Virus record (IMG/VR): IMGVR_UViG_3300029461_000057 | Length of the DNA: 5,974 nt | Origin: a virus | Taxonomy: Duplodnaviria; Heunggongvirae; Uroviricota; Caudoviricetes | Reading direction: 5' to 3' (one strand) | In this document: piece by piece, positions 1 through 5,974 of the stretch | How positions within the stretch are numbered: position 1 is the first letter of the stretch | How the letters are laid out: every line of letters begins with the position of its first letter | The notes under the pieces: model-generated | Databases searched by the model: none | Told to the model about the DNA's origin: nothing | The model's input: the letters and a program-made list of their open reading frames with translations, nothing else | Position numbers and translations under genes: made by a program

Positions 1-290
1 CTTTACAGTTAAATCATTTCTTATGCCTTAGTTTCTGATAAAAAAGGTTTTTTTTCACGATTTATAAGTATCAGGTTATGTGAACCGTTCTGAATGTGTA
101 AAAAACGACTGAAAGAAAAGCGGTGGTCCAGACGCCGACAAAAGCACGAACTCGCAAACAAACGCCAAAGTTGGCAATGGCACGCGCTTTTCACGAAAAG
201 AACACCCCGAGATATTGCGTTCGCTGGTGGGAAAACATTCCTGACCCACCTGAAGGCGCAATACATCAGGTTTTAAGCAGAGGAAAGACT

Positions 291-968
291 ATGAATAACA
301 TGACAACGAAAGAGCTTTTGACGGCACTTCCAAAATACAAAAGCCATAAAACAGTTCGCGCCTCAAAAATCAAAGATATCGAAATTATCGCCCTAATGGA
401 TGTGGTCCTTTTTTGCAACATCGAAGTCGTTGAGCCAGAAGGGGTAAAAGTCCATGTTGATAAAATATTTTTGCAAAAACACCGACCAGAAATTGGCGGA
501 TATCTGGTCGCTTATGAGGACGGATCTCTGTCCTATTCACCAGAAAAAACATTTGAAGAAGGCTTTAGTCGGACTAACGACTTCTTCGAAAATGGGGTAT
601 CGCTCAGCATTGAAGGTCACAATGGGGTGACATTCATTACAGCCAGGGACGTAACTATTTCTGCTGGCGGTATCGCTACTCTACAAGAAGAAATCGACCT
701 TGAAGCAGCCGACTTTTCTGACGCGCTGATGTGGCTGAAGGATGGCAAGAAAGTTGCCCGACGCGGGTGGAACGGCGAAAACCAATTCTGCTGGCTGGTT
801 CCTGAAGGACAGTACCCGGCACGAATGGAAGCCATTAAGGGATATTTCCCCGGCGACCTCGTTCCGTATGGTGCTTATTTCGCCTTAAAAAATGCACAAG
901 GTGTAGTTGTTCCGTGGGTTCCTTCTGTAGGCGACTTACTGGCATGTGACTGGTTTGTAGTGGAGTAA
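291..968 (+). CDS. Two-domain hypothetical protein; C-terminal ~80 aa resemble a DUF2829 (Tad2-like) domain, N-terminal ~140 aa unassigned
   Basis: The open frame runs from GTG 123, but ATG 291 is preferred because AGGAAAG (281-287) sits 3-6 nt upstream as a Shine-Dalgarno. Stop TAA at 966-968. C-terminal motifs DALMWLKDGKKVARRGWNG ... PWVPSVGDLLACDWFVV match my recollection of the DUF2829 signature (AL..LK.GKKV.R.GW ... D.LA.DW). Family assignment is from memory, not a search. Confidence 0.75.
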   Translation: MNNMTTKELLTALPKYKSHKTVRASKIKDIEIIALMDVVLFCNIEVVEPEGVKVHVDKIFLQKHRPEIGGYLVAYEDGSLSYSPEKTFEEGFSRTNDFFENGVSLSIEGHNGVTFITARDVTISAGGIATLQEEIDLEAADFSDALMWLKDGKKVARRGWNGENQFCWLVPEGQYPARMEAIKGYFPGDLVPYGAYFALKNAQGVVVPWVPSVGDLLACDWFVVE

Positions 969-974
969 TTTAAC

Positions 975-1757
975 GTGAAAAATACTAAAGCAATTCAATA
1001 CCGCCTGCGTAATGGTCAGAGTGTCGAAGTGACCATCAATAATGATGGTGTGCCTGGCGAAAAGGTTTCGATCTCTGAACTGGCTATCGAAAAAACCATC
1101 ATGTGCCACCTTGGCTTTACTGAAGAAGTGAGCAAAAAGCATGGTGTAGCAATCTGGAGCGCAATGGATACTGGTATGCGCAGATTCATTACTGCTCGTA
1201 CCCCAGGGATGACCATGATGGACCTCATGCAGATTGCGCCGCTGTTTGAATGTGAGCCTTTAGATGTATTCAGCAATCCAGCTATCTGCCAGCAGCTATA
1301 TGGTGAGATGAAACTCGCGGTTACCCCCATTGTGCTGCATGAAGGATCGCTTGCTGGCGTGTGGAAAGTGGAGCGTATTTCAAGCTACATGCCTTTCCAT
1401 GTCAACGGCGTAATCACTGGTGAAAATCAACCTGTTTCCGTTATAAAGTCAGACCTCAAGCGCGCAATTCTTGAAGCAAGTTGTCGAGTTGTCGGCCTGG
1501 GCAAACAGTCTTATGTTTCCTTCCCGGCTGGCCCTGAAGGCCCGGCAGAAATTCTGATTATGGATGCCGATCTGCTCTGGCAAATACAGTTTCTGATTGG
1601 CAAAAGCATCATCCGCGCTGAAGAACTCGATCAGTACATTACCTGCACGATGACGGATGAAGTCAAAAGTGTGGCTATAGCCAATGCCCGGAACCTATGT
1701 CGTGCTGCATTAACAGAACTGCAAGAAAACACCACGGAAGAAGTGGAAAGCGATTAA
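975..1757 (+). CDS. Hypothetical protein (260 aa), no recognisable motif; likely co-transcribed with the upstream gene
   Basis: GTG start at 975 lies 6 nt after the upstream stop, with GGAG (962-965) 9 nt upstream. Uninterrupted 260-codon frame ending TAA 1755-1757, immediately followed by the terminator hairpin. The only antisense ORF (1016..1330) is short and lacks a plausible RBS. Confidence 0.7.
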   Translation: MKNTKAIQYRLRNGQSVEVTINNDGVPGEKVSISELAIEKTIMCHLGFTEEVSKKHGVAIWSAMDTGMRRFITARTPGMTMMDLMQIAPLFECEPLDVFSNPAICQQLYGEMKLAVTPIVLHEGSLAGVWKVERISSYMPFHVNGVITGENQPVSVIKSDLKRAILEASCRVVGLGKQSYVSFPAGPEGPAEILIMDADLLWQIQFLIGKSIIRAEELDQYITCTMTDEVKSVAIANARNLCRAALTELQENTTEEVESD

Positions 1758-1787
1758 AAAAAATCCCGCCGACTGGCGGGATTTCTT
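1756..1787. terminator. Bidirectional rho-independent terminator between convergent operons
   Basis: Perfect 10-bp inverted repeat AAATCCCGCC (1761-1770) / GGCGGGATTT (1775-1784) with 4-nt loop GACT. On the minus-strand transcript the hairpin is followed by an 8-U run (complement of A 1756-1763). On the plus strand it is followed by TTTCTT. It sits exactly between the stop codons at 1755-1757 (+) and 1787-1789 (-). Confidence 0.85.
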
Positions 1788-2098
1788 CAATATACGATCT
1801 GGTCTACATGATCACCAAAATCATCGTCGTCGTCGTCCTCATCGCCACCATCTACTGCTGGCCAATCAACAAACCAGCCAGCGTAAAGATGCAGCGTTCG
1901 GAGAACATCACTTGCGGGAGCATCAAGGGTGTTAACGAATCCCATATAGCTATTGGGATTTGCCCCAGCTATGGCTTCAGCGATCATGTCCTCGGTAATG
2001 TCACCGGAGATAATGCTTAAACGCCCGGAAACTTCTTCATTATCATCAAATTCGATAATGGCATCTCCACCTAATGGCGCTGCGATTTTAATCTGCAT
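1787..2098 (-). CDS. Small highly acidic protein (103 aa) with C-terminal poly-Asp tail; translationally coupled to the upstream large gene
   Basis: ATG at 2096-2098 (minus) is preceded by AAGGAG (complement of 2106-2111) with 7-nt spacing. The start overlaps the last 8 nt of the 995-aa ORF. Stop TGA (1787-1789) abuts the terminator. The protein ends ...DGGDEDDDDDDFGDHVDQIVY. Confidence 0.75.
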   Translation of the reverse strand: MQIKIAAPLGGDAIIEFDDNEEVSGRLSIISGDITEDMIAEAIAGANPNSYMGFVNTLDAPASDVLRTLHLYAGWFVDWPAVDGGDEDDDDDDFGDHVDQIVY

Positions 2099-5075
2099 TA
2101 TTTAGCTCCTTTGCCACACCTAATAACAGTTCCAGCAATCCGTCACCATTCATCAGTGATGCGGCAGCGGCCTCTTTGTCATGATACAACTGAAGAGCCA
2201 TAGAGAATACTTCCGTTGCTGACGTTTTGGAAATAGTCGGTGATTTCTGCCGAATTTTCCCGGTGTTACTTACTGAGGCTGGCGGGTATACCTTCGCCAT
2301 ATAAATATTACTCAATCGAGATCTGAAGCACCATTCAGGCTTGCCACGCCCACCGATATTGACGAAAGATGGCTTATCCCCTTCAACATTGGCCTTCAGG
2401 AATGACCGGGCTTTCTCTAACAAACCAGGGTTACTGTACTCAAGATGATGACCCAGCTCGTGCCACAGTGCACTTGCATTTTCATCGTTCAAATTGACAG
2501 CAACAACACCATTAAGATTTGCATATGCCCTTCCCTGGTGGTGAACTACCTTTGATAAGGTCGATATTTTCCCGCCGGTCAGGCGATAAATATCAGCAAG
2601 TTCCTTGCGCAGGTCTATCCCACCATTCTGTCCAGCGCGGGCTTCTTCCACTTCTTCTGTGATAAAAGAGTCGGCCCACTCAAGAGCTTTTTCTTCAGAT
2701 ACGGATGAGTTTGCGATCGCACTGTTCATGGCAGATAACACTTTCTCGTGGACCGAACCCATACTTCGCTGATTCATTTGCCAGCGTATCTGCGGGTTAT
2801 ATGAGAATCGCTTAAGTAGTTGGTCAAGCTGCTCAAGTTCTTCTTCACTGACATACTTTTTAGCCTCACCAATAATGCCAGGGAGAATATTGCCGTTAGG
2901 ATTAAACGCTCGCGAAAGGAAGAGTTTCAGCGCCCCCATGCCCTCCGATGCTTCAATATCACCAATAACCCGGTTAACAATGGCCGCACTCTTCGGATTA
3001 GCATCCGCCAACGCTCTGGCTACGATTTGCAGGGACGATACGACCTCACGCTGCATATCCGTCCTGATCTCATCAATAAACTCTGGCGTTATGCCGTGCT
3101 CTTTAAGGATATCCCTGCCTTCCGCCGTTACCCCATCGATATCACCGACATGTTTATTAACCCGACTTTGCAATGCCTTAAATGCCTTCAGAATTCCACG
3201 GGCATCATCCGCTTTACTAACGGCCTTCCTGAATGCTGGCAAGAAGTCTGAGTTAACCTCATTTTGTTGATCGGCCCACTGAATGGAGGCTTCTTTCATC
3301 TCGTCCAGAGTCAGATCACCCAACGCGGTATGGTCTGTGAATATGAGCGACAACCTCTGAATCATTTCTGCCAATGGTGATGCCGAATGCGCCGCGCTAA
3401 GGAATGCTTTCACCCTGGTTGGGCGAATGGAAAACCAGTCAATAGCTGGTGGCATATCTCCGTTTTTTATCGCCTGCGCTATCTCATCAAAGCCGTCGCG
3501 CCCAAGGGAGGATGCGTGATTTAACAATCCGCGAAGTAACGAATTGCTGATACCGAATAATCGGCACCATTTATTCACGTCGGCAACAGGCATTCGAACA
3601 AAATGCGCAAGCACTTGTACAAGCTGTTCATCCTGGGGATCTGTACGGGAAAGCAGCCTGATCAGATGAATAATGTCTTTGATGCCGGATGCCCGATGTA
3701 ATAGCAAGCTGGTATATGGAGCAACACCGTTGTAACTACCGCCGGAAACGGACTCGAAAAGACCGCCGGATATCCCTTGCATGCCTTCGTTTTCCAGTTC
3801 CTGAGACACCTGGCGAAGGATATCCTGTAACGACACATCACCACCGCCAAACATATCCCCCAGCGCCTGGCCCTGGTGCTGTAACTCATCATTGATACGT
3901 TGAGCCATCAATTTAAAGGCGGTGGCCATACGCTTCGCGCTACGGTTATTCGCGACGATGAACAACGCGAGTGCTTTCACTTCCGGGGCCGTTTCGCTGA
4001 ACATATCCCCCTGAGCAATAACATCGGTAATATGCTGGCCTGACTCCTTCGATTGCCTTACCAGGTCTACCGCATCTTTCAATGCCGCCAGCGCCTTTTT
4101 ATCGAGGCTATCCGCTGTCTCAATGCCATCAACAATAGTTGTCACAGCCTGCTTGTGCGCTTCTCCTGATAAAGCCTGCATCTGGACAAAATCATTGGCT
4201 GCCGCATTAAGCGCCGTCAGAACATTACGCATATCCGGATCAGGTTCTTCTGCAACCATCCTTACCAGGCGCGCATCCTTATATGCCTTGGCAAAGATCG
4301 CGTTTTGTATACGGTCTACAAGTTGCCGTGTTGGTCGCCCATCTTCAGTTACAAGGCCAGCCGCCTGTGTGGCACCAACTTGCGTCATAAATCCGCGAAT
4401 AAACGCGTCATTACTGCGGCTAAGCAGATCTCCACTTTCTGACGGGTTAAACAACGCCATCATCGCCGGTGTTATGCTGTCGGCATCAACAAAAGCCTTT
4501 TCACTGGCTGCCATTTCCTGGAGATCAGAAATATTTGAGTCCTTGGCAAACTGAACACGGTCAACCTTAGTTAACCGGCGGCGCACCAGTACCGGAGCCG
4601 TCATTGATTCAACCTTTTCAGGAGGTATGCCGAATTCGGTCGCATGTTCAATCAGGTACTCACGATACCGATCCGCATTGCCGTCCTGATAGGCTTTGAT
4701 GATCCCCATGGTCCGTCCATTACCTGACTCAACGGCATTGTCCTCACCAATTATCGGCGCGCCATGGCTGGATAAACCGGAATCAGTAAGCTGAGCAGGC
4801 CGCAAATCTTTGGATATCTGGTTAACCTGAAGAAGGCTGGATGCGCGGGTCCGGTCGCGCGGTTGAAGTTCCTGGGGATAGTCAGGATTAATTTTCCCAT
4901 CCAGAGTATTGGATACCAAAAGAGCTGAGGCATCGACGATATCAAACGCTGTTTTTACCTCGTCTCCCTTCGCTGTCACCACATACGAAACCCGCCCATA
5001 ATCGGGCAGGTTCTTTAGCAGCTCGATCAGCGTTTCTATGCTGGTGGCCATTACCACCTGATCGCTTAAGCTCAT
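2088..5075 (-). CDS. Large multidomain protein (995 aa): N-terminal ParB/sulfiredoxin-like region plus C-terminal HExxH zincin-like metallopeptidase motif; polyvalent-protein-like architecture
   Basis: Single uninterrupted 2988-nt frame with coding-like composition; every overlapping opposite-strand ORF is under 150 aa. Residues ~60-130 read INPDYPQELQPRDRTRASS ... GAPIIGEDNAVESGNGRTMGIIKAY, which parallels the ParB N-domain pattern (P.QPR ... PI.V ... GERR.RA). HELGHH is encoded at 2445-2462 (minus) in the context NASALWHELGHHLEY. The start is ATG 5073-5075, with Met9 at 5049-5051 as an alternative; neither has a strong SD. Confidence 0.9.
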   Translation of the reverse strand: MSLSDQVVMATSIETLIELLKNLPDYGRVSYVVTAKGDEVKTAFDIVDASALLVSNTLDGKINPDYPQELQPRDRTRASSLLQVNQISKDLRPAQLTDSGLSSHGAPIIGEDNAVESGNGRTMGIIKAYQDGNADRYREYLIEHATEFGIPPEKVESMTAPVLVRRRLTKVDRVQFAKDSNISDLQEMAASEKAFVDADSITPAMMALFNPSESGDLLSRSNDAFIRGFMTQVGATQAAGLVTEDGRPTRQLVDRIQNAIFAKAYKDARLVRMVAEEPDPDMRNVLTALNAAANDFVQMQALSGEAHKQAVTTIVDGIETADSLDKKALAALKDAVDLVRQSKESGQHITDVIAQGDMFSETAPEVKALALFIVANNRSAKRMATAFKLMAQRINDELQHQGQALGDMFGGGDVSLQDILRQVSQELENEGMQGISGGLFESVSGGSYNGVAPYTSLLLHRASGIKDIIHLIRLLSRTDPQDEQLVQVLAHFVRMPVADVNKWCRLFGISNSLLRGLLNHASSLGRDGFDEIAQAIKNGDMPPAIDWFSIRPTRVKAFLSAAHSASPLAEMIQRLSLIFTDHTALGDLTLDEMKEASIQWADQQNEVNSDFLPAFRKAVSKADDARGILKAFKALQSRVNKHVGDIDGVTAEGRDILKEHGITPEFIDEIRTDMQREVVSSLQIVARALADANPKSAAIVNRVIGDIEASEGMGALKLFLSRAFNPNGNILPGIIGEAKKYVSEEELEQLDQLLKRFSYNPQIRWQMNQRSMGSVHEKVLSAMNSAIANSSVSEEKALEWADSFITEEVEEARAGQNGGIDLRKELADIYRLTGGKISTLSKVVHHQGRAYANLNGVVAVNLNDENASALWHELGHHLEYSNPGLLEKARSFLKANVEGDKPSFVNIGGRGKPEWCFRSRLSNIYMAKVYPPASVSNTGKIRQKSPTISKTSATEVFSMALQLYHDKEAAAASLMNGDGLLELLLGVAKELNNAD

Positions 5076-5102
5076 CCCTGTTACGCCTTATCCAATGTGC
5101 CG

Positions 5103-5126
5103 CCCCCTACGCTCCTCATAGTGGGG
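5103..5126 (+). other. Candidate imperfect hairpin (7-bp stem with one bulged T, 9-nt loop); possible IS200/IS605 left-end subterminal hairpin
   Basis: CCCCCTA (5103-5109) pairs with TAG(T)GGGG (5119-5126) if T5122 is extrahelical; loop CGCTCCTCA. It lies ~50 nt upstream of the tnpB start, where left-end hairpins of this IS family sit. Weak, judged by eye. Confidence 0.25.
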
Positions 5127-5174
5127 ATATAAGGCACAGTTTTCCTCCCGGCTATTTTTGCTTAAAATAGTGAC

Positions 5175-5974
5175 ATGAAACAACAGGTGTCATTCAAATT
5201 CCGGTTAAAACCAGATGGTCAACAGGAGCGTCAAATGAGGCGCTTTGCCGGAGCTTGTCGTTTCGTTTTCAACCGTGCTCTGGCGCTTCAGAATGAGAAT
5301 CATGAGGCCGGTAAAAAATACATCCCTTACACGAAAATGGCTTCCTGGTTGGTTGAGTGGAAAAAAGACACTGAAACCGAATGGCTTAAAGATTCTCCCT
5401 CACAGCCATTGCAACAGTCACTGAAAGACCTTGAGCGGGCTTACAAAAACTTCTTCCAGAATCGGGCAGCTTTTCCCCGATTCAAAAAGCGGGGACAGAA
5501 TGATGCATTCCGCTACCCGCAGGGTGTTAAGCTCGATCAGGAAAACAGCCGTATTTTTCTGCCGAAACTTGGCTGGATGCGCTACCGGAATAGCCGTCAG
5601 GTCACGGGTATTGTGAAAAATGTTACTGTCAGCCAGTCCTGCGGTAAGTGGTACATCAGTATTCAGACAGAAAGAGAGGTATCCACTCCTGTTCACCCTT
5701 CAGCATCAATGGTCGGACTGGATGCTGGCGTGGCTAAACTCGCCACGCTGTCAGATGGCACAGTCTTTGAACCTGTAAATAGTTTTCAGAAAAACCAGAA
5801 GAAGCTGGCGAGACTTCAGCGACAGTTAAGCCGCAAGGTCAAATTCAGCAACAACTGGCAGAAGCAGAAACGCAAAATACAGCGACTGCATTCCCGTATC
5901 GCAAATATCCGCAGGGACTACCTTCACAAAGTCACAACGACCGTCAGCAAAAACCACGCAATGATTGTCATTGA
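5175..5974 (+). CDS. tnpB: IS200/IS605-family TnpB (RNA-guided endonuclease / OrfB), 5' portion; continues past the window end
   Basis: ATG at 5175-5177 opens a frame that runs to the window edge (266 codons, no stop). Translation MKQQVSFKFRLKPDGQQERQMRRFAGACRFVFNRAL ... MVGLDAGVAKLATLSDG is typical of the TnpB N-terminal region, and GLDAG (5715-5729) is the RuvC-I motif with the catalytic Asp. It is missing from the supplied ORF track only because it has no stop inside the window. Confidence 0.9.
   Translation, partial: MKQQVSFKFRLKPDGQQERQMRRFAGACRFVFNRALALQNENHEAGKKYIPYTKMASWLVEWKKDTETEWLKDSPSQPLQQSLKDLERAYKNFFQNRAAFPRFKKRGQNDAFRYPQGVKLDQENSRIFLPKLGWMRYRNSRQVTGIVKNVTVSQSCGKWYISIQTEREVSTPVHPSASMVGLDAGVAKLATLSDGTVFEPVNSFQKNQKKLARLQRQLSRKVKFSNNWQKQKRKIQRLHSRIANIRRDYLHKVTTTVSKNHAMIVI

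Follow-up and report, generated by a model that had tools for sequence, protein, structure and literature searches.

The 225-aa protein encoded at positions 291-968 (+) of the window, which is the whole 5,974-nucleotide stretch that was analysed, is probably a modular counter-defence protein of P1/D6-type phage-plasmids. It would combine a C-terminal Tad2 sponge with an N-terminal OB barrel that serves in assembly and an intervening linker that acts as a spacer. The coding sequence is complete (225 codons and a stop) and comprises an OB-type β-barrel (aa ~10-97; 318-581, +), a variable linker (aa 98-136; 582-698, +) and a Tad2 (PF11195/DUF2829) sponge domain, provisionally of the ModTad2 type (aa 137-225; 699-965, +). 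A sequence-only reading of this DNA had proposed a C-terminal Tad2/DUF2829 domain with an additional region fused at its N-terminus; an HMM match, a structural match and conserved pocket residues bear this out. The N-terminal ~140 residues, which had been taken for one unassigned domain, are instead a Dec-family OB barrel followed by the linker. The Tad2 half of the protein is ordinary; it is the OB domain that offers an interesting lead.

The window comes from a P1-like phage-plasmid. Positions 85-5974 are 99% identical to Salmonella phage SJ46, and piecewise identity to P1 is 97-98%. The last three codons of a P1-type ssb (EPF*) end at position 93, with stops interrupting the frame upstream, and are followed by a conserved leader of 197 nt (94-290, +) ahead of the Tad2-like gene. 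Downstream of the latter lies an isaA homologue (975-1757, +) whose 260-aa product matches phrog_2326 and has no Pfam or NCBIfam match; none of the four window proteins matched NCBIfam. An hxr homologue encoding an Xre-like putative repressor (1787-2098, -) is convergent with the isaA homologue. It is followed by ddrB (2088-5075, -), a gene of the P1 Dar anti-restriction system according to the P1 annotation, the 995-aa product of which contains the ddrB-ParB domain (Pfam PF18763, E 1.9e-39). DdrB is a head protein that helps incorporate DarB (PMC9024508). A 143-aa ORF (4123-4554, +) lies antisense within ddrB, and its start matches that of the annotated iddB of P1. The right part of the window contains an IS605-family tnpB/insQ (~5092-5974, +; CDS from ~5175 and continuing past the right end) with matches to the Pfam families HTH_OrfB_IS605 and OrfB_IS605. 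This element separates ddrB from ddrA. SJ46 and RCS47 carry it and P1 lacks it, and tnpB/insQ-like sequence also occurs in Morganella phage IME1369_01 and filamentous phage If1.

The suggestion that the locus is a counter-defence island holds in part. The Dar gene ddrB is indeed adjacent, but it belongs to a separate, convergent transcription unit, and in the closest plasmid the genes upstream are defence genes. Window bases 1-84 match neither SJ46 nor P1. Their match is to E. coli plasmid pKBN10P04869B, in which Avs4 and a gene of the AbiGi family are located immediately upstream of the matching stretch. A defence-gene island seems to have replaced ssb in the IMGVR element, adjoining the counter-defence gene.

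The Tad2-like gene starts with the ATG at 291, is preceded by a Shine-Dalgarno sequence (GAGGAAAG, 280-287) and extends over 225 codons to the TAA at 966-968. PHROG phrog_872 (function unknown) matches the full length of the protein (E 1.8e-59), the cluster of 100%-identical proteins (453 member sequences) has a length of 225 aa, and distant homologues begin at the same methionine. The SJ46 annotation gives a 281-aa ORF from GTG 123, in which the leader forms a 56-codon extension of the DUF2829 gene, and the P1 annotation (NC_005856 21569-21736) reads the same leader as the IsaA N-terminus. The GTG-123 start was rejected since in D6-type plasmids with dut a stop codon lies in frame 45 nt ahead of the ATG, since in this D6-type context, where dut ends just upstream, DNA homology to the window starts only at 270, and since all three differences between the leader and P1 affect the first or second codon position in the GTG-123 frame. 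The leader is probably untranslated, and P1 IsaA likely starts at an internal ATG (MTAQNTK...). Apparently non-coding, the 197 nt are nevertheless 97-98% conserved. In the leader, a simple promoter/terminator scan detected neither a promoter-like site nor a plus-strand terminator-like one, and Rfam yielded no matches.

In P1, which lacks the Tad2-like gene, the leader passes directly into the start codon of isaA. The Tad2-like gene is therefore a presence/absence cassette, the left boundary of which coincides exactly with its start codon. Inside the linker, at window position 646, there is a mosaic breakpoint with phage D6. The gene is thus both accessory and mosaic. The isaA homologue begins 6 nt past the Tad2-like gene, and the two are paired in both P1-type and D6-type contexts; the isaA homologue is probably co-transcribed with its neighbour and, by position, is a candidate for a related role. 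The Tad2-like gene follows ssb in the P1/SJ46 layout and dut in the D6 layout, and P1-type ssb promoters overlap a C1 operator. From these neighbouring genes we infer early expression, though in the window itself the P1-type ssb is replaced upstream of position 85. A comparable arrangement is the anti-signalling hotspot of N4-like phages, which is linked to SSB and primase.

The PF11195 HMM matches aa 141-224 over profile positions 2-73 of 73 with 80.2 bits (cut-off 25) and E 1.6e-22, and a structure-based search also led to Tad2. The domain has the Tad2 fold, namely an N-terminal helix and then an antiparallel sheet with an insertion. As reported for HgmTad2, W21-N22-G23 touch the diphosphate and ribose of gcADPR, while W87, L88, S90, T92 and D93 make ribose hydroxyl and adenine contacts (10.1101/2023.11.15.567273). 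In the alignment, the counterpart of the first group is W160-N161-G162 (768-776, +) and that of the second is W209-V-P-S212-V-G214-D215 (915-935, +). Six of the seven HgmTad2 residues of the ADPR-signal pocket are matched (W160, N161, G162, W209, S212, D215); T92 is replaced by G214, a point against the main reading. Across 35 homologues, the pocket residues are mostly invariant: W160, W209 and D215 do not vary, and P211 and S212 are nearly invariant.

The insertion between the core strands (aa 171-190; 801-860, +) is hypervariable, with a mean identity of 0.29-0.32 and 23-39% gaps, against 0.98 for the tetramerisation helix α1, and it has three allelic forms in the homologue alignment. The equivalent insertion forms a second pocket, which accommodates cyclic dinucleotides in HgmTad2 and cUMP in ModTad2. 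The hypervariable insertion thus offers natural allelic series for studying ligand-specificity switching. One allelic subgroup of alignment A1 (P0021, P0028, P0031, P0036, P0046, P0050, P0051, P0053 and P0055) has R-E-W-K-G in place of R-G-W-N-G, which amounts to the changes N161K and G159E within the motif of the ADPR pocket. Its insertion is also much shorter, and these features suggest a changed or lost ligand specificity.

The closest PDB matches are ModTad2 from a Myroides odoratus prophage (9EIB, 8V3E; 74.9 bits), HgmTad2/AcrIIA7 (8KBI; 42.8 bits, E 4e-10) and SPO1 Tad2 (8SME; 38.8 bits, E 7e-9). The alignment with ModTad2 has 44.9% identity, a single 1-residue gap and the same extended insertion after β2, whereas the insertion of HgmTad2 is longer and binds cGG and cGAMP, and that of SPO1 Tad2 is shorter. 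Membership in the ModTad2 clade is provisional, as judged from pairwise similarity rather than from a tree. ModTad2 is a single-domain protein of 89 aa, to which the 225-aa protein adds 136 N-terminal residues, and it binds both His-ADPR and cyclic pyrimidine mononucleotides. Within the Tad2 family, sequence does not reveal ligand specificity, since homologues inhibit Thoeris I, II and IV, CBASS and Pycsar in differing combinations.

The Tad2 domain (aa 137-225) most likely forms the usual Tad2 homotetramer. The tetramer would sequester TIR-derived ADP-ribose-type alarm molecules in the pocket made up of GWNG and W-x-P-S-x-x-D, and through this capture of the signal the Thoeris effector would never be switched on. 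As ModTad2 is the closest characterised homologue, the best guess for the ligand would be His-ADPR of type II Thoeris. The insertion, being of ModTad2 length, may make a second pocket for cyclic mono- or dinucleotides, which are Pycsar or CBASS signals.

The OB barrel (aa ~10-97) is homologous to phage L Dec and belongs to the same family as Dec and the N-terminal domain of RyR Tad (gp68 of Pectobacterium phage vB_PatP_CB1). The family has two signature motifs, Y-K-x-H-K-x-V-R-A-x-K-I and K-H-x-P-x-x-G-G-Y-L-V-x-Y-E-D-G-x-L-S-Y-S-P-x-x-x-F-E-x-G, both of which are common to gp68_N and the 225-aa protein. About 20 residues of the domain are nearly invariant, and many of them are polar (H19, K20, H64, D77, S81, S83, E89). 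An HMM built from 148 OB sequences gave 28.6 bits with gp68_N (E 7e-11 in a single comparison) and 26.9 bits with Dec, and had no match to LockinA or MoTad2; a smaller OB profile aligned with gp68_N in hhalign at E 1e-4, with a probability of only 58%. Dec (PDB 6E3C), the only relative by sequence with a solved structure, differs from the family in lacking most of the nearly invariant polar residues (H64, the Y-E-D-G-Y turn and S-x-S-P). Dec is a structural protein that is made late and forms trimers on the capsid; the Tad2-like gene, in contrast, occurs in contexts of early type and joins its OB domain to an intracellular sponge.

The linker is predicted with pLDDT <50 and aligns with the Dec stalk, the profile alignment reaching Dec residue 130; in homologues, this region is absent or swapped for other β-rich or helical segments. 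A Pfam EF-P OB match at aa 133-163 was disregarded as weak (E 0.16) and falling in the linker/helix region. The N-terminal domain had been suspected to be Lockin, as the sponge survey excluded '6E3C' along with Sequestin; an hhalign probability of 0.4% and an hmmsearch score of -0.7 bits speak against this identity, which is also contradicted by INPHARED, where Lockin is reported absent and the OB domain is present.

The OB family has thousands of members (2,642 representatives), has no Pfam entry and commonly occurs in stand-alone forms of ~85-125 aa. Protein P0126 (2,604 aa), with eight OB 'matches', was left out; it is an Ig-repeat adhesin (Big_13/Big_6) and was taken as a repeat-driven false positive. 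Two proteins of the Sequestin table (Tal et al. 2025; Pseudomonas and Stenotrophomonas rows) bear an N-terminal OB-like piece of ~45 aa, G-Y-x-V-x-Y-E-D-G-Y-x-S-W-S-P-K-D-x-F-E-x-A-Y, which fits only the β-hairpin-plus-helix half of the OB HMM (32-33 bits). This half of the domain may be a separable mini-module.

The partners of the OB domain were counted among the 148 best OB representatives, for Pfam-detectable domains only. They are Sequestin (PF21825, seven members), Tad2 (PF11195, six), Acb4 (PF13876, four) and the Acb2/Tad1 hairpin (PF24729, one), all of them families of immune-signal sponges; the remaining Pfam matches in this set, to HA1 and DUF7130, are weak and single-member. Together with Lockin and RyR Tad, the sponge families found fused to the OB domain, which precedes them, number six and comprise all the major ones. 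Lockin appears in an OB-Acb4-Lockin triple fusion in the published Lockin homologue table, the OB part of which is 36% identical to that of the 225-aa protein (E 7e-15). Close relatives from enterobacterial phage-plasmids include an OB-Tad2-Sequestin protein (P0062) and a Tad2-Sequestin protein (P0061).

The sequence-only reading had considered the fusion architecture unusual, and in this it was mistaken. Tad2 is often joined to other sponge domains, and sponge-sponge fusions such as Acb4-Tad2 (Pasteurella phage Pm86) and Tad2-Sequestin are established (Tal et al. 2025). The gene itself is carried by 193 PLSDB plasmids at a coverage of at least 80%, under the PGAP name 'DUF2829 domain-containing protein', and in a published survey DefenseFinder detected 'Tad2 AcrIIA7' in 56% of the phage-plasmids of the P1 group and 93% of those of the D6 group (10.1101/2025.09.12.675607). 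In the known Tad2 fusions, as here, Tad2 is linked to a second small phage domain. In the sponge-sponge fusions, including Acb4-Sequestin of phage Ab09, the partner is a sponge, whereas in the 225-aa protein it is an OB barrel and not a proven sponge.

The OB barrel most likely provides self-association or assembly and would not be needed for ligand capture, the linker being a variable spacer. The assembly role is favoured on account of the RyR Tad data, as gp68_N forms a domain-swapped dimer in the crystal. RyR Tad and the 225-aa protein share the placement of an OB-family domain N-terminal to a sponge, which in gp68 is a gcADPR sponge. In the RyR Tad study, gp68_N by itself did not act against type I Thoeris, and the sponge domain worked without it. 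The two proteins differ in that gp68_N is shortened and lacks the middle strands, and in that the gp68 sponge is RyR-Repeat12-like and not Tad2. A point against the assembly role is that some 20 nearly invariant residues seem to exceed the apparent need of a spacer or dimerisation function.

These residues, mostly lost in Dec, speak for a rival reading of the protein as a two-headed inhibitor, with the OB domain itself binding a signal as a sponge or modifying it, and one protein thus directed against two immune signals. Such a protein would parallel Acb4-Tad2 and Tad2-Sequestin, and the same 'guilt by fusion' logic uncovered Sequestin; the range of sponge families joined to the OB domain points the same way, as do the stand-alone forms, which are of typical sponge size. 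Published searches, moreover, would have missed such a family. The discovery of Sequestin relied on a fusion search restricted to Pfam families, and the structure-guided pipeline dropped candidates with an HHpred match to a protein of known function (Tal et al. 2025); a family with no Pfam entry and an HHpred match to Dec would escape both screens. The inactivity of gp68_N alone against type I Thoeris argues to the contrary, though it concerns a shortened variant and one system only, and the OB domain, with a net charge of about -2 as counted from sequence, has no obvious positive pocket. Owing to the strong polar conservation and the exclusive association with sponges, a second ligand-binding module, one of the options raised by the sequence-only reading, or a signal-modifying one keeps a minor share of the probability. 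We regard the two-signal inhibitor as rather unlikely, and it is comparably doubtful that the Dec-family OB barrel by itself represents an anti-defence module, widespread but overlooked, be it a novel sponge or a domain that modifies signals.

The 6E3C-like partner has not gone unnoticed: a published functional survey of Tad2 deliberately left out proteins with a 6E3C-like domain. The literature search found no description of this partner, and 6E3C occurred together with a sponge only in one Methods line. The 225-aa protein was not found in the supplementary tables of the sponge survey, which are possibly incomplete.

Much less probable is a virion function, in which the Dec-like OB domain and stalk would bind the capsid as trimers and show the Tad2-like domain on the particle for adhesion or stabilisation. 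Checks in phages GP4, Dolphis and P1 did not support it. The 3.7 Å capsid of GP4 holds only gp2 and the Ig-like gp1, and no OB protein gp05; the 'capsid decoration' gene of Dolphis, the sole gene so annotated, lies among small early-type genes; and P1 virions have no decoration protein, while P1, without the Tad2-like gene, builds the same capsid. The gene is located beside ssb or dut, outside the late head module. The polar signature of the OB family is missing from Dec, the linker is variable or absent among homologues, and every recognisable OB partner is an intracellular sponge; a trimeric stalk would also clash with Tad2 tetramers. In Ralstonia phage GP4 (L005), the stand-alone OB gene gp05 (3986-4485) is situated between the portal and major head genes and adjoins a CsrA-like regulator gene; it looks like a moron-type insertion in the structural module.

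An AcrIIA7-type anti-CRISPR function, with the DUF2829 domain inhibiting Cas9 and not signalling immunity, can practically be set aside: HgmTad2 was first reported under the name AcrIIA7, which survives in the DefenseFinder label, but in later work neither HgmTad2 nor other homologues reproducibly inhibited Cas9, whether in vitro or in vivo, and type II-A CRISPR systems are not typically found in E. coli or Salmonella.

In E. coli, Salmonella and Shigella, many P1/D6 phage-plasmids thus encode what is probably an inhibitor of signalling immunity. This is relevant to the spread of these elements between hosts, as some of them carry resistance or toxin genes. The 225-aa gene also offers an entry point to a large, unnamed, sponge-associated OB family related to Dec. 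The function of the OB domain, once worked out, would either bring to light a novel counter-defence activity or explain the assembly or regulation of sponge proteins, and would also tie a structural phage protein evolutionarily to the immune-evasion toolkit.

Rearranged forms of the gene occur among the homologues. In P0056 (241 aa, 15 member sequences), an in-frame deletion joins dUTPase to ...AGGITTQQEEID-Tad2, with loss of the OB domain, and P0023 (306 aa) has a tail-fibre N-terminus (Phage_fiber_2 repeat) joined on within the OB domain, near residue 23. The Tad2 module is intact in both proteins. A fold search of BFVD found Tad2-like domains with a MazG pyrophosphatase as fusion partner in Vibrio phage KF6 and with a putative thymidylate kinase in Erwinia phage RisingSun; these enzymes are, besides dUTPase, further nucleotide-metabolism partners of Tad2.

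Follow-up and report, generated by a model that had tools for sequence, protein, structure and literature searches.

Hxr of P1-like phage-plasmids: a small acidic protein encoded with the metallopeptidase half of DdrB and a candidate partner of that enzyme

Bacterial genetics relies on phage P1 as a workhorse, and the Dar system of this phage is the model for capsid-injected anti-restriction proteins. One member of this system, DdrB, carries a zinc metallopeptidase of the MPTase type, and to our knowledge no partner is known to neutralise any MPTase. The Dar proteins DarA, Hdf, DdrA, DdrB, DarB and Ulx are internal head proteins that are ejected with the DNA and guard it against type I restriction (PMC9024508; PMC12810830), and they enter the head sequentially (PMC12810830). 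The name MPTase was given to the DdrB peptidase by Iyer et al. 2017, who proposed that it autoprocesses DdrB into the 76-kDa packaged form (PMC5512222). Among the MuF polymorphic toxins, 89% of the toxin genes are followed by an ORF shorter than 150 aa, which was read as an immunity gene, and 20% of the toxins have metallopeptidase domains (Jamet et al. 2017; PMC5576092).

The window analysed here, i.e., the whole stretch of 5974 bp of viral DNA, is 99% identical to P1-like phage-plasmids (e.g., Salmonella phage SJ46 and many E. coli plasmids) and ~97% identical to phage P1 across the shared parts. It belongs to a P1-like phage-plasmid in which, from the annotated records, the 995-aa gene is ddrB and the 103-aa ORF is hxr; in these records hxr appears as P1_gp021 Hxr in P1 ('possible repressor; homolog of Xre') and as OdaA (odaA) in P7. 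The gene is thus already known and named, and we have a solid lead for assigning its product to a known kind, the small cognate ORF of a phage-packaged effector domain, and not to a new category. We propose, with a probability that we put at roughly 0.45, that Hxr is dedicated to the C-terminal zinc-metallopeptidase (MPTase) module of DdrB, as an immunity-like inhibitor or a latency chaperone, with binding, docking site and inhibition all putative. A literature search on the function of Hxr found nothing, and the experimental work found on hxr is limited to its non-essentiality, for which Piya et al. 2017 is reportedly the source.

The hxr gene at the end of the darA operon

In the annotated records, the late anti-restriction operon has the order lydA-lydB-hdf-darA-ddrA-ddrB-hxr, with LPdar as its late promoter. 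Its last two genes and the sequences that join and close them are located in the window as follows.

2088..5075, minus strand: ddrB, 995 aa; its product is a polyvalent protein packaged in the virion and has a DdrB-ParB domain at the N-terminus, a helical middle and a zincin peptidase (MPTase) at the C-terminus
2106..2111, minus strand: Shine-Dalgarno sequence AAGGAG of hxr, 7 nt before the ATG and within the conserved K-E-L codons of the DdrB C-terminus
1787..2098, minus strand: coding sequence of hxr, 103 aa plus stop
~1757..1788: bidirectional intrinsic-terminator hairpin (A-tract, GC stem, U-tract), -21 kcal/mol and z = -4.85 by folding

Our results show that hxr is a real gene under purifying selection. 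Indeed, it is intact in 88/88 related loci with full-length ddrB, the length of its product is conserved (95-105 aa), and homologues at 31% identity retain length, synteny and motifs. The dN/dS of the Hxr core was 0.09-0.5 wherever dS was unsaturated, and the variant codons within the P1 group comprised 15 synonymous and 13 non-synonymous ones. Two very large protein searches gave ~40 clusters of homologues at 90% identity and ~20 at 50%; an exhaustive HMMER search across 1.8 billion representatives gave no homologues other than P1-like ones, and all those that could be placed came from P1-like elements of Enterobacterales, with identity down to 31%. Three other HMMER matches (P0041, P0046 and P0047) were FG-GAP/VCBS repeat proteins with a compositional match only and were discarded. 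One relative (P0015) encodes a tandem Hxr-Hxr protein of 184 aa.

The start of hxr is embedded in the end of ddrB. According to the initial annotation, the start codon overlaps the last 8 nt of the 995-aa gene and is preceded by AAGGAG; both observations are confirmed, and since the ATG (2096-2098) also overlaps the stop codon, the overlap comprises 11 nt in total. An overlap of 11-17 nt between the hxr start codon and the ddrB stop was found in 88/88 loci and in every lineage, and in the other lineages whose junctions were compared the Shine-Dalgarno sequence likewise lies inside the conserved K-E-L codons of DdrB, which agrees with the view, already expressed in that annotation, that the small protein is coupled in translation to the large gene. 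Among the members with enough context, even the most divergent (31-43% identity) keep gene order and overlap. Note that this conserved ddrB-hxr adjacency is partly inherited, because every Hxr homologue belongs to a single syntenic lineage of phages.

On its other side, hxr is directly followed after the stop codon by the hairpin at ~1757-1788, which lies between hxr and the convergent gene 975..1757 and can terminate both. A terminator pattern scan did not pick up this hairpin, which is revealed by folding, and equivalent hairpins come after hxr in other lineages. Beyond the terminator the genes differ between lineages (porin, Arc-like, DUF905, CHAP or AAA_21 ATPase). With this strong hairpin directly after its stop, hxr is the last gene of the darA operon.

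Late expression as the terminal gene of a structural operon is at odds with the label that Hxr carries in P1, SJ46, RCS47 and many plasmids, namely an Xre-type transcriptional repressor, which might perhaps be paired with the DdrB peptidase like ImmR with ImmA. This label goes back to an original annotation note of 28% identity over 58 residues to Xre, and the fact that a metallopeptidase gene adjoins hxr would be in keeping with such a pair. However, no HTH family was matched by any of the 28 members of the Hxr family at E <= 10, an hhalign comparison of Hxr with a neighbouring XRE regulator gave a probability of 0.1%, and the fold predicted by AlphaFold, with three beta strands and two helices, is unlike the five-helix bundle of Xre. 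In addition, the protein is much too acidic for DNA binding: with 18 Asp, 6 Glu, 1 Lys and 2 Arg, it has a net charge of -21 and a pI of 4.05, and its C-terminal end is ...DEDDDDDDFGDHVDQIVY. The description of the product as a small acidic 103-aa protein with a poly-Asp C-terminus is therefore correct, and the Xre-type label is effectively refuted; we give a repressor function next to no chance. The repressor label on hxr, carried by hundreds of phage and plasmid records, can be corrected.

Linkage of hxr to the peptidase half of ddrB

Two features of the DdrB peptidase, both upstream of hxr on the same strand, are needed for the comparison of lineages.

2448..2462, minus strand: HELGH zinc-binding motif of DdrB (residues 872-876), invariant in 11 lineages; the third ligand, E955 in the TEVFSM motif, is also invariant
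2211..2435, minus strand: basic insert of the DdrB peptidase (residues 881-955), between HExxH and E955, a candidate docking site for the Hxr tail

An AlphaFold model of the C-terminal half of DdrB (pLDDT 74) gave no significant match in the PDB with Foldseek, and a profile search of PDB sequences with the same half gave no match, so that the zincin assignment is based on the invariant HExxH...E motif and on the work of Iyer et al. 2017 (PMC5512222). In each of the ten lineages that bear hxr, the insert has a charge of +5 to +10 in 84-89 aa, and it is the most basic stretch of the otherwise acidic DdrB.

Natural variants of ddrB separate its two halves. In Cronobacter and Klebsiella elements, DdrB consists of the C-terminal half only (558 aa, no ParB) and the overlapping hxr is kept, with a net charge of -17 for its product, whereas Enterobacter and Pantoea elements with an N-terminal-half DdrB (458-460 aa) showed no hxr within ~2.7-3 kb downstream. 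Since the C-terminal half keeps hxr and the N-terminal half is found without it, Hxr goes with the zincin peptidase half; in other words, hxr accompanies the peptidase half of ddrB and not the ParB half. In another relative (L097), ~98% nucleotide identity to the window extends up to about DdrB residue 880, and from about residue 888 the identity is 53-82% through the end of ddrB and on through hxr, the Hxr of this element being duplicated and 62% identical in protein sequence to that of the window. The divergent cassette starts exactly with the insert that separates HExxH from the third zinc ligand, so that insert and hxr diverge as one, in a single event. Within the P1 group, variants of the Hxr tail were not associated with substitutions in the insert of DdrB, and the values obtained for tail charge and insert charge showed no graded correlation; both results weigh against the proposed inhibitor.

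As regards the way in which the half-length forms differ from the full-length gene, both half-DdrB variants are contiguous deletions, and the same appearance is expected without any functional link.

The arrangement was also found far outside the P1-like elements. With the DdrB peptidase domain as bait, distant homologues were gathered from metagenomic and viral contigs, giving 48 distinct peptidase ORFs. The next ORF downstream was of 70-135 aa in 36/48 of these distant DdrB-type MPTase ORFs; this small ORF overlaps the stop codon of the peptidase gene in 30/36 and has a net charge <= -5 in 26/36, and the controls (other ORFs >= 200 aa in the same loci) gave 18/107 and 6/107 (Fisher p = 3.5e-11, p-values being indicative only because the loci lack phylogenetic independence). 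Several further loci encode downstream a larger protein that begins with this same small domain. The N-terminal domains of the distant peptidase-bearing proteins are ParB, MuF, minor-capsid or none recognisable, and since the carriers vary in this way, the small ORF tracks the peptidase and not the carrier. Thus, the pairing of a peptidase with a small ORF is common among DdrB-type peptidases and recurs in many uncultured phages.

The small ORFs also share a type of C-terminus, since 20/36 end in [hydrophobic][Y/N/T/S/F]-COOH, compared to 9% expected from composition. In several, acidic residues precede a terminal (I/V/L)-I-Y, resembling the QIVY of P1, and two have poly-Asp or poly-Glu tails. 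In sequence, these small ORFs (family A7) form two BLAST clusters plus singletons, the clusters being joined by hhalign (probability 93%, E = 3.6e-7), and ten representatives matched no family in Pfam and PHROGs. Homology to Hxr was not detectable, with a best HMMER score of 3.2 bits and an hhalign probability <= 1.9%, so the generalisation from Hxr to these ORFs draws on position, size, charge and C-terminal pattern.

The pattern is like that of the MuF toxins and their small ORFs (PMC5576092), and it is on this likeness that Hxr is proposed as a cognate inhibitor or latency chaperone. Of the roles suggested at first for the small protein, that of a chaperone or inhibitor of the large partner is the best supported: hxr travels with the peptidase half, insert and hxr diverge jointly in L097, and acidic ORFs lie beside distant peptidases, binding being the putative part of this reading. 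The same evidence of linkage between hxr and ddrB would apply if Hxr were an assembly chaperone or adaptor that keeps DdrB or another Dar protein soluble, or passes a protein to the DarA/Hdf scaffold in the procapsid, and then leaves at DNA entry with no effect on the peptidase. Such a role would suit the late expression of hxr beside Dar proteins that are incorporated sequentially, as well as the lack of Hxr among the proteins listed in mature virions, and the incoming DNA would presumably expel an acidic protein. However, the link to the peptidase is seen whatever the N-terminal head-targeting domain (ParB, MuF, minor capsid), which fits control of the enzyme better, and there is no plating phenotype. 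We therefore consider a pure assembly role unlikely, although worth keeping in view.

Core and tail of Hxr and the proposed control of the peptidase

The Hxr protein can be divided into two parts, with a nucleotide repeat in the second.

1853..2098, minus strand: folded core of Hxr, residues 1-82, predicted as beta-beta-beta-alpha-loop-alpha-beta, with pLDDT 84-91 in most 10-residue blocks and 71 for residues 21-30
1790..1852, minus strand: polyanionic tail of Hxr, residues 83-103, predicted disordered, net charge -11 and hydrophobic tip IVY-COOH, with pLDDT < 50 for residues 88-103
1820..1843, minus strand: GAT/GAC/GAG repeat coding for DEDDDDDD, in which the Asp run varies in frame

In the AlphaFold model (built with 28 sequences; mean pLDDT 76), the core has strands at residues 2-6, 12-16 and 28-32, helices at 36-44 and 62-71, and a short strand at the W..WP motif. 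The residues G53, L66, R67, W75, W79 and P80 are invariant in the family alignment, which also shows a conserved loop around G53. No family was found in Pfam for the Hxr of the window at E <= 1, searches of NCBIfam and PADLOC gave no match, the fold search found no solved structure or fold relative, and the sole match in PHROGs was phrog_2292, function not known.

The tail is the element whose acidity is conserved. Across the 28 members it measures 20-25 aa, has a net charge of -6 to -13 and contains only 3 K/R per 629 tail residues, often with one aromatic residue in its middle; the C-terminal tip reads I-V-Y in the P1 group, most other members have I-V-N or a close variant, and the penultimate residue is V in 26/28. 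The Asp run is a GAY repeat that varies in frame from 4 to 8 Asp among near-identical P1-like elements. The core varies in net charge from -1 to -10 within the family, and in the P1 lineage core and tail have -10 and -11, respectively. The statement that the protein is acidic throughout thus applies to the P1 lineage, but family-wide only the tail is consistently acidic.

This distribution of charge bears on the idea that Hxr itself enters the head and leaves it with the DNA as one more Dar effector. The tail or the whole protein would then imitate nucleic acid or serve as a decoy for the restriction proteins, or other DNA-binding proteins of defence, of the host. Such a decoy would be at home in an operon that defends against type I restriction, and the net charge of -21 would suit it. 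However, profile and fold comparisons show no similarity of the protein to Ocr, ArdA or any solved DNA mimic, half of its charge lies in the disordered tail, and the folded core does not keep its acidity across the family, its net charge being -1 in some lineages; a rigid carboxylate array on a folded body is therefore absent as a conserved feature, the conserved charge being found in a tail with pLDDT < 50. The family and profile negatives, together with the predicted core and tail architecture, exclude Ocr and ArdA as relatives, and the suggestion of an Ocr- or ArdA-like DNA mimic does not hold in the sense of family membership. In addition, the known Dar phenotypes are credited to six other proteins (PMC9024508; PMC12810830), Hxr is unreported in virions, and small ORFs of a like kind come after the peptidase domain in unrelated phages. 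Altogether, we find a decoy function distinctly improbable.

The tail also invites comparison with the C-terminal tip of SSB, which Hxr might mimic in order to recruit or titrate host proteins that interact with SSB, such as ExoI, RecQ, PriA or the chi subunit. A tail that is disordered, acidic and hydrophobic at its end would be in keeping with this proposal, and the likeness had been pointed out from the start, but it proves to be one of composition only: the family ends in I-V-Y, or in I-V-N or a close variant, and not in the consensus D-D-D-I-P-F, and there is neither a Pro-Phe nor an OB fold. Moreover, P1-like elements have their own ssb nearby, and the family-wide link of hxr is to a peptidase and not to replication genes. 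A mimic of the SSB tip is thus very hard to uphold.

The reading of Hxr as an inhibitor or latency chaperone takes both parts of the protein into account. Hxr would be made late in infection from the darA operon via translational coupling to ddrB. Its alpha/beta core (~80 residues) would bind the peptidase domain of DdrB, the conserved polyanionic tail (~22 residues) would rest on the basic insert flanking the active site, and the hydrophobic C-terminal tip may reach into or near the peptidase cleft. In this way, Hxr could set the time at which DdrB cleaves itself or other proteins in the producer cell, and Hxr itself would probably be left behind once DdrB packs into the head. The insert is the most basic part of DdrB in every hxr-bearing lineage, the tail is the conserved acidic element of Hxr, and we count this for the inhibitor reading.

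The published data on virions and knock-downs weigh on both sides. The P1 virion proteome lists DdrB, and Hxr is not among the listed proteins (PMC9024508), which we also count for an inhibitor that stays behind. Note that this absence is weak evidence against packaging, and to that extent leaves room for a decoy, since the proteomics used a two-peptide threshold (PMC9024508) and the trypsin fragments of Hxr (4, 22, 41 and 36 aa) include only one peptide of convenient size. According to CRISPRi data, hxr is non-essential for plaque formation, and knock-down of hxr or ddrB causes no plating defect (PMC10695390); this counts against the inhibitor reading because an unopposed toxic peptidase might lower the yield. 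In addition, DdrB is reportedly processed to 76 kDa before packaging (PMC5512222), and if the peptidase is responsible, it is not fully silenced in the producer.

A wider extension of the inhibitor reading can be imagined, in which the zincin peptidases that phage polyvalent proteins carry into the virion (DdrB, MuF-MPTase and relatives) would be kept latent by a co-translated small partner, whose flexible acidic tail and fixed hydrophobic C-terminal tip plug the active-site cleft or a basic exosite in a hirudin-like manner. This would make a general timing switch, the injected enzyme being freed only after parting from its partner during packaging or ejection. We regard this extension as speculative and doubtful; if it were true, Hxr would be the seventh, regulatory component of the P1 Dar system, and the switch itself is undescribed.

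Hxr compared with known systems

For DdrB, the present results mean that its autoprocessing gains a concrete regulatory candidate. If Hxr is an inhibitor, it would explain how phages can carry active peptidases to the next host without harming their own assembly, and it would be a small, specific and genetically encoded zincin inhibitor. The systems that come closest differ in how much they share with it.

ImmR/ImmA combines an Xre-type repressor with a zinc metallopeptidase, and the small Hxr is likewise encoded beside an HExxH peptidase and bears an old 'Xre homologue' label; in contrast to ImmR, Hxr has no HTH, is not basic and is the product of a late gene. Ocr (T7 gp0.3) and ArdA are, like Hxr, small and very acidic proteins of mobile elements, and Hxr stands in a context of defence against type I restriction; however, no sequence or fold relation was found, the charge of Hxr is not borne by a conserved rigid scaffold, its expression is late, and it is unlisted in the virion proteome. 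The C-terminal tip of SSB and the acidic tails of T7 gp2.5 and gp4 are disordered docking peptides with a hydrophobic or aromatic last residue. The Hxr tail is alike in disorder, acidity and hydrophobic or aromatic end, but it differs in having no D-D-D-I-P-F, no OB fold and no link to replication.

Hirudin blocks thrombin with a compact core, while its acidic tail attaches to a basic exosite of the protease. Hxr is similar in having a compact core and a disordered acidic tail of ~20 residues with aromatic or hydrophobic residues, and DdrB in having a basic segment beside its active site. This is a functional analogy only, as hirudin has no homology to Hxr, thrombin is a serine protease whereas DdrB is a zincin, and the interaction of Hxr with DdrB is hypothetical.

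The small ORFs read as immunity genes of MuF toxins, like the immunity genes of polymorphic toxin systems in general, resemble hxr in gene arrangement. As in these systems, Hxr is encoded by a small ORF without known domain directly 3′ of the gene for a virion-packaged multidomain protein with a C-terminal enzyme, and this ORF appears to be inherited with the C-terminal domain and not with the N-terminal one, as judged from few events in contiguous DNA and with no covariation in the P1 group. In contrast, the carrier of hxr is not a MuF toxin but a DdrB-ParB polyvalent protein of the P1 Dar system, and the DdrB peptidase has been read as an autoprocessing domain and not as a toxin (PMC5512222). 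Finally, Hxr differs from the MuF toxin systems in its conserved polyanionic tail with a fixed hydrophobic tip, and this acidic tail with its fixed tip is the distinctive feature of Hxr.

Tail variation and duplication of Hxr, and small genes after distant peptidases

Hxr, the 103-aa acidic protein whose start overlaps the ddrB stop, varies in its tail, while the remainder of the protein is almost invariant among loci L001-L092. The poly-Asp run (window 1820-1843, minus strand) is encoded by a GAY trinucleotide repeat, and its Asp count ranges from 4 to 8 among these ~99% identical elements, in which other tails are also present (e.g., ...DDDDDEEVFSDETVNQLLY). In one P1-like metagenomic contig (L097, 4001-4555), the position after ddrB is occupied by a tandem Hxr duplication of 184 aa (P0015), which begins with a TTG start and contains two core domains; copy 1 retains a short acidic linker, DDEEDLIV, and copy 2 the full tail. 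This tandem arrangement may be a hint that Hxr functions in dimeric form.

Small genes are also located directly 3' of the DdrB-type metallopeptidase (MPTase) genes of distant loci (L104-L141 and L183-L208, from uncultured phages). Their products form an undescribed protein family (alignment A7) of ~85–118 aa, mostly acidic, with the motifs G-x-F-G-H ... T-x-I-D-L-D-x-A-L and a C-terminus that is often P-x-G-A-V-T/S-COOH. Searches of Pfam and PHROG with ten representatives gave no family match.

Mosaicism of DdrB and a transposon gene at its 5' side

The DdrB head protein itself is mosaic at residues ~450 (window ~3728) and ~880 (window ~2435). As an example, DdrB of Cronobacter phage JK004 displays 90% identity to that of the window over the first 449 residues, as compared with 31% in the middle region and 51% in the peptidase. 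Relative to the ParB half, the C-terminal half changes, or is swapped, at a much higher rate. Two further features lie within or beside ddrB:

4123-4554, plus strand: putative 143-aa ORF, antisense within ddrB, in a region where P1 annotates 'iddB' (P1_gp116).
~5092-5974, plus strand: IS200/IS605-family insertion with tnpB (InsQ; from 5175 past the right end), with HTH_OrfB_IS605 and OrfB_IS605 domains.

The insertion point lies between ddrA and ddrB, ~16 nt 5' of the ddrB start, and the inserted element, oppositely oriented, places ~1.3 kb between ddrB-hxr and the remaining darA operon with its late promoter LPdar. In this variant, ddrB-hxr could be expressed only by read-through or from a new promoter. 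Note that the variant is common, since at least 80% of the window is covered in 138 E. coli records.

Cargo after hxr and a candidate anti-Thoeris gene

From the hxr terminator to ssb/lyz, P1-like elements carry a variable cargo spot (L006, L093, L097, L098 and L100). P7-like elements have a porin gene (nmpC/ompD) there, and other cargo comprises an Arc-like gene, DUF905, CHAP/TIGR02594 genes, or an AAA_21/AAA_15 ATPase gene pair (L100, 7052-9516), which resembles a defence system. At the left edge, window 1-84 matches neither SJ46 nor P1, both of which have the ssb end there, and contains no open reading frame in any frame; the left junction of this element is unlike those of the two reference phages.

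A further ORF follows:

123-968, plus strand: 281-aa ORF with a Tad2-like (DUF2829, anti-Thoeris) domain (PF11195, E = 2.5e-22) as its C-terminal part.

Window 295-978 is missing from reference P1, and the P1 'IsaA' is therefore a fusion in which residues 1-65 of this ORF are joined to the next gene (975-1757). The SJ46-type arrangement thus has a candidate anti-Thoeris gene, which has been lost from P1.

Follow-up and report, generated by a model that had tools for sequence, protein, structure and literature searches.

A two-gene module beside a TnpB-only insertion sequence corresponds to the ddrB-hxr end of the P1 darA operon

The 5,974-nucleotide viral stretch analyzed here (the window) carries a gene for a large multidomain protein that overlaps a gene for a small acidic protein, with an insertion sequence (IS) on one side and a possible anti-defence gene on the other. 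Such an arrangement raises the question of whether the pair is an undescribed defence or counter-defence system, as originally predicted, or a displaced part of a known one. The features of the locus are listed in Table 1.

The two genes correspond to ddrB and hxr of bacteriophage P1. The large protein is identical to P1 DdrB at 983 of 995 residues, without gaps (99%), and the small protein to P1 Hxr at 100 of 103 (97%). A match to phrog_2299 spans the full length of DdrB, while Hxr matches phrog_2292 (unknown function). The name ddrB is given in the records of P1, RCS47 and further phages. The sequence leaves little doubt that the window comes from an Enterobacteriaceae phage-plasmid of the P1-like kind (Punavirus), and ddrB and hxr are very likely the last two cistrons of its late darA operon. 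The P1 record annotates this operon in the order LPdar-lydA-lydB-hdf-darA-ddrA-ddrB-hxr, with ddrB-hxr transcribed as its distal end. A near-identical (99.3%) plasmid, L001, has the order lydA-lydB-hdf-darA-ddrA-[IS]-ddrB-hxr, and the same darA operon order is kept in lineages that are 44–60% identical. The neighbours in ∼99% identical plasmids of 95–103 kb, and in phages SJ46, RCS47 and P1, are ssb, darA, hdf, lydAB, cin and tail-fibre genes.

Table 1. Positions of the features discussed, numbered from the first letter of the window.
Feature	Position	Strand	Basis
Phage ssb, 3′ end	1..93	+	Annotation of L001 and P1
DUF2829 / Tad2-like domain protein, outside the Dar operon	291..968	+	PF11195, E = 1.6e-22
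IsaA-like 260-aa protein	975..1757	+	phrog_2326; 94% identical to residues 60–320 of P1 IsaA
Intrinsic terminator 3′ of hxr, between convergent hxr and isaA-like genes	1756..1788	-	Fold energy
hxr; acidic protein of 103 aa with a poly-Asp tail (pI 4.05), its translation coupled to that of ddrB	1787..2098	-	Identity to P1 Hxr
Coupling junction: AAGGAG Shine-Dalgarno (2111-2106) inside ddrB and 11-nt overlap ATGCAGATTAA (2098-2088)	2088..2111	-	Direct sequence reading
ddrB; 995-aa ORF; internal head protein of the virion, part of the Dar anti-restriction system of P1	2088..5075	-	Identity to P1 DdrB
C-terminal HExxH module of DdrB, predicted zincin-like metallopeptidase	2091..2642	-	HELGH motif
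Conserved DdrB N-terminal module, ∼445 residues, enclosing the ParB/Srx-like domain	3741-5075	-	Invariant columns
DdrB-type ParB/sulfiredoxin-like domain, residues 36–167	4575..4970	-	PF18763 ddrB-ParB, E = 1.9e-39
ddrA-ddrB junction remnant: 12-nt spacer and TTAT	5076..5091	-	Comparison with the P1 junction
Left part of TnpB-only IS200/IS605-family element; TnpB CDS from 5175	5092..5974	+	Pfam OrfB_IS605, HTH_OrfB_IS605, Cas12f1-like TNB

An intact pair is present at ≥95% identity in 425 PLSDB plasmids. The two genes stay together across divergent P1-like elements, in agreement with the expectation that they are conserved as a unit. A locus that seemed to carry hxr without ddrB (L003) was rejected as an exception, as ∼95 nt from the 3′ end of ddrB are still present upstream on its contig, which therefore reflects a deletion or a fragmented assembly. 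A DdrB search of genome contigs returned just two near-identical loci.

The phage head carries the Dar proteins of P1, which are injected and shield the phage DNA from host restriction (PMC12810830, PMC9024508, PMC5512222). DdrB is made late and enters the procapsid after Hdf, DarA and DdrA in an ordered packaging process (PMC12810830), and it is required to load DarB and Ulx (PMC12810830, PMC9024508, PMC5512222). The P1 virion proteome contains 39 DdrB peptides, with the role listed as “aids DarB addition to capsid” (PMC9024508); the virion form is a processed protein of ∼76 kDa (PMC5512222). The locus shares with the P1 Dar system the same DdrB, the operon neighbours ddrA, darA, hdf, lydB and lydA, and the phage-plasmid backbone; it differs in that a TnpB-only IS splits ddrA from ddrB. 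Capsid-packaged proteins injected against restriction are also found in T4 (internal proteins such as IPI*), a functional analogy without homology to ddrB-hxr. By sequence, the pair is thus the already known P1 Dar anti-restriction genes and not an undescribed system. The claim that it matches no named system fails on the ground that the original prediction itself had set, a match to a characterized system, given the identities to DdrB and Hxr and the darA operon context.

A large multidomain protein with a coupled small acidic partner and a terminator of its own, adjoined by an IS and an anti-defence-like gene, could equally suggest an autonomous, undescribed two-gene defence or toxin-antitoxin-like module (a large effector with a small antitoxin or regulator) in accessory DNA. 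The probability of such a module is close to nil in view of the near-identity of both proteins to P1 DdrB and Hxr and the constant position of the pair in the late darA operon near darA, hdf and ddrA, even in the 44–60% identical lineages. Moreover, DdrB belongs to the virion, the window yielded no local promoter, and the IS has inserted into the operon in only ∼18% of carriers. None of the four window proteins matched PADLOC-DB v2 at E-values up to 0.1, and none matched NCBIfam; the pair is not a host defence system. What survives of the overall reading is its counter-defence kind: the suggested alternative of an injected anti-defence pair was right in kind, as DdrB is a virion-packaged Dar component (PMC12810830, PMC9024508, PMC5512222). 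The parts that called it undescribed, a defence system or autonomous do not stand. The main value of this result is negative, as a false candidate for a new defence system is removed.

The IS was correctly recognized on one flank, where an IS200/IS605 TnpB element runs from position 5092 to the end of the window. The part of TnpB inside the window matches OrfB_IS605 (2e-29) and HTH_OrfB_IS605 (2e-16), and the full-length TnpB in L001 matches HTH_OrfB_IS605 (1.6e-16), the RuvC-containing OrfB_IS605 (1.5e-34) and the TNB zinc finger (2.4e-24). The element resembles other TnpB-only members of the IS200/IS605 family (insQ / IS609-like) in these three domains, and also in its insertion 3′ of a short target, here TTAT; no tnpA lies between ddrA and ddrB. 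The right end is outside the window; in plasmid NZ_OY754380, which is near-identical (99.3%), the whole IS measures 1335 bp. The P1 junction reads CTCAT-CCGTGTTACGCC-TTAT-GCTGCC. TTAT is the target of the IS, and its TTA is the former ddrA stop codon on the minus strand, so that the insertion point is exactly the ddrA stop codon. In antisense orientation, the IS parts ddrB-hxr from ddrA, darA, hdf and the late promoter LPdar. The pair looks like a free-standing module because the IS splits the darA operon at this stop codon. The IS interrupts a late operon of a phage and is not the edge of an island, contrary to the view of an autonomous module in accessory DNA. This case shows that an IS in a phage operon can make the distal genes resemble an independent accessory module.

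The predicted coupling of the two ORFs and the strong terminator are both borne out. The hxr ATG (2098-2096) lies 11 nt within the 3′ end of ddrB, whose stop codon is at 2090-2088, and the AAGGAG Shine-Dalgarno sequence is 7 nt upstream of this ATG. Both the overlap and the Shine-Dalgarno sequence are also present in divergent relatives. The terminator is a hairpin, AAATCCCGCC-AGTC-GGCGGGATTT, followed by a T8 run, with a fold energy of −22.6 kcal/mol (z = −5.0 against shuffled sequences, 0 of 200 of which were equally stable); it was missing from the output of a generic terminator scan. No P1 Lpa-dependent late-promoter box, modelled on LPpro, LPlyz and LPdar, was found in the window at ≥14/19 matches, and a generic promoter scan of the window gave fewer sigma-70-like matches than shuffled sequences did. 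Thus, no promoter specific to the pair can be recognized, in contrast to its terminator.

With an antisense 1335-bp IS between ddrA and ddrB, and neither a late-promoter box nor a convincing sigma-70 promoter upstream of ddrB in the window, this allele might be a transcriptionally orphaned, decaying remnant that the IS has cut off from LPdar. We regard decay as quite unlikely, since both reading frames remain whole, at ≥97% identity to P1, read-through from LPdar across the IS is plausible, and the IS-bearing arrangement has been kept in 75 plasmids, 11 viral contigs and the phage records of SJ46 and RCS47.

DdrB consists of a conserved ParB/Srx-like N-terminal module, a hypervariable middle region and a C-terminal HExxH module. 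PF18763 scores 135 bits on DdrB, compared to a cut-off of 27.6, and P1 DdrB is the prototype of this ddrB-ParB family (PMC5512222). Residues 27–441 contain many invariant columns in 15 diverse homologues. The identity of the N-terminal module is 57–99% across lineages, while that of the middle region falls to 5–28% in every compared lineage but the near-identical L095 (98%). At the C-terminus, HELGH occupies residues 872–876 (nt 2448-2462), and the H, E, G and H of the HExGH..E pattern, as well as its downstream E, are invariant in 12 divergent DdrB C-termini. Iyer et al. (2017) assigned this region as an MPTase (PMC5512222), and its predicted peptidase nature is based on that assignment and on the motif. 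Searches of the C-terminus against Pfam, of its profile against the PDB and of whole DdrB against the PDB gave nothing convincing; the best real metalloprotease in the profile search was ADAM8 (E = 1.9). A single-sequence AlphaFold2 model of DdrB (pLDDT 38.5) was too low in confidence for a fold search. A DdrB-type ParB/Srx domain combined with a C-terminal zincin-like MPTase (in DdrB here, a predicted one), in late-gene products delivered by the virion, characterizes the polyvalent proteins of Iyer, Burroughs, Anand, de Souza and Aravind (2017; PMC5512222). An antisense ORF within ddrB (iddB, 4123-4554, plus strand) was considered and rejected as a real gene, as conservation of an antisense ORF at this position is inconsistent among divergent ddrB sequences.

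The remaining novelty of the locus lies in Hxr, the small acidic partner, for which a role can be predicted. Hxr is not among the six Dar proteins of the literature (DarA, Hdf, DdrA, DdrB, DarB and Ulx), and neither Hxr nor a conserved small acidic partner is mentioned in PMC5512222. The family is narrow, being found in P1-like elements only, and Hxr matched no Pfam family. The AF2 model of Hxr has an alpha/beta core and gave no structural match.

P1 record NC_005856 describes Hxr as “possible repressor; homolog of Xre”, with 28% identity over ∼60 residues, and the protein could accordingly be an Xre-like transcriptional repressor of phage or host genes that is independent of DdrB. Hxr resembles the HTH repressors of the Xre family in small size alone. 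It differs from them in the absence of an HTH signature (e.g. PF01381 HTH_3), in a pI near 4 and in a predicted mixed alpha/beta fold without structural match, which together make a repressor very improbable. We infer that Hxr has been mis-annotated and is not of the Xre type.

The occurrence of Hxr points instead to the C-terminal part of DdrB. An overlapping small acidic ORF (pI 4.05–4.33) follows ddrB in 11 of 11 lineages that bear HExxH and in 0 of 4 that lack it, a sample of ∼15 lineages in which adjacency and shared ancestry are confounding. This co-occurrence is an observation new in this analysis. In three lineages (L014, L176 and L177) the small acidic ORF has no detectable homology to Hxr, and Vibrio-type Dar operons are without a small acidic gene. 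The identity of Hxr tracks that of the DdrB C-terminus best (Spearman 0.82, compared to 0.69 for the N-terminal module). In L095, for example, the N-terminal module is 99% identical, the middle region 98%, the C-terminus 80% and Hxr 62%. A search of viral contigs with the C-terminal profile returned P1 clones alone and did not widen the co-occurrence test. The association is correlative. Because the acidic gene tracks the HExxH module, Hxr probably serves the DdrB C-terminus as a dedicated partner.

Hxr might alternatively be an anti-defence effector of the acidic DNA-mimic type, like Ocr or ArdA, that targets a nuclease or other defence protein of the host, its co-transcription with ddrB being incidental. 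The protein is very acidic, its acidic C-terminal tail is conserved across lineages, tandem-duplicated versions exist (P0135 and P0148), and the gene is located in an anti-restriction operon. However, Hxr resembles no known DNA mimic (Ocr, ArdA) in sequence or fold. Hxr is also not listed among the proteins identified in P1 virions (PMC9024508), and the product of a late gene would come too late for incoming DNA unless packaged. In addition, hxr strictly accompanies the HExxH module and not the Dar operon as such (it is lacking from the Vibrio-type operons), which argues for a DdrB-specific role, and we consider a DNA-mimic function unlikely. Absence from the proteome is weak evidence, because Hxr has few good tryptic peptides (IAAPLGGDAIIEFDDNEEVSGR is one suited to targeted proteomics), though Hxr itself is probably not a major virion protein. 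CRISPRi knock-down of hxr and of ddrB caused no plaque defect (PMC10695390), as would be expected because these are anti-restriction genes on a non-restricting host; the result reveals no function for Hxr.

As a dedicated partner, Hxr would be made in step with DdrB and would act on, or together with, its HExxH-bearing C-terminal part in the producer cell, perhaps as an inhibitor, a chaperone or a processing cofactor. The pair is then reminiscent of effectors with immunity proteins or chaperones (polymorphic-toxin immunity proteins, protease pro-domains, inhibitors), in which a large delivered effector is likewise coupled to a small co-evolving partner; these are functional analogues without homology. 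A partner of the half of DdrB that bears the predicted metallopeptidase would be relevant to the processing and loading of the Dar cargo. We tentatively suggest, as a possibility still short of an even chance, that Hxr is a seventh Dar component with an orphan fold, co-evolving with and needed by the HExxH metallopeptidase module. In that role it might keep the peptidase inactive, or fold it, until capsid loading; alternatively, it might direct the self-processing of DdrB to the packaged 76-kDa form. If this is true, P1 records have borne a wrong label, “Xre homologue”, since 2004.

Outside the question of Hxr, the ddrA/ddrB junction is a repeated landing site of unrelated TnpB elements. The guides of such elements would match P1 relatives that lack the IS, the candidate target here being TTAT plus GCTGCCTCTTTAATGTTGGC. 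An Rfam search of the window identified no RNA family.

On the left flank, the proposed Tad2-like gene was confirmed by its PF11195 match (cut-off, 25 bits). Its likeness to Tad2 (Thoeris anti-defence 2) consists of the Tad2-like / DUF2829 domain and is known here from sequence. The gene is absent from P1 itself, where the ssb-hxr interval contains IS1 and isaB; here, the Tad2-like gene takes their place.

The two genes are the already known ddrB-hxr end of the Dar anti-restriction operon of phage P1. The large protein is identical to P1 DdrB at 983 of 995 positions and the small protein to P1 Hxr at 100 of 103; in the P1 reference genome, LPdar drives a late operon (lydA, lydB, hdf, darA, ddrA, ddrB, hxr) that ends with these two genes. 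By Megablast, the entire window was matched at 99% identity in non-mobilizable E. coli and Salmonella plasmids of 95–103 kb, as well as in phages SJ46, RCS47 and P1. The neighbors in plasmid NZ_OY754380 (99.3% identical) are as in P1, with DarB methylase/helicase, portal, Pro, lysozyme and ssb on one side of the window and ddrA, darA, hdf, lydB, holins, cin and tail fibers on the other. Intact ddrB-hxr is present in 425 PLSDB plasmids at an identity of at least 95%. PADLOC gave no matches on the window. The elements described in the original prediction are all real (ORF pair, overlap, acidic small protein, terminator, and IS and Tad2-like flanks; see the table). Since the pair matches a characterized system, the proposal of an undescribed one is refuted; the alternative offered, injected anti-defence, named the right class, as DdrB is a Dar component that enters the cell from the P1 head. 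A 99%-identical P1 ddrB-hxr also occurs on a 7-kb contig labelled MAG: Bacillota bacterium (L005, JAFAFU010000075.1), which most likely derives from an enterobacterial phage-plasmid and was mis-binned.

Features of the window and of compared loci (L numbers; L001, plasmid NZ_OY754380; L002, P1)
Feature	Location	Strand	Remarks
ssb end			left of pair
Tad2-like/DUF2829 gene	291–968	+	225 aa; C-terminal PF11195 domain, E = 1.6e-22; left of pair, between ssb and isaA-like gene
isaA-like gene	975–1757	+	260 aa; left of pair
Terminator-type hairpin	1788–1756	-	GC-rich, then T8; directly 3' of hxr stop codon; -22.6 kcal/mol, z = -5.0 vs shuffles
hxr	1787–2098	-	103 aa; 11-nt overlap with ddrB
AAGGAG upstream of hxr ATG	2111–2106		within ddrB
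ddrB	2088–5075	-	995 aa
Encoded DdrB middle	2679–3740		residues ~446–800
Antisense ORF in ddrB	4123–4554	+	143 aa; corresponds to P1 'iddB'
tnpB, IS200/IS605 family	from 5092	+	right of pair, opposite strand
TnpB insertions at ddrA stop	window 5088–5974; L001 17008–18342; L006/L007 ~3703–4990; L070–L072
ssb-hxr cargo, window	94–1786		Tad2-like and isaA-like genes
ssb-hxr cargo, P1	L002 6010–8713		isaA, IS1, isaB
ssb-hxr cargo	L095 6556–8335		porin gene
ssb-hxr cargo, Salmonella lineage	L006 8277–8307		empty
Tandem-duplicated hxr	L095 6001–6555		protein P0135
Stand-alone N-module gene	L087–L094, about 2980–4377		~450 aa

The pair looked autonomous because the IS splits it from the promoter-proximal genes of the operon. 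In P1, 12 nt separate the ddrA stop codon from the ddrB start. In the window, a TnpB-only element sits exactly between TTAT (5088–5091) and GCTGCC, the TTA being the ddrA stop codon in the minus-strand reading. The full IS copy is 1335 bp, lies antisense to the operon and provides a new TGA stop for ddrA. Neither a P1 late-promoter box nor a convincing sigma-70 promoter was found upstream of ddrB in the window; the pair has its own terminator without its own promoter, and its expression must presumably depend on LPdar read-through. This IS occupies the junction in about 75 of ~425 plasmid carriers and in 11 of the ~58 viral contigs of P1 type. The exact insertion nucleotide, between TTAT and GCTGCC where ddrA stops, and the orientation are shared by two TnpB-only IS200/IS605 elements that are unrelated, with just 35% identity between their TnpB proteins. 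They occupy two P1-like lineages with DdrB proteins only 60% identical, and empty sites exist in both. Such an element would have an omega-RNA guide matching, beside a TTAT motif, the 3' end of ddrA in P1 relatives that lack the IS; speculatively, IS-bearing prophages might cut these relatives. This recurrent site is a modest remaining lead.

Six Dar proteins are packed into the P1 head and co-ejected with the DNA, which they shield in cis against type I restriction and BREX (PMC12810830; PMC12707154). Head loading is ordered, with Hdf and DarA first and DdrA, DdrB, DarB and Ulx afterwards (PMC12810830). DdrB is represented in virions by 39 peptides, and its listed role is to help add DarB to the capsid (PMC9024508). 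Plaques form without ddrB or hxr, both of which are non-essential (PMC10695390).

The "DdrB-like ParB" domain has P1 DdrB as its prototype (Iyer et al. 2017, PMC5512222). Residues 36–167 match PF18763 (E = 1.9e-39), and residues ~27–441 contain dozens of invariant positions among 15 homologues. This N-module is also found as a stand-alone gene (64–65% identical to P1) on viral contigs of another phage group, directly upstream of a ~560-aa and a ~330-aa gene, and thus constitutes a functional unit in its own right. The middle stretch (residues ~446–810) is hypervariable, with 5–28% identity between lineages whose N-modules are 57–90% identical; the modules flanking it are 37–90% identical in the same lineages. 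This pattern points to shuffling of modules or to diversifying selection in an injected protein. An invariant HExGH..E motif lies within the C-terminal ~185 residues, which have no Pfam or PDB sequence-profile match, and a single-sequence structure model of DdrB was of no use; the assignment as a predicted metallopeptidase therefore relies on this motif and a published analysis, which predicted a C-terminal zincin-like metallopeptidase and self-processing to the packaged 76-kDa form (Iyer et al. 2017, PMC5512222). The antisense iddB-type ORF is probably not a gene, its counterparts in divergent ddrB genes being broken or differing in position or length.

Hxr is the sole part with residual novelty. 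P1 records label it "possible repressor; homolog of Xre", and HTH families gave no match to Hxr or to any of 17 homologues, even at E-values up to 10. The protein is very acidic (pI 4.05), with a run of six Asp. In an AlphaFold2 model based on 18 homologues, residues 1–80 form a confidently predicted core (pLDDT about 84), in which three β-strands precede a helix, short strands and another helix; the acidic tail beyond this core is disordered. The family is tiny, with 19 representatives among 1.8 billion proteins; a larger collection yielded 28 clusters, and all of these members are on contigs of P1-like size. In some P1-like elements, the gene for a 997-aa DdrB is followed by one for a tandem-duplicated Hxr (184–187 aa, two Hxr domains per polypeptide; P0135 and P0148). 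Re-annotation of Hxr, together with its possible role, is the other modest lead.

Hxr and ddrB behave as one unit. Where DdrB is only 60%, 44% or ~38% identical, its gene still overlaps that of an Hxr homologue in which the W..VxWP motif and the acidic tail are conserved. Downstream of each of the more distant HExxH-bearing ddrB genes (L013, L014, L083-85, L176-178) lies an ORF of 90–134 aa with pI 4.05–4.33 that overlaps or abuts it. No small acidic gene follows DdrB proteins that lack the HExxH module, namely Vibrio-type ParB+InPase proteins (L012, L179), stand-alone N-modules of 450–465 aa beside a portal-like gene (L087-94) and a truncated allele (L076). Thus, a downstream small acidic ORF is present in 11 of 11 HExxH-bearing lineages versus none of four HExxH-free ones. 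Hxr identity also tracks the DdrB C-terminus (Spearman 0.82) more than the N-module (0.69); in L095, the N-module is 99%, the middle 98%, the C-terminus 80% and Hxr 62% identical. The same pattern could arise from adjacency and common descent. Hxr is not on the virion protein list, which is weak evidence given its few good tryptic peptides. Tentatively, these observations would fit Hxr as a partner of the DdrB metallopeptidase module in the producer cell, serving as an inhibitor, a chaperone or a processing cofactor, a reading we consider possible rather than probable.

On the other side of hxr, the interval to ssb serves P1-like elements as a slot for variable cargo. P1 has no Tad2-like gene, its leader running directly into isaA; many P1-like plasmids and phage D6 carry one, which is possible Thoeris counter-defence cargo.

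Follow-up and report, generated by a model that had tools for sequence, protein, structure and literature searches.

The 995-aa protein encoded in this DNA was identified as DdrB of a P1-like (SJ46-type) phage-plasmid. Taken as a whole, the data are best explained (probability roughly 0.6) by a P1-type ddrB whose product is a two-enzyme polyvalent head protein that cleaves itself and is packaged as its ParB module. The identity of the gene and the folds of its domains were established in the present analysis, and packaging, assembly order and phenotype were taken from the literature. The finding is correct but already known, as the ParB-like plus zinc-peptidase architecture of DdrB was published in 2017.

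Gene identity and genomic context

The window (the whole stretch of 5,974 nucleotides that was analysed) was 99% identical to its nearest relative, the P1-like Salmonella phage SJ46, across 5.9 kb, and 97.5% identical to phage P1 in the shared parts only. The open reading frame called in the first-pass annotation at 2088..5075 was present on the (-) strand, with an ATG start and 995 aa plus stop in the ORF list. It was assigned as the ddrB coding sequence, orthologous to that of phage P1, using the ORF list, tblastn and PHROG 2299, which the 995-aa protein matched end to end. In tblastn, identity was 98.8% to P1 ddrB (NC_005856; DdrB YP_006491.1) over 995/995 aa and 99.9% to SJ46 J46_0045. Residues identical to P1 DdrB numbered 983 of the 995, none of the 12 substitutions fell within a motif, and a pN/pS of 0.135 against P1 ddrB indicated purifying selection.

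The downstream gene, hxr (1787..2098, (-) strand; 97% identical to P1 Hxr), overlaps the ddrB stop with its start by 11 nt, and the same overlapping ddrB/hxr arrangement is found in P1. The P1 gene order is LPdar-lydA-lydB-hdf-darA-ddrA-ddrB-hxr (darA operon, late). In SJ46, ddrA, darA, hdf, lydB and lydA are upstream of ddrB, a part that falls outside the window in the present DNA; the late-operon position of ddrB is supported by the adjoining hxr and by the operon of SJ46, given the 99% identity of the window. An IS200/IS605-family tnpB element was located 16 nt upstream of the ddrB ATG. SJ46 likewise has an IS element between ddrA and ddrB; compared with P1, the tnpB element between these two genes is a feature of the present DNA. 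The 90%-identity cluster of DdrB held 7,943 sequences, and a junction query was matched by 492 plasmid records.

N-terminal leader and ParB/Srx-like domain

A full-length AlphaFold (AF2) model was made from an 84-sequence alignment and had a mean pLDDT of 87. The N-terminal leader (aa 1-26; 4998..5075, (-) strand) is variable in sequence, being poorly conserved in alignment A1, and was modelled as two short helices (3-9 and 13-21, pLDDT 68-79). The DdrB N-terminus showed no significant similarity to the packaging signal of DarB, which is 30 residues long (local score 21; shuffles 17.5 ± 3.2, with 16% of shuffles reaching 21).

The leader is followed by a DdrB-like ParB/Srx domain (aa 36-167; 4575..4970, (-) strand), to which Pfam PF18763 aligned with an E-value of 1.9e-39 and 135 bits (gathering cut-off 27.6 bits), over model positions 2-120 of 121. 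This Pfam family is named after DdrB. The QPR and SGNGR motifs, which had been placed within residues ~60-130, were found at aa 71-73 (4857-4865) and aa 117-121 (4713-4727), respectively. In the homologue alignment QPR is part of QPRDR (aa 71-75; 4851..4865, (-) strand), which corresponds to the QPR ahead of box I in ParB. SGNGR is part of ESGNGR (aa 116-121; 4713..4730, (-) strand), a GxxR at a strand-to-helix turn in the model and the counterpart of ParB box II and of the GCHR of Srx. All residues of both motifs (Q71, P72, R73, D74, R75, E116, S117, G118, N119, G120 and R121) were invariant in 84 homologues. These motifs, and the HExxH described below, are not due to chance, since they are conserved across homologues. 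D112 and Y137, the latter in modelled helix 135-143, were invariant in the 84 sequences together with R121. The features listed for DdrB-like ParB domains are an active-site Arg, an Asp/Asn ending strand 2 and a conserved Tyr borne by an additional helix (PMC5512222), and in our reading of that text R121, D112 and Y137 match them.

As a sequence-level link to classical ParB was not demonstrable, the ParB claim was examined by structure. AlphaFold placed an alpha+beta domain at aa 29-170, in which strand 114-117 runs through ESGNGR into helix 119-131 and a basic strand (161-167) comes later; the order of elements (QPR loop, helix, strand, GxxR helix, strand) is that of ParB, and the fold is the alpha+beta fold of ParB/Srx. 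The members of the ParB/sulfiredoxin superfamily compared, with their two entries in the structural-match table for the N-domain, were KorB (7.0; 4), PadC, a ParB-like nuclease (6.7; 6), SbnI (6.1; 19), pNOB8 ParB-N (6.1; 21) and sulfiredoxin (5.9; 40). The ParB/Srx-like N-domain of the first-pass annotation is therefore upheld by the PF18763 match and by the modelled element order. At the level of profiles it held for PF18763 and failed for Pfam ParB_N, which gave no match at E ≤ 10 to seven diverse DdrB domains (Spo0J, run as a control, scored E 6e-39). No alignment was returned by hhalign between the N-domain profile (Neff 2.6) and single Spo0J and sulfiredoxin sequences, a comparison of too little power to speak against the fold.

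A canonical partition ParB (CTP-dependent clamp) was rejected, with the ParB_N match and the GERRxR box II both absent. In place of the GERRxR of partition ParB, DdrB carries ESGNGR, and neither a ParA partner nor a recognisable centromere-binding HTH was detected for it. On these grounds (no ParB_N match, the ESGNGR motif, no ParA partner or HTH), the N-domain would therefore work like a ParB/Srx nucleotide-pocket domain and is not a partition ParB.

Middle region and module architecture

The spacing from QPR/SGNGR to HExxH is ~750 residues, and this interval, in which no motif had been recognised at first pass, had no significant Pfam match. Its first part is a conserved helical region (aa 173-432; 3780..4559, (-) strand), which in alignment A1 and the model is the constant companion of the ParB domain. 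Its conservation equals that of the ParB domain, mean column identity being 0.81 across aa 1-432 (A1). A disordered linker with pLDDT below 50 (aa 433-449; 3729..3779, (-) strand) marks a module-shuffling boundary: homologues sharing the N-terminus only (n = 110) end at aa 420-447 (median aa 442), and 65 of the 110 stop near the linker while 40 go on with unrelated C-termini. Beyond the linker is a variable region (aa 450-775; 2751..3728, (-) strand), all helical in the AlphaFold model with pLDDT mostly above 85, for which mean identity was 0.44 and no Pfam match was found; aa 644-653 and 697-704 stand out in it as conserved islands. Homologues sharing the C-terminus only begin at ~aa 760-825. 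From the conservation profile and the homologue end points, DdrB is therefore read as four successive parts: the ParB domain and its helices as one conserved module, then the linker, then a spacer specific to the lineage, and last a peptidase of the processing type.

When sub-regions were scanned against Pfam at E ≤ 10, PF18763 was the only credible family, and NCBIfam had no match to DdrB. Sequence searches against solved structures, made with the single protein and with the 84-sequence profile, returned only non-significant helical matches. Foldseek with the full-length model against the PDB returned long helical proteins only (E > 0.4), a result that is uninformative rather than negative.

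C-terminal zincin domain

Fold and conserved residues delimit a C-terminal zincin (gluzincin) metallopeptidase domain at aa 776-995 (2091..2750, (-) strand), modelled with a pLDDT of 91.8. The reported WHELGHH was present at aa 871-877, and its coordinates are 2445-2465; the end given before, 2462, is three bases short and corresponds to the end of HELGH (aa 872-876; 2448..2462, (-) strand). From conservation and the model, HELGH is predicted to provide two zinc-binding His and the catalytic Glu. HExxH occurs once in the protein, against 0.026 occurrences expected from composition.

With aa 690-995 as the query, an exhaustive HMMER search retrieved 374 relatives (50% cluster level), with a shared core from ~aa 780. 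Among 60 diverse proteins sharing the C-terminal domain only, H872, E873 and H876 were invariant, as were R849, Y925 and E955, and E879, E914, K928, Y930 and T954 were nearly so. The conserved Tyr pair of YMAKVY (aa 925-930; 2286..2303, (-) strand) is, by its conservation, a candidate transition-state stabiliser (Y925 invariant; G927, K928 and Y930 at least 90% conserved). T954-E955 (2211..2216, (-) strand; E955 invariant, T954 at least 90% conserved) stands at the start of helix 956-962 and is the candidate site of the third zinc ligand, which by analogy with gluzincins is most likely E955.

In the model, a three-stranded sheet at 842-860 (strands 842-845, 851-853 and 857-860) comes directly before the HExxH helix (868-881) and is followed later by the Glu-bearing helix (E955), which is the layout of polyvalent MPTases. 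Fold similarity to solved zincins was found, the closest solved folds being anthrax lethal factor and the PPEPs. On the invariant residues and the modelled sheet, HExxH helix and E955 helix, the domain is assigned as a predicted gluzincin with M34/ATLF-like proteins as its nearest solved relatives. Sequence identity to these gluzincins (PPEP-2, PPEP-3 and anthrax lethal factor; also MtfA, of family M90) is 13-15%, and the P1 clade differs from them in having ~20 extra residues inserted between its Tyr motif and its Glu helix. Whereas the M34-like toxins are secreted and act in trans, the role proposed for DdrB is processing in cis. The conserved Tyr-then-Glu arrangement of DdrB resembles that of lethal factor.

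No Pfam match was obtained with aa 690-995 at E ≤ 0.1, nor with the shared C-terminal domain of the 60 relatives at E ≤ 0.001, and Pfam has no model for this zincin clade. The zincin call thus stood on structure and not on sequence profiles, and both folds expected by the first-pass annotation, ParB-like at the N-terminus and zincin around HELGH, were present in the predicted structure. Its choice of SprT/Wss1 or ImmA/IrrE as the zincin type did not hold, because structural scores for these peptidases were below those of the M34-like matches. A SprT/Wss1-type zincin was rejected, the third His of HExxHx5H being absent (N882 is at that position), and CapP and IrrE were weak structural matches. 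In relatives, the C-terminal domain shares its chain with MuF, DdrB-ParB, LPD3 or InPase domains, and these partners fit packaged polyvalent proteins.

Proposed mechanism and alternatives

P1 DdrB served Iyer, Burroughs, Anand, de Souza and Aravind (2017) as a worked example of polyvalent proteins; they placed a "DdrB-like ParB" domain at its N-terminus and a zincin MPTase at its C-terminus (PMC5512222). The polyvalent-protein idea of the first pass is borne out by this description, which also supplies the described protein of this architecture that the first pass had not recognised. DdrB resembles polyvalent proteins in that a single chain, delivered together with the DNA, combines several domains of effector type, a zincin MPTase among them. 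It differs in having only two recognisable enzymatic domains, with ~600 helical residues between; many polyvalent proteins have far more domains, one case being a protein of Pseudoalteromonas phage Y3 with over 3,000 aa in which a DdrB-like domain is found. From earlier work cited there, a 76-kDa form of DdrB is made before packaging; autoproteolysis by the MPTase with packaging of the N-terminal fragment was proposed, and NTP sensing or degradation was favoured for the ParB domain (PMC5512222). Gonzales et al. (2022) detected virion DdrB with 39 peptides and 59.5% coverage of the full-length sequence, and gave its role as helping to add DarB to the capsid; the supplement of PMC9024508 gives no positions for the virion DdrB peptides. 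In the 2026 DarA/Hdf structure paper, the loading order is Hdf/DarA, then DdrA, DdrB, DarB and Ulx, and Ulx, DarB and DdrB are tied to EcoB/EcoK. Dar acts in cis only, on co-packaged DNA, and its block of type I restriction is still called unclear, nearly forty years on (PMC12707154). ddrB is non-essential; the phenotype of ddrB mutants is cited here from secondary sources. In the literature covered, no activity was reported for either domain.

This published account is the best-supported one. According to it, the P1 Dar (defence against restriction) system has six internal proteins in the head, and DdrB is one of these; it is synthesised late in infection and is loaded into proheads after Hdf/DarA and DdrA. 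In the head it promotes DarB incorporation, and it is co-ejected with the phage DNA, which Dar shields in cis against type I restriction, the DarB branch being that of EcoB/EcoK. We infer self-cleavage, the choice of the packaged fragment and the chemistry of the ParB domain as follows. The C-terminal gluzincin (H872, E873, H876 and E955, with Y925/Y930) would cut the 109-kDa precursor in cis, within the variable helical region, giving the reported 76-kDa packaged form. This form would retain the N-terminal module, that is the ParB/Srx-like domain and helices 173-432, and the invariant GxxR pocket (R121) may bind or hydrolyse a nucleotide or contact DNA. Computed masses are 76.3 kDa for residues 1-700 and 75.8 kDa for residues 301-995, and because these are nearly equal the packaged end is not given by mass alone.

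The coverage of 59.5% is high for a 700-aa fragment, because ~590 residues would be covered, and this favours a different and distinctly less probable course of events, in which the zincin is an injected effector protease against a host protein (a restriction or defence component) and the 76-kDa DdrB is made by Pro. Pro, the prohead protease of P1, resembles T4 gp21 and cuts the capsid protein between E120 and S121, the closest folds (anthrax lethal factor and the PPEPs) belong to endopeptidases that act in trans, and Iyer et al. list such a role as a possibility for polyvalent MPTases (PMC5512222). However, no host target is known, relatives usually carry the domain at the extreme C-terminus after variable cargo, which suits cis-processing, and the peptidase is missing from the 76-kDa virion form if that form is the N-terminal fragment.

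The ParB-like domain could also cut or nick DNA of the host or of competitors without specificity, or assist early P1 replication or recombination, rather than be a nucleotide sensor or assembly adaptor. PadC, which ranks among the top structural matches, carries the annotation of a ParB-like nuclease domain protein, and the ParB/Srx relatives Osa, GmrS and ParB-methylase are reported as nucleases or NTPases (PMC5512222). We consider this unlikely, a little more so than an injected protease, since a diffusible nuclease is hard to square with the cis-only action of Dar, a nuclease enclosed with the phage genome would have to be tightly inhibited, and Iyer et al. favour NTP sensing or degradation (PMC5512222).

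More doubtful is a combined reading, in which the C-terminal domain represents a distinct lethal-factor/PPEP-like gluzincin clade (~370 clusters) specialised for head-packaged phage proteins. In DdrB it would be co-injected and would cut a host target, such as a type I restriction component, and the ParB-like module would serve as a switch, gated by a nucleotide, on the end of the DNA that enters. If true, restriction would be countered by proteolysis, a mechanism of which there is no description yet.

The accessible literature assigns DdrB a single function, that of helping DarB to join the capsid, and dar mutant phenotypes are confounded by assembly dependencies, so that DdrB might be a structural adaptor only, for head loading of DarB, with both enzyme-like domains catalytically irrelevant. 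This is improbable, as R121, H872, E873, H876 and E955 do not vary among distant homologues whose architectures are unrelated, which is unexpected for a pure scaffold.

A place for the protein in a bacterial system of defence against phages is barely credible: CapP and IrrE are weak structural matches and ParB-like and zincin domains are also found in defence systems, but ddrB is a gene of the late dar operon in a P1-like phage, DdrB is found in virions, the partner domains of its relatives are phage-head domains, and no PADLOC model matched DdrB or any of the three neighbouring proteins (E ≤ 0.01), so that genomic context and the absent PADLOC matches exclude a host-defence role and close the question of attack or defence that had been left open at first pass.

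Significance

The gene, its name, its role in Dar antirestriction and its ParB plus metallopeptidase architecture are already published, and the first-pass interpretation was thus supported in part, in its domain calls and the polyvalent idea and not in its novelty. The remaining interest lies in the mechanism and biochemistry of both DdrB domains. Piya et al. (2017) are said to have found that disruption of ddrB decreases sensitivity to EcoB/EcoK; if true, DdrB would modulate protection rather than simply provide it. The module map and the predicted catalytic residues (R121; H872, E873, H876 and E955; Y925 and Y930; linker 433-449) may guide the choice of point mutants. P1-like phage-plasmids with ddrB are very common among clinical E. 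coli and Salmonella.

An insertion sequence upstream of ddrB

An IS200/IS605-family element with a TnpB gene was located between ddrA and ddrB (window 5092-5974, + strand). The homology of the window to P1 ends at 5091. The tnpB open reading frame starts at 5175 (+) and is still open at the end of the window; its product corresponds to insQ, of the RNA-guided endonuclease family. The element is oriented opposite to ddrB, the ATG of which lies 16 nt downstream of it. The IS-ddrB junction was 100% identical among the plasmid records listed, and at least 75 plasmid records covered most of the junction query. With the insertion in place, ddrB and hxr may be uncoupled from LPdar, the late promoter. 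At 5193-5164 (- strand), a weak sigma-70-like match faces ddrB.

The start of hxr (1787-2098, - strand) and the stop of ddrB share 11 nt, an arrangement that suggests translational coupling of the two genes. The P1 annotation describes hxr as a possible Xre-like repressor, but no Pfam, NCBIfam or PADLOC match was obtained for it at the thresholds applied.

Within ddrB, a 143-aa antisense open reading frame (4123-4554, + strand), at most a putative gene, is the counterpart of what P1 annotates as iddB ('internal to ddrB'). The strand opposite it encodes the best-conserved stretch of ddrB, and that conservation could alone be sufficient to keep the frame open.

The two DdrB modules were also observed separately in unrelated phages. 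The ParB-plus-helical module lies inside a protein of >3,000 aa in Pseudoalteromonas phage Y3 (4051 onwards), and the zincin domain forms the C-terminal end of a protein of 1,207 aa in Vibrio phage BX-1 (Ackermannviridae, 2106-5729).

The isaA region and a putative Tad2-like gene

Between isaA and hxr, P1 carries an IS1 element and isaB, both of which are absent from the window. A 260-aa IsaA-like open reading frame (975-1757, + strand) shared 94% identity with residues 60-321 of P1 IsaA and had no Pfam match. P1 IsaA corresponds to residues 1-65 of the product of a neighboring frame (123-968, + strand, 281 aa) fused to that of 975-1757, and therefore either a deletion of ~650 nt occurred in P1 or an insertion occurred in the lineage of the window. 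Because the alignment of PHROG 872 to the 123-968 product begins only at residue 57, translation may actually start at the ATG near 291. Residues 197-280, at its C terminus, matched Pfam PF11195 (Tad2-like; Thoeris anti-defence 2-like, formerly DUF2829; E = 2.5e-22), a domain that P1 lacks. The 123-968 frame is a candidate second anti-defence gene near the Dar operon.

Follow-up and report, generated by a model that had tools for sequence, protein, structure and literature searches.

An IS609-like tnpB element separates ddrA from ddrB in a P1-like phage-plasmid and leaves the ancestral ddrB start in place

The window, the whole stretch of 5,974 nucleotides analyzed here, is part of a P1-like phage-plasmid. 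Its large minus-strand gene (2088..5075, 995 aa) is, as judged from its ORF, its identity and synteny with P1 and its Pfam match, a full-length ddrB of the late darA antirestriction operon, with its ancestral start. The 5′ 592 nt that were compared are ~97% identical to P1 ddrB at the nucleotide level, and the first 25 residues of the two proteins are the same (MSLSDQVVMATSIETLIELLKNLPD). Residues 36-167 of DdrB matched the N-terminal Pfam domain PF18763 ddrB-ParB (E=1.9e-39); near the C-terminus, where no Pfam model matched, the translation contains HELGHH (HExxH), and a C-terminal HExxH zincin metallopeptidase domain of DdrB has been described (PMC5512222). DdrB of P1 is a polyvalent head protein of the Dar antirestriction system (PMC9024508, PMC5512222); its packaging in the virion head and its contribution to DarB incorporation are known for P1 only (PMC9024508). 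The genes ddrB, ddrA and hxr were scored non-essential in PMC10695390, ddrB being dispensable for plaques.

The last gene of the operon (1787..2098, minus strand) occupies the hxr position and shares 11 nt with the 3′ end of ddrB. The order lydA-lydB-hdf-darA-ddrA-ddrB-hxr is common to P1 and to a near-identical plasmid that carries the same insertion as the window, hereafter L001. P1 (NC_005856, ddrB = P1_gp022) thus resembles the window in gene order, in the ATG of ddrB, in the 12-nt spacer that precedes it and in the TAA of ddrA, but it has no IS at the ddrA-ddrB junction, its spacer reads ...ACACGG instead of ...ACAGGG, and downstream of hxr it has IS1 and isaB where the window has a Tad2-like gene. 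On the other side of ddrB, the window contains on the plus strand the left end of an IS (5092..5174), with a subterminal imperfect palindrome TGTGCC...GGCACA, followed by tnpB (insQ; 5175..5974), which is cut off by the window end and encodes 402 aa in full.

The earlier note had suggested that this IS removed the native 5′ end of ddrB, first codons and proximal leader included, leaving a fortuitous ATG bounded by a stop of IS origin. We compared the filled site with IS-free relatives: the query 4500-5175 was matched at its positions 1-592 in most of 454 E. coli records and the query 5040-5300 at 1-52. Homology to the IS-free alleles extends through 5091, after which these run on into ddrA. 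The N-terminus and the upstream sequence through 5091 were identical in ~390 IS-free E. coli records and in P1, and these, together with the Cronobacter phage JK004 (79% identical), have the same ATG, the same spacer length and the same TAA; the comparison also covers 70 IMG/VR loci. The ATG and the motif TAAGGCG were present in 80/80 P1-lineage loci from IMG/VR and GTDB (10 with the IS and 70 without). The junction could be read directly, as ...CCTTAT/GCTGCC... in the empty site and ...CCTTAT/CCAATG...GTCAC/GCTGCC... in the filled one, which places the first IS base at 5092. The 16 nt before ddrB and all ddrB codons were therefore left unaltered by the IS. The 12-nt segment 5076..5087 (minus strand, GGCGTAACAGGG) is the native ddrA-ddrB intercistronic spacer: it is identical in IS-free alleles, its length is kept in JK004, and 12 nt is also the annotated distance from the ddrA stop to the ddrB start in P1, in JK004 and in two plasmids that are free of the IS. 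The junction is different in remoter relatives (Serratia, Pantoea, Citrobacter and another E. coli plasmid group), which have a terminator-like hairpin and a ddrA-ddrB gap of 45-100 nt. In favor of the loss of a native 5′ end one could cite the weak SD and the short distance, 17 nt, between the IS end and the ATG. Such a loss is nevertheless scarcely credible, since the ATG, the spacer and the TAA, which is the ddrA stop, are common to IS-free alleles, P1 and the Cronobacter phage, and since the IS starts at 5092; the empty/filled comparison already refutes it. The start is native, and its ATG is neither fortuitous nor the remnant of a longer gene.

The boundary also reveals the origin of the in-frame stop. 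The TTAT at 5088..5091 (plus strand), delimited by the empty/filled comparison, is an IS609-type target and left cleavage site, and an inferred TAM of TnpB; TTAT is likewise the left cleavage site of IS609 (PMC6906374). Read on the minus strand, it is A followed by TAA, that is, the third base of the Ala codon that closes ddrA and then the original ddrA stop. The TAA at 5090-5088 is thus the native ddrA stop, now orphaned, and is flank and not IS sequence. It had been noted earlier that this stop is in frame with the ddrB ORF and lies within or at an IS end; it is indeed in frame, and an IS200/IS605-type end does occur within a few bases, but the stop is outside the IS. The insertion splits the final ddrA codon (GC/A TAA becomes GC/G TGA): the IS right end (...GTCAC, reverse complement GTGAC...) completes the Ala codon, changing GCA to GCG, and provides an immediate TGA. 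DdrA has 121 aa and ends with ...NIKEAA in the IS-bearing and IS-free forms alike. The ends of IS609 (TTAT, TCAN) permit an antisense ...A TAA stop to be exchanged for ...N TGA with no change in the protein.

The element is IS609-like, 1335 bp long, with tnpB as sole transposon gene. Annotation, Pfam and structure matches identify the product as an RNA-guided endonuclease: it has the Pfam domains HTH_OrfB_IS605, OrfB_IS605 and Cas12f1-like_TNB (Zn ribbon), it matched the TnpB structures 8bf8/8ex9/8exa (E=9e-52), and we read its alignment with the top structure match, an AI-designed TnpB-like nuclease, as showing motifs that would fit a D-E-D RuvC triad. A tnpA gene (Y1 transposase) is missing, tnpB being the only long ORF in the 1335 bp, and the IS is for that reason best described as a non-autonomous tnpB-only derivative. 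Like IS609, it lies 3′ of TTAT, with no duplication of the target, and its hairpins are subterminal; unlike IS609, it is without tnpA, and its right end is TCAC versus TCAA in the IS609 copy of PMC6906374. Subterminal imperfect palindromes are present at both ends. As DNA, the left-end stem TGTGCC/GGCACA folds no better than shuffled sequences (z=-1.3), and the right-end hairpin CCACGCCC-TTCG-GGGCGTGG is a strong fold (z=-3.0). A search of curated RNA families for an omega RNA, or for an antisense RNA at the left end, gave only sub-threshold matches; those of the Rfam search over L001 9557-9740 were HgcC (22.6 bits, gathering 50), RAGATH-18 (28.1, gathering 44.9) and sot0042 (17.8, gathering 88).

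We recovered the same 1335-bp insertion with the same junctions in 8/8 IMG/VR IS-bearing loci having both ends, and in L001 (8393-9727). The left-end sequence of the present copy was found at one site only in a set of 5,426 complete E. coli genomes. The same kind of TnpB is known from IS609 and tnpB-only derivatives in P1-like plasmids (insQ in RCS47 and SJ46; an "IS609-like sequence" in pSvP1, PMC6906374), and the same ddrA-ddrB insertion is already annotated in phage RCS47. The insertion is thus ordinary, and the gene that it adjoins is not truncated. Such loci should be annotated with the IS from 5092 and TTAT as flank, the weak ddrB start being the normal state of this operon junction. The importance of the insertion beyond such annotation hygiene is slight.

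The minus strand across the start region reads ...GGATAAGGCGTAACAGGGATGAGCTTAAGCGATCAGGTGGTAATGGCC..., and the native start, annotated in P1, JK004, RCS47 and the IS-free plasmids, is the ATG at 5073..5075 (Met1). Its weak translation signals, pointed out earlier, are real: AGGG at 5079-5076 directly abuts the ATG with zero spacer, and the sole other purine-rich element before Met1 is a weak AAGG at 5089-5086, 10 nt upstream. The calculated anti-SD pairing at this ATG is -4.3 kcal/mol, against -5.9 to -7.9 kcal/mol, at spacers of 3-8 nt, in scanned subsequences of three neighbouring genes. Judging from the IS-free alleles, this weak SD, a TAAGG that overlaps the stop of ddrA, is ancestral; it belongs to an operon junction that is tightly packed and is not a result of the insertion.

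A second Met codon, Met9 at 5051-5049, has GGTGG (5058-5054) 2 nt upstream, as had been reported, and translation could in principle begin there, with codons 1-8 as an untranslated leader. The anti-SD pairing of GGUGG is the stronger one (-7.2 versus -4.3 kcal/mol), and both GGTGG and ATG9 are kept in most alleles, but the spacer is only 0-2 nt (just 2 nt to GGTGG itself), and GGTGG lies in the 5′ arm of a hairpin predicted to have 6 bp, GGUGGU-AAUG-GCCACC (5043..5058, minus strand), whose loop holds AUG9. This hairpin was obtained as both MFE and centroid structure in the IS-bearing and IS-free contexts; its stem bases are nearly invariant among P1-lineage loci, where no compensatory changes were seen. 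Codon 9 is ATT (Ile) in two loci (L056 and L096) that keep Met1 intact, and in one of them, L096, ddrB has no stop across the 750 codons available. Met1 is likelier than Met9 since this stop-free allele has Ile in place of Met9. Moreover, 9-15 residues precede the conserved S-I-x-x-L helix in more distant homologues, against only 3 with a start at Met9, and all annotations use Met1. We thus consider initiation at Met9 very unlikely. Within ddrB codons 2-8, four of the 7 variable sites are at third positions, but this stretch is not long enough for a test of codon-position bias to reach significance. The N-terminus expected from Met1 is (f)M/SLSDQVVMATSIETLIELLK, either (f)MSLSDQVV... or SLSDQVV..., and that from Met9 is (M)ATSIETLIELLK; no DdrB N-terminal peptide is present in the P1 virion proteome supplement of PMC9024508.

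A stop located just before a start with a weak SD is typical of initiation helped by ribosomes terminating upstream. The IS-free ddrA-ddrB junction likewise has a stop 12 nt before a poor-SD start, as in the coupled termination-reinitiation pairs of phage late operons, in which, as here, neighbouring genes overlap or abut. By this analogy, translational coupling of ddrA and ddrB is putative in IS-free alleles, whose arrangement is typical of coupled pairs. Through the insertion, ddrB lost its place next to ddrA, together with any coupling that depended on this place. We found no small ORF that could credibly restore coupling: in the window allele a 31-codon TTG frame ends at the TAA 5088-5090 and a 12-codon ATG frame ends at a TAA at 5081-5083, but neither has an SD. 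Sequestration of the SD by the IS left end was also discarded: CCUUAU of that end is paired with AUAAGG in the predicted MFE structure, but shuffled sequences fold as well (z=-0.97).

The promoter of the operon was not lost to the insertion, as had been envisaged. The LPdar box AAGTTACTT is still present upstream of lydA in L001 (13404-13412), ~5 kb upstream of ddrB, and its distance to ddrB is simply increased by 1335 bp in the IS-bearing form. The earlier note was right that transcripts reaching ddrB must now exit through the IS left end, and any LPdar transcript must now traverse the IS in antisense to reach ddrB. Our preferred reading, to which we assign a probability of about 0.8, is thus that ddrB is intact at its ancestral ATG, that a non-autonomous IS609-like element inserted 3′ of the TTAT on the ddrA end without target duplication, and that in IS-bearing alleles ddrB would still be transcribed from LPdar by antisense read-through of the IS, with translation starting de novo from this same weak site, uncoupled from ddrA. 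Its expression would probably be lower, as ~1.35 kb of untranslated upstream RNA could allow Rho-dependent polarity, and this may be tolerated because ddrB is unnecessary for plaque formation.

Alternatively, ddrB could be driven in IS-bearing alleles by an outward promoter in the IS left end. One sigma-70-like match, ATGACA-18-TATTTT, does face ddrB from the minus strand, where it lies across the start of tnpB (L001 8494-8465, window 5193-5164), but it scores only 9/12, and two matches in this region compare with 1.7 expected from shuffles. The P1 late-promoter box is absent from the IS; the only candidate was a one-mismatch match, AATTTACTT, at L001 9519-9527 on the minus strand, with no -10 after it. 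A constitutive promoter would furthermore mistime ddrB, a late virion gene, and we regard this alternative as improbable.

The insertion was carried by 64 of the ~454 P1-like plasmid records from complete E. coli genomes (~14%). On the ddrB tree, IS-bearing alleles are scattered among IS-free ones and do not form a clade; for almost every IS-bearing allele the nearest ddrB neighbour is IS-free, which rules out a single clonal IS-bearing lineage. The diversity of the IS (pi 1.8%) equals that of its flanks; the insertion is therefore old, and the IS cannot have spread only recently among diverse backbones. We observed no stop in the 5′ 2238 nt of ddrB in any IS-bearing locus, neither stop nor frameshift in 13/13 IS-bearing ddrB 5′ regions examined, and none in tnpB of the IS-bearing loci examined. 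The pN/pS of ddrB was 0.067 in IS-bearing and 0.074 in IS-free alleles. Intactness and pN/pS are weak evidence of ddrB function because recombination could keep a poorly expressed ddrB intact in IS-bearing backgrounds.

These data bear on a stronger version of polarity, in which ddrB and the gene at the hxr position would be effectively silent in IS-bearing alleles and their ORFs kept by recombination. The ~1.35 kb of antisense RNA that now separates the ddrA stop from the start of ddrB, untranslated and without a credible coupling ORF, would favor such silencing, as would the modest C-richness of the minus-strand RNA past the ddrA stop (plus-strand GC skew +0.09 to +0.12, L001 9300-9700), the interspersion of the alleles and the dispensability of ddrB for plaques. 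However, the insertion is old, yet 0/13 of the ddrB 5′ regions beside it have a stop or frameshift, pN/pS is alike with and without the IS, and the search for intrinsic terminators antisense to the IS recovered a single weak terminator-like hairpin on its minus strand, at chance level. Silencing is therefore unlikely in our view. We predict that the insertion uncouples ddrB and the gene at the hxr position from ddrA in ~14% of P1-like plasmids; the packaging of DdrB may be reduced in IS-bearing plasmids, and the DarB-dependent protection from EcoB/EcoK restriction could change with it.

As for the persistence of the insertion, one conjecture, which we find doubtful, is that the IS may be kept because TnpB with an omega RNA cuts the empty ddrA-ddrB junction of competing P1-like elements; if true, the TnpB element would act between related phage-plasmids, as a homing drive or as an exclusion weapon. 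The predicted target, the TAM TTAT followed by GCTGCCTCTTTAATGT... (TTAT-GCTGCCTCTTTAATGTTGGC), was found in empty sites only, and the RuvC motifs of TnpB look intact in our reading of the structure-match alignment. In P1-like phage-plasmids this tnpB-only element is fixed at a single site, and it is under purifying selection (pN/pS 0.17).

The window matched P1-like phage-plasmids of E. coli, ~95-100 kb in size, at 99.4-99.8% identity (30 matches listed). One near-identical plasmid, NZ_CP033848 (L001), carries in order genes for a head processing protein, lysozyme, ssb, a DUF2829 protein and two hypothetical proteins, then a 995-aa gene, insQ/tnpB and ddrA, followed by genes of 639 aa and 200 aa at the darA and hdf positions, respectively, a lydB-like gene and holin. 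This order agrees with the operon of the P1 reference, lydA-lydB-hdf-darA-ddrA-ddrB-hxr, which lies on a single strand, and the 995-aa minus-strand ORF at 2088-5075 is thus ddrB. Its product carries a DdrB-ParB domain at residues 36-167. DdrB of P1 is a head protein of 108.7 kDa belonging to the Dar antirestriction system (PMC9024508; PMC5512222).

A search with window 4500-5175 returned 454 E. coli records, a minority of which matched the full query; the majority matched query positions 1-592 only (window 4500-5091) and then continued into a gene annotated ddrA. With window 5040-5300, 64 records at 80% query coverage or more carried an IS609-like element between ddrA and ddrB (IS+), and nearly all remaining records matched positions 1-52 only (window 5040-5091). 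The junctions were read directly: at the empty site of the IS-free plasmid locus L002, ...CCTGTTACGCCTTAT is immediately followed by GCTGCCTCTTTAATG..., whereas at the filled site ...CCTGTTACGCCTTAT is followed by CCAATGTGCCGCC... on the left and ...GGCGTGGAGGATGTCAC by GCTGCCTCTTTAATG... on the right. Comparison of empty and filled sites revealed no target duplication at the IS junctions, and the boundary is unambiguous. The element extends from window 5092 (L001 8393) to L001 9727, and its length of 1335 bp and its junction were the same in all eight IMG/VR IS+ loci spanning both of its ends. The TTAT flank at 5088-5091 agrees with the published left cleavage site of IS609, TTAT (PMC6906374).

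The in-frame TAA at 5088-5090, which the earlier note had placed within or at the IS end, is native ddrA sequence, because the ddrA CDS ends at the equivalent TAA in IS-free plasmids, P1 and Cronobacter phage JK004, in each case 12 nt from the ddrB start, and because 80/80 P1-lineage loci from IMG/VR and GTDB (70 IS-free and 10 IS+) share the same ATG, 12-nt spacer and TAAGGCG. The CATAAGGCG...ATG stretch was kept in the junction alignment despite 79% overall identity. The native 5' end of ddrB has therefore not been lost to the IS, contrary to what the earlier note had considered possible; IS-free homologues share the upstream sequence through 5091, and all ddrB codons together with 16 nt upstream are ancestral.

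It is the last sense codon of ddrA that is split by the insertion, and the DdrA protein is unchanged. On the minus strand, ddrA ends with AAA GAG GCA GCA TAA in IS-free alleles and with AAA GAG GCA GC/G TGA in IS+ alleles (the slash marking the junction; window 5088-5091 and L001 9724-9730), where GC/A TAA becomes GC/G TGA and the G TGA comes from the IS right end. This end (...GTCAC) restores the last Ala codon and gives an immediate TGA, so that DdrA has 121 aa and the terminus ...NIKEAA in both kinds of allele. Judging from the sequence of IS609-type ends (TTAT target, TCAN right end), the same outcome would be expected wherever an antisense "...A TAA" stop is split after the second codon position.

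The minus strand at the ddrB start reads GGATAAGGCGTAACAGGG-ATG-AGC-TTA-AGC-GAT-CAG-GTG-GTA-ATG-GCC. The earlier note had located the first ATG (5075-5073), Met9 (5051-5049) and the TAA (5090-5088) correctly, and its reading of the start signals as weak also held, although most of the interpretation built on it did not, the start being native and the stop that of ddrA. The best calculated anti-SD pairing upstream of the first ATG is -4.3 kcal/mol, by AAGG at 10 nt, weaker than the -5.9 to -7.9 kcal/mol calculated for three neighbouring genes (spacers of 3-8 nt, as reported for the scanned subsequences). GGTGG does lie 2 nt ahead of Met9, at 5058-5054, and pairs at -7.2 kcal/mol, but its spacing to the AUG is too short. 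In IS+ and IS-free RNA alike, the motif makes up the 5' side of a predicted 6-bp hairpin, GGUGGU-AAUG-GCCACC (5043-5058, minus strand, ddrB codons 6-11), whose loop holds AUG9. The stem bases are near-invariant among P1-lineage loci, in which no compensatory changes were seen, and the JK004 counterpart is a perfect 7-bp palindrome, GGTGGCCATGGCCACC.

Met1 is the ddrB start in every annotation. Codon 9 is ATT (Ile) with Met1 intact in two loci, one of which (L096) is stop-free over the 750 available codons. In Serratia, Pantoea, Citrobacter and a second E. coli plasmid group, 9-15 residues precede a conserved S-I-x-x-L helix, which fits a start at Met1 and not at Met9. Together with the placement of GGTGG in the putative hairpin, these observations support Met1. 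In codons 2-8, four of the seven variable sites are at third positions, which is consistent with coding, in a stretch too short for a test. No N-terminal peptide of DdrB was found in the published P1 virion proteome (PMC9024508).

The junctions of these more distant groups (L007, L008, L009, L011, L012) have a GC-rich, terminator-like hairpin with a T-run 3' of ddrA and a gap of 45-100 nt before ddrB, which in some cases starts with TTG behind a good GGAG SD. Only the P1 lineage has the tight 12-nt junction. With its weak SD overlapping the ddrA stop, this junction looks like a coupled start, and this coupling would be gone in the IS+ allele, where the frame entering TAA 5088-5090 is a 31-codon TTG ORF without SD. 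We found no convincing candidate in the IS for an outward promoter, or on its antisense strand for a terminator. LPdar, the late promoter upstream of lydA and the only one annotated in that P1 operon stretch, was found upstream in L001. In the most economical model, the LPdar transcript would read through the IS and translation would begin de novo at the weak native ddrB site, with ddrB expression probably reduced. A polar effect would be tolerated, since plaque formation requires none of ddrB, ddrA and hxr (PMC10695390).

None of 13 IS+ ddrB 5' regions contained a stop, and ddrB pN/pS was 0.067 in IS+ versus 0.074 in IS-free alleles. IS+ alleles were mixed among IS-free ones in the ddrB tree and not monophyletic, so that recombination, or precise excision by TnpA in trans, weakens intactness and pN/pS as evidence of function. 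Three IS-free IMG/VR loci (L056, L093, L094) have ddrB frameshifts or stops in the first 2.2 kb (codon 517 is the first stop in L056), which may reflect pseudogenes or errors of assembly. None of the IS+ alleles examined was disrupted in this way.

TnpB is all that the element encodes (HTH_OrfB_IS605, OrfB_IS605 and Zn-ribbon domains; E=9e-52 to TnpB structures 8bf8/8ex9/8exa), and tnpA is absent from its 1335 bp. The D-E-D RuvC triad appears intact as read from the alignment to the top match, an AI-designed TnpB-like nuclease. The insertion, present in 64 of ~454 records, is an old polymorphism that has been kept at a single site, because pairwise diversity is the same inside the IS (1.8%, maximum 4.1%) as in its flanks (1.4-2.3%), no complete copy has a disrupted tnpB (pN/pS 0.17) and, in 5,426 complete E. 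coli genomes, the left-end sequence occurs at this site only. In TnpB systems, the TAM would here be TTAT and the guide the right flank (GCTGCCTCTTTAATG...). The inferred target, TTAT plus GCTGCCTCTTTAATG at the ddrA 3' end, exists in IS-free alleles only, as the standard TnpB retention/homing logic would have it.

A related, diverged left end with tnpB (~85% identity from window 5123 onward) occurs at a different site on E. coli P1-like plasmids (27 records, e.g., NZ_AP024520.1 59896-60073) and may be the IS609 reported between pro and lydE (PMC6906374). IS609 or IS609-like insertions in P1-like plasmids have been described (PMC6906374), the present insertion has been annotated before, in phages RCS47 (insQ between DdrB and DdrA) and SJ46, and the annotated ddrB start of P1 is identical; neither the insertion nor the start is thus new in kind.

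At 1757-1790, where the genes 975-1757 (+) and 1787-2098 (-) converge, AAAAAAATCCCGCCGACTGGCGGGATTTCTTC looks like a bidirectional intrinsic terminator closing the darA operon. The 225-aa product of window 291-968 (+) has a Tad2-like domain (Thoeris anti-defense 2, DUF2829; E=1.6e-22) at its C-terminus; lying beside the Dar operon in the region where P1 has IS1 and isaB, this gene may be anti-defence cargo.

Follow-up and report, generated by a model that had tools for sequence, protein, structure and literature searches.

In IS608 of Helicobacter pylori, a short guide sequence pairs with the cleavage site, TTAC being matched by AAAG (He et al. 2011, PMC3201880). For IS609, the cleavage sites are TTAT on the left and TCAA on the right; IS609 and IS609-like insertions of ~1340 bp are known in P1-like plasmids, and the P1-like plasmid pSvP1 has been described as carrying an "IS609-like sequence" of 1338 bp within its P7-like region (PMC6906374). 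In the TnpB mechanism, the guide of the omega-RNA is the 3' flank (Karvelis et al. 2021, PMC8612924; Meers et al., 10.1101/2023.03.14.532601). Here, we analyzed a stretch of viral DNA of 5,974 nt (the window), in which a first reading of the sequence alone had proposed an IS200/IS605 left end (LE) at 5076–5174 (the original prediction). That proposal was borne out by empty sites and by alignment of the LE to IS609-type relatives. The best explanation, to which we assign a probability of about 0.9 as a whole, is an IS609-like, tnpB-only LE lying after TTAT, with one insertion, vertical inheritance and degenerate ends. Window 5092–5974 is the left part of a 1335-bp non-autonomous IS609-like IS200/IS605 element with tnpB only, which would have entered in a single event of single-strand "peel-and-paste" transposition directly 3' of a TTAT overlapping the ddrA stop codon, and would since have been inherited vertically in the P1-like phage-plasmid lineage. 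The element type, the target and the presence in P1-like plasmids are already described, and the finding is ordinary in this respect. What is mildly new is that guide and target covary naturally across the IS609 family and that both ends of the present copy appear to be disabled.

Database matches identified the window as a segment of a P1-like phage-plasmid. Salmonella phage SJ46 matched window 85–5974 with 99.0% identity, and further matches were found in Escherichia phage RCS47 and in many E. coli and Salmonella plasmids of ~95–100 kb. The element lies between the anti-restriction genes ddrA and ddrB (Table 1). The first 16 nt of the interval 5076–5174 are P1 DNA, followed by the stem-loop of the element's LE and then by a short leader to the tnpB ATG at 5175. 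Farther away, window 123–1757, upstream of hxr and ddrB, departs from P1: P1's IS1 and isaB are absent, and the stretch holds a 281-aa ORF (a DUF2829-domain protein by annotation in related plasmids) and an isaA-like 260-aa ORF. This stretch falls in a known variable region of P1-like elements (PMC6906374). A 143-aa ORF at 4123–4554 (+) lies on the opposite strand within ddrB, at the position of P1 iddB.

Table 1. Coordinates of the genes, target and left-end features in the window.
Feature	Position	Strand	Remarks
ddrB	2088..5075	-	995 aa; the "large gene" of the original prediction; P1 dar anti-restriction operon; Pfam ddrB-ParB
TTAC, unused	5081..5084	+	P1 flank between ddrB start and ddrA stop; unchanged in empty sites, 7 nt left of the junction
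TTAT target / left cleavage-site tetranucleotide (CL)	5088..5091	+	P1 DNA, outside the element; from empty sites and 23 relatives
Non-coding LE of the 1335-bp IS609-like element, 83 nt	5092..5174	+	Filled/empty comparison; aligns to LEs of K-12 IS609 and relatives
Two-tier LE stem-loop	5096..5138	+	Outer stem TGTGCC (5096-5101) / GGCACA (5133-5138) around inner hairpin
Left guide tetranucleotide (GL) position	5099..5102	+	GCCG here; AAAA or AAAG in relatives
Bulged-T hairpin, degenerate remnant of the subterminal hairpin (IPL)	5103..5126	+	CCCC/GGGG base alone conserved
Second small hairpin GCTATTTT TGCTT AAAATAGT	5151..5171	+	Just upstream of tnpB ATG; also in other tnpA-less relatives
tnpB (insQ)	5175..5974	+	Codons 1-266 of 402; runs past the window edge; RefSeq InsQ/TnpB RNA-guided endonuclease

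The boundary of the element was read by comparing filled with empty sites. Phage P1 is without the tnpB element and matches the window up to 5091. With a caret marking the junction, the empty site reads ...CTCATCCGTGTTACGCCTTAT^GCTGCCTCTTTAATG in P1 and ...CCCTGTTACGCCTTAT^GCTGCCTC in plasmid L033, whose left flank is 100% identical. Both have the core CCTTAT^GCTGCC and carry GTTACGCCTTAT before the junction, with GCTGCCTC after it in L033. The filled site of SJ46 and pSA186_4 reads ...CCTTAT^CCAATGTGCC...GGAGGATGTCAC^GCTGCCTC, with the core CCTTAT^CCAATG...GATGTCAC^GCTGCC and the right edge GTCAC^GCTGCC; the sequence of pSA186_4 is identical to window 4900–5974 and was used to read the element beyond the window. 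Filled and empty sites differ by an insert of 1335 bp, with zero target duplication. A PLSDB search with window 5060–5180 returned 692 matching records. The filled site is carried by the 75 that cover 80% or more of the query, and among the matches listed, all IS-free P1-like records (~30) aligned to 5060–5091, ending at 5091 or 5090. Because the empty-site alleles break exactly after TTAT, the target is TTAT and the left boundary of the element is 5091/5092, with C5092 as its first base. The original prediction had named 5084/5085 and 5091/5092 as the junctions that an empty site should show, and the empty sites agree with the latter. Its placement of the boundary within ~10 bp of the start codon of the large gene was too close, as the ddrB ATG lies 16 nt away. 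Insertion directly 3' of a specific tetra- or pentanucleotide without duplication, as in the IS200/IS605 family, was thus observed here. For annotation, the value lies in the exact left boundary and TTAT target of an IS609-like element with tnpB only, which P1-like phage-plasmids commonly carry. TTAT 5088–5091 would also be the target-adjacent motif (TAM) of the element's TnpB.

The insertion point falls within the last sense codon of ddrA, and TTA 5088–5090 is the former TAA stop codon of that gene on the minus strand. The end of ddrA on this strand reads GCA TAA in the empty site vs GCG TGA in the filled site (right junction at 2724–2729 of the window-type record L032). Since the terminal TCA of the element supplies the new stop, ddrA retains exactly 121 codons. 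Neither ddrA nor ddrB is therefore disrupted by the insertion.

The full TnpB, read from the identical record, contains OrfB_IS605 (PF01385, 2e-32), Cas12f1-like_TNB (PF07282, 2e-24) and HTH_OrfB_IS605 (PF12323, 7e-16), and it matches the ISDra2 TnpB structures 8bf8 and 8exa (E = 9e-52). Hence, the accessory TnpB of IS200/IS605 elements is present by both Pfam domains and PDB hits. In contrast to the TTGAT TAM of ISDra2, the TAM predicted for the P1-borne element is TTAT. The gene is intact (402 aa) and encodes the Cys-rich motifs CACCGH and CQVCG, as well as GLDAG, IEDL and NADVNGA, which we take to hold the RuvC acidic residues from the motifs themselves and not from an alignment to ISDra2. 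Between two P1-lineage alleles of tnpB, pN/pS was 0.20, and the gene is under purifying selection. No tnpA ORF for a TnpA (Y1 HUH transposase) was found in the 83 nt from the LE to tnpB, and none is annotated in the identical records. The P1-borne copy is non-autonomous, with a tnpB-only organization.

The right end (RE) lies outside the window. In pSA186_4 the element finishes 43 nt after the tnpB stop, in accordance with the expectation that a matching right end should lie just past that stop. The RE hairpin, read in L032, is CCACGCCC TTCG GGGCGTGG. In relatives, the RE has the form GG(A/G)AT-hairpin-AGGATG-TCAA^ (15/15), with cleavage 10 nt from the hairpin foot. The P1-borne copy keeps the 10-nt spacing (AGGATG plus 4 nt), and its tetranucleotide is TCAC (L032 2685–2727, L002 10300–10342) vs TCAA in 15/15 relatives. 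The element starts with CCAATGTG... and finishes with ...GGATGTCAC, which are not inverted repeats. Together with the subterminal hairpins, of which the inner one of the LE is degenerate, this is the arrangement of the IS200/IS605 family.

One of the closest described elements is IS609 of E. coli K-12 (insQ/tnpB at ydcM): tnpB has 94.2% nucleotide identity to K-12 insQ, with 402 aa in both. By ISfinder convention, isoforms share ~90% DNA identity or more. The name IS609 is used here following RefSeq/GenBank annotation and PMC6906374. The K-12 element starts with TTTAT^CCGGTGCGCCGTAAAACCCCATCCTTCAGGGCGGGGATATAAGGCGCGGTTTTCC and finishes with ...GGGATCCACGTCCTTCAGGGCGTGGAGGATGTCAA^. Common to it and the P1-borne copy are the LE's first 11 nt, its outer stem and a GGGGATATAAGGC block (GGGGATATAAGGC.C.GTTTTCC in the window), as well as the RE architecture and the target TTAT. 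The two differ in that K-12 IS609 has a divergent tnpA pseudogene beside insQ, whereas the P1-borne copy is without tnpA; in that the AAAA guide and the hairpin CCCC(A/G)TCC TTCA GGGCGGGG are replaced in the P1-borne copy; and in the RE tetranucleotide, TCAA vs TCAC. Organization as in the P1-borne copy, with an LE of ~85–110 nt followed directly by tnpB and the common leader TTTTTG(C/T)TTAAAATAG...ATG, was found in IS609 derivatives without tnpA on plasmids of E. coli and Salmonella (e.g., L004, L028–L031). These derivatives keep the guide and the canonical hairpin and occupy several different TTAT or TTAC sites; neither holds for the P1-borne copy. IS608 is similar in its insertion 3' of a tetranucleotide without duplication, in its subterminal hairpins at both ends, and in a right cleavage site 10 nt 3' of the hairpin foot, with the RE guide GAAT (PMC3201880). 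The DNA sequences of IS608 and IS609 are, however, unrelated; IS609 has tnpA divergent from tnpB, and from CL to the hairpin foot IS608 has 19 nt, the IS609 family 16 nt and the window 11 nt.

Relatives of the left end were collected by a pattern scan with one genome per species, which yielded 21 further left ends from Erwinia, Serratia, Xenorhabdus, Pantoea, Yersinia, Enterobacter and other genera. Six more tnpA-less copies came from E. coli plasmids, at different sites. A Clostridia MAG contig (L019) matched the 23-nt search pattern, had no LE homology and was discarded as a chance hit. The canonical LE consists of an 8-bp inner hairpin, CCCCGTCC TTCA GGGCGGGG, with no bulge, an internal loop and a 6-bp outer stem. 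In 23 independent relatives, the flanking tetranucleotide covaried with the four nucleotides that directly precede the hairpin foot: TTAT occurred with AAAA in 18/18 and TTAC with AAAG in 5/5 (Fisher p = 3e-5). The relatives that use TTAC have CC.GTG directly after it in addition to the AAAG guide. As judged from these alignments, the covariation is the guide/cleavage-site rule of IS608, which also holds in the relatives of the P1-borne element and is visible here as natural covariation among enterobacterial IS609 relatives. The LE structure was likewise conserved, and it extends beyond the hairpin of the original prediction. Over the 23 sequences the outer helix was 98.6% paired, with a compensatory change of C-G to T-A in 6; compensatory changes were present in both helices, the 8-bp hairpin included. 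For the whole LE structure, 94% of the cells in the 23-sequence alignment were paired vs at most 49% in slid controls. In working relatives the LE has the layout of IS608: TnpA binds the 8-bp hairpin, and the four-base guide pairs with the flanking tetranucleotide and so directs cleavage.

Two unusual forms were seen among the relatives. In L006 (4813–4864, minus strand), L010 and L021, the internal-loop GTAAAA, which has the guide inside it, is changed to TTATAT, and the LE is a perfect 20-bp palindrome (-23.6 kcal/mol, z -9.1). These three copies are flanked by TTAC, TTAT and TTAC, respectively, so that the guide rule is unreadable from them. Candidatus Phlomobacter fragariae (L027) carries a mini-element of ~50 nt, in which the 5' half of an LE, AAAA guide included, is joined through a single hairpin to the 3' tail of an RE: TTAT^CAGGTGCGCCG TAAAA CCAAGGTC TTCA AGGCGTGG AGGATG TCAA^. 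This has the appearance of a non-autonomous derivative of minimal size, and a palindromic RE-like pair lies near it.

At its left end, the P1-borne copy deviates from this canonical form. Both its LE and its RE can be aligned with K-12 IS609 and at least 20 enterobacterial relatives. Positions 5092–5102 and 5123–5145 align with the conserved LEs of IS609-type elements from many enterobacteria, and within the stem-loop the outer stem and the CCCC/GGGG base are the only conserved parts. At the guide position the window has GCCG and SJ46 has CGCT, neither of which pairs with the flanking tetranucleotide. The canonical 8-bp inner hairpin is absent; in its place stands CCCCCTA...TAG(T)GGGG, in which only the conserved 3' GGGG is reused, and the gap from TTAT to the hairpin foot is 11 nt vs 16 nt in relatives. 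In this inner hairpin, CCCCCTA (5103–5109) pairs with TAG-GGGG (5119–5121, 5123–5126), leaving T5122 unpaired and a 9-nt loop. The LE hairpin does not resemble the element's own RE hairpin, which has an 8-bp stem and a 4-nt loop vs the 9-nt loop of the LE, while the LE and RE hairpins of K-12 IS609 are near-identical. Three alleles of the hairpin exist in the P1 lineage, differing at 5104, 5108 and 5113, and none restores a guide. The original prediction was correct in that TTAC, TTAT and an imperfect hairpin with a bulged T at 5103–5126 are present, but this is no faithful IS608-type TnpA-binding hairpin: the 8-bp stem, the TTCA loop and the guide are lost. The extrahelical T of the window is not homologous to that of IS608, and the likeness is coincidental.

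Folding gave little support to the hairpin by itself. When the 30-mer 5100–5129 is folded in isolation, it is the structure of lowest energy, at -3.3 kcal/mol and z = -0.42, and 69 of 200 shuffles folded as well. Alternative registers were about equal; in a 92-nt context the minimum-energy fold bulges T5108 instead and adds the outer stem. Whether folded as DNA or RNA, and on both strands, the hairpin with its surroundings did not exceed shuffles in stability. For the whole stem-loop of the window we obtained -6.9 kcal/mol (z -1.15), as compared to -13.6, -14.1 and -23.6 kcal/mol in the relatives L016, L004 and L006, respectively, and -10.5 (z -1.03) in K-12 IS609. The SJ46 allele has a clean 7-bp stem (-11.2 kcal/mol, z -3.4). 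Tetranucleotides of the TTAC/TTAT type occur by chance about every 256 bases. The sequence features of the window are not by themselves above chance, and it is the comparison that carries the case. The weak fold of the hairpin, the alternative registers and the loss of the family consensus hairpin would all fit a chance inverted repeat at 5103–5126 with no meaning of its own, a reading that concerns the hairpin and not the LE assignment. We consider it possible but doubtful: the hairpin occupies the exact position of the family's IPL and reuses the conserved 3' GGGG, which argues for a remnant and not a coincidence.

Alternatively, the stem-loop might act mainly in transcription, either as an insulator or terminator against outside transcription running into tnpB or as a weakened minus-strand terminator of the tnpA type that lets dar-operon transcription into ddrB, its divergence having been selected. 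The plus strand does present a stem followed by GTTTTCC. In canonical relatives, a GC-rich hairpin and TTTTAC come right after the tnpA stop on the minus strand, and both hairpin and T-run are lost here. Within the dar operon, ddrB is located downstream of the element. Against this, the T-runs are just four bases long, and a consensus promoter/terminator scan of 4900–5400 found zero terminators. The same scan gave two promoter-like sites, 4973–5002 (+) and 5193–5164 (-), although such scans carry little weight. A search of Rfam gave nothing in the LE region, its single hit being a chance-level Moco-II at 4950–4995. We regard a mainly transcriptional role as improbable; as far as the sequence allows a judgment, it would in any case be compatible with the best explanation and would not replace it. 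As a separate observation on the leader, TAAAAT at 5163–5168, unflagged by the promoter scan, would put the transcription start at or near the ATG at 5175. No obvious Shine-Dalgarno sequence precedes this ATG, and the tnpB mRNA might be leaderless.

Both ends of the P1-borne copy deviate at cleavage-related bases, since the guide is lost from the LE and the RE has TCAC. Under the preferred reading of a copy with degenerate ends, the missing guide, the rewritten inner hairpin and the TCAC terminus would together have abolished excision by TnpA, and because of these three changes the copy is probably no longer excisable. The distribution of the element was examined in this context. Wherever the flank was read, the window-type LE had the same ddrB flank: in SJ46, in pSA186_4, in four other plasmids and in 12/12 IMG/VR contigs. 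No second site for it was found in E. coli complete genomes, PLSDB or IMG/VR. The near-full-length matches from the searches of E. coli genomes and plasmids were all on plasmids of P1-like size. The canonical tnpA-less relatives, by contrast, occupy several different sites. A single observed insertion site is, however, also expected of any recent or rare insertion and is no proof of immobility. Moreover, the window-type (L032) and SJ46-type (L002) elements differ at 51 of 1335 positions (3.8%), whereas their flanks differ by ~1%. Such a difference points to exchange with other IS609 copies, or else to an insert that coalesces further back in time. Taken with the purifying selection on tnpB, the 3.8% divergence suggests continuing exchange with active copies and is a poor fit to a simple fossil.

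A copy that is still mobile would have a fully functional variant LE, whose rewritten hairpin is recognized in trans by a cognate TnpA variant. The retained outer stem, CCCC/GGGG base and first 11 nt of the LE, the clean stem of the SJ46 allele and the intact, selected tnpB speak for such an LE. On the other side, an A-rich guide that could pair with TTAT is missing, both ends deviate at bases that are invariant or covary in relatives (23 left ends, 15 right ends), the LE variant has no second site in the three collections searched, and the window's own allele folds weakly. We hold this to be slightly less probable still than the transcriptional role. That the same element instead targeted TTAC 5081–5084, starting at 5085 with the hairpin 18 nt inside, as in IS608 and as the original prediction preferred, has a negligible probability, for although the spacing would be near the 19 nt of IS608 (PMC3201880) and some relatives do use TTAC, this TTAC is ordinary P1 DNA, GTTACGCCTTAT is intact in the empty-site alleles with homology running to 5091, and the CC.GTG start and AAAG guide of TTAC relatives are absent, so that the empty sites rule it out.

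Finally, the possible activity of the P1-borne TnpB was considered. The segment that spans the 3' end of tnpB and the RE has a strong predicted fold (z -4.3), and RAGATH-18 gave a sub-threshold match near the RE of SJ46 (28 bits vs a threshold of 44.9). By analogy with described TnpB systems, the omega-RNA guide would be the flank GCTGCCTCTTTAATGT, with TTAT as the TAM. TTAT plus GCTGCCTCTTTAATGT is exactly the IS-free ddrA/ddrB junction; it is found without mismatch in P1 and in an IS-free plasmid, and many other P1-like plasmids appear to share it. The P1-borne copy hence offers a natural case of a TnpB gene that is apparently uncoupled from transposition, in a phage genome whose IS-free relatives carry the predicted target. 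One could imagine that a P1-like plasmid keeps the stranded IS for its nuclease, with both transposition ends disabled and tnpB under purifying selection: the predicted omega-RNA would be fixed on the ddrA/ddrB junction of IS-free genomes, and the nuclease might serve homing into, or exclusion of, IS-free P1 relatives that co-infect or reside in the same cell, and the rewriting of the LE with loss of the T-run may have been selected for dar transcription into ddrB. We rate this scenario as unlikely, on a par with the transcriptional role of the stem-loop. Sequences similar to tnpB were also seen in other phages. In the filamentous phage If1 (U02303), 266 nt are 97% identical to the part of tnpB at window 5709–5974, and for Morganella phage IME1369_01 the identity is 95.5% across 784 nt (window 5191–5974), in a region annotated as "putative virulence protein".
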